DNA of 44,769 bases from a virus. Its lineage: Duplodnaviria > Heunggongvirae > Uroviricota > Caudoviricetes. Below are positions 1-44,769 of the stretch, one piece after another (positions within the stretch are counted from its first letter, which is position 1; every line of letters starts with the position of its first letter). The notes under the pieces were generated by a model. That model had not been told where the DNA came from, ran no database searches, and saw nothing but the letters and a program-made list of their open reading frames with translations. The translations under genes were made by a program, and so were the position numbers. The stretch lies in the IMG/VR virus record IMGVR_UViG_2909298281_000003; one strand, written 5' to 3'.

Positions 1-3349
<3,349 letters not shown>

Positions 3350-3350
<1 letters not shown>

Positions 3351-3655
3351 TATTTCACCTCTTGCTGTGTCATTGTTGAAAAATGGATACCAGCTCGTTG
3401 CTGCCAGACGATCCAACCGAGAGTCATATCCCATGCCATGTATTCGTTATCGCCGTTTTTTACTCTCCGACGATCTACTAAGTCACCGAAACGCTTTTCC
3501 ATGAATAATTCATAGGCTTCGCGTTCATCTGGCTCTACTTCCAGAGATACGAGTGCGATTTCATAAGCACGGCGCTCAATATCGTCTCGAACCTCTAGGC
3601 TGCTGATTCGTTCTTTGATTTCTTTAATCAGTTCTTTATTGGTAAATGTGGTCAT
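3350..3655 (-). CDS. yfdT: Early-left operon protein, YfdT-like (101 aa)
   Basis: ORF length and position match the CPS-53 yfdPQRST block; acidic small protein. Confidence 0.55.
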
Positions 3656-4017
3656 TATGCTCCAGCCTCCGGTGCTTTTGGCATTACTGCCCAGTGAGTG
3701 ATATTGACGTTTTCAAGGTCCCCGACCTGAAATGTCCACTGCCATTCTCCGGTTTCTTTTTGTCCCCAGGTGTACCAGAGAGAACGCCAGCCAATCAGCC
3801 AGCCTTCTCCATTAGCATCAAATAACAGAACACTTTCATTTGCTGGTGGCAGTTCAGCTGACACTGGTATTATTTTGTTTTCCAGTGCCGCACATTTAGC
3901 TTCAAGCGCGTCGAATTTACGTAACAGGTACTCAGCATTTGTTTCATTCACTTTCAGATCTCGCGGTACACATTTCCCGCGAAGAAACCCTTCCATTTCG
4001 AAAACATTCATGCGCAT
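3655..4017 (-). CDS. yfdS: Early-left operon protein, YfdS-like (120 aa)
   Basis: 120-aa ORF, start overlaps upstream gene stop (translational coupling). Confidence 0.55.
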   Translation of the reverse strand: MRMNVFEMEGFLRGKCVPRDLKVNETNAEYLLRKFDALEAKCAALENKIIPVSAELPPANESVLLFDANGEGWLIGWRSLWYTWGQKETGEWQWTFQVGDLENVNITHWAVMPKAPEAGA

Positions 4018-4544
4018 TTGCGTAACTCCGATAAATCGTTAAAACGTTCCATAAACATCCCGTAGGCATGACCCGGTGCCAGTGGAATCACGTTGAACAT
4101 CTCTGTTGCCGGGATGCCTTCCAGTACAGGCCAGAAAGAGCCATCATCAAGCCCGAGAGCGCGGCGTTCGGTTGCCAGCATGATGAGATCGGCATATTTC
4201 ACGGGTGTACTCATAACTGGGGGTAACCCGTATTTCTCACGGATTACGGCGTCTATTTTTTCTTCCATCCGTTTATAGTCAGGAAGAAGGCGTTTCAGTG
4301 GTGCGGGAATGTCCTGGCAATACGCTTCTGTTGCATCATGCATTAACGCTTCAAAAGCAAATTCCTGCGGCACCAGCTGGCTGCAAAGAACCGCATGTTG
4401 GGCGACGCTGTAGAAGTGCGAAAGATGACCGGCAAAGCGACAGATATTTGAAAGGGAAACCGCGATATCGTTAATATCGATGTCGTCTTTATTTATCCTG
4501 TCATAATAAAAATGCTTCCCGGAAAAAGTTTTAATAAATGACAT
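4008..4544 (-). CDS. yfdR: HD-domain phosphohydrolase, YfdR-like (178 aa from the internal ATG)
   Basis: Conserved H..HD motif (ALMHDATEAY); GGAGAA ribosome-binding site before ATG at 4544. Confidence 0.65.
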   Translation of the reverse strand: MSFIKTFSGKHFYYDRINKDDIDINDIAVSLSNICRFAGHLSHFYSVAQHAVLCSQLVPQEFAFEALMHDATEAYCQDIPAPLKRLLPDYKRMEEKIDAVIREKYGLPPVMSTPVKYADLIMLATERRALGLDDGSFWPVLEGIPATEMFNVIPLAPGHAYGMFMERFNDLSELRKCA

Positions 4545-4671
4545 TTTGTTCTCCACGTATATGCACTGCACCGCGCTGAATTCTGGTAAAAGGAAGCCCT
4601 CACCATCCGGTGATTATTGAGTTAATTACGTTTCCATAAATGCCCCCGCAGGGGCATTTGCAGTAATGAAA

Positions 4672-5496
4672 TCAGGCGGTGAAAGTACCAATAAAGGTTT
4701 CTACTTTGCTGTCCTTGAATTTCTCAACAAGCAGATCACGAAATTCGTTAGCCATTTCTTCCTGCACCGCTTCCAGCTGAATAATGCGCAGAACCAGTAC
4801 AGGACGATCGCCAGTGATAATGCTGAGGCGTAATTTAAACGGACGTTCTTTCAGACCTTCAAACGGAACGCATTTAAATTCAAATGCCACTGGCATAATG
4901 TCTTTGGTCTTCGCTTCGACAGACTCCATCAGGGAGCGTTTGCCGCTGAAGTCATTATCTTCAAAATCAGCGGTCTGGTTTGCTTCAATCGTGATTTTAC
5001 GGACTGCCGCAGCCGCTTTTGTTGCCTGAATGGTGTCACCATTAGCATCAAAGCCCACAAGGTAGTCGGCCCAGTCTTCGATCCATTCTGCCAGTGACTT
5101 CTGGGAGTTACGCTCGCCGTTAACAGACAACAGAGCAGAGAACGGTGCTGTCTTTTTCAGTTTGAGAGTGGCAGTGTTATCTGCGTGACCTGGCTCATCA
5201 ATAGTACCCAGGTTAAGCACACTGATGGCACGCATATTATCGGCATCGATAAAGCAGCGGGTGCCTTCATCTGCAAGATCTTTAGAATAACGGGTAAAAT
5301 CATCGATGCTGGCAGTGGAAAGTGCACCACGGAAACGGAAGCGATTTAAATTAAATTTTTCCAGATCATGAATGCGGAAATTCTCAGGCAATGCCACAGC
5401 ATCGGCACCAATCTTACTGATAATTTCATTAACACCCTGAGCAGAAATAAGGGCATGGATTTGATTAATTGCGGTTGCGTCTAAGTTCTGAGACAT
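4672..5496 (-). CDS. yfdQ: DUF2303-family protein, YfdQ-like (274 aa)
   Basis: 274-aa ORF in a codon-consistent frame; length matches YfdQ. Confidence 0.6.
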
Positions 5497-5561
5497 AATA
5501 AGTCCTCACTATATAAAGATATTCAGTGATGAGATAAATAATCAGTTTATTACGAACGATA

Positions 5562-5924
5562 TTAACGACCTGCTGCGCGGAGTTTTCCGTCAGGTTCACC
5601 GGCAAGAGTCAGTAATTGTCCCTGGTCTTCCTGCAGAATAGTCAGGCGACCACCGCGATTGACATACATCGGCGTTTCGGTGGTGTCTTCTTCGGAAATT
5701 TTCCCGCGGTTAGTCGGGCGAACATATGAGAGTTTGTGTTTGATTTTCACACGGTTCTCATCAAACGGTTCGATTTCCAGATTGAGTGAGACCTTCCCTT
5801 TGGTTTTCGTGTTCATCACACCGGAAGCGACTTCACTGAGAACTGCGCCGATTTTGGTTTCAAATACGCCGCCGTCCAGCTCCCCGATAAATGCCTGCAC
5901 ATCAGTACTGCGTTCGCTAGCCAT
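5562..5924 (-). CDS. yfdP: Early-left operon protein, YfdP-like (120 aa from internal ATG MASERS...)
   Basis: GAGGAG ribosome-binding site 7 nt upstream of ATG at 5924-5922; the upstream 55 codons of the track ORF look non-coding. Confidence 0.55.
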   Translation of the reverse strand: MASERSTDVQAFIGELDGGVFETKIGAVLSEVASGVMNTKTKGKVSLNLEIEPFDENRVKIKHKLSYVRPTNRGKISEEDTTETPMYVNRGGRLTILQEDQGQLLTLAGEPDGKLRAAGR

Positions 5925-6394
5925 TTTGCTGCTCCTCATCATATCGACCCTGCAAGGTCGGTTGGTTTCTCCACAAAACAGAGAAGAACACCTGCGGTGG
6001 CAGCCGCCCGGATGGATTGGGTTATGAGCCCGTCGTCCGGTGATGCTCTTCTCTGTTTTGCAAAAAAGGACGGTACCAGCCGGAAGCAAGGGTACAAACT
6101 GGTACCGCCAGGACTACACACAGCATAAAGTTGTGGTGCCGGGTGCCTCCCGGTGCCTGGCGAAGGTTGCACACTAGGCGGGTGGGTATCCACAGAAGGT
6201 CGACTGTCAGCCTCAACCTTAACCCGCGTGCGCTGAGCCGCATTCACCACAACGCTAAGGATTCTCTCTGGTTGAAAATACTTAGCTGTTATGTGCCTGC
6301 TTTTAGCCACATCAGGCGAGGTGGACCTGGTTATTCCCCAACAACAAGGATTCGGTTAATCTGGATATCCCCAACAACAATAAGAGTATTCAAT

Positions 6395-6910
6395 GTGATC
6401 GCTGAATTAACGGCAGCAATGACGGCTATTCGTGAAACAGCCCAGATTGCAAAACTAATGAACGAGGCAAAAACTCAAGCTGAAGTAAATGCGGCTATTG
6501 GTGAGCTGAACTCAAAGCTTGCGTCTATTCAGCGCGAATGCGTGTCTCTCGTTGAACTGGTGGGCTCTTATCAAGAAATAAATGCTTCTCTCAAAGCTAA
6601 AATTGCAGAATTCGAAAACTTTGAGGCTCAGACGGAAGGCTATATCCTTAACCAACTTGAGTCGGGTACTTTTGTATACTCGAAGGAGGTAATCGTGAAC
6701 GGTGGCAGCATAACCATGCATCTTTGCCCAAAATGTTTTGGACAAAAGATAGTATCGATACTTCAACCATTCCCAGTTAGCGAAGATGAGCTTTTTCATA
6801 AAAGCAGATGCCTCCACTGTGAAAATAAGTTTCTGATGAATAAAAATCCGGATTACGTATCGCCTCCATCCATTGAGGAGTTGTCCAGAAAACTTAACGG
6901 CAATCTGTAG
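6395..6910 (+). CDS. Hypothetical coiled-coil protein with a C-terminal CxxC...CxxC zinc ribbon; candidate immunity-region accessory (moron) gene
   Basis: Coding-like sequence starts near GTG 6395 or ATG 6419; motifs CPKCFGQK and CLHCENK; followed by an intrinsic terminator; opposite strand to the early-left operon. Confidence 0.5.
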   Translation: MIAELTAAMTAIRETAQIAKLMNEAKTQAEVNAAIGELNSKLASIQRECVSLVELVGSYQEINASLKAKIAEFENFEAQTEGYILNQLESGTFVYSKEVIVNGGSITMHLCPKCFGQKIVSILQPFPVSEDELFHKSRCLHCENKFLMNKNPDYVSPPSIEELSRKLNGNL

Positions 6911-6950
6911 ATTACTACTGTTGTGGATATCCAGATTGTTAAAGAGCTAA

Positions 6951-6972
6951 GCGTCCTGTAGGGCGCTTTTTT
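6951..6972 (+). terminator. Rho-independent terminator after the coiled-coil gene
   Basis: Stem gcgtcc/gggcgc with tgta loop, followed by TTTTTT. Confidence 0.55.
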
Positions 6973-7058
6973 GTTGCTAACGAATCATCCTGGACTTCAT
7001 ATGCCCCAGGCGGCTACTTCGTGGGCGTCCTGCCTGTTCGTTATCTTTGATATAAAAT

Positions 7059-7121
7059 CTAACTTAACTTAGTTATCATGGCAAGAGAAAACACCAAACT
7101 TTTCTTAGTTCGGTGCCTTAG
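7059..7121. promoter_or_regulatory. OL-like operator cluster, with presumed leftward promoter
   Basis: Repeated half-site palindromes CTAAC-N4-CTTAG (7059-7072), CAAAC-N4-CTTAG (7095-7108) and a further CTTAG at 7117-7121, just 3' of cI. Confidence 0.45.
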
Positions 7122-7137
7122 TTAGAGAAGAGAGGTC

Positions 7138-7764
7138 TTAGAGTTCGTATTGAACTCCTTTGACTACACCAATGATAAGGCAATTACCATTGATAGGGAT
7201 GTTGGGATACCGAGGATTTAATGGCACTAAAAACTTTTGAGGGCCATCGATGACTAATTTTTTTACTGTAGCTTCGTTTGTTCCATCAAGTCGAGCGATG
7301 ACTATTTTTCCATGACGAGGTTCTGCATCTGGATCTACAATCACTGTTGCGCCTTCTGGTATTGTTGGGAGGCCATTAGGGTTAGTCATGGAGTCACCTT
7401 TAACCTCTAATGCAAATGAGTTATCACCAACCTTTAATGATGTATCTACCCACTTGTCCACTTCACTAAACACTTCTGCTGCCCTGCACTCAGTAAACTG
7501 CCCAGCCTGAACCCACGATATTACAGGAACTCTGCGCATGTTTGTGACGAGTTTGCCTTCAAACTCAGCACCATAAAGAATGTAATCTATTGACGTATTG
7601 AAGAACTTCGCTAATTTCGAAAGTGCCTCCCCGCCAGGGGTATTGATGTCTTTCTCCCAGTACCCCACAGCAACGTCGCTTACTCCACAAAATTTACCCA
7701 ATTCTTTCTGGGACGTTCTGGTAACTCTTCTCAGAGCTTTTATACGCTGACCAACCGTTTCCAT
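7138..7764 (-). CDS. cI: CI-type prophage repressor (HTH_XRE N-domain plus S24 LexA-like peptidase C-domain)
   Basis: 208-aa ORF; Ser/Lys dyad context (GDSM ... VKKL); divergent from cro. Confidence 0.85.
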   Translation of the reverse strand: METVGQRIKALRRVTRTSQKELGKFCGVSDVAVGYWEKDINTPGGEALSKLAKFFNTSIDYILYGAEFEGKLVTNMRRVPVISWVQAGQFTECRAAEVFSEVDKWVDTSLKVGDNSFALEVKGDSMTNPNGLPTIPEGATVIVDPDAEPRHGKIVIARLDGTNEATVKKLVIDGPQKFLVPLNPRYPNIPINGNCLIIGVVKGVQYEL

Positions 7765-7786
7765 AGGAGCACCATTTCTTTAATTG

Positions 7787-7849
7787 CTAAGTAATCTTAG
7801 TTTTTATTGACCAAAGATAGATTTGTAATTAGCATCTAACAAAACTTAG
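7787..7849. promoter_or_regulatory. OR-like operator/promoter region (PRM/PR) between cI and cro
   Basis: Perfect palindrome CTAAGtaatCTTAG at 7787-7800 and CTAACaaaaCTTAG at 7836-7849; TTGACC -35-like at 7807-7812; GGAGGG ribosome-binding site before cro. Confidence 0.5.
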
Positions 7850-7861
7850 TTTGGAGGGCGT

Positions 7862-8062
7862 ATGACAACTGACGATATCGAAAGCTACTTCGGCAGTATT
7901 GAGAAAGTTGCTGCTTTTTTCGGCATAACAACTGAAGCCGTTTATCAGTGGCGAAACCGTCCGGGCCAGTTAATTCCAAAAGGACGTGCAGCAGAAGCTG
8001 CATATAGAACTTGCGGACGGTTGCCATTTAAACCTGAGCTTTATGAAAAATCTAATGGATAA
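7862..8062 (+). CDS. cro: Cro-like HTH regulator (66 aa)
   Basis: Small HTH ORF divergent from the repressor, ribosome-binding site GGAGGG. Confidence 0.75.
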   Translation: MTTDDIESYFGSIEKVAAFFGITTEAVYQWRNRPGQLIPKGRAAEAAYRTCGRLPFKPELYEKSNG

Positions 8063-8651
8063 ATCGATTAACAGAAACCACAGAACGATGAGGCTAACCG
8101 TGGGTAAGCATCACTGGAAAGTAGAAAAACAGCCTGAGTGGTACGTGAAAGCTGTCAGAAAAACTATCGCAAAGTTGCCGGGTGGTTACGCTGAAGCAGC
8201 TGACTGGCTGGATGTAACAGAGAACGCATTATTTAACCGCCTTCGTGCCGATGGCGATCAGATTTTCCCGCTGGGATGGGCAATGATTTTGCAACGTGCT
8301 GGTGGAACTCACTTCATTGCTGACGCAGTGGCGCAGTCTGCAAATGGCGTCTTTGTGTCTCTTCCTGACGTCGAGGATGTGGACAACGCCGATATTAACC
8401 AGCGCCTGCTGGAAGTCATTGAACAGATCGGCAGTTATTCAAAACAGATTCGTTCAGCAATTGAAGACGGTGTAGTGGAACCGCATGAGAAGACAGCAAT
8501 TAACGACGAGCTGTACCTCTCAATTTCGAAGCTGCAGGAGCATGCAGCACTGGTCTATAAAATTTTTTGCATTTCAGAAAGTAATGACGCCCGCGAGTGT
8601 GCAGCTCCGGGCGCCGTGGCGTGTCGTGACTGTGGAGAAACTAACGCATGA
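8043..8651 (+). CDS. CII-like regulatory protein (CP76-type, about 202 aa)
   Basis: Start ATG 8043 overlaps the cro stop; position downstream of cro; family assignment from memory. Confidence 0.45.
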
Positions 8652-8986
8652 ACAGTTTAACAACACACTACCGTCGCTCGCAACTGATTGCGCTTCCTGT
8701 ACCGGGTGGAAAAGCGAAGGTGGAGTATTGCTATGCAGTAAATGTACCAGGTGACAGGGAAATTGTAACCCACAGCTTTGCAGAGTGGGCTGTGGGTGAT
8801 TTCAACCGGCAGAAGGAGACAGTCCTTTGCGACAAGTTAACCGCTGGTTCAAAGATCACTACGGAGTGCCCGTCAGAGTCATTCGTTGGGAGCCGGAAAC
8901 ACAACGTGTTATCTACCTCCGCGAAGGCTATGAGCATGAGTGCTTCAGCCCGCTCGAACAGTTTCGTCGTAAATTCAGGGAAATAG
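8648..8986 (+). CDS. Hypothetical protein; probable frameshift, with the C-terminal half continuing in another frame to 9006
   Basis: N-terminal 57 aa look protein-like, then the frame becomes Ser-rich junk while the adjacent frame 8800-9006 reads [44 protein letters not shown]. Confidence 0.4.
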
Positions 8987-8995
8987 AGGTCGGTC

Positions 8996-9922
8996 ATGAG
9001 CACTAAATTAACCGGCTATGTATGGGATGGTTGCGCTGCATCAGGCATGAAATTATCCAGCGTGGCAATTATGGCCCGCCTGGCTGATTTCAGTAATGAC
9101 GAAGGTGTGTGCTGGCCATCAATTGAAACCATTGCCCGCCAGATTGGCGCGGGGATGAGTACCGTCAGAACGGCTATCGCACGGCTGGAAGCAGAAGGCT
9201 GGTTAACGCGTAGGGCGCGTCGCCAGGGTAACCGCAATGCGTCGAATGTTTATCAGCTTAACGTTGCGAAGCTTCAGGCAGCGGCATTTTCTCAACTGTC
9301 AGATTCTGACCCGTCAAAATCTGACCCGTCAAAATTTGATGCGTCGAAATCTGGCAAAAAAGCGGGTTTTCACCCGTCAGAATCTGGTGGGGATCCGTCA
9401 GTAAAATCAAAACATGATCCGTCAGATAAAAAAACTTCTCGTCCGGACGCTTCGCAACCGGACACGCAGACGGCTGAACAGGATTTTTTAACTCGCCATC
9501 CTGATGCGGTTGTATTCAGCCCTAAAAAGCGCCAGTGGGGGACGCAGGATGATTTGACCTGCGCACAGTGGCTCTGGAAAAAAATCATCGCCCTGTACGA
9601 GCATGCCGCCGAATGTGACGGCGAGGTGGTTCGTCCCAAAGAACCGAACTGGACAGCCTGGGCAAACGAAATTCGCCTGATGTGTGTGCAGGATGGTCGT
9701 ACTCATAAACAAATCTGCGAGATGTACAGCCGCGTCAGTCGCGATCCGTTCTGGTGCCGTAACGTGCTCAGCCCGTCGAAGCTGCGGGAAAAATGGGATG
9801 AGCTTTCCCTGCGCTTATCGCCGTCCGTCAGCACGTACACCGAAAAACGCGAAGACCCGTACTTCAAAGCCAGTTACGACAACGTGGACTACAGCCAGAT
9901 CCCGGCAGGATTCAGGGGGTGA
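8996..9922 (+). CDS. Replication initiator, O-like (HTH N-domain, iteron-containing linker)
   Basis: 308-aa ORF; N-terminal winged-helix region; internal iteron array encoding the DPSKSDPSKFDASKS repeats. Confidence 0.75.
   Translation: MSTKLTGYVWDGCAASGMKLSSVAIMARLADFSNDEGVCWPSIETIARQIGAGMSTVRTAIARLEAEGWLTRRARRQGNRNASNVYQLNVAKLQAAAFSQLSDSDPSKSDPSKFDASKSGKKAGFHPSESGGDPSVKSKHDPSDKKTSRPDASQPDTQTAEQDFLTRHPDAVVFSPKKRQWGTQDDLTCAQWLWKKIIALYEHAAECDGEVVRPKEPNWTAWANEIRLMCVQDGRTHKQICEMYSRVSRDPFWCRNVLSPSKLREKWDELSLRLSPSVSTYTEKREDPYFKASYDNVDYSQIPAGFRG
9305..9430. repeat. Iteron array (putative replication origin) inside the O-like gene
   Basis: Six direct copies of core CCGTCA(A/G)(A/T)AAT: ctgacccgtcaaaat x2, gcgtcgaaatctg, cacccgtcagaatctg, gatccgtcagtaaaatc, gatccgtcagataaa. 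Confidence 0.65.
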
Positions 9923-9924
9923 TC

Positions 9925-10413
9925 ATGAGTCTTTTGAATGACGTTCAGAAATTCATTGAAGCCCATCCGGGGTGTACTTCCGGAGACATTGCGGATGCTT
10001 TTGCAGGTTACTCACGACAGCGCGTTCTGCAGTCAGCAAGCAAGTTACGTCAGAGTGGGCGTGTGGCTCACCGTTGTGAAGGGGATACACGCAGACATTT
10101 CCCGCGGCTGACTGAGATACCGCAGGAGCCGGAACCGCAACCAGTTCGTGAATCCAGACCTGTGCGCAATTTCTATGTCGGCACTAACGATCCCCGGGTG
10201 ATTTTGTGCCTGACCCGCCAGGCGGAAGAACTGGAGTCCAGGGGCTTATACCGTCGTGCTGCAACGGTGTGGATGGCGGCATTCCGTGAAAGCCACTCCC
10301 AGCAAGAGCGAAACAATTTTCTTGCGCGTCGTGAGCGGTGTTTACGGAAAAGCAGCAAGCGCGCTGTATCGGGTGAAGAGTGGTATCTGTCAGGGAATTA
10401 CGTGGGGGCTTAA
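9925..10413 (+). CDS. Hypothetical protein, possibly a PerC-like regulator
   Basis: 162-aa ORF, ATG at 9925 just after the O-like stop; C-terminal LYRRAATVW motif. Confidence 0.4.
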   Translation: MSLLNDVQKFIEAHPGCTSGDIADAFAGYSRQRVLQSASKLRQSGRVAHRCEGDTRRHFPRLTEIPQEPEPQPVRESRPVRNFYVGTNDPRVILCLTRQAEELESRGLYRRAATVWMAAFRESHSQQERNNFLARRERCLRKSSKRAVSGEEWYLSGNYVGA

Positions 10414-10739
10414 TGACGACGTTAACTCAATGCCAGCAGCAGGTGCTGGATATGCTGATTTCTTACCAGAAAGAACGTGGCTTCCCGCCAACCAATCAGG
10501 AGGTGGCTACCATGCTGGGATACCGTTCAGTGAATGCAGCGGTGGAGCATCTTCGCGCACTGGAGAAAAAAGGCGTCATCACGATAAAGCGTGGCGTGGC
10601 CCGGGGCATCACGCTTCATACCGCGGTGAAGGACGACGACAGCGAGGTGGCCGGGATTATCCGCGCACTGCTTGCTGGTGAGGAAAACGCCAGGCTGCGT
10701 GCAGCCCACTGGTTACATGAGAGGGGGCTGAAAGTATGA
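10413..10739 (+). CDS. LexA-N-terminal-like DNA-binding protein without peptidase domain
   Basis: Start overlaps previous stop (TAATG); winged-helix motif QEVATMLGYRSVNAAVEHLRALEKKGVI. Confidence 0.5.
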   Translation: MTTLTQCQQQVLDMLISYQKERGFPPTNQEVATMLGYRSVNAAVEHLRALEKKGVITIKRGVARGITLHTAVKDDDSEVAGIIRALLAGEENARLRAAHWLHERGLKV

Positions 10740-11125
10740 AGCTGATTCTGCCTTTTCCACCCAGCGTGAACACCTACTGGCGACACCCCAACAAAGGGGC
10801 ATTTGCTGGTAAGAGCCTGATAAGCGCGGCGGGGCGAAAATTCCAGAGTGCGGCGTGCACAGCAATAGTTGAGCAGTTACGTCGTCTGCCGAAACCAACG
10901 TCGGCACCTGCTTCAGTGGAGATCGTGTTGTTTCCTCCGGATAACCGGATCCGCGATCTGGACAACTATAACAAGGCGCTGTTTGACGCCCTGACCCACG
11001 CGGGTGTGTGGGAAGACGACAGCCAGGTGAAAAGAATGCTGGTGGAGTGGGGACCGGTTATCCCGGAAGGGAAGGTCGAGATCACTATCAGTAAGTACGA
11101 GAAAACGGCGGGTGCAGCCGCCTGA
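10736..11125 (+). CDS. rusA: Holliday-junction resolvase RusA
   Basis: YWRH ... DLDNYNKALFDALTHAGVWEDDSQV signature. Confidence 0.85.
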   Translation: MKLILPFPPSVNTYWRHPNKGAFAGKSLISAAGRKFQSAACTAIVEQLRRLPKPTSAPASVEIVLFPPDNRIRDLDNYNKALFDALTHAGVWEDDSQVKRMLVEWGPVIPEGKVEITISKYEKTAGAAA

Positions 11126-11144
11126 TCAAGAGGAGAAACGAAGT

Positions 11145-11942
11145 ATGAATAATCTGATGGTCATTGATGGTATTGAAGTTCGTCGTGATGCTTATGGGCG
11201 TTACAGCCTGAACGATCTGCACAGGGCTGCCGGTTCTCTGGATAAGCATAAGCCTGCATTCTGGCTCCGCAATGAGCAAACTGAACGTTTAATAAGCGAG
11301 TTGCAGATTTGCAACTCGGTCAATATAGAGCCAGTTAACGTTATTCGTGGCGGAAATAACCAGGGGACGTATGTCTGCAAAGAACTGGTGTATGCCTATG
11401 CAATGTGGATCAGCCCGTCATTCCATCTGAAGGTGATCCGTACTTTCGATATGGTAACCAGCGCATCGGAAAAATTATCCGGGCAGGCTGCTGACAAGAT
11501 GCAGGCTGGCGTGATTCTGCTGGACTTTATGCGCCGGGAGTTAAACCTGTCTAACTCTTCAGTGCTTGGTGCCTGTCAGAAACTCCAGGAGGCTGTTGGC
11601 TTACCGAATCTGGCACCGCGCTATGCCATTGATGCTCCTGCTGACGCGCCTGATGGCTCAAGCCGTCCCACGCTGTCACTGAGTGCACTGCTGAAGCAGT
11701 ATGGTATCCGCCTGACAGCTAATCAGGCATATCACCAGATGGTGAAGCTGGGGATCGTCGAGCAGCGCGAACGATACAGCCGTACCGCTATTAACAACAT
11801 CAAAAAATTCTGGTCGCTGACAGCGAAAGGCTGCATGTTCGGCAAGAACATCACCAGTCCCGCAAATCCGCGCGAGACGCAGCCGCATTTCTTCGAATCC
11901 CGATTCCCTGAGCTGTTAAAGCTGCTCGATACCGTTCATTGA
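11145..11942 (+). CDS. KilA-N domain protein
   Basis: ATG 11145 with AGGAGA ribosome-binding site; N-terminal KilA-N-like region. Confidence 0.6.
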   Translation: MNNLMVIDGIEVRRDAYGRYSLNDLHRAAGSLDKHKPAFWLRNEQTERLISELQICNSVNIEPVNVIRGGNNQGTYVCKELVYAYAMWISPSFHLKVIRTFDMVTSASEKLSGQAADKMQAGVILLDFMRRELNLSNSSVLGACQKLQEAVGLPNLAPRYAIDAPADAPDGSSRPTLSLSALLKQYGIRLTANQAYHQMVKLGIVEQRERYSRTAINNIKKFWSLTAKGCMFGKNITSPANPRETQPHFFESRFPELLKLLDTVH

Positions 11943-11943
11943 G

Positions 11944-12939
11944 GTGACCGTGAGAGCACTACTGACCCCTGAAATTGCCCCGCGTATGGGGATCGTATTG
12001 TTCAGGCCCGGTTCAGAGCTGATGCCCCTGTTTATGCAGGGGCGTGTACTGCTGGAGCCTGAGCCGGAGCATTATTCATCTTTCGCCAGTGGTGCCGTTC
12101 CCGCGGCATCACAACCGCTGGCGGATGATCCTGCCGTTCGGGCCGTGTTCCGTAATGAGGCAGTGATTCGTCGTGCTGGTGGGGTGGAATGTCTTGAAAG
12201 CTGGTTACTTCGTGAAAAAGGCTGCCAGTGGCCTCATTCCGACTGGCACAGCGAGAACATGACCACAATGCGACACGCGCCGGGCGCAATCCGTCTGTGC
12301 TGGCACTGCGATAATCAGTTACGTGATCAGTTCACGGAGCGGCTGGAATCAATGGCAACGGATAACTGTGCCCATTGGGTGTTGTCTGTAGTCCGTCGGG
12401 ATCTCGATTTTAATGATAACCATGCCGTGACAATGCCGGAACTGTGCTGGTGGCTGGTTCGTAATGACCTGGCGGATGCCTTACCGGAAAGCGCAGCCCG
12501 TAAGGCACTGAGATTACCGAAGTCTGTTTTGCCGTCTGTCACCCGGGAAAGTGACCTTGTGCCTTCGGTTCCTGCCACCAGCATTATCCAGGATAAAGCG
12601 AAAAAGGTGCTGGCGCTGAAAGTGGATCCGGAGTCGCCGGAGTCTTTTATGTTACGCCCCAAACGTCGTCGCTGGGTTAATGAACAGTACACGCGCTGGG
12701 TTAAGACGCAGCCGTGTGCATGTTGTGGAAAGCTAGCTGATGATCCGCATCATCTGATAGGCCATGGTCAGGGTGGAATGGGTACAAAAGCGCATGACCT
12801 TTTTGTGCTGCCTTTGTGCAGAAAACACCACGACGAACTGCATGCGGATACCGTGGCATTTGAAGAGAAGTATGGCTCCCAGCTGGAGCTGATATTTCGT
12901 TTTATCGATCGCGCACTGGCGATTGGTGTGCTGGCCTGA
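11944..12939 (+). CDS. DUF968-family protein (YdfU/YbcO-like) with Cys/His-rich C-terminus
   Basis: C-terminal CACCGK ... [30 protein letters not shown] motif. Confidence 0.6.
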
Positions 12940-12956
12940 TTTTGTGGAGAAAGTTA

Positions 12957-13340
12957 ATGCGTGATATTCAGATGGTTCTTGAACGTTGGGGAGCGTGGGC
13001 GGCTAATAATCATGAAGATGTGACCTGGTCGTCCATTGCCGCCGGTTTTAAGGGATTAATTCCTTCAAAAGTAAAATCTCGCCCGCAATGTTGTGACGAT
13101 GACGCGATGATCATTTGCGGGTGCATGGCCCGTCTGAAAAAGAACAACAGCGATTTGCACGATTTATTAGTAGATTATTATGTAGTCGGTATGACATTCA
13201 TGTCACTGGCAGGTAAGCATTGCTGCTCTGATGGTTATATCGGGAAAAGGTTACAGAAGGCTGAGGGCATAATTGAAGGGATGTTAATGGCATTAGATAT
13301 CCGGTTAGAGATGGATATCGTTGTTAATAACTCTAATTAA
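12957..13340 (+). CDS. Q: Late-gene antitermination protein Q
   Basis: Position immediately before the lysis region; GGAGAAAG ribosome-binding site before ATG 12957; family assignment from memory. Confidence 0.6.
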
Positions 13341-13361
13341 TATGCCAATTGTTTACTGAAA

Positions 13362-13391
13362 GTTATTAAAAATGGGGCGTTGCAACGCCCC
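13362..13391 (-). terminator. Rho-independent terminator of the porin transcript
   Basis: Perfect stem ggggcg/cgcccc followed on the minus strand by ATTTTT. Confidence 0.6.
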
Positions 13392-13529
13392 CAAAAATAA
13401 AGGGTAATATATAACAGAAGGTTTATATAGTTAGAAGCAAGGTTGTGCTCCTAAAGGAAGTGGCTTGAGGGAGCCACTTATATGTTGGGGAGGCAACGCC
13501 TCCCGCAACATATCTTTTTCGTAATCAGA
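13362..13529 (-). ncRNA. ipeX: IpeX-like 3'-UTR RNA of the prophage porin gene
   Basis: 168-nt untranslated, hairpin-rich stretch between the porin stop and its terminator, the arrangement described for ipeX downstream of nmpC. Confidence 0.35.
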
Positions 13530-14627
13530 TTAGAACTGGTAAACCAGACCTACAGCAACGATGTCATCAGTGCTTACACCGAGTGCTTTAGTGAAGTCAT
13601 TTTTGTCAAGCAGGTTGATTTTGTAATCAACGAAAGTAGACATATTTTTGTTGAAGTAATAGGTTGCACCTACATCAACATATTTGACTAAGTCCTGATC
13701 GCCCCATACTCCAAGATCCTTACCTTTAGATTGCAGGTAAGCAACGGACGGACGCAGACCGAAATCGAACTGATATTGTGCAACAGCTTCGAAGTTTTGA
13801 GCTTTATTAGCAACGAAGTGATCAGCAAATACAGTCATATTCTGGGTTTCAGAATAGGTAGTGGCCAGGTAAATGTTGTTAGCGTCATATTTCAGACCTG
13901 CGGCCCAAACTTCTGCATTTTTACCGGAAGCAAATACTTCAGGAAGAACTTTCCCTGCATTAACTTGAGTGTCGGTACGATCAGATTTCGCATAAGTTGC
14001 ACCGATACCGAATCCTTCGTATTCATAGGTAGCAGAGAAACCGAAGCCATCACCGTTACCTTCGGTGTAGTTATCGAAATCGCTACGATCGTTTTTGCCT
14101 TGGTACTGAGCAGCAAAGTTCAGACCATCAACCAGACCAAAGAAGTCGTTGTTACGATAGGTTGCAACACCAGTGGTGCGACCAGTCATGAACACATCTG
14201 TTTGGGTCCAGGTATCGCCACCGAATTCTGGCAGAACGTCAGTCCACGCACCGATGTCGTATGCTACACCGTAGTTACGGCCGTAATCGATTGAGCCGTA
14301 GTCACCGAATTTCAGGCCTGCAAATGCAAGACGGGTTTTGTCTTTGGAGGAACCTTGAGATTCAGCGCGGTTGCCTTTGAATTCATATTCCCACTGACCG
14401 AAACCAGTCAGCTGATCGTTGATTTGGGTTTCGCCTTTGAAGCCCAGACGAACATAAGTAGTATCACCATCATCTGCATCGTTAGAGGAAAAGTAGTGCT
14501 TGGCATTAACTTTCCCGTACAGATCCAGCTTGTTACTGTCTTTATTATAAATTTCAGCTGCCTGAGCAGACATCGCCATCAGTACTGATGCAGCTACAGC
14601 AGAAATTGCCACTGTTAATTTTTTCAT
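13530..14627 (-). CDS. nmpC: Phage-encoded OmpC-family porin (NmpC/Lc-like)
   Basis: 365-aa ORF with signal peptide and C-terminal aromatic residue (…YQF). Confidence 0.9.
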
Positions 14628-15215
14628 CGTGAGCCCTTTTTTTTGAACTATTATTAAAAAATGATGTCACTGCGCGATAAATATTCATCTAATCAATGTG
14701 ATTATTTCAAGATGTAAGTTTTAGTTTCTCATTTAATTTGTGAAGTAGATCTCTATTTTTATCTGAACTTTTTCTATCGAAACCTATTTATGGCTCTTAT
14801 TTGAACAAAAATAAATCTATTAGCTAATTTATATTAATGGCTGTTATTTATGGTGGTTCTATAATTCGTCTGTTTAATTTAAACCAGCTAAAAATAACAC
14901 TGGAAATTATTTATTGGTTATTTGTTGAAGTTTTCTTATGTATTTGTGGTGATGTTTTGAACACTCGGTAGCATTCTCATAAATATCATTCAGTGGTTTA
15001 CGTACGTAAAAAATTGGTTATGCTGTTAAGAGTGGTTACTTCGTCACACAGCTTAAACCCGCCGTCGAGCTGGTTTTTCCATTTTTTGAGTCTCGATATT
15101 AGCTGATAACTCAATACCTGAGTTATTCACTGACTCGGAGTCAGTTACGTTTCTGCTTTTTTGCGATACGTTGTATTCCCTCAATTTACACCCGCTTTGT
15201 CTGCGAGGTGGGGTT

Positions 15216-15431
15216 ATGAAATTCATGGATAAGTTAACAACTGGAGTCGCCTATGGCACCTCAGCAGGTAGTGCCGGTTACTGGTTTTTACAGCTGCTCG
15301 ATAAAGTCACTCCCTCACAGTGGGCAGCAATAGGTGTGCTGGGTAGCCTGGTATTTGGCCTGCTGACGTACCTGACAAACCTTTATTTCAAGATTAAAGA
15401 AGATAAGCGCAAGGCCGCGAGAGGTGAATAA
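15216..15431 (+). CDS. S: Phage-21-type class II holin (pinholin S21-like), dual-start motif MKFM
   Basis: 71-aa product [26 protein letters not shown]…; two transmembrane segments. Confidence 0.85.
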
Positions 15432-15928
15432 TGCCTCCATCATTACGAAAAGCCGTTGCTGCTGCTATTGGTGGCGGAGCAATTGCTATAGCATCAGTGT
15501 TAATCACTGGCCCAAGTGGTAACGATGGTCTGGAAGGTGTCAGCTACATACCATACAAAGATATTGTTGGTGTATGGACTGTATGTCACGGACACACCGG
15601 AAAAGACATCATGCTCGGTAAAACGTATACCAAAGCAGAATGCAAAGCACTCTTGAATAAAGACCTTGCCACTGTCGCCAGACAAATTAACCCGTATATC
15701 AAAGTCGATATACCGGAAACAACGCGCGGCGCTCTTTACTCATTCGTTTACAACGTGGGTGCTGGCAATTTTAGAACATCGACGCTTCTTCGCAAAATAA
15801 ACCAGGGCGATATCAAAGGCGCATGTGATCAGCTGCGTCGCTGGACATACGCTGGCGGTAAGCAATGGAAAGGCCTGATGACTCGTCGTGAGATTGAGCG
15901 TGAAGTCTGTTTGTGGGGGCAACAGTGA
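15431..15928 (+). CDS. R: SAR endolysin (lysozyme with N-terminal signal-anchor-release domain)
   Basis: 165-aa ORF with Gly/Ala-rich N-terminal transmembrane segment. Confidence 0.85.
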
Positions 15929-16385
15929 GCAGAGTAACCGCGATTATATCCGCTCTGATTATCTGCATCATCGTCAGCCTGTCATGGGCGGTCAATCATT
16001 ACCGTGATAACGCAATCGCCTACAAAGTCCAGCGCGACAAAAATGCCAGAGAACTGAAGCTAGCGAACGCGGCAATTACTGACATGCAGATGCGTCAGCG
16101 TGATGTTGCTGCGCTCGATGCAAAATACACGAAGGAGTTAGCTGATGCGAAAGCTGAAAATGATGCTCTGCGTGATGATGTTGCCGCTGGTCGTCGTCGG
16201 TTGCACATCAAAGCAGTCTGTCAGTCAGTGCGTGAAGCCACCACGGCCTCCGGCGTGGATAATGCAGCCTCCCCCGACTGGCAGACACCGCTGAACGGGA
16301 TTATTTCACCCTCAGAGAGAGGCTGATCACTATGCAAAAACAACTGGAAGGAACCCAGAAGTATATTAATGAGCAGTGCAGATAG
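15913..16385 (+). pseudogene. Rz: Spanin Rz (i-spanin), frameshifted by loss of one C in the run at 16271-16275
   Basis: N-terminal frame reads lambda-like Rz to …GVDNAASP then fuses to the Rz1 C-terminus; the Rz C-terminus [36 protein letters not shown] is open in the adjacent frame to 16385. Confidence 0.7.
16145..16326 (+). pseudogene. Rz1: Spanin Rz1 (o-spanin lipoprotein) embedded in Rz, disrupted by the same single-base deletion
   Basis: [25 protein letters not shown]… lipobox; in this sequence the frame ends early at 16294 while the expected C-terminus [16 protein letters not shown] is in the Rz N-terminal frame. Confidence 0.65.
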
Positions 16386-16416
16386 AGCTGACCATATCGA
16401 TGGGCAACTCATGCAA

Positions 16417-16710
16417 TTATTTTGAGCAATACACACGCGCTTCCAGCGGAGTATAAATGCCTAAAGTAATAAAACCGAGCAATCCATTTACGAATGTTTG
16501 CTGGGTTTCTGTTTTAACAACATTTTCTGCGCCGCCACAAATTTTAGCTGCATCGACAGTTTTCTTCTGCCCAATTCCAGAAACGAAGAAATGATGGGTG
16601 ATGGTTTCCTTTGGTGCTACTGCTGTCTGTTTGTTTTGAACAGTAAATGTCTGTTGAGCACATCCTGTAATAAGCAGGGCCAGCGCAGTAGCGAGTAGCA
16701 TTTTTTTCAT
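16417..16710 (-). CDS. bor: Bor lipoprotein (serum-resistance moron)
   Basis: 97-aa ORF MKKMLLATALALLITGCAQQ… matching lambda Bor. Confidence 0.9.
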   Translation of the reverse strand: MKKMLLATALALLITGCAQQTFTVQNKQTAVAPKETITHHFFVSGIGQKKTVDAAKICGGAENVVKTETQQTFVNGLLGFITLGIYTPLEARVYCSK

Positions 16711-17000
16711 GGTGTTATTCCCGATGCTTTTTGAAGTTCGCAGAATCGTATGTGTAGAAAATTAAACAAACCCTAAACAATGAGTTGAAATTTCATATTG
16801 TTAATATTTATTAATGTATGCCAGGTGCGATGAATCGTCATTGTATTCCCGGATTAACTATGTCCACAGCCCTGACGGGGAACTTCTCTGCGGGAGTGTC
16901 CGGGAATAATTAAAAACGATGCACACAGGGTTTAGCGCGTACATGCATTGTATTATGCCAACACCCCGGTGCTGACACGGAAGAAACCGGACGTTATGAT

Positions 17001-17411
17001 TTAGCGTGGAAAGATTTGTGTAGTGTTCTGAATGCTCTCAGTAAATAGTAATGAATTATCAAAGGTATAGTAATATCTTTTATGTTCGTGGATATTTGTA
17101 ATCCATCGGAAAACTCCTGCTTTAGCAAGATTTTCCCTGTATTGCTGAAATGTGATTTCTCTTGATTTCAACCTATCATAGGACGTTTCTATAAGATGCG
17201 TATTTCTTGAGAATTTAACATTTACAACCTTTTTAAGTCCTTTTATTAACACGGTGTTATCGTTTTCTAACACAATGTGAATATTATCTGTGGCTAGATA
17301 GTAAATATAATGTGAGACATTGTGACGTTTTAGTTCAGAATAAAACAATTCACAGTTTAAATCTTTTCGCACTTGATCGAATATTTCTTTAAAAATGGCA
17401 ACCTGAGCCAT
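17001..17411 (-). CDS. ybcV: DUF1398-family protein (YbcV / lambda p78-like), AT-rich
   Basis: 136 aa from the internal ATG; position between bor and cos as in lambda and DLP12. Confidence 0.55.
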
Positions 17412-17696
17412 TGGTAAAACCTTCCATGTGATACGAGGGCGCGTAGTTTGCATTATCGTTTTTATCGCTTCAATCTGGTCTGACCTCTTTGTGTTTTGTT
17501 GATGATTTATGTCAAATATTAGGAATGTTTTCAATTAATAGTATTGGTTGCGTAACAAAGTGCGGTCCTGCTGGCATTCTGGAGGGAAATACAACCGACA
17601 GATGTATGTAAGGCCAACGTGCTCAAACCTTCATACAGAAAGATTTGAAGTAATATTTTAACCGCTAGATGAAGAGCAAGCGCATGGAGCGACAAA

Positions 17697-17903
17697 ATGA
17701 ATAAAGAACAATCTGCTGATGATCCCTCCGTGGATCTGATTCGTGTAAAAAATATGCTTAATAGCACCATTTCTATGAGTTACCCTGATGTTGTAATTGC
17801 ATGTATAGAACATAAGGTGTCTCTGGAAGCATTCAGGGCAATTGAGGCAGCGTTGGTGAAGCACGATAATAATATGAAGGATTATTCCCTGGTGGTTGAC
17901 TGA
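17697..17903 (+). CDS. ybcW: Small protein, YbcW / lambda p79-like (68 aa)
   Basis: 68-aa ORF at the lambda-equivalent position, about 560 bp before cosN. Confidence 0.5.
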
Positions 17904-18067
17904 TCACCATAACTGCTAATCATTCAAACTACTTAACCTGTGACAGAGCCAACACGCAGTCTGTCACTGTCAGGAAAGTGGTAAAACTGCAACTCAATTA
18001 CTGCAATGCCCTCGTAATTAAGTGAATTTACAATATCGTCCTGTTCGGAGGGAAGAACGCGGGATGT

Positions 18068-18262
18068 TCATTCTTCATCACTTTTAATTGATGTATATGC
18101 TCTCTTTTCTGACGTTAGCCTCCGACGGCAGGCTTCAATGACCCAGGCTGAGAAATTCCCGGACCCTTTTTGCTCAAGAGCGATGTTAATTTGTTCAATC
18201 ATTTGGTTAGGAAAGCGGATGTTGCGGGTTGTTGTTCTGCGGGTTCTGTTCTTAGTTGACAT
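18068..18262 (-). CDS. Small basic protein, YlcI-like (DUF3950)
   Basis: 64-aa ORF, Arg/Thr-rich N-terminus. Confidence 0.4.
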   Translation of the reverse strand: MSTKNRTRRTTTRNIRFPNQMIEQINIALEQKGSGNFSAWVIEACRRRLTSEKRAYTSIKSDEE

Positions 18263-18439
18263 GAGGTTGCCCCGTATTCAGTGTCGCTGATTTGTATTGT
18301 CTGAAGTTGTTTTTACGTTAAGTTGATGCAGATCAATTAATACGATACCTGCGTCATAATTGATTATTTGACGTGGTTTGATGGCGTAGATGCACGTTGT
18401 GACATGTAGATGATAATTATTATCATTTTGTGGGTCCTT

Positions 18440-18650
18440 TCCGGCGATCCGACAGGTTACGGGGCGGCGACCTCGCGGGTTTTCGCTATTTATGAAAATT
18501 TTCCGGTTTAAGGCATTTCCGTTCTTCTTCGTCGTAACTTAATGTTTTTATTTAAAATACCCCCTGAAAAGAAAGGAAACGACAGGTGCTGAAAACGAGC
18601 TTTTGGGCCTCTGTCGTTTCCTTTCTCTGTTTTTGGCCGTGGAATGAACA
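18440..18650 (+). promoter_or_regulatory. cos: cos site (cosN with 12-nt cohesive end GGGCGGCGACCT at 18462-18473, plus cosB) for terminase
   Basis: Matches the lambda left-end sequence gggcggcgacctcgcgggttttcgctatttatgaaaattttccggtttaagg as recalled. Confidence 0.85.
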
Positions 18651-19196
18651 ATGGAAGTCAACAAAAAGCAGCTGGCTGACATTTTCGGTGCGAGTATCCG
18701 TACCATTCAGAACTGGCAGGAACAGGGAATGCCCGTTCTGCGAGGCGGTGGCAAGGGTAATGAGGTGCTTTATGACTCTGCCGCCGTTATAAGATGGTAT
18801 GCCGAAAGGGATGCTGAAATTGAGAACGAAAAGCTGCGCCGGGAAGTTGAAGAACTGCGGCAGGCCAGCGAGACAGATCTCCAGCCAGGGACTATTGAGT
18901 ACGAACGCCATCGACTTACGCGTGCGCAGGCCGACGCACAGGAGCTGAAAAATGCCAGAGACTCCGCTGAAGTGGTGGAAACCGCATTCTGTACTTTCGT
19001 GCTGTCGCGGATCGCAGGTGAAATTGCCAGTATTCTCGACGGGATCCCCCTGTCGGTGCAGCGGCGTTTTCCGGAACTGGAAAACCGACATGTTGATTTC
19101 CTGAAACGGGATATCATCAAAGCCATGAACAAAGCAGCCGCGCTGGATGAACTGATACCGGGGTTGCTGAGTGAATATATCGAACAGTCAGGTTAA
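18651..19196 (+). CDS. nu1: Terminase small subunit Nu1
   Basis: 181-aa ORF MEVNKKQLADIFGASIRTIQNWQEQGMPV… as lambda Nu1. Confidence 0.95.
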   Translation: MEVNKKQLADIFGASIRTIQNWQEQGMPVLRGGGKGNEVLYDSAAVIRWYAERDAEIENEKLRREVEELRQASETDLQPGTIEYERHRLTRAQADAQELKNARDSAEVVETAFCTFVLSRIAGEIASILDGIPLSVQRRFPELENRHVDFLKRDIIKAMNKAAALDELIPGLLSEYIEQSG

Positions 19197-19723
19197 CAGG
19201 CTGCGGCATTTTGTCCGCGCCGGGCTTCGCTCACTGTTCAGGCCGGAGCCACAGACCGCCGTTGAATGGGCGGATGCTAATTACTATCTCCCGAAAGAAT
19301 CCGCATACCAGGAAGGGCGCTGGGAAACACTGCCCTTTCAGCGGGCCATCATGAATGCGATGGGCAGCGACTACATCCGTGAGGTGAATGTGGTGAAGTC
19401 TGCCCGTGTCGGTTATTCCAAAATGCTGCTGGGTGTTTATGCCTACTTTATAGAGCATAAGCAGCGCAACACACTTATCTGGTTGCCGACGGATGGTGAT
19501 GCCGAGAACTTTATGAAAACCCACGTTGAGCCGACCATCCGCGATATTCCGTCGCTGCTGGCGCTGGCTCCGTGGTATGGCAAAAAGCACCGGGATAACA
19601 CGCTCACTATGAAGCGTTTTTCCAATGGTCGTGGCTTCTGGTGCCTGGGCGGTAAAGCGGCAAAAAACTACCGTGAAAAGTCGGTGGATGTGGCGGGTTA
19701 TGATGAACTTGCTGCCTTTGATG
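19171..19723 (+). pseudogene. A: Terminase large subunit A, N-terminal fragment, interrupted by an IS66-family insertion
   Basis: Lambda gpA N-terminus up to …GYDELAAFD, then reading continues into IS sequence. Confidence 0.9.
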
Positions 19724-19724
19724 G

Positions 19725-19800
19725 TAACCGGCTCATTTAAACCGTCTGGTCTGTTTCCTCCGTAACCGGCTCATTTAAACCGTCTGGTCTGTTTCCTCCG
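19725..19800 (+). repeat. Tandem duplication of the 38-bp IS66 left-end sequence
   Basis: taaccggctcatttaaaccgtctggtctgtttcctccg occurs twice back to back (19725-19762, 19763-19800). Confidence 0.8.
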
Positions 19801-19814
19801 GCTCTACAAAAATA

Positions 19815-20492
19815 ATGTCCATCATTTTTAATGGACACTATCGTATGAAACACCGGACCTGGATCACTGAAGCTTTACGTCTTCACTTTGAAGAACATTT
19901 ACCCCGGGTTGTGGCCGGGCGTCGCCTGGGTGTACCAAAATCAACAGTTTGTAGTATGTTCGTGCGCTTTCGGAGAGCTGGCCTTTCGTGGCCTTTGCCC
20001 GCAGGCATGTCGGAGCAGGAACTTGATGCCTGCCTTTACGGACAATTTTCCACGGTACCAGTCGTACGTCCTGAAAGCACCGTTATATCCGAAGCCCCCG
20101 TGGTAAAAAAACGTCCCCGGCGGCCCAACTTCCCTTATGAGTTTAAAATCGCCTTAGTGGAGCAGTCACTGCAGCCCGGAGCCTGTGTGGCGCAGATCGC
20201 CCGGGAAAACGGAATCAACGATAACCTGCTCTTCAACTGGCGCCATCAATACCGGAAAGGTGGCCTGCTGCCTTCCGGAAAAAATATGCCGGCACTGCTT
20301 CCCGTGACGTTAACGCCGGAGCCGGATAATAAAATCCCGGCCCCCGCACAGGAACCAGAGCAGATAAATACACCGTCCGACAGTCTGTGTTGTGAGCTGG
20401 TTCTGCCGGCCGGAACTCTCAGGCTTAAAGGTAAACTGACGCCTGCGTTATTACAGACACTTATCCGCGAAATAAAAGGGAGCAGCCACTGA
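19815..20492 (+). CDS. tnpA: IS66-family accessory protein TnpA (orf1); start uncertain
   Basis: HTH region FKIALVEQSLQPGACVAQIARENGINDNLLFNWRHQY typical of IS66 orf1. Confidence 0.7.
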   Translation: MSIIFNGHYRMKHRTWITEALRLHFEEHLPRVVAGRRLGVPKSTVCSMFVRFRRAGLSWPLPAGMSEQELDACLYGQFSTVPVVRPESTVISEAPVVKKRPRRPNFPYEFKIALVEQSLQPGACVAQIARENGINDNLLFNWRHQYRKGGLLPSGKNMPALLPVTLTPEPDNKIPAPAQEPEQINTPSDSLCCELVLPAGTLRLKGKLTPALLQTLIREIKGSSH

Positions 20493-20839
20493 TGATATCT
20501 CTCCCTGCAGGTTCGCGTATCTGGCTGGTTGCAGGTATCACCGATATGCGAAATGGCTTTAACGGCCTGGCATCAAAAGTTCAGAACGTCCTGAAGGATG
20601 ACCCGTTCTCCGGACACCTGTTCATCTTCCGCGGACGCCGGGGTGACCAGATAAAAGTGTTGTGGGCTGACAGTGACGGACTGTGCCTCTTCACCAAACG
20701 CCTGGAGCGGGGCCGCTTCGTCTGGCCAGTCACCCGTGACGGCAAGGTGCACCTTACTCCGGCTCAGTTATCCATGCTTCTTGAAGGTATCAACTGGAAG
20801 CACCCGAAACGAACGGAACGCGCTGGAATCCGCATATAA
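20492..20839 (+). CDS. tnpB: IS66-family TnpB (orf2)
   Basis: 115-aa ORF MISLPAGSRIWLVAGITDMRNGFNGLA…, start overlaps the tnpA stop. Confidence 0.8.
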   Translation: MISLPAGSRIWLVAGITDMRNGFNGLASKVQNVLKDDPFSGHLFIFRGRRGDQIKVLWADSDGLCLFTKRLERGRFVWPVTRDGKVHLTPAQLSMLLEGINWKHPKRTERAGIRI

Positions 20840-20858
20840 CCCGTTGTAAAGTGAGGAT

Positions 20859-22429
20859 ATGGACACCTCACTTGCTCATGAGAACGCCCGCCTGCGGGCA
20901 CTGTTGCAGACGCAACAGGACACCATCCGCCAGATGGCTGAATACAACCGCCTGCTCTCACAGCGGGTGGCGGCTTATGCTTCCGAAATCAACCGGCTGA
21001 AGGCGCTGGTTGCGAAACTGCAACGTATGCAGTTCGGTAAAAGCTCAGAAAAACTTCGTGCAAAAACCGAACGACAGATACAGGAAGCACAGGAGCGAAT
21101 CAGCGCACTTCAGGAAGAAATGGCGGAAACGCTGGGTGAGCAATATGACCCGGTACTGCCATCCGCCCTGCGCCAGTCTTCAGCCCGTAAACCGTTACCG
21201 GCCTCACTTCCCGTGAAACCCGGGTTATCCGGCCGGAAGAGGAATGCTGTCCTGCCTGTGGTGGTGAACTCAGTTCTCTGGGATGTGATGTGTCAGAGCA
21301 ACTGGAGCTTATCAGCAGCGCCTTTAAGGTTATCGAAACACAACGTCCGAAACTGGCCTGTTGCCGGTGCGACCATATCGTGCAGGCACCAGTACCTTCA
21401 AAACCCATTGCACGCAGTTATGCCGGAGCGGGGCTTCTTGCCCATGTTGTCAGCGGGAAATATGCAGACCATCTGCCGTTATACCGCCAGTCAGAAATAT
21501 ACCGTCGTCAGGGAGTGGAGCTGAGCCGTGCCACACTGGGGCGCTGGACAGGTGCTGTTGCTGAACTGCTGGAGCCGCTGTATGACGTCCTGCGCCAGTA
21601 TGTGCTGATGCCCGGTAAAGTCCATGCTGATGATATCCCCGTCCCGGTCCAGGAGCCGGGCAGCGGTAAAACCCGGACAGCCCGGCTGTGGGTCTACGTC
21701 CGTGATGACCGTAACGCCGGTTCACAGATGCCCCCGGCGGTCTGGTTCGCGTACAGTCCGGACCGGAAAGGTATCCATCCACAAAATCACCTGGCCGGTT
21801 ACAGCGGTGTGCTTCAGGCCGATGCTTACGGTGGTTACCGGGCGTTATACGAATCCGGCAGAATAACGGAAGCCGCGTGTATGGCTCATGCCCGGAGAAA
21901 AATCCACGATGTGCATGCAAGAGCGCCCACCTACATCACCACGGAAGCCCTGCAGCGTATCGGTGAACTGTATGCCATCGAGGCAGAGGTCCGGGGCTGT
22001 TCAGCAGAACAGCGTCTGGCGGCAAGAAAAGCCAGAGCCGCGCCACTGATGCAGTCACTGTATGACTGGATACAGCAACAGATGAAAACACTGTCGCGTC
22101 ACTCAGATACGGCAAAAGCGTTCGCATACCTGCTGAAACAGTGGGATGCACTGAACGTGTACTGCAGTAATGGCTGGGTGGAAATCGACAACAACATCGC
22201 AGAGAACGCCTTACGGGGAGTGGCCGTAGGCCGGAAAAACTGGATGTTCGCGGGTTCCGACAGCGGTGGTGAACATGCGGCGGTGTTGTACTCGCTGATC
22301 GGCACATGCCGTCTGAACAATGTGGAGCCAGAAAAGTGGCTGCGTTACGTCATTGAACATATCCAGGACTGGCCGGCAAACCGGGTACGCGATCTGTTGC
22401 CCTGGAAAGTTGATCTGAGCTCTCAGTAA
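20859..22429 (+). pseudogene. tnpC: IS66-family transposase TnpC, frameshifted by loss of one C at 21210-21212
   Basis: Two overlapping ORFs (20859-21524, 21290-22429); the continuous reading …LPASLP|[20 protein letters not shown]… needs one extra C in cttcccgtg. Confidence 0.7.
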
Positions 22430-22460
22430 ATATCAATACGGTTCTGACGAGTCGCTTACC

Positions 22461-25621
<3,161 letters not shown>

Positions 25622-25641
<20 letters not shown>

Positions 25642-26941
25642 TCTCCCGCATATTGCCAGTATGGCCTTTAATGAGCCGCTGATGCTTGAACCCGCCTATG
25701 CGCGGGTTTTCTTTTGTGCGCTTGCAGGCCAGCTTGGGATCAGCCGCCTGACGGATGCGGTATCCGGCGACAGCCTGACTGCCGGAGAGGCACCCGCGGC
25801 GCTGGCGTTATCCGTTGATGATGACGGACCACGACAGGCCCGCAGTTATCAGGTCATGAACGGCATCGCCGTGCTGCCGGTGTCCGGCACGCTGGTCAGT
25901 CGGACGCGAGCGCTGCAGCCGTATTCGGGGATGACCGGTTACAACGGCATTATCGCCCGTCTGCAACAGGCTGCCAGCGACCCGATGGTGGACGGCATTC
26001 TGCTCGATATGGATACGCCAGGCGGGATGGTGGCAGGGGCATTTGACTGCGCTGACATCATCGCCCGTGTGCGTGACATAAAGCCGGTATGGGCGCTGGC
26101 CAACGACATGAACTGCAGTGCAGGTCAGTTGCTTGCCAGCGCCGCCTCCCGACGTCTGGTCACGCAGACCGCCCGGACAGGCTCCATCGGCGTCATGATG
26201 GCTCACAGTAATTACGGTGCTGCGCTGGAGAAACAGGGCGTGGAAATCACGCTGATTTACAGCGGCAGCCATAAGGTGGATGGCAACCCCTACAGCCATC
26301 TACCGGATGATGTCCGGGAAACACTGCAGTCCCGGATGGATGCAACCCGCCGGATGTTTGCACAGAAGGTGTCGGCATATACCGGCCTGTCCGTGCAGGC
26401 TGTGCTGGATACCGAGGCTGCAGTGTACAGCGGTCAGGAGGCCATTGATGCCGGACTGGCTGATGAACTTGTTAACAGTACCGATGCGATCACCGTCATG
26501 CGTGATGCACTGGATGCACGTAAATCCCGTCTCTCAGGAGGGCGAATGACCAAAGAGACTCAATCAACAACTGTTTCAGCCACTGCTTCGCAGGCTGACG
26601 TTACTGGCGTGGTGCAAGCGACGGAGGGCGAGAACGCCAGCGCGGCGCAGCCGGACGTGAACGCGCAGATCACCGCAGCGGTTGCGGCAGAAAACAGTCG
26701 CATTATGGGGATCCTCAACTGTGAGGAGGCTCACGGACGCGAAGAACAGGCACGCGTGCTGGCCGAAACCCCCGGTATGACCGTGGAAACGGCCCGCCGC
26801 ATTCTGGCAGCTGCACCACAGAGTGCACAGGCGCGCAGTGACACTGCGCTGGATCGTCTGATGCAGGGGGCACCGGCACCGCTGGCTGCAGGTAACCCGG
26901 CATCTGATGCCGTTAACGATTTGCTGAACACACCAGTGTAA
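25622..26941 (+). CDS. C: Head protease/scaffold protein C (with the in-frame Nu3 scaffold region)
   Basis: GTG start at 25622 after a GGAGGAG ribosome-binding site; ClpP-like protease domain; lambda gpC-like. Confidence 0.9.
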
Positions 26942-26950
26942 GGGATGTTT

Positions 26951-27283
26951 ATGACGAGCAAAGAAACCTTTACCCATTACCAGCCGCTGGGCAACAGTGA
27001 CCCGGCACATACGGCAACCGCGCCCGGCGGATTGAGTGCGAAAGCGCCTACAATGACCCCGCTGATGCTGGACACCTCCACCCGTAAGCTGGTTGTGTGG
27101 GATGGCACCACCGACGGTGCTGCCGTTGGCATTCTGGCGGTTGCTGCTGACCAGACCAGCACCACGCTGACGTTCTACAAGTCCGGCACGTTCCGTTATG
27201 AGGATGTGCTCTGGCCGGAGGCTGCCAGCGACGAGACGAAAAAACGGACCGCGTTTGCCGGAACGGCAATCAGCATCGTTTAA
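26951..27283 (+). CDS. D: Head decoration protein D
   Basis: 110-aa product [12 protein letters not shown]… as lambda gpD. Confidence 0.9.
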
Positions 27284-27303
27284 CCTTACCCTTCATCACT
27301 AAA

Positions 27304-27325
27304 GGCCGCCTGTGCGGCTTTTTTT
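27304..27325 (+). terminator. Hairpin plus T-run between D and E (attenuator-like structure)
   Basis: Stem gccgc/gcggc with ctgt loop, followed by TTTTTTT. Confidence 0.35.
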
Positions 27326-27338
27326 ACGGGATTTTTTT

Positions 27339-28364
27339 ATGTCGATGTACACAACCGCCCAGCTGCTGGCGGCAAATGAGAAGAAATTTAAGTTTGATCC
27401 GCTGTTTCTGCGTCTCTTTTTCCGTGAGAGCTATCCCTTCACCACGGAGAAAGTCTATCTCTCACAAATTCCGGGACTGGTAAACATGGCGCTGTACGTT
27501 TCGCCGATTGTTTCCGGTGAGGTTATCCGCTCCCGTGGCGGCTCCACCTCTGAATTTACACCGGGATATGTCAAGCCGAAGCATGAGGTGAATCCGCAGA
27601 TGACCCTGCGTCGCCTGCCGGATGAAGATCCACAGAATCTGGCGGACCCGGCTTACCGCCGCCGTCGCATCATTCTGCAGAACATGCGAGACGAAGAGCT
27701 GGCCATTGCTCAGGTCGAAGAGATGCAGGCCGTTTCTGCCGTGCTTAAGGGCAAATATACCATGACCGGTGAAGCCTTCGATCCGGTTGAAGTGGATATG
27801 GGCCGCAGTGTGGCGAACAACATCACGCAGTCCGGCGGTACGGAGTGGAGCAAGCGTGACAAGTCCACGTATGACCCGACCGACGATATCGAAGCCTACG
27901 CGCTGAACGCCAGCGGTGTGGTGAATATCATCGTGTTTGATCCGAAAGGCTGGGCGCTGTTCCGTTCCTTCAAAGCCGTCAAGGAGAAGCTGGATACCCG
28001 TCGCGGCTCTCATTCCGAGCTGGAGACAGCGGTAAAAGACCTGGGCGAAGCGGTGTCCTATAAGGGGATGTATGGCGATACGGCGATCGTCGTGTATTCC
28101 GGACAGTACGTGGAAAACGACGTCAAAAAGAACTTCCTGCCGGACAACACGATGGTGCTGGGGAACACTCAGGCACGCGGTCTGCGCACCTATGGCTGCA
28201 TTCAGGATGCGGACGCACAGCGCGAAGGTATTAACGCCTCTGCCCGCTACCCGAAAAACTGGGTGACCACCGGCGATCCGGCGCGTGAGTTCACCATGAT
28301 TCAGTCAGCACCGCTGATGCTGCTGGCTGACCCTGATGCGTTCGTGTCCGTACAACTGGCGTAA
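27339..28364 (+). CDS. E: Major capsid protein E
   Basis: 341-aa product MSMYTTAQLLAANE… as lambda gpE. Confidence 0.95.
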   Translation: MSMYTTAQLLAANEKKFKFDPLFLRLFFRESYPFTTEKVYLSQIPGLVNMALYVSPIVSGEVIRSRGGSTSEFTPGYVKPKHEVNPQMTLRRLPDEDPQNLADPAYRRRRIILQNMRDEELAIAQVEEMQAVSAVLKGKYTMTGEAFDPVEVDMGRSVANNITQSGGTEWSKRDKSTYDPTDDIEAYALNASGVVNIIVFDPKGWALFRSFKAVKEKLDTRRGSHSELETAVKDLGEAVSYKGMYGDTAIVVYSGQYVENDVKKNFLPDNTMVLGNTQARGLRTYGCIQDADAQREGINASARYPKNWVTTGDPAREFTMIQSAPLMLLADPDAFVSVQLA

Positions 28365-28405
28365 TCATGGCCCTTCGGGGCCATTTTCTCTCTGTGGAGG
28401 AGTCC

Positions 28406-28801
28406 ATGACGAAAGATGAACTGATTGCCCGTCTTCAGGTGCTGGGTGAGCAACTGAACCGTGATGTCAGCCTGACGGGGACGAAAGAAGAACTGGCACT
28501 CCGTGTGGCAGAGCTGGAAGAGGAGCTTGATGACACGGATGACGCTGCTGGTCAGGACACATCTGTCAGCCCGGAAAATGCGCTGACCGGACATGAAAAT
28601 GAGGTTGTATCAGCGCAGCCGGATACCGTGACTGATACGGCTGATCTGGTCACGGTTGTGGCACTGGTGACGCTGCATACTGATGCACTTCACGCCACGC
28701 GGGATGAGGCTGTGGCATTTGTGCTGCCGGGAACGGCGTTCCGTGTCTCTGCCGGTGTGGCAGCTGAAATGACAGAGCGCGGCCTGGCCAGAATGCAATA
28801 A
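28406..28801 (+). CDS. FI: DNA-packaging protein FI
   Basis: 132-aa product MTKDELIARLQVLGEQLNRD…. Confidence 0.9.
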   Translation: MTKDELIARLQVLGEQLNRDVSLTGTKEELALRVAELEEELDDTDDAAGQDTSVSPENALTGHENEVVSAQPDTVTDTADLVTVVALVTLHTDALHATRDEAVAFVLPGTAFRVSAGVAAEMTERGLARMQ

Positions 28802-28812
28802 CGGGAGGCGCT

Positions 28813-29166
28813 GTGGCTGATTTCGATAACCTGTTCGATGCTGCCATTGCCCGCGCCGATGAAACGATACGCGGGTACATGGGAACGTCAGCCACCATGA
28901 CATCCGGTGAGCAGTCCGGTGCTGTGATACGTGGTGTTTTTGATGATCCTGAAAATATCAGCTATGCCGGACAGGGCGTGCGCGTTGAAGGCTCCAGCCC
29001 GTTCCTGTTTGTCCGGACTGATGATGTGCGGCAGCTGCGGCGCGGCGACACGCTGACCATCGGTGAGGAAAACTTCTGGATAGACCGGATTTCGCCGGAT
29101 GATGGCGGAAGCTGTCATCTCTGGCTTGGGCGGGGCGTACCGCCTGCCGTTAACCGTCGCCGCTGA
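28813..29166 (+). CDS. FII: Head-tail connector protein FII
   Basis: 117-aa ORF matching lambda gpFII. Confidence 0.9.
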   Translation: MADFDNLFDAAIARADETIRGYMGTSATMTSGEQSGAVIRGVFDDPENISYAGQGVRVEGSSPFLFVRTDDVRQLRRGDTLTIGEENFWIDRISPDDGGSCHLWLGRGVPPAVNRRR

Positions 29167-29177
29167 AAGGGGGATGT

Positions 29178-29756
29178 ATGGCCATAAAAGGTCTTGAGCA
29201 GGCCGTTGAAAACCTCAGCCGTATCAGCAGAACGGCGGTGCCCGGTGCCGCCGCAATGGCCATTAACCGCGTTGCTTCATCCGCGATATCGCAGTCGGCG
29301 TCACAGGTTGCCCGTGAGACAAAGGTACGCCGGAAACTGGTAAAGGAAAGGGCCAGGCTGAAAAGGGCCACGGTCAAAAATCCGCAGGCCAGAATCAAGG
29401 TTAACCGGGGGGATTTGCCCGTAATAAAGCTGGGTAACGCGCGGATTGTCCTGTCCCGACGCAGGCGTCGTAAAAAGGGGCAGCGTTCAGCCCTGAAAGG
29501 TGGCGGCAGCGTGCTTGTGGTGGGAAACCGTCGTATTCCCGGCGCGTTTATTCAGCAACTGAAAAATGGCCGCTGGCATGTCATGCAGCGTGTGGCCGGG
29601 AAAAACCGTTACCCCATTGATGTGGTGAAAATCCCGATGGCGGTGCCGCTGACCACGGCGTTTAAACAGAATATTGAGCGGATACGGCGTGAGCGTCTTC
29701 CGAAAGAGCTGGGCTATGCGCTGCAGCATCAACTGAGGATGGTAATAAAGCGATGA
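29178..29756 (+). CDS. Z: Tail completion protein Z
   Basis: 192-aa ORF matching lambda gpZ. Confidence 0.9.
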   Translation: MAIKGLEQAVENLSRISRTAVPGAAAMAINRVASSAISQSASQVARETKVRRKLVKERARLKRATVKNPQARIKVNRGDLPVIKLGNARIVLSRRRRRKKGQRSALKGGGSVLVVGNRRIPGAFIQQLKNGRWHVMQRVAGKNRYPIDVVKIPMAVPLTTAFKQNIERIRRERLPKELGYALQHQLRMVIKR

Positions 29757-30148
29757 AACATACTGAACTCCGTGCAGCCGTACTGGATGCACTGGAGAAG
29801 CATGACACCGGGGCGACGTTTTTTGATGGTCGCCCCGCTGTTTTTGATGAGGCGGATTTTCCGGCAGTTGCCGTTTATCTCACCGGCGCTGAATACACGG
29901 GCGAAGAGCTGGACAGCGATACCTGGCAGGCGGAACTGCATATCGAAGTTTTCCTGCCTGCTCAGGTGCCGGATTCAGAGCTGGATGCGTGGATGGAGTC
30001 CCGGATTTATCCGGTGATGAGCGATATCCCGGCACTGTCAGATTTGATCACCAGTATGGTGGCCAGTGGCTATGACTACCGGCGCGACGATGATGCGGGC
30101 CTGTGGAGTTCTGCCGATCTGACTTATGTCATTACCTATGAAATGTGA
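29753..30148 (+). CDS. U: Tail terminator protein U
   Basis: 131-aa ORF matching lambda gpU. Confidence 0.9.
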
Positions 30149-30155
30149 GGACGAT

Positions 30156-30896
30156 ATGCCTGTACCAAATCCAGCAATACCGGTGAAAGGTGCCGGAACC
30201 ACCCTGTGGGTTTATAACGGGAGCGGCGACCCTTATGCGAACCCGCTTTCAGACGTTGACTGGTCGCGTCTGGCTAAAGTTAAAGACCTGACGCCCGGCG
30301 AACTGACCGCTGAGTCCTATGACGACAGTTATCTCGATGATGAAGATGCGGACTGGACCGCGACCGGGCAGGGGCAGAAATCCGCCGGAGATACCAGCTT
30401 CACGCTGGCGTGGATGCCCGGAGAGCAGGGGCAGCAGGCGCTGCTGGCGTGGTTTAATGAAGGTGATACCCGTGCCTATAAAATCCGCTTCCCGAACGGC
30501 ACGGTCGATGTGTTCCGTGGCTGGGTCAGCAGTATCGGTAAGGCGGTGACGGCGAAGGAAGTGATCACCCGTACGGTGAAGGTCACCAATGTGGGCCGTC
30601 CGTCAATGGCAGAAGATCGCAGTACGGTGACGGCGGCAACCGGTATGACTGTGACGCCTGCCAGCTCCTCGGTGGTGAAAGGGCAGAGCACCACGCTGAC
30701 CGTGGCATTCCAGCCGGAGGGCGCAACTGACAAGAGCTTCCGTGCGGTGTCAGCGGATAAAACAAAAGCCACCGTGTCGGTCAGTGGTATGACCATCACC
30801 GTGAAAGGCGTTGCTGCAGGTAAGGTCAACATTCCGGTTGTATCCGGTAATGGTGAACTTGCTGCGGTTGCAGAAATCACTGTCACCGACAGTTAA
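30156..30896 (+). CDS. V: Major tail tube protein V (with C-terminal Ig-like domain)
   Basis: 246-aa product MPVPNP…; GAGGA ribosome-binding site. Confidence 0.95.
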
Positions 30897-30911
30897 TCCG
30901 GAGAGTCAGCG

Positions 30912-31334
30912 ATGTTCCTGAAAACCGAATCATTTGAACATAACGGCGTGACCGTCACGCTTTCTGAACTGTCAGCCCTGCAGCGTATTGAGCATCTCGC
31001 CCTGATGAAACGGCAGGCAGAACAGGCGGAGTCAGACAGCAACCGGAAGTTTACAGTGGAAGACGCAATCAGAACCGGTGCTTTTGTGGTGGCTATGTCC
31101 CTGTGGCATAACCATCCGCAGAAGACAAAGCAGCCTTCCATGAATGAAGCCGTTAAACAGATTGAGCAGGAAGTGCTTACCACCTGGCCCACAGAGGCAA
31201 TTTCTCATGCTGAAAACGTGGTGTACCGGCTGTCTGGTATGTATGAGTTTGTTGTGAATAATGCCCCTGAACAGACAGAGGTCGCCGGGCCCGCAGAGCC
31301 TGTTTCTGCGGGAAAGTGTTCGACGGTGAGCTGA
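30912..31334 (+). CDS. G: Tail assembly chaperone G
   Basis: 140-aa ORF matching lambda gpG. Confidence 0.9.
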   Translation: MFLKTESFEHNGVTVTLSELSALQRIEHLALMKRQAEQAESDSNRKFTVEDAIRTGAFVVAMSLWHNHPQKTKQPSMNEAVKQIEQEVLTTWPTEAISHAENVVYRLSGMYEFVVNNAPEQTEVAGPAEPVSAGKCSTVS

Positions 31335-31750
31335 GTTTTGCCCTGAAACTGGCGCGTGAGATGGGGCGACCCGACTGGCGTGCCATGCTTGCCGGGATGT
31401 CATCCACGGAGTATGCCGACTGGCACCGCTTTTACAGTACCCATTATTTTCATGATGTTCTGCTGGATATGCACTTTTCCGGGCTGACGTACACCGTGCT
31501 CAGCCTGTTTTTCAGCGATCCGGATATGCATCCGCTGGATTTCAGTCTGCTGAACCGGCGCGAGGCTGACGAAGAGCCTGAAGATGATGTGCTGATGCAG
31601 AAAGCGGCAGGGCTTGCCGGAGGTGTCCGCTTTGGCCCGGACGGGAATGAAGTTATCCCTACTTCCCCGGATGTGGCGGACATGACGGAGGATGACGTAA
31701 TGCTGATGACAGTATCAGAAGGGATCGCAGGAGGAGTCCGGTATGGCTGA
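30912..31750 (+). CDS. T: Tail assembly chaperone G-T fusion made by programmed -1 ribosomal frameshift at the slippery heptamer GGGAAAG (31310-31316)
   Basis: T-frame ORF 31316-31750 overlaps the end of G in the -1 frame; slippery sequence gcGGGAAAGtg present. Confidence 0.8.
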
Positions 31751-34304
31751 ACCGGTAGGCGATCTGGTCGTTGATTTGAGTCTGGATGCGGCCAGATTTG
31801 ACGAGCAGATGGCCAGAGTCAGGCGTCATTTTTCCGGTACGGAAAGTGATGCGAAAAAAACAGCGGCAGTCGTTGAACAGTCAATGAACCGGCAGGCGCT
31901 GGCTGCACAGAAAGCGGGGATTTCCGTCGGGCAGTATAAAGCCGCCATGCGTATGCTGCCTGCACAGTTCACCGACGTGGCCACGCAGCTTGCAGGCGGG
32001 CAAAGTCCGTGGCTGATCCTGCTGCAACAGGGTGGTCAGGTTAAGGACTCCTTCGGCGGGATGATCCCCATGTTCAGGGGGCTTGCCGGTGCGATCACCC
32101 TGCCGATGGTGGGGGCCACCTCGCTGGCGGTGGCGACCGGTGCGCTGGCGTATGCCTGGTATCAGGGCAACTCAACCTTGTCCGATTTCAACAAAACGCT
32201 GGTCCTTTCCGGCAATCAGTCGGGGCTGACGGCAGATCGTATGCTGGTCCTGTCCAGAGCCGGGCAGGCGGCAGGGCTGACGTTTAACCAGACCAGCGAG
32301 TCACTCAGCGCACTGGTTAAGGCGGGGGTAAGCGGTGAGGCTCAGATTGCGTCCATCAGCCAGAGTGTGGCGCGTTTCTCCTCTGCATCCGGCGTGGAGG
32401 TGGACAAGGTTGCTGAAGCCTTCGGGAAGCTGACCACTGACCCGACGTCGGGGCTGACAGCGATGGCGCGCCAGTTCCATAACGTGACGGCGGAGCAGAT
32501 TGCGTATGTTGCTCAGTTGCAGCGTTCCGGCGAAGAAGCCGGGGCATTGCAGGCGGCGAACGAGGCCGCGACGAAAGGGTTTGATGACCAGACCCGCCGC
32601 CTGAAAGAGAACATGGGCACGCTGGAGACCTGGGCAGAGAGGACAGCACGGGCATTCAAATCCATGTGGGATGCGGTGCTGGATATTGGTCGTCCTGATA
32701 CCGCGCAGGAGATGCTGATTAAGGCAGAGGCTGCGTTTAAGAAAGCAGACGACATCTGGAATCTGCGCAAGGATGATTATTTTGTTAACGATGAAGCGCG
32801 GGCGCGTTACTGGGATGATCGTGAAAAGGCCCGTCTTGCGCTTGAAGCCGCCCGAAAGAAGGCTGAGCAGCAGACTCAACAGGACAAAAATGCGCAGCAG
32901 CAGAGCGATACCGAAGCGTCACGGCTGAAATATACCGAAGAGGCGCAGAAGGCTTACGAACGCCTGCAGACGCCGCTGGAGAAATATACCGCCCGTCAGG
33001 AAGAACTGAATAAGGCACTGAAAGACGGGAAAATCCTGCAGGCAGATTACAACACGCTGATGGCGGCGGCGAAAAAGGATTATGAAGCGACGCTGAAAAA
33101 GCCGAAACAGTCCGGCGTGAAGGTGTCTGCGGGCGATCGTCAGGAAGACAGTGCTCATGCTGCCCTGCTGACGCTTCAGGCTGAACTCCGGACGCTGGAG
33201 AAGCATGCCGGAGCAAATGAGAAAATCAGCCAGCAGCGCCGGGATTTGTGGAAGGCGGAGAGTCAGTTCGCGGTACTGGAGGAGGCGGCGCAACGTCGCC
33301 AGCTGTCTGCACAGGAGAAATCCCTGCTGGCGCATAAAGATGAGACGCTGGAGTACAAACGCCAGCTGGCTGCACTTGGCGACAAGGTCACGTATCAGGA
33401 GCGCCTGAACTCGCTGGCGCAGCAGGCGGATAAATTCGCACAGCAGCAACGGGCAAAACGGGCCGCCATTGATGCGAAAAGCCGGGGGCTGACTGACCGG
33501 CAGGCAGAACGGGAAGCCACGGAACAGCGCCTGAAGGAACAGTATGGCGATAATCCTCTGGCGCTGAATAACGTCATGTCAGAGCAGAAAAAGACCTGGG
33601 CGGCTGAAGACCTGCTTCGCGGGAGCTGGATGGCAGGCCTCAAGTCCGGCTGGAGCGAGTGGAAAGAGAGCGCCACGGACAGTATGTCGCAGGTTAAAAG
33701 TGCTGCCACGCAGACCTTTGATGGTATTGCACAGAATATGGCGGCGATGCTGACCGGCAGTGAACAGAACTGGCGCAGCTTCACCCGTTCCGTGCTGTCC
33801 ATGATGACAGAAATTCTGCTTAAGCAGGCAATGGTGGGGATTGTCGGGAGTATCGGCAGCGCCATTGGCGGGGCTGTTGGTGGCGGCGCATCCGCGTCAG
33901 GCGGTACAGCCATTCAGGCCGCTGCGGCGAAATTCCATTTTGCAACCGGAGGATTCACAGGAACCGGCGGCAAATATGAGCCAGCGGGGATTGTTCACCG
34001 TGGTGAATTTGTCTTCACGAAGGAGGCAACCAGCCGGATTGGCGTGGGGAATCTCTACCGGCTGATGCGCGGCTATGCCACCGGTGGTTATGTCGGTACA
34101 CCGGGCAGTCTGGCTGACAGCCGGTCGCAGGCGTCCGGGACGTTTGAGCAGAATAACCATGTGGTGATTAACAACGACGGCACGAACGGGCAGATAGGTC
34201 CGGCTGCTCTGAAGGCGGTGTATGACATGGCCCGCAAGGGTGCCCGTGATGAAATTCAGACACAGATGCGTGATGGTGGCCTGTTCTCCGGAGGTGGACG
34301 ATGA
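31743..34304 (+). CDS. H: Tail tape measure protein H
   Basis: 853-aa ORF matching lambda gpH. Confidence 0.95.
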   Translation: MAEPVGDLVVDLSLDAARFDEQMARVRRHFSGTESDAKKTAAVVEQSMNRQALAAQKAGISVGQYKAAMRMLPAQFTDVATQLAGGQSPWLILLQQGGQVKDSFGGMIPMFRGLAGAITLPMVGATSLAVATGALAYAWYQGNSTLSDFNKTLVLSGNQSGLTADRMLVLSRAGQAAGLTFNQTSESLSALVKAGVSGEAQIASISQSVARFSSASGVEVDKVAEAFGKLTTDPTSGLTAMARQFHNVTAEQIAYVAQLQRSGEEAGALQAANEAATKGFDDQTRRLKENMGTLETWAERTARAFKSMWDAVLDIGRPDTAQEMLIKAEAAFKKADDIWNLRKDDYFVNDEARARYWDDREKARLALEAARKKAEQQTQQDKNAQQQSDTEASRLKYTEEAQKAYERLQTPLEKYTARQEELNKALKDGKILQADYNTLMAAAKKDYEATLKKPKQSGVKVSAGDRQEDSAHAALLTLQAELRTLEKHAGANEKISQQRRDLWKAESQFAVLEEAAQRRQLSAQEKSLLAHKDETLEYKRQLAALGDKVTYQERLNSLAQQADKFAQQQRAKRAAIDAKSRGLTDRQAEREATEQRLKEQYGDNPLALNNVMSEQKKTWAAEDLLRGSWMAGLKSGWSEWKESATDSMSQVKSAATQTFDGIAQNMAAMLTGSEQNWRSFTRSVLSMMTEILLKQAMVGIVGSIGSAIGGAVGGGASASGGTAIQAAAAKFHFATGGFTGTGGKYEPAGIVHRGEFVFTKEATSRIGVGNLYRLMRGYATGGYVGTPGSLADSRSQASGTFEQNNHVVINNDGTNGQIGPAALKAVYDMARKGARDEIQTQMRDGGLFSGGGR

Positions 34305-34630
34305 AAACCTTCCGCTGGAAAGTGAAACCCGGTATGGATGTGGCTTCGGCCCCTTCTGTAAGAAAGGTGCGCTTTGGTGATGGCTATTCCCAGCGAGCGC
34401 CTGCCGGGCTGAATGCCAACCTGAAAACGTACAGCGTGACGCTTTCTGTCCCCCGTGAGGAGGCCACGGTACTGGAGTCGTTTCTGGAAGAGCACGGGGG
34501 CTGGAAATCCTTTCTGTGGACGCCGCCTTATGAGTGGCGGCAGATAAAGGTGACCTGCGCAAAATGGTCGTCGCGGGTCAGTATGCTGCGTGTTGAGTTC
34601 AGCGCAGAGTTTGAACAGGTGGTGAACTGA
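34301..34630 (+). CDS. M: Minor tail protein M
   Basis: 109-aa ORF. Confidence 0.9.
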   Translation: MKTFRWKVKPGMDVASAPSVRKVRFGDGYSQRAPAGLNANLKTYSVTLSVPREEATVLESFLEEHGGWKSFLWTPPYEWRQIKVTCAKWSSRVSMLRVEFSAEFEQVVN

Positions 34631-35328
34631 TGCAGGATATCCGGCAGGAAACACTGAATGAATGCACCCGTGCGGAGCAGTCGGCCAGCGTGGTGCTCTG
34701 GGAAATCGACCTGACAGAGGTCGGTGGAGAACGTTATTTTTTCTGTAATGAGCAGAACGAAAAAGGTGAGCCGGTCACCTGGCAGGGGCGACAGTATCAG
34801 CCGTATCCCATTCAGGGGAGCGGTTTTGAACTGAATGGCAAAGGCACCAGTACGCGCCCCACGCTGACGGTTTCTAACCTGTACGGTATGGTCACCGGGA
34901 TGGCGGAAGATCTGCAGAGTCTGGTCGGCGGAACGGTGGTCCGGCGTAAGGTTTACGCCCGTTTTCTGGATGCGGTGAACTTCGTCAACGGAAACAGTGA
35001 CGCCGATCCGGAGCAGGAGGTGATCAGCCGCTGGCGCATCGAGCAGTGCAGCGAACTGAGCGCGGTGAGTGCCTCCTTTGTACTGTCCACGCCGACGGAA
35101 ACGGATGGCGCTGTTTTTCCGGGACGTATCATGCTGGCCAACACCTGCACCTGGACCTATCGCGGCGATGAGTGCGGTTATCACGGTCCGGCGGTCGCGG
35201 ATGAATATGACCAGCCAACGTCCGATATCACGAAGGATAAATGCAGCAAATGCCTGAGCGGTTGTAAGTTCCGCAATAACGTCGGCAACTTTGGCGGCTT
35301 CCTTTCCATTAACAAACTTTCGCAGTAA
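34630..35328 (+). CDS. L: Minor tail protein L
   Basis: 232-aa ORF. Confidence 0.9.
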   Translation: MQDIRQETLNECTRAEQSASVVLWEIDLTEVGGERYFFCNEQNEKGEPVTWQGRQYQPYPIQGSGFELNGKGTSTRPTLTVSNLYGMVTGMAEDLQSLVGGTVVRRKVYARFLDAVNFVNGNSDADPEQEVISRWRIEQCSELSAVSASFVLSTPTETDGAVFPGRIMLANTCTWTYRGDECGYHGPAVADEYDQPTSDITKDKCSKCLSGCKFRNNVGNFGGFLSINKLSQ

Positions 35329-35333
35329 ATCCC

Positions 35334-36077
35334 ATGACACAGACAGAATCAGCAATTCTGGCGCACGCCCGGCGATGTGCGCCAGCGGAGTCGTGCGGCT
35401 TCGTGGTAAGCACGCCGGAGCGGGAAAGATATTTCCCCTGCGTGAATATCTCCGGTGAGCCGGAGGCGTATTTCCGGATGGCTCCGGAGGACTGGCTGCG
35501 GGCAGAAATGCAGGGTGAGATTGTGGCGCTGGTCCACAGTCACCCCGGTGCTCTGCCCTGGCTGAGTGAGGCCGACCGGCGGCTGCAGGTGCAGAGTGAT
35601 TTGCCGTGGTGGCTGGTCTGCCGGGGGGCGATTCACAAGTTCCGCTGTGTGCCACATCTTACCGGGCGGCGCTTTGAGCACGGGGTGACGGACTGTTACA
35701 CGCTGTTCCGGGATGCTTACCATCTGGCGGGAATTGAGATGCCTGATTTTCATCGTGAGGATGACTGGTGGCGTCACGGTCAGAATCTCTATCTGGATAA
35801 TCTGGAGGCCACAGGGCTGTATCAGGTGCCGTTGTCAGCGGCGCAGCCGGGCGACGTGCTGCTGTGCTGCTTTGGTTCATCGGTGCCGAATCATGCCGCC
35901 ATTTACTGTGGTGACGGCGAGCTGCTGCACCATATTCCTGAACAACTGAGCAAACGAGAGAGGTATACCGACAAATGGCAGCGACGCACACACTCCCTCT
36001 GGCGTCACCGGGCATGGCGCGCATCTGCCTTTACGGGGATTTACAACGATTTGGCCGCCGCATCGACCTTCGTGTGA
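35334..36077 (+). CDS. K: Tail assembly protein K (MPN/JAMM plus NlpC/P60-like); the classical lambda annotation may begin at the internal ATG 35478
   Basis: HSHPG JAMM motif; overlaps I by about 100 nt as in lambda. Confidence 0.85.
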   Translation: MTQTESAILAHARRCAPAESCGFVVSTPERERYFPCVNISGEPEAYFRMAPEDWLRAEMQGEIVALVHSHPGALPWLSEADRRLQVQSDLPWWLVCRGAIHKFRCVPHLTGRRFEHGVTDCYTLFRDAYHLAGIEMPDFHREDDWWRHGQNLYLDNLEATGLYQVPLSAAQPGDVLLCCFGSSVPNHAAIYCGDGELLHHIPEQLSKRERYTDKWQRRTHSLWRHRAWRASAFTGIYNDLAAASTFV

Positions 36078-36646
36078 AAACGGGGGCTGAAGCCATTCGG
36101 GCGCTGGCCACACAGCTCCCGGCGTTTCGTCATAAACTGAGCGACGGCTGGTATCAGGTACGGATTTCCGGGCGGGACGTCAGCACGTCCGGATTGACGG
36201 CGCAGTTACATGAGGTTCTGCCTGACGGCGCTGTGATTCATATTGTTCCCAGAGTCGCCGGGGCCAAGTCAGGGGGCGTATTCCAGATTGTTCTGGGGGC
36301 TGCCGCCATTGCCGGATCATTCTTTACTGCCGGAGCCACCCTTGCAGCATGGGGGGCAGCCATTGGGGCCGGTGGTATGACCGGTATCCTGTTTTCTCTC
36401 GGTGCCAGTATGGTACTTGGTGGTGTGGCGCAGATGCTGGCACCGAAAGCCAGAACTCCCCGTACACAGACAACGGATAACGGTAAGCAGAACACCTATT
36501 TCTCCTCACTGGATAACATGGTTGCCCAGGGCAATGTTCTGCCTGTTCTGTACGGTGAAATGCGCGTGGGGTCACGTGTGGTTTCTCAGGAGATCAGCAC
36601 GGCAGACGAAGGGGATGGTGGTCAGGTTGTGGTGATTGGTCGCTGA
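35975..36646 (+). CDS. I: Tail assembly protein I
   Basis: 223-aa ORF matching lambda gpI. Confidence 0.9.
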   Translation: MAATHTLPLASPGMARICLYGDLQRFGRRIDLRVKTGAEAIRALATQLPAFRHKLSDGWYQVRISGRDVSTSGLTAQLHEVLPDGAVIHIVPRVAGAKSGGVFQIVLGAAAIAGSFFTAGATLAAWGAAIGAGGMTGILFSLGASMVLGGVAQMLAPKARTPRTQTTDNGKQNTYFSSLDNMVAQGNVLPVLYGEMRVGSRVVSQEISTADEGDGGQVVVIGR

Positions 36647-36664
36647 TGCAAAACATTTTATGTG

Positions 36665-36690
36665 AAACCGCCTGCGGGCGGTTTTGTCGT
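36665..36690 (+). terminator. Hairpin plus T-run between I and J
   Basis: Stem ccgcc/ggcgg followed by TTTT. Confidence 0.35.
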
Positions 36691-36703
36691 TTATGGAGCG
36701 TGA

Positions 36704-40104
<3,401 letters not shown>

Positions 40105-40122
40105 ATTTTATAACCCATAACG

Positions 40123-40146
40123 GGCGTCAGAAATGACGCCTTTTTT
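40123..40146 (+). terminator. Rho-independent terminator after J
   Basis: Stem ggcgtca/tgacgcc with gaaa loop, followed by TTTTTT. Confidence 0.6.
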
Positions 40147-40170
40147 ATTGCAGAAAAGCGGGAGGTAATT

Positions 40171-40770
40171 ATGCGTAAACTTTATGCCGCCATTTTGTCC
40201 GCAGCCATTTGTCTGGCCGTATCCGGTGCGCCTGCATGGGCGTCTGAACATCAGTCCACGCTGAGCGCGGGGTATCTTCATGCCTCGACGAACGTTCCCG
40301 GCAGCGATGATCTGAACGGGATTAACGTGAAATACCGTTATGAGTTTACGGACACACTGGGGATGGTGACGTCATTCAGCTATGCAGGAGACAAGAATCG
40401 CCAGCTGACCCATTACAGCGATACCCGCTGGCATGAAGATTCCGTGCGTAACCGCTGGTTCAGCGTGATGGCGGGGCCGTCTGTGCGCGTGAATGAATGG
40501 TTCAGCGCGTATGCGATGGCGGGTGTGGCTTACAGCCGTGTGTCGACTTTCTCCGGGGATTATCTTCGCGTAACTGACAACAAGGGGAAAACGCACGATG
40601 TACTGACCGGAAGTGATGACGGTCGCCACAGCAACACGTCTCTGGCGTGGGGAGCTGGCGTGCAGTTTAACCCGACCGAATCCGTGGCCATTGATATTGC
40701 TTATGAAGGCTCCGGCAGTGGCGACTGGCGCACTGACGGTTTCATCGTGGGTGTCGGTTATAAGTTCTGA
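40171..40770 (+). CDS. lom: Outer-membrane protein Lom (Ail/Lom family moron)
   Basis: 199-aa ORF with signal peptide and C-terminal …GVGYKF beta-barrel terminus. Confidence 0.9.
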   Translation: MRKLYAAILSAAICLAVSGAPAWASEHQSTLSAGYLHASTNVPGSDDLNGINVKYRYEFTDTLGMVTSFSYAGDKNRQLTHYSDTRWHEDSVRNRWFSVMAGPSVRVNEWFSAYAMAGVAYSRVSTFSGDYLRVTDNKGKTHDVLTGSDDGRHSNTSLAWGAGVQFNPTESVAIDIAYEGSGSGDWRTDGFIVGVGYKF

Positions 40771-40797
40771 TTAGCCAGGTAACACAGTGTTATGACA

Positions 40798-40823
40798 GCC
40801 CGCCGGTTCAGGCGGGCTTTTTT
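40798..40823 (+). terminator. Rho-independent terminator after lom
   Basis: Stem gcccgcc/ggcgggc followed by TTTTTT. Confidence 0.65.
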
Positions 40824-40834
40824 GTGGGGTGAAT

Positions 40835-43800
40835 ATGGCAGTAAAGATTTCAGGTGTACTGAAAGACGGCACAGGAAAACCGGTACAGAACTGCACAATC
40901 CAGCTGAAAGCAAAACGTAACAGCACCACGGTGGTGGTGAACACGCTGGCCTCAGAAAATCCGGATGAAGCCGGGCGTTACAGCATGGACGTTGAGTACG
41001 GTCAGTACAGCGTTATTCTGTTGGTGGAAGGATTCCCGCCGTCACATGCCGGGACCATCACCGTGTATGAAGATTCTCAACCCGGTACGCTGAATGATTT
41101 TCTCGGTGCCATGACGGAGGATGATGCCCGTCCGGAGGCACTGCGCCGTTTTGAACTGATGGTGGAAGAGGTGGCGCGTAACGCGTCCGCGGTGGCACAG
41201 AACACGGCAGCCGCGAAGAAGTCAGCCAGTGATGCCAGCACATCAGCCCGTGAGGCGGCAACCCATGCGGCTGATGCTGCGGACTCAGCACGCGCAGCCA
41301 GCACGTCAGCCGGACAGGCCGCGTCGTCGGCTCAGTCAGCGTCTTCCAGCGCAGGAACGGCATCAACAAAGGCCACTGAAGCATCAAAAAGTGCTGCCGC
41401 TGCAGAGTCCTCAAAAAGCGCGGCGGCCACCAGTGCCGGTGCGGCGAAAACGTCAGAAACGAATGCTTCAGCGTCACAACAATCAGCAGCCACATCTGCA
41501 TCCACCGCGACCACGAAGGCATCAGAAGCTGCGACCTCGGCCCGGGATGCGGCGGCCTCAAAAGAAGCGGCAAAATCATCAGAAACGAACGCATCATCAA
41601 GCGCCAGTAGTGCAGCTTCCTCGGCAACGGCGGCAGGAAATTCCGCGAAGGCGGCAAAAACGTCCGAGACGAACGCCAGGTCTTCTGAGACGGCAGCGGG
41701 ACAGAGCGCCTCAGCTGCGGCAGGCTCAAAAACAGCGGCTGCGTCGTCTGCCAGTGCCGCGTCAACAAGTGCCGGGCAGGCCTCAGTCAGTGCCACCGCA
41801 GCCGGAAAATCGGCCGAAAGCGCCGCATCATCCGCTTCAACAGCCACAACGAAGGCTGGCGAAGCCGCTGAACAGGCCAGCGCAGCAGCGAGGTCTGCAT
41901 CCGCAGCGATGACATCCGAAACGAACGCGAAAGCCTCGGAAACCAGTGCAGAATCCTCAAAAATGGCAGCTGCATCGTCCGCCAGTTCGGCGGCGTCATC
42001 GGCATCATCTGCGTCTGCTTCAAAAGATGAGGCGAGCAGACAGGCATCAGCAGCGAAAGGCAGCGCCACGACGGCATCCACGAAGGCGACAGAGGCAGCT
42101 GGTAGTGCGACGGCGGCAGCTCAGAGCAAAAGTACGGCGGAATCCGCGGCAACGCGCGCCGAGACAGCAGCAAAACGGGCAGAGGATATTGCATCCGCCG
42201 TGGCGCTTGAGGATGCGAGCACGACGAAAAAGGGGATAGTACAGCTCAGCAGTGCGACCAACAGCACGTCTGAAACGCTGGCGGCAACGCCAAAGGCAGT
42301 AAAAGCAGCCAATGACAATGCTGAGAAACGTCTGCAGAAAGACCAGAACGGCGCTGATATACCCGATAAGGGACGCTTCCTGAACAACATTAACGCGGTC
42401 AGTAAAACAGACTTTGCTGATAAGCGTGGTATGCGTTATGTGCGGGTTAACGCTCCTGCAGGTGCAACATCTGGAAAATATTACCCTGTTGTTGTTATGC
42501 GTTCTGCTGGCTCAGTAAGCGAACTGGCATCAAGGGTCATTATCACCACGGCAACGCGAACCGCAGGCGATCCGATGAATAACTGCGAGTTTAACGGATT
42601 TGTTATGCCTGGTGGCTGGACTGACAGGGGGCGTTATGCTTATGGAATGTTCTGGCAATATCAAAACAATGAACGAGCCATCCACTCAATAATGATGAGT
42701 AATAAGGGCGATGATTTGCGCTCTGTGTTCTATGTTGATGGCGCTGCTTTCCCTGTTTTTGCGTTTATCGAAGATGGCCTGTCAATATCCGCACCTGGTG
42801 CTGATCTCGTTGTTAATGATACGACCTATAAGTTTGGGGCAACAAATCCGGCGACTGAATGTATCGCGGCGGACGTTATCCTTGATTTTAAGAGTGGGCG
42901 TGGTTTTTATGAGTCTCATTCGTTAATCGTTAACGATAACTTGTCGTGCAAAAAACTTTTTGCCACAGACGAAATTGTAGCGCGTGGTGGTAATCAGATT
43001 CGAATGATAGGTGGGGAGTATGGTGCATTATGGCGTAATGATGGCGCTAAAACTTACCTGCTGCTTACCAATCAAGGTGATGTTTATGGTGGCTGGAATA
43101 CATTAAGACCGTTTGCTATTGATAACGCAACCGGCGAACTGGTTATTGGAACCAAACTGTCCGCAAGTCTGAACGGTAATGCATTAACAGCAACAAAGCT
43201 GCAAACGCCAAGACTGGTTTCTGGTGTTGAGTTTGATGGTTCCAAAGATATTACTTTAACCGCCGCGCATGTGGCTGCTTTTGCCAGAAGGGCAACGGAT
43301 ACGTATGCCGATGCGGATGGGGGCGTTCCATGGAATGCCGAATCAGGCGCTTACAATGTCACCCGCTCTGGCGACAGCTATATTCTGGTTAACTTCTATA
43401 CCGGAGTCGGAAGTTGCCGGACCTTGCAGATGAAGGCACATTACAGAAATGGAGGTCTGTTCTACCGTTCCTCAAGAGATGGCTATGGTTTTGAGGAAGA
43501 CTGGGCAGAAGTTTATACCTCGAAAAATCTTCCACCAGAAAGCTACCCAGTCGGTGCACCAATCCCGTGGCCATCAGATACCGTTCCGTCTGGTTATGCC
43601 CTGATGCAGGGGCAGACTTTTGACAAATCTGCATACCCGAAACTTGCAGCCGCTTATCCGTCAGGCGTGATCCCTGATATGCGTGGCTGGACGATTAAGG
43701 GCAAACCTGCCAGTGGTCGTGCCGTATTGTCTCAGGAACAGGACGGCATTAAATCGCACACCCACAGCGCCAGCGCATCCAGTACGGATTTGGGGACGAA

Positions 43801-44188
43801 AACCACATCGTCGTTTGATTACGGCACTAAATCCACGAATAACACCGGGGCGCATACGCACAGTGTGAGCGGTACAGCCGCAAGTGCCGGAAACCATACT
43901 CATAGTGTCACAGGCGCATCAGCAGTCAGCCAGTGGTCACAAAATGGGTCAGTACATAAGGTAGTGTCTGCGGCCAGTGTGAATACAAGTGCTGCAGGAG
44001 CGCACACTCATAGTGTCAGCGGCACAGCCGCATCTGCAGGTGCTCACGCACATACTGTCGGTATTGGTGCTCATACGCACTCTGTTGCGATTGGCTCACA
44101 TGGACACACCATCACCGTTAACGCTGCTGGTAACGCGGAAAACACCGTCAAAAACATCGCATTTAACTACATTGTGAGGCTTGCATAA
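40835..44188 (+). CDS. stf: Side tail fibre protein Stf (long Ala/Ser/Thr-rich repeat shaft, His-rich C-terminal repeats)
   Basis: 1117-aa product [26 protein letters not shown]…; C-terminal HTHSVSG/HxH repeats. Confidence 0.9.
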
Positions 44189-44769
44189 TGGCATTCAGAA
44201 TGAGTGAACAACCACGGACCATAAAAATTTATAATCTGCTGGCCGGAACTAATGAATTTATTGGTGAAGGTGACGCATATATTCCGCCTCATACAGGTCT
44301 GCCAGCAAACAGTACCTATATTGCACCGCCAGATATTCCGGCTGGCTTCGTGGCTGTTTTCAACAGTGATGAGTCATCGTGGCATCTCGTTGAAGATCAT
44401 CGGGGTAAAACGGTTTATGACGTGGCTTCCGGCGACGCGTTATTTATTTCTGAACTCGGCTCATTACCGGAAAATGTTACCTGGTTATCGCCGGAAGGGG
44501 AGTTTCAGAAGTGGAACGGCACAGCCTGGGTGAAAGATGCAGAAGCAGAAAAACTGTTCCGGATCCGGGAGGCGGAAGAAACAAAAAACAGCCTGATGCA
44601 GGTAGCCAGTGAGCATATTGCGCCACTTCAGGATGCTGTAGATCTGGAAATCGCAACGGAGGAAGAAACCTCATTGCTGGAAGCCTGGAAAAAGTATCGG
44701 GTGTTGCTGAACCGTGTTGATACATCAACTGCACCTGATATTGAGTGGCCTGTAATACCTGAAGTTTAA
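44188..44769 (+). CDS. tfa: Tail fibre assembly protein Tfa
   Basis: 193-aa ORF, start overlaps the stf stop (TAATG); ends with a stop at the window edge. Confidence 0.85.

Follow-up and report, generated by a model that had tools for sequence, protein, structure and literature searches.

The large terminase gene gpA of a lambda-like prophage from diarrhoeal E. coli has very probably been split by a recent transposition of the IS66-family element ISCro1, private to ETEC strain D181, so that the prophage would have lost its own terminase and, with it, packaging in cis. The window analysed, a stretch of 44,769 nucleotides, is sequence of this strain (CP024252.1), which belongs to ST4493/O182:H21.

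Empty and occupied site in gpA

The insert occupies positions 19724-22459 (2736 bp, plus strand) and is abutted at both ends by CTTTGATG. The left copy of this target-site duplication (19716-19723, plus strand) adjoins the left tip of the insert, and the right copy (22460-22467, plus strand) adjoins the right tip. The chance of an 8-mer match at two fixed positions is 1/65,536; since CTTTGATG recurs elsewhere in the window (at 33716 on the plus strand and three times on the minus strand), it is its position at the tips of the element that counts. Deletion of 19724-22467 in silico resulted in a single, uninterrupted ORF of 641 aa with a GTG start at 19171, as the initial annotation had predicted. 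The excised 1200-bp empty-site sequence was 100% identical to the unbroken terminase gene of E. coli Res13-Lact-PEB17-18, and was mostly covered in 3,381 of the 5,426 complete E. coli genomes. In addition, a collinear relative that lacks the IS elements was found in strain JNU (99.5-99.6% identical). The proposal of an insertion in gpA by an element of the IS66 family, carrying tnpA, tnpB and tnpC and flanked by an 8-bp duplication, is borne out by positions, ORFs and Pfam domains alike.

The 5′ part of gpA (19171-19723, plus strand) comprises codons 1-184, with Walker A at residues 76-84 and the Walker B motif VAGYDE, including E179, at residues 174-179; ISCro1 cuts the ATPase domain five residues later. 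The upstream frame runs through ...AAFD and continues with GNRLI and a stop from the IS end, resulting in a 189-aa chimera that ends at 19740. The 3′ part (22461-23840, plus strand; codons 183-641) contains the rest of the ATPase domain, the nuclease domain and the C-terminus. Insert and duplication add up to 2744 bp, and 2744 mod 3 is 2, so that the 3′ part is out of frame in situ and comes into frame only once the element is excised. The stop after ...AAFD had therefore been read correctly at the outset, but not the in-frame resumption in situ. The 3′ part has no start of its own: its frame opens only at 22419, within the IS, and the candidate starts GTG 22563 and ATG 22614 lack an obvious ribosome-binding site. 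A scan of 19600-22700 revealed no promoter-like site, and hence no evidence that the IS drives the 3′ fragment, while terminator-like sites in the same region were no more numerous than in shuffled sequences.

In the repaired protein, PF05876 (GpA_ATPase, residues 47-285) and PF20454 (GpA_nuclease, residues 322-600) lie on one polypeptide, and GpA_ATPase, which the insertion divides in the window, is found as a single Pfam match. The repaired protein was 99.4-99.8% identical to the terminases of the isolated lambda-like phages Turner, mEp332, HK630 and HK629. By its domains and these matches, gpA once repaired is a lambda-type large terminase, with predicted terminase activity. The surrounding packaging region is kept: the cosN core GGGCGGCGACCT (18462-18473, plus strand) lies upstream of the intact small-subunit gene nu1/nohD (18651-19196, plus strand; 181 aa, PF07471, 100% identical to that of JNU), and the gene order cos-nu1-A-W-B is maintained, with W at 23837-24043 and the portal gene at 24040-25641. 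For annotation purposes, the two terminase fragments of the D181 prophage should be treated as one pseudogene.

The ISCro1 element and its duplicated left end

The inserted element is ISCro1 as judged by nucleotide identity: 1,487 genomes contain ISCro1 copies that it matched at 99.8-99.9% identity over 100% of the query, the comparison being with copies annotated as 'IS66-like element ISCro1 family transposase'. ISCro1 was first named in Citrobacter rodentium ICC168 (PMC3072379), is described as a 2699-bp element with an 8-bp duplication (PMC12115866), in line with the 8-bp target duplications that the literature reports for IS66-family elements, and is widespread in E. coli. Duplications of 8 bp were also present at six other ISCro1 copies examined, and no common motif was apparent by eye among CTTTGATG, GAACCTGA, TTTTAACG, GCATATCT, GGATAAAC, CGAAAGAA, GTCCGTCC, GCAACACC and AGTTTATT. 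The gpA copy shares with the canonical 2699-bp copies the tnpA-tnpB-tnpC order, the ends and the 8-bp duplication; it differs from them in having the left terminal 38 bp twice in tandem and in lacking one C in tnpC, and 5-6 differences from the ISCro1 copies were counted besides the 38-bp duplication. The inverted repeats, GTAACCGGCTCA... on the left and GTAAGCGACTCG... (reverse complement; 22436-22459, minus strand) on the right, are identical at 17 of 24 positions and both begin with 5′-GTAA, a start typical of the IS66 family.

The three consecutive genes that characterise the IS66 family are all present on the plus strand. The tnpA gene (19815-20492; 225 aa, HTH_Tnp_1) encodes a protein identical to WP_001339397.1 and carries one synonymous, D181-specific G>T change at 20444; tnpB (20492-20839; 115 aa) matches PF05717 TnpB_IS66. 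The DDE transposase gene tnpC (20859-22429) lacks 1 bp at about 21209, where a run of C4 has become C3; the loss splits the gene into a leucine-zipper part (20859-21524) and a part with the zinc finger and the DDE domain (21290-22429) in another frame. Adding back one C restored a 523-aa TnpC identical to that of strain E272, with all four Pfam domains (LZ_Tnp_IS66, zf-IS66, DDE_Tnp_IS66 and DDE_Tnp_IS66_C). Programmed frameshifting in tnpC was ruled out, as 5,028 of about 5,031 E. coli copies are uninterrupted; the C3 version occurs in only three records among these copies. The frameshift, as sequenced, counts against transposition as the origin of the gpA insertion; either the gpA copy was mobilised in trans, or it mutated later, or the lost base is an assembly error. 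Single-base contractions of G/C runs occur in the D181 assembly at about 1 per 12 kb, also in unrelated DNA where the match to another strain is otherwise almost complete. Given this homopolymer-error signature, the frameshifts in tnpC, Rz/Rz1 and gpJ may be assembly artefacts, and no biological meaning should be given to them without support from the reads.

The left end of the gpA copy consists of a perfect 38-bp tandem duplication. The outer unit, with the left inverted repeat (GTAACCGG...), lies at 19724-19761 (plus strand) next to the target duplication, and is identical to the inner unit at 19762-19799 (plus strand), which is the counterpart of the one left end in canonical ISCro1. Besides the gpA copy, the duplication was found in only one further copy, on a D181 plasmid (P1, CP024249.1; 2737 bp), where the same two left ends accompany an intact 523-aa TnpC. 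No ISCro1 copy in the 5,426 E. coli genomes showed it, and the remaining PLSDB plasmids, the GTDB representatives and the metagenome contigs gave no further case. For this search a 51-nt junction query was used, which denies unduplicated copies a 28-nt seed, and GTDB representatives and metagenomes were scanned by exact pattern for the two junctions, gpA::IS and duplication, without a match.

Imperfect consensus quality, as revealed by the G/C-run contractions, together with the absence of the D181 assembly from the RefSeq-derived collection, raises the question of whether misassembly of a repeat put the IS into gpA or created the duplicated end. This is highly improbable. A misplaced repeat would not yield a perfect 8-bp duplication and exact restoration of the ORF on removal, and homopolymer errors do not produce 38-bp tandem copies. 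Furthermore, the two loci with the 38-bp duplication lie on separate replicons and have different flanks, and three other ISCro1 copies of the same assembly do not have it.

The presence of the duplication at two loci, both in D181, suggests that the double-ended variant has itself transposed. At both sites it is the outer left end that the target duplication adjoins (CTTTGATG in gpA, and GCAACACC, as reconstructed, in CP024249.1). It is quite possible, although we propose it tentatively, that the gpA copy represents a natural form of ISCro1 that is itself mobile and carries two complete left ends, one directly after the other. The duplication begins exactly at element nucleotide 1 (or 2), which suggests an origin in transposition, for example through strand-displacement synthesis in gap repair, and not in random slippage. 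The second chromosomal copy of ISCro1, at about 2,612,022-2,614,719 of CP024252.1, has the tnpC frameshift as well. Provided that this shared frameshift is real, this single-ended sister may derive from the double-ended copy through use of the inner end, and its TnpC may have been supplied in trans from the plasmid. Were this the case, D181 would serve as a natural experiment showing how ends are chosen and how trans-action occurs in IS66, a family whose mechanism of transposition is little understood. Such a mobile variant with a duplicated end is the sole mildly unusual point of the gpA insertion.

D181 carries at least five ISCro1 copies, and all five observed contain the private 20444T. 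This shared base, and the plasmid copy with the same 38-bp duplicated left end, point to the strain's own ISCro1 population as the putative donor. According to the known behaviour of IS66-family elements, ISCro1 would have landed between gpA codons 184 and 185, the DDE transposase TnpC cutting the target with an 8-bp stagger and joining the element ends, and gap repair then generating the CTTTGATG duplication. The D181 population appears to be active and putatively seeded from plasmids; it reshapes the chromosome, through prophage inactivation and IS-in-IS nesting, and also the IncF plasmid bearing the ST, LT and EAST1 toxin genes, where it is associated with an inversion.

Age of the insertion and effect on packaging

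The 189-aa chimeric protein is encoded on a single contig, CP024252.1, and a search of 5,426 complete E. coli genomes, the GTDB representatives and the metagenomes did not turn up the gpA::ISCro1 junction. The absence of the junction from every other genome searched indicates that the insertion is recent and private to D181. A comparable insertion was found in strain 16843 (NZ_CP113503.1), where ISCro1, with the 8-bp duplication GTCCGTCC, also breaks the large terminase gene of a lambdoid prophage. That insertion is an event independent of the one in D181: it affects another prophage, at a site near the 3′ part of the gene and in the opposite orientation, and the copy is a canonical one of 2699 bp with intact tnpC.

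The expected outcome in D181 is a 189-aa stub and a 3′ part without a translation start, and thus a prophage with no terminase of its own and no cos cutting or packaging in cis, as far as can be told from the disruption of the domains. On the other hand, since the prophage still has cos, nu1 and almost all of its head, tail and lysis genes, it could conceivably be rescued in trans or through recombination with a related phage. There is a precedent in Sp4 of O157 Sakai, a prophage with an IS-disrupted terminase that was packaged, probably by the terminase of a sibling prophage (PMC2669165). In both cases an IS knocks out a lambda-type packaging gene of a lambdoid prophage that is otherwise largely complete and keeps cos; in Sp4 the IS-disrupted gene is that of the small subunit, nu1 (Asadulghani et al. 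2009, PMC2669165), whereas in D181 the large subunit is affected, the element belongs to the IS66 family and the integrase is broken too. With cosN and nu1 intact and Sp4 as precedent, the initial statement that packaging should be abolished holds in cis but not in trans, and the prophage is best annotated as defective in packaging and excising itself autonomously. The gpA::ISCro1 insertion is an ordinary step of prophage decay, of a kind already known and well understood, and not a new system; its main value lies in annotation and interpretation, and it opens no new question in phage or transposon biology.

Integrase lesion and state of the prophage

The integrase lesion proposed in the initial annotation proved to be real. 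An IS100 element of the IS21 family (762-2715, minus strand; 1954 bp) lies inside intD with a 5-bp ATAAA duplication, flanked by the intD fragments at 4-762 and 2716-3123. Its genes istA (1607-2629; 340 aa, rve) and istB (828-1610; 260 aa, IstB_IS21) are both intact, and the element is 99.3% identical to the IS100 annotated in strain K99B. As a consequence of this insertion, the prophage would also be unable to excise by itself.

The broken integrase bears on whether gpA could be restored by precise excision of ISCro1 under some condition, in the manner of 'active lysogeny'. Removal of the element and one duplication copy does restore the gene perfectly, and intact TnpC is at hand from plasmid copies. 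However, there is no dedicated recombinase and there are no att-like sites, and with intD separately broken, restoration of gpA alone would give no phage. Precise excision is not known for IS66-family elements, and such a switch is extremely improbable.

A different question is whether the prophage had lost the ability to excise or replicate before ISCro1 arrived, in which case the insertion in gpA would have had no phenotypic effect. The IS-free relatives in JNU and K99B contain only a 66-bp xis pseudogene, plus other small pseudogenes, so that the prophage was possibly non-inducible before the insertion, a point that weighs against loss of packaging as an effect of ISCro1. In addition, intD was independently broken by IS100, and gpJ and Rz, together with the embedded Rz1 (a 1-bp deletion), are frameshifted as sequenced. 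These lesions could have come in any order, however, and the gpJ and Rz frameshifts may be sequencing errors. Moreover, the repaired terminase is nearly identical to those of active phages, and in O157 Sakai the integrase alone suffices to excise some xis-less lambdoid prophages (PMC2669165). We therefore regard such a silent insertion as possible but rather unlikely, and favour a recent transposition that deprived the prophage of its terminase.

The lesions in intD and gpA could also be seen as adaptive, the host having kept lysis functions and bor, lom and porin while loss of terminase and integrase was selected to lock in the prophage. Two independent IS elements lie in the two genes on which escape depends most, insertions of ISCro1 or other IS elements in or near terminase genes occur in other strains too, and holin, endolysin, bor, lom and porin are full length. 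The view that the prophage keeps lysis and outer-membrane morons therefore stands for these five, but not for Rz/Rz1 as sequenced. The label 'domesticated' is not supported by the data. The junction is found in a single genome, with no sign of retention over time, and both ISCro1 and IS100 keep perfect target duplications. More than 40 other prophage genes, for which a domesticated remnant would have no use, are full length in comparison with JNU, the complete set of head and tail genes among them. With at least five ISCro1 copies in D181, chance hits in a 40-kb prophage are expected, and selection is not demonstrable from two insertions. Adaptive domestication is therefore improbable, and the lesions look like recent neutral decay rather than retention shaped by selection.

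The D181 prophage is a full-length lambdoid prophage of the DLP12 type, located at argU. In a comparison based on gene names in relatives, it shares with DLP12 of E. coli K-12 the integration site at argU, next to tRNA-Arg, and the genes intD, quuD, an nmpC-like porin gene, essD, rrrD, rzpD, bor, ybcV, ybcW and nohD. Unlike the cryptic DLP12, it has kept its full length and every head and tail gene up to and including stf/tfa, which places it at a much earlier stage of decay.

Interruption of the terminase gene

The lambda-type terminase large subunit gene gpA is interrupted by an insert of 2736 bp (19724-22459) bounded by copies of CTTTGATG at 19716-19723 and 22460-22467, which lie directly against both tips. 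The initial annotation had proposed that an IS66-family element with an 8-bp duplication splits gpA, and the tips, the repaired reading frame and the genes of the element confirm that proposal. In silico removal of 19724-22467 resulted in a single 641-aa ORF with a GTG start at 19171, and the repaired 1200 bp were 100% identical to an uninterrupted counterpart, the terminase gene of E. coli O20:H12 Res13-Lact-PEB17-18. Of 5,426 complete E. coli genomes, 3,381 had matches over most of this stretch. Repaired gpA contains the GpA_ATPase (residues 47-285) and GpA_nuclease (322-600) domains, and it shows 99.4-99.8% identity to the large terminases of isolated lambda-like phages such as Turner, mEp332, HK630 and HK629. 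In the window, the upstream frame ends in DELAAFD followed by IS-derived GNRLI and a stop. The insert plus one duplication copy amounts to 2744 bp (2744 mod 3 = 2), so that the 3′ part of gpA is in frame only once the insert is excised; the frame had been described as resuming in-frame, which holds after excision but not in situ.

The insertion point lies between D184 and E185 within the ATPase domain, downstream of residues 76-84 and five residues past VAGYDE (174-179), which we take, following published work on lambda gpA, to be the Walker A motif and the Walker B/catalytic glutamate, respectively. Lacking a start codon of its own, the 3′ fragment is read in a frame that opens only at 22419, within the IS. 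No ribosome-binding site was evident at either candidate start of this fragment (22563 and 22614), and no promoter-like site was found for it. These features argue strongly for a loss of terminase activity through the interruption of gpA. The earlier expectation that packaging should be abolished is thus retained in cis, but not beyond it. In prophage Sp4 of O157 Sakai, the small subunit gene nu1 is disrupted by an IS and the DNA is still packaged; its authors proposed that the Sp14 terminase packages Sp4, the two cos sequences being nearly identical (PMC2669165).

The insert and the ISCro1 population of strain D181

The insert is specifically ISCro1, of the IS66 family. Over its length it is 99.8-99.9% identical to E. 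coli copies annotated as ISCro1, and a near-full-length copy is present in 1,487 genomes. It encodes TnpA (HTH_Tnp_1), TnpB (TnpB_IS66) and TnpC (LZ_Tnp_IS66, zf-IS66, DDE_Tnp_IS66 and DDE_Tnp_IS66_C), and its ends are imperfect inverted repeats, both starting with GTAA and matching at 17 of 24 positions. Duplications of 8 bp also flank other ISCro1 copies examined; a 2025 paper reports an 8-bp duplication generated by "a 2699 bp ISCro1" (PMC12115866), and 8-bp repeats were also found at IS66-family elements captured in Paracoccus (PMC3281130).

Alignment with three reference ISCro1 copies revealed that the gpA copy differs from canonical ISCro1 in having its left terminal 38 bp twice, in perfect tandem (19724-19761 and 19762-19799), and in lacking one C of the tnpC C4 run at ~21209, a deletion that parts the leucine-zipper portion from the zinc-finger and DDE portions. 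It also carries one substitution, a synonymous G>T at 20444. Restoring the missing C yields a TnpC of 523 aa, the same protein as in strain E272.

A search of the whole collection for exact matches to the chimeric 189-aa product gave one contig, CP024252.1 (assembly GCA_002741275.1), of which the window represents about 1,953,665-1,998,433. CP024252 is listed in a comparative study as ETEC strain D181 (O182:H21, ST4493, phylogroup B1; PMC8281228). The gpA::ISCro1 junction had no match in 5,426 complete E. coli genomes, among the GTDB species representatives or in the metagenome contigs, which indicates that the insertion is private to D181 and probably recent. Insertion sequences are well known to disrupt genes of lambdoid prophages. 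E. coli 16843 (NZ_CP113503.1; 4511-7209 of locus L007) carries an ISCro1 of 2699 bp with duplication GTCCGTCC in gpA of a different lambdoid prophage, an independent event, and in three or more further genomes ISCro1 left ends adjoin small-terminase or DNA-packaging genes. ISCro1 expansion and ISCro1-mediated rearrangements are also on record (PMC3072379; PMC12115866; PMC8764528).

Strain D181 harbors a second chromosomal copy (2473-5170 of locus L009; CP024252.1 ~2,612,022-2,614,719) of 2698 bp, with one left-end unit, a C3 run as in the gpA copy and duplication GGATAAAC. From the second 38-bp unit of the gpA copy on, the two copies are 100% identical; the second copy sits inside tnpC of a different IS66-family element whose uninterrupted form was found in strain EC4. 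The 167-kb IncF plasmid CP024249.1, which carries sta1, LT and astA, contains three copies with C4 runs: P1 (11846-14582, minus strand, 2737 bp), with two left-end units, a 523-aa TnpC and no duplication; P2 (44378-47076, 2699 bp), with one unit and duplication CGAAAGAA; and P3 (47740-50438, 2699 bp), with one unit and no duplication. All five D181 copies carry 20444T and therefore represent one lineage, expanded within this strain.

The 8-bp flanks GCAACACC and AGTTTATT of the inverted copies P1 and P3 are swapped reciprocally, a signature of recombination between inverted copies that indicates a ~33-kb plasmid inversion by homologous recombination between them; P2 lies only 663 bp away from one of this pair. 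Undoing the inversion in a reconstruction resulted in a double-ended element with a proper duplication, GCAACACC. A proper duplication beside the outer end at two sites indicates that the variant with the duplicated left end inserted twice and is mobile. In the collections searched, the 38-bp duplication junction was found outside the gpA copy only in P1, and this mobile variant is the sole mildly unusual feature of the case.

Lesions of the prophage

The window extends from the 3′ end of intD, beside tRNA-Arg, to a tail-fibre assembly gene, and the prophage is a full-length lambdoid prophage of the DLP12 type. The prophage of strain JNU is collinear, with 99.5-99.6% identity and without either IS, and each of its coding sequences was compared with the window. 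Over 40 genes proved to be full length, among them the nu1, portal, capsid, tail, lom, bor, porin, holin and endolysin genes, and cosN is present at 18462. The integrase lesion previously noted was confirmed: intD is split into fragments 4-762 and 2716-3123 by IS100 (762-2715; IS21 family), an element of 1954 bp that retains intact istA and istB genes and is flanked by the 5-bp duplication ATAAA. In strain K99B a prophage of this type also carries IS100, but within yfdT, which makes that an independent insertion. Of the excisionase-like gene xis, even the IS-free relatives retain no more than a 66-bp remnant (2826-2891 in both L004 and L005; equivalent to ~3285-3350 of the window), and the prophage family may thus have been excision-impaired ahead of the IS insertions.

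Single-C deletions also affect rzpD (16270), where the embedded Rz1 is truncated too, and the tail-tip gene gpJ (39720), so that the rzpD, gpJ and tnpC frameshifts are all C-run contractions. As their origin we slightly favour under-calling of homopolymers in the D181 assembly over genuine pseudogenes. Such contractions occur about once per 12 kb in D181 DNA otherwise almost identical to relatives; an unrelated 6.4 kb of D181 chromosome, with two substitutions relative to EC4, again showed a single-base contraction (G5 to G4) altering a gene, here a zinc-ribbon gene (L009, near position 1280). Moreover, the RefSeq-derived collection lacks the assembly, and PLSDB lists its plasmid with a GenBank accession and not a RefSeq one. 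Inheritance would instead fit the tnpC deletion, common to both chromosomal ISCro1 copies, present in none of the three plasmid copies and very rare elsewhere (3 of 2,208 records). The origin of the frameshifts bears on the autonomy of the gpA copy and the integrity of lysis cassette and tail tip; the gpA and intD interruptions are unaffected by it. The earlier suggestion of a domesticated prophage is not supported by these observations, which fit neutral decay of recent date in a strain whose IS population is active.

Further differences from JNU were observed. The O-like replication gene (HTH_36) contains a 15-bp tandem repeat array of 3.3 copies (9305-9353), with one unit more in JNU; these repeats are possibly origin iterons varying in number. 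In the C-terminal part of gpJ, 6 bp (a GACACT repeat unit) are inserted in frame at 39981, a 1-bp A insertion lies at 35327 between gpL and gpK, and gpK is just 93.5% identical to that of JNU, its neighbours being about 100% identical.

Follow-up and report, generated by a model that had tools for sequence, protein, structure and literature searches.

A doubled left end in the ISCro1 copy that interrupts a prophage terminase gene of Escherichia coli strain D181

The copy of ISCro1 (an insertion sequence of the IS66 family) that interrupts a lambdoid prophage of E. coli O182:H21 strain D181 carries the first 38 bp of the element twice, in direct tandem, and an identical doubling is found in a second copy of the same strain, located on a plasmid. 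Based on the comparison of these two copies with single-ended copies of the same strain and with ISCro1 in complete E. coli genomes, we consider it probable (roughly 0.7) that the doubled end is a rare, strain-specific and heritable structural variant, and not a product of the insertion event that placed the element in the prophage. As far as can be judged from the sequences, the doubling would have arisen only once, with a nested insertion at its origin, and would then have spread by transposition of a 2,737-bp unit, the outer left end being the one used. The window (by which we mean the whole stretch of 44,769 nucleotides that was analysed) was recognized, through the match of a chimeric 189-aa terminase fragment, as part of CP024252.1, the chromosome of strain D181 (assembly GCA_002741275.1).

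Structure of the ISCro1 copy and of its left end

Apart from the tract at 19724-19800, the 44.8-kb window contains no perfect tandem array; this tract has a period of 38, 2.0 copies, 100% matches and no indels (Tandem Repeats Finder). When the whole window is searched with up to three mismatches allowed, the 38-mer TAACCGGCTCATTTAAACCGTCTGGTCTGTTTCCTCCG is found only at 19725-19762 and 19763-19800, in both cases as an exact match (no matches are expected, from 100 shuffles), and the direct tandem duplication of a 38-bp left end described in the initial annotation is thereby confirmed. The tract reads as a G followed by TAACCGGCTCATTTAAACCGTCTGGTCTGTTTCCTCCG twice, so that its 77 nt correspond to 2 x 38 plus one shared G and the register of the repeat is ambiguous by 1 nt. 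In the register of the insertion sequence, the two copies occupy 19724-19761 and 19762-19799 (+ strand), and the start of the tract is nucleotide 1 of the element (GTAA...). The outer copy adjoins the target duplication and comprises the whole left inverted repeat (IRL, about 22-26 bp) together with 12-16 bp of the interior, and the inner copy is equivalent to nt 1-38 of canonical ISCro1, as established by alignment to four complete copies of 2,699 bp (L001, L002, L005 and L006). Additionally, the left end of ISCro1 contains a 7-bp direct repeat, CCGGCTC, at nt 5-11 and 37-43 of the element (19766-19772 and 19798-19804 of the window), whose second copy begins just inside the 38-bp boundary. 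We regard the doubled left end as very probably real.

The complete element spans 19724-22459 on the + strand and is 2,736 bp long, i.e., the canonical 2,699 bp plus the additional 38 bp and minus one nucleotide. Its genes follow the order tnpA-tnpB-tnpC on the same strand, with the domains that define the IS66 family: the accessory genes tnpA (19815-20492; an ORF with Pfam HTH_Tnp_1) and tnpB (20492-20839; an ORF with Pfam TnpB_IS66), followed by the DDE transposase gene tnpC (20859-22429). The latter is split into two ORFs (20859-21524 and 21290-22429, with DDE_Tnp_IS66 recognized on a 379-aa fragment), one C having been lost from a run of four (CCC at 21210-21212), which causes a frameshift. 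The protein encoded by tnpA is identical to the canonical one, a G>T change at 20444 being synonymous. A single right inverted repeat (IRR) is present at 22438-22459 on the - strand (sequence search with up to three mismatches); IRL and IRR match at 16/22 or 18/26 positions, depending on the length considered, and both begin with GTAA. The termini of the element (GTAA...TTAC) were fixed by alignment with complete copies.

The attribution of the end to the IS66 family in the initial annotation was correct, and the element can be named as ISCro1: a megablast search of complete E. coli genomes returned, with more than 99% identity, thousands of loci that bear the annotation "IS66-like element ISCro1 family transposase". 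The ISCro1 copies used for comparison are all 2,699 bp long, with one left end and an 8-bp target duplication. The window copy shares with them more than 99.8% nucleotide identity, the gene order, the GTAA...TTAC termini, the imperfect inverted repeats of about 22-26 bp and the length of the target duplication, and differs in that its first 38 bp are present twice and one C of tnpC is missing. Apart from the doubling, 5 substitutions and 1 deletion separate it from the 2,699-bp comparators; with L005, its closest relative, the differences come down to one substitution and one deletion. Four of the five substitutions are common to a plasmid copy in strain E272. With two complete IRLs (starting at 19724 and 19762) and one IRR, it does not match the canonical architecture of one left and one right end, and for this reason we class it as a variant of ISCro1. 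On the sequence evidence, it is ISCro1 in every defining respect save the one-left-end architecture and, possibly, the integrity of its transposase.

ISCro1 was first counted in Citrobacter rodentium ICC168 (PMC3072379), and it is mentioned only descriptively in that work and in a study of E. coli ST131 EC958 (PMC8764528). In the latter, the ISCro1 located upstream of afaA is given as 2,824 bp, an excess of 125 bp over the 2,699-bp copies of the present comparison; this could be another end variant, or result from another way of delimiting the element. Our search of the literature on ISCro1, the IS66 mechanism, circular intermediates and duplicated IRLs found nothing on doubled ISCro1 ends or on the sequencing method of strain D181.

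Insertion site and occurrence of the doubled end

ISCro1 interrupts the terminase large-subunit gene (gpA-like) of the lambdoid prophage. The 5' part of the gene (19171-19723, + strand; Pfam GpA_ATPase) is cut by the element, its ORF continuing to a stop within the outer repeat copy (19171-19740, 189 aa), and the 3' part, with the nuclease domain (Pfam GpA_nuclease), was located at 22460-23840 on the same strand by alignment to the intact gene. An empty site is available in a 99.9%-identical prophage of E. coli O20:H12 (NZ_CP062855.1, L004), in which the terminase gene is contiguous (1,926 bp) and the site reads ...GCTGCCTTTGATGAGGATATT..., with CTTTGATG present once. In the window, this 8-mer is found on both sides of the element, at 19716-19723 and, from the alignment to the empty site, at 22460-22467. 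The element in the window is a simple insertion and comprises the entire 2,736-bp unit. Since its terminase gene is split, the prophage is packaging-defective: it is without a functional terminase and cannot package. The terminase insertion was found in no genome of the complete E. coli set when searched with an 80-nt query.

The target duplications of other ISCro1 copies are also 8 bp long (CTTTGAGC, TCATAATT, GAACCTGA, GGTCATAA, CGAAAGAA and GGATAAAC). The duplications CTTTGATG (window, 19716-19723) and CTTTGAGC (strain LH13-b, L002 301-308) are alike, and many ISCro1 copies match the left flank of the window for 8-20 bp past the end of the element; these similar flanks may reflect a target-sequence preference of ISCro1. 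Elsewhere in the prophage, three segments of the early region (762-2715, 3560-4009 and 7043-8075) have no counterpart in the near-identical prophage of NZ_CP062855.1, a case of mosaic module replacement. Additionally, a replication-protein-like ORF (8996-9922) contains, at 9305-9353, 3.3 repeats of a 15-bp unit, TCTGACCCGTCAAAA, an array that resembles the iterons found at lambdoid replication origins.

The junction between the two repeat copies was absent from all of the 5,426 complete E. coli genomes searched by megablast with a 40-mer centred on it, a query that seeds only where the junction exists. In these genomes, a segment of ISCro1 tnpC matches at about 5,764 places, and the search can be taken as sensitive enough, since left-end matches of 39 nt were readily detected with an 80-nt query; the assembly of strain D181 lies outside this RefSeq set. 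The junction was equally absent from INPHARED phages, GTDB representative genomes, IMG/VR and JGI metagenomes (exact and BLAST searches), and a gapped pattern covering left ends paired 20-50 bp apart gave no match in three collections, the genome and metagenome scans among these having been run without a positive control. The sole match beyond the window came from a PLSDB record, CP024249.1, a 167-kb IncF plasmid that also belongs to strain D181. The initial annotation had called the doubled end unusual, and this view is borne out both by the single left end of the 2,699-bp copies and by the absence of the junction from the complete genomes.

Direct repeats of a terminal sequence at one end of the element are also found in the IS21 family, Mu, Tn7 and Tn402, and the tract described here resembles them in this respect. 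In those elements, the end repeats are fixed and diverged in every copy and the inner sites are left uncleaved. The doubling in ISCro1 is unlike them, being an exact and recent duplication that includes the cleavage terminus itself. A natural multi-repeat end of the IS21, Mu or Tn7 type was rejected for ISCro1, given the lack of the junction in any of the 5,426 genomes and the single ends of three further copies in strain D181.

Five ISCro1 copies were found in strain D181, whose chromosome was scanned in part, and at least two of the five are doubled; the three single-ended ones are located on the plasmid (two copies) and on the chromosome (one copy). The copy of the window (W; chromosome CP024252.1) is doubled, has the run of three Cs (C3) that frameshifts tnpC, and is bordered by CTTTGATG on both sides. 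On plasmid CP024249.1, the copy P1 (11846-14582; 2,737 bp) is doubled, with the intact run of four (C4), GCAACACC on its left and AGTTTATT on its right, and the copies P2 (44378-47076, with CGAAAGAA on both sides) and P3 (47740-50438, with AGTTTATT on the left and GCAACACC on the right) are single-ended with an intact C4. The second chromosomal copy, C2 (CP024252.1, at about 2.61 Mb, L015), is single-ended, 2,698 bp long, frameshifted by the same C3 and flanked by GGATAAAC on both sides; this target duplication lies within the tnpC of a different IS66-family element (L015 1560-6425), in which C2 is nested. No full ISCro1 was found in the other two plasmids of the strain. One C is the sole difference between P1 and W, which agree in the doubling and in a private synonymous SNP (T at 20444 of the window), and P2, P3 and C2 are of the same SNP type as these two. 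The comparison with other copies of the genome, suggested in the initial annotation as a way of checking the doubling, thus had a mixed outcome: the doubling is not universal (P2, P3 and C2 are single-ended), yet it is not unique to the window either (W and P1 are both doubled).

On the plasmid, P2 and P3 are direct repeats separated by 663 bp, and the flanking 8-mers of P1 and P3 are reciprocal (GCAACACC and AGTTTATT), an arrangement typical of inversion between inverted copies. These flanks indicate that about 33 kb of the F plasmid was inverted through ISCro1, an event by which traC would have been parted from the finO-repA side; the AGTTTATT site is empty in plasmid pB7A_66. A deletion between P2 and P3 as the source of the doubled end was considered and rejected, the flanks of P1 being reciprocal with those of P3 and not derived from P2.

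The contraction from C4 to C3 in tnpC is present in both chromosomal copies (W and C2), and all three plasmid copies are intact. It represents either a real mutation that the two copies share, as sisters mobilised in trans would do, or a systematic homopolymer error. Two further single-C deletions are present in the window relative to the prophage of NZ_CP062855.1, at 16275 and 39724; both occur in runs of C and truncate phage genes, namely an Rz-like lysis gene and the tail-tip gene gpJ (whose ORF, 36707-39760, ends early). The contracted Rz-like and gpJ genes may be pseudogenes or homopolymer errors of the assembly. With a contraction rate of about 2 in the 144-649 C/G runs of the window, an independent occurrence of this error in each of the two chromosomal copies is improbable (at most about 2 x 10^-4); nevertheless, an error of a systematic, context-specific kind might still lie behind both contractions. 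Should the frameshift in W be real, the transposase for this copy would have to come from the intact plasmid copies.

Origin and propagation of the doubled end

The identical doubling on P1, together with the single ends of P2, P3 and C2, implies that the doubling predates the insertion in the window or was copied between loci. The outer left end would be the one that was used in transposition, because in W the duplicated CTTTGATG brackets the outer IRL and the IRR, and the 2,737-bp unit would have moved as a whole, given that the two loci share its structure and that W has a target duplication. Transposition through the outer end is therefore what we infer from the two doubled loci and from the target duplication of one of them.

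For the origin of the doubling, we consider nested insertion followed by homologous recombination the most likely course. The left end of one ISCro1 would join another copy in the same orientation, at the point between bp 38 and 39, by nested insertion or by joining between sister chromatids, and the product would be A[1-38]-B[1-2699]-A[31-2699]. The 2.7-kb direct repeats of this intermediate would then undergo homologous recombination, which would leave A[1-38]+IS[1-2699], with no other scar. This model is favoured because it explains both boundaries of the repeat without coincidence. Insertion of one element into another, or at a very short distance, is documented in strain D181 itself, by the nested position of C2 and by the proximity of P2 and P3 (663 bp), and the nested intermediate predicted by the model was not observed. 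Resynthesis primed from a nick at the end of the element would leave the same product.

All four combinations of the two characters (with or without doubling, with or without the tnpC frameshift) exist in strain D181, in P1, W, C2 and P2/P3, respectively for doubled and intact, doubled and frameshifted, single and frameshifted, and single and intact; this pattern needs recombination, reversion or sequencing error. A history free of parallel mutation can be proposed, in which a canonical copy would give rise to a doubled one (P1), this to a doubled and frameshifted one (W), and the latter to a single-ended and frameshifted one (C2), generated either through the inner IRL or through collapse of the two repeat units into one. 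Appealing as it is, such a history is weak, since it relies on the frameshift, which may not be a dependable character. As a more tentative possibility, both left ends may be functional, the outer one having produced P1 and W and the inner one canonical progeny such as C2, in which case the doubling would be the footprint of a self-insertion of ISCro1.

The pattern of four combinations is also what gene conversion could produce: a canonical ISCro1 in the terminase gene would later have gained the 38 bp from the doubled plasmid copy (or the reverse), in a cell that holds at least five near-identical copies of the element, and the W copy alone would then be no proof of transposition through the outer end. 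However, the flanks of W and P1 differ, so that on the left the homology available would be limited to 38 bp, and a clean 8-bp duplication bordering the outer end follows directly from transposition of the whole unit, with no further step required; we regard gene conversion as unlikely. The initial annotation had itself raised the prospect of an assembly artefact, and an error of assembly or polishing (38 additional bp from an untrimmed contig overlap, or from polishing with multi-mapped reads, so that no copy, or only one, is truly doubled) would fit a duplication that starts exactly at a repeat boundary, that of the insertion sequence, where assembly graphs break. The quality of the assembly is imperfect, with three C-run contractions in the window alone, and both doubled copies come from one assembly (GCA_002741275.1), no independent assembly of strain D181 having been found. 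Nevertheless, an artefact is improbable, since two independent loci that differ in their flanks share this structure, three other copies of the assembly lack it, and the right end has no matching overlap; moreover, W and P1 differ by 1 nt, and hence are not one consensus pasted twice.

A local event at the site in the window, independent of P1, was likewise among the earlier suggestions, in the form of abortive transposition or replication slippage, to which misrepair of a transposase nick can be added (strand-displacement synthesis from the 3'-OH of the flank, followed by ligation of the flap). The left boundary of the repeat, at nucleotide 1 of the element, suits a transposase nick, and there is a 1-nt microhomology (G). 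For slippage, however, that same coincidence of the boundary with nucleotide 1 is a difficulty, as is the fact that the boundaries share 1 nt only and the 7-bp CCGGCTC repeat, with its 32-bp period, was left unused. In any version, the same 38-bp event would be needed twice in one strain, never having occurred in about 5,700 other copies, and the identical doubled end on the otherwise identical P1 makes an event confined to the window very unlikely. The last of the earlier suggestions, the junction of a head-to-tail dimer or of a circular transposition intermediate, has in its favour that two ends of the element stand side by side, and nothing more. At circle and tandem-dimer junctions (as in IS911, IS30, IS21 and IS256), the IRR abuts the IRL; the likeness with the present case is that of abutted ends, but in ISCro1 the pair consists of two IRLs in direct orientation with no IRR near, the only IRR being located at 22438-22459. 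Given also the simple insertion with a clean 8-bp duplication relative to a verified empty site, such a junction is excluded for practical purposes.

Consequences of a second left end

Elements of the IS66 family are abundant in enterobacterial chromosomes, plasmids and prophages. A new promoter resulting from the doubling was considered and rejected, as neither a sigma-70-like promoter nor a terminator is created, and no effect on expression is expected, because the sequence downstream of the inner IRL is canonical. What the doubling does provide is an element with two alternative left ends, which would again yield a canonical copy if the inner end were used or if the two repeat units collapsed into one. 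A related situation is known from Tn1721/Tn1722 (Tn3 family), in which a supernumerary end gives nested alternative elements and the extra end lies kilobases away, delimiting cargo. As in those transposons, the extra terminal repeat of ISCro1 is in direct orientation and the opposite end can pair with either; the differences are that the ends are adjacent in ISCro1 (38-bp spacing), that it belongs to a different family and that the use of its inner end is only deduced.

The doubled end is a strain-specific structural marker and, in other respects, a case of ordinary insertion-sequence biology of modest interest. To our knowledge, the recognition and cleavage of ends and the chemistry of transposition have not been established for the IS66 family, and a natural element with two identical and adjacent left ends offers a handle on the choice of ends by the transposase and on the self-targeting of ISCro1. 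If both ends are functional, strain D181 would amount to a naturally occurring experiment on how IS66-family elements choose their ends and target themselves.
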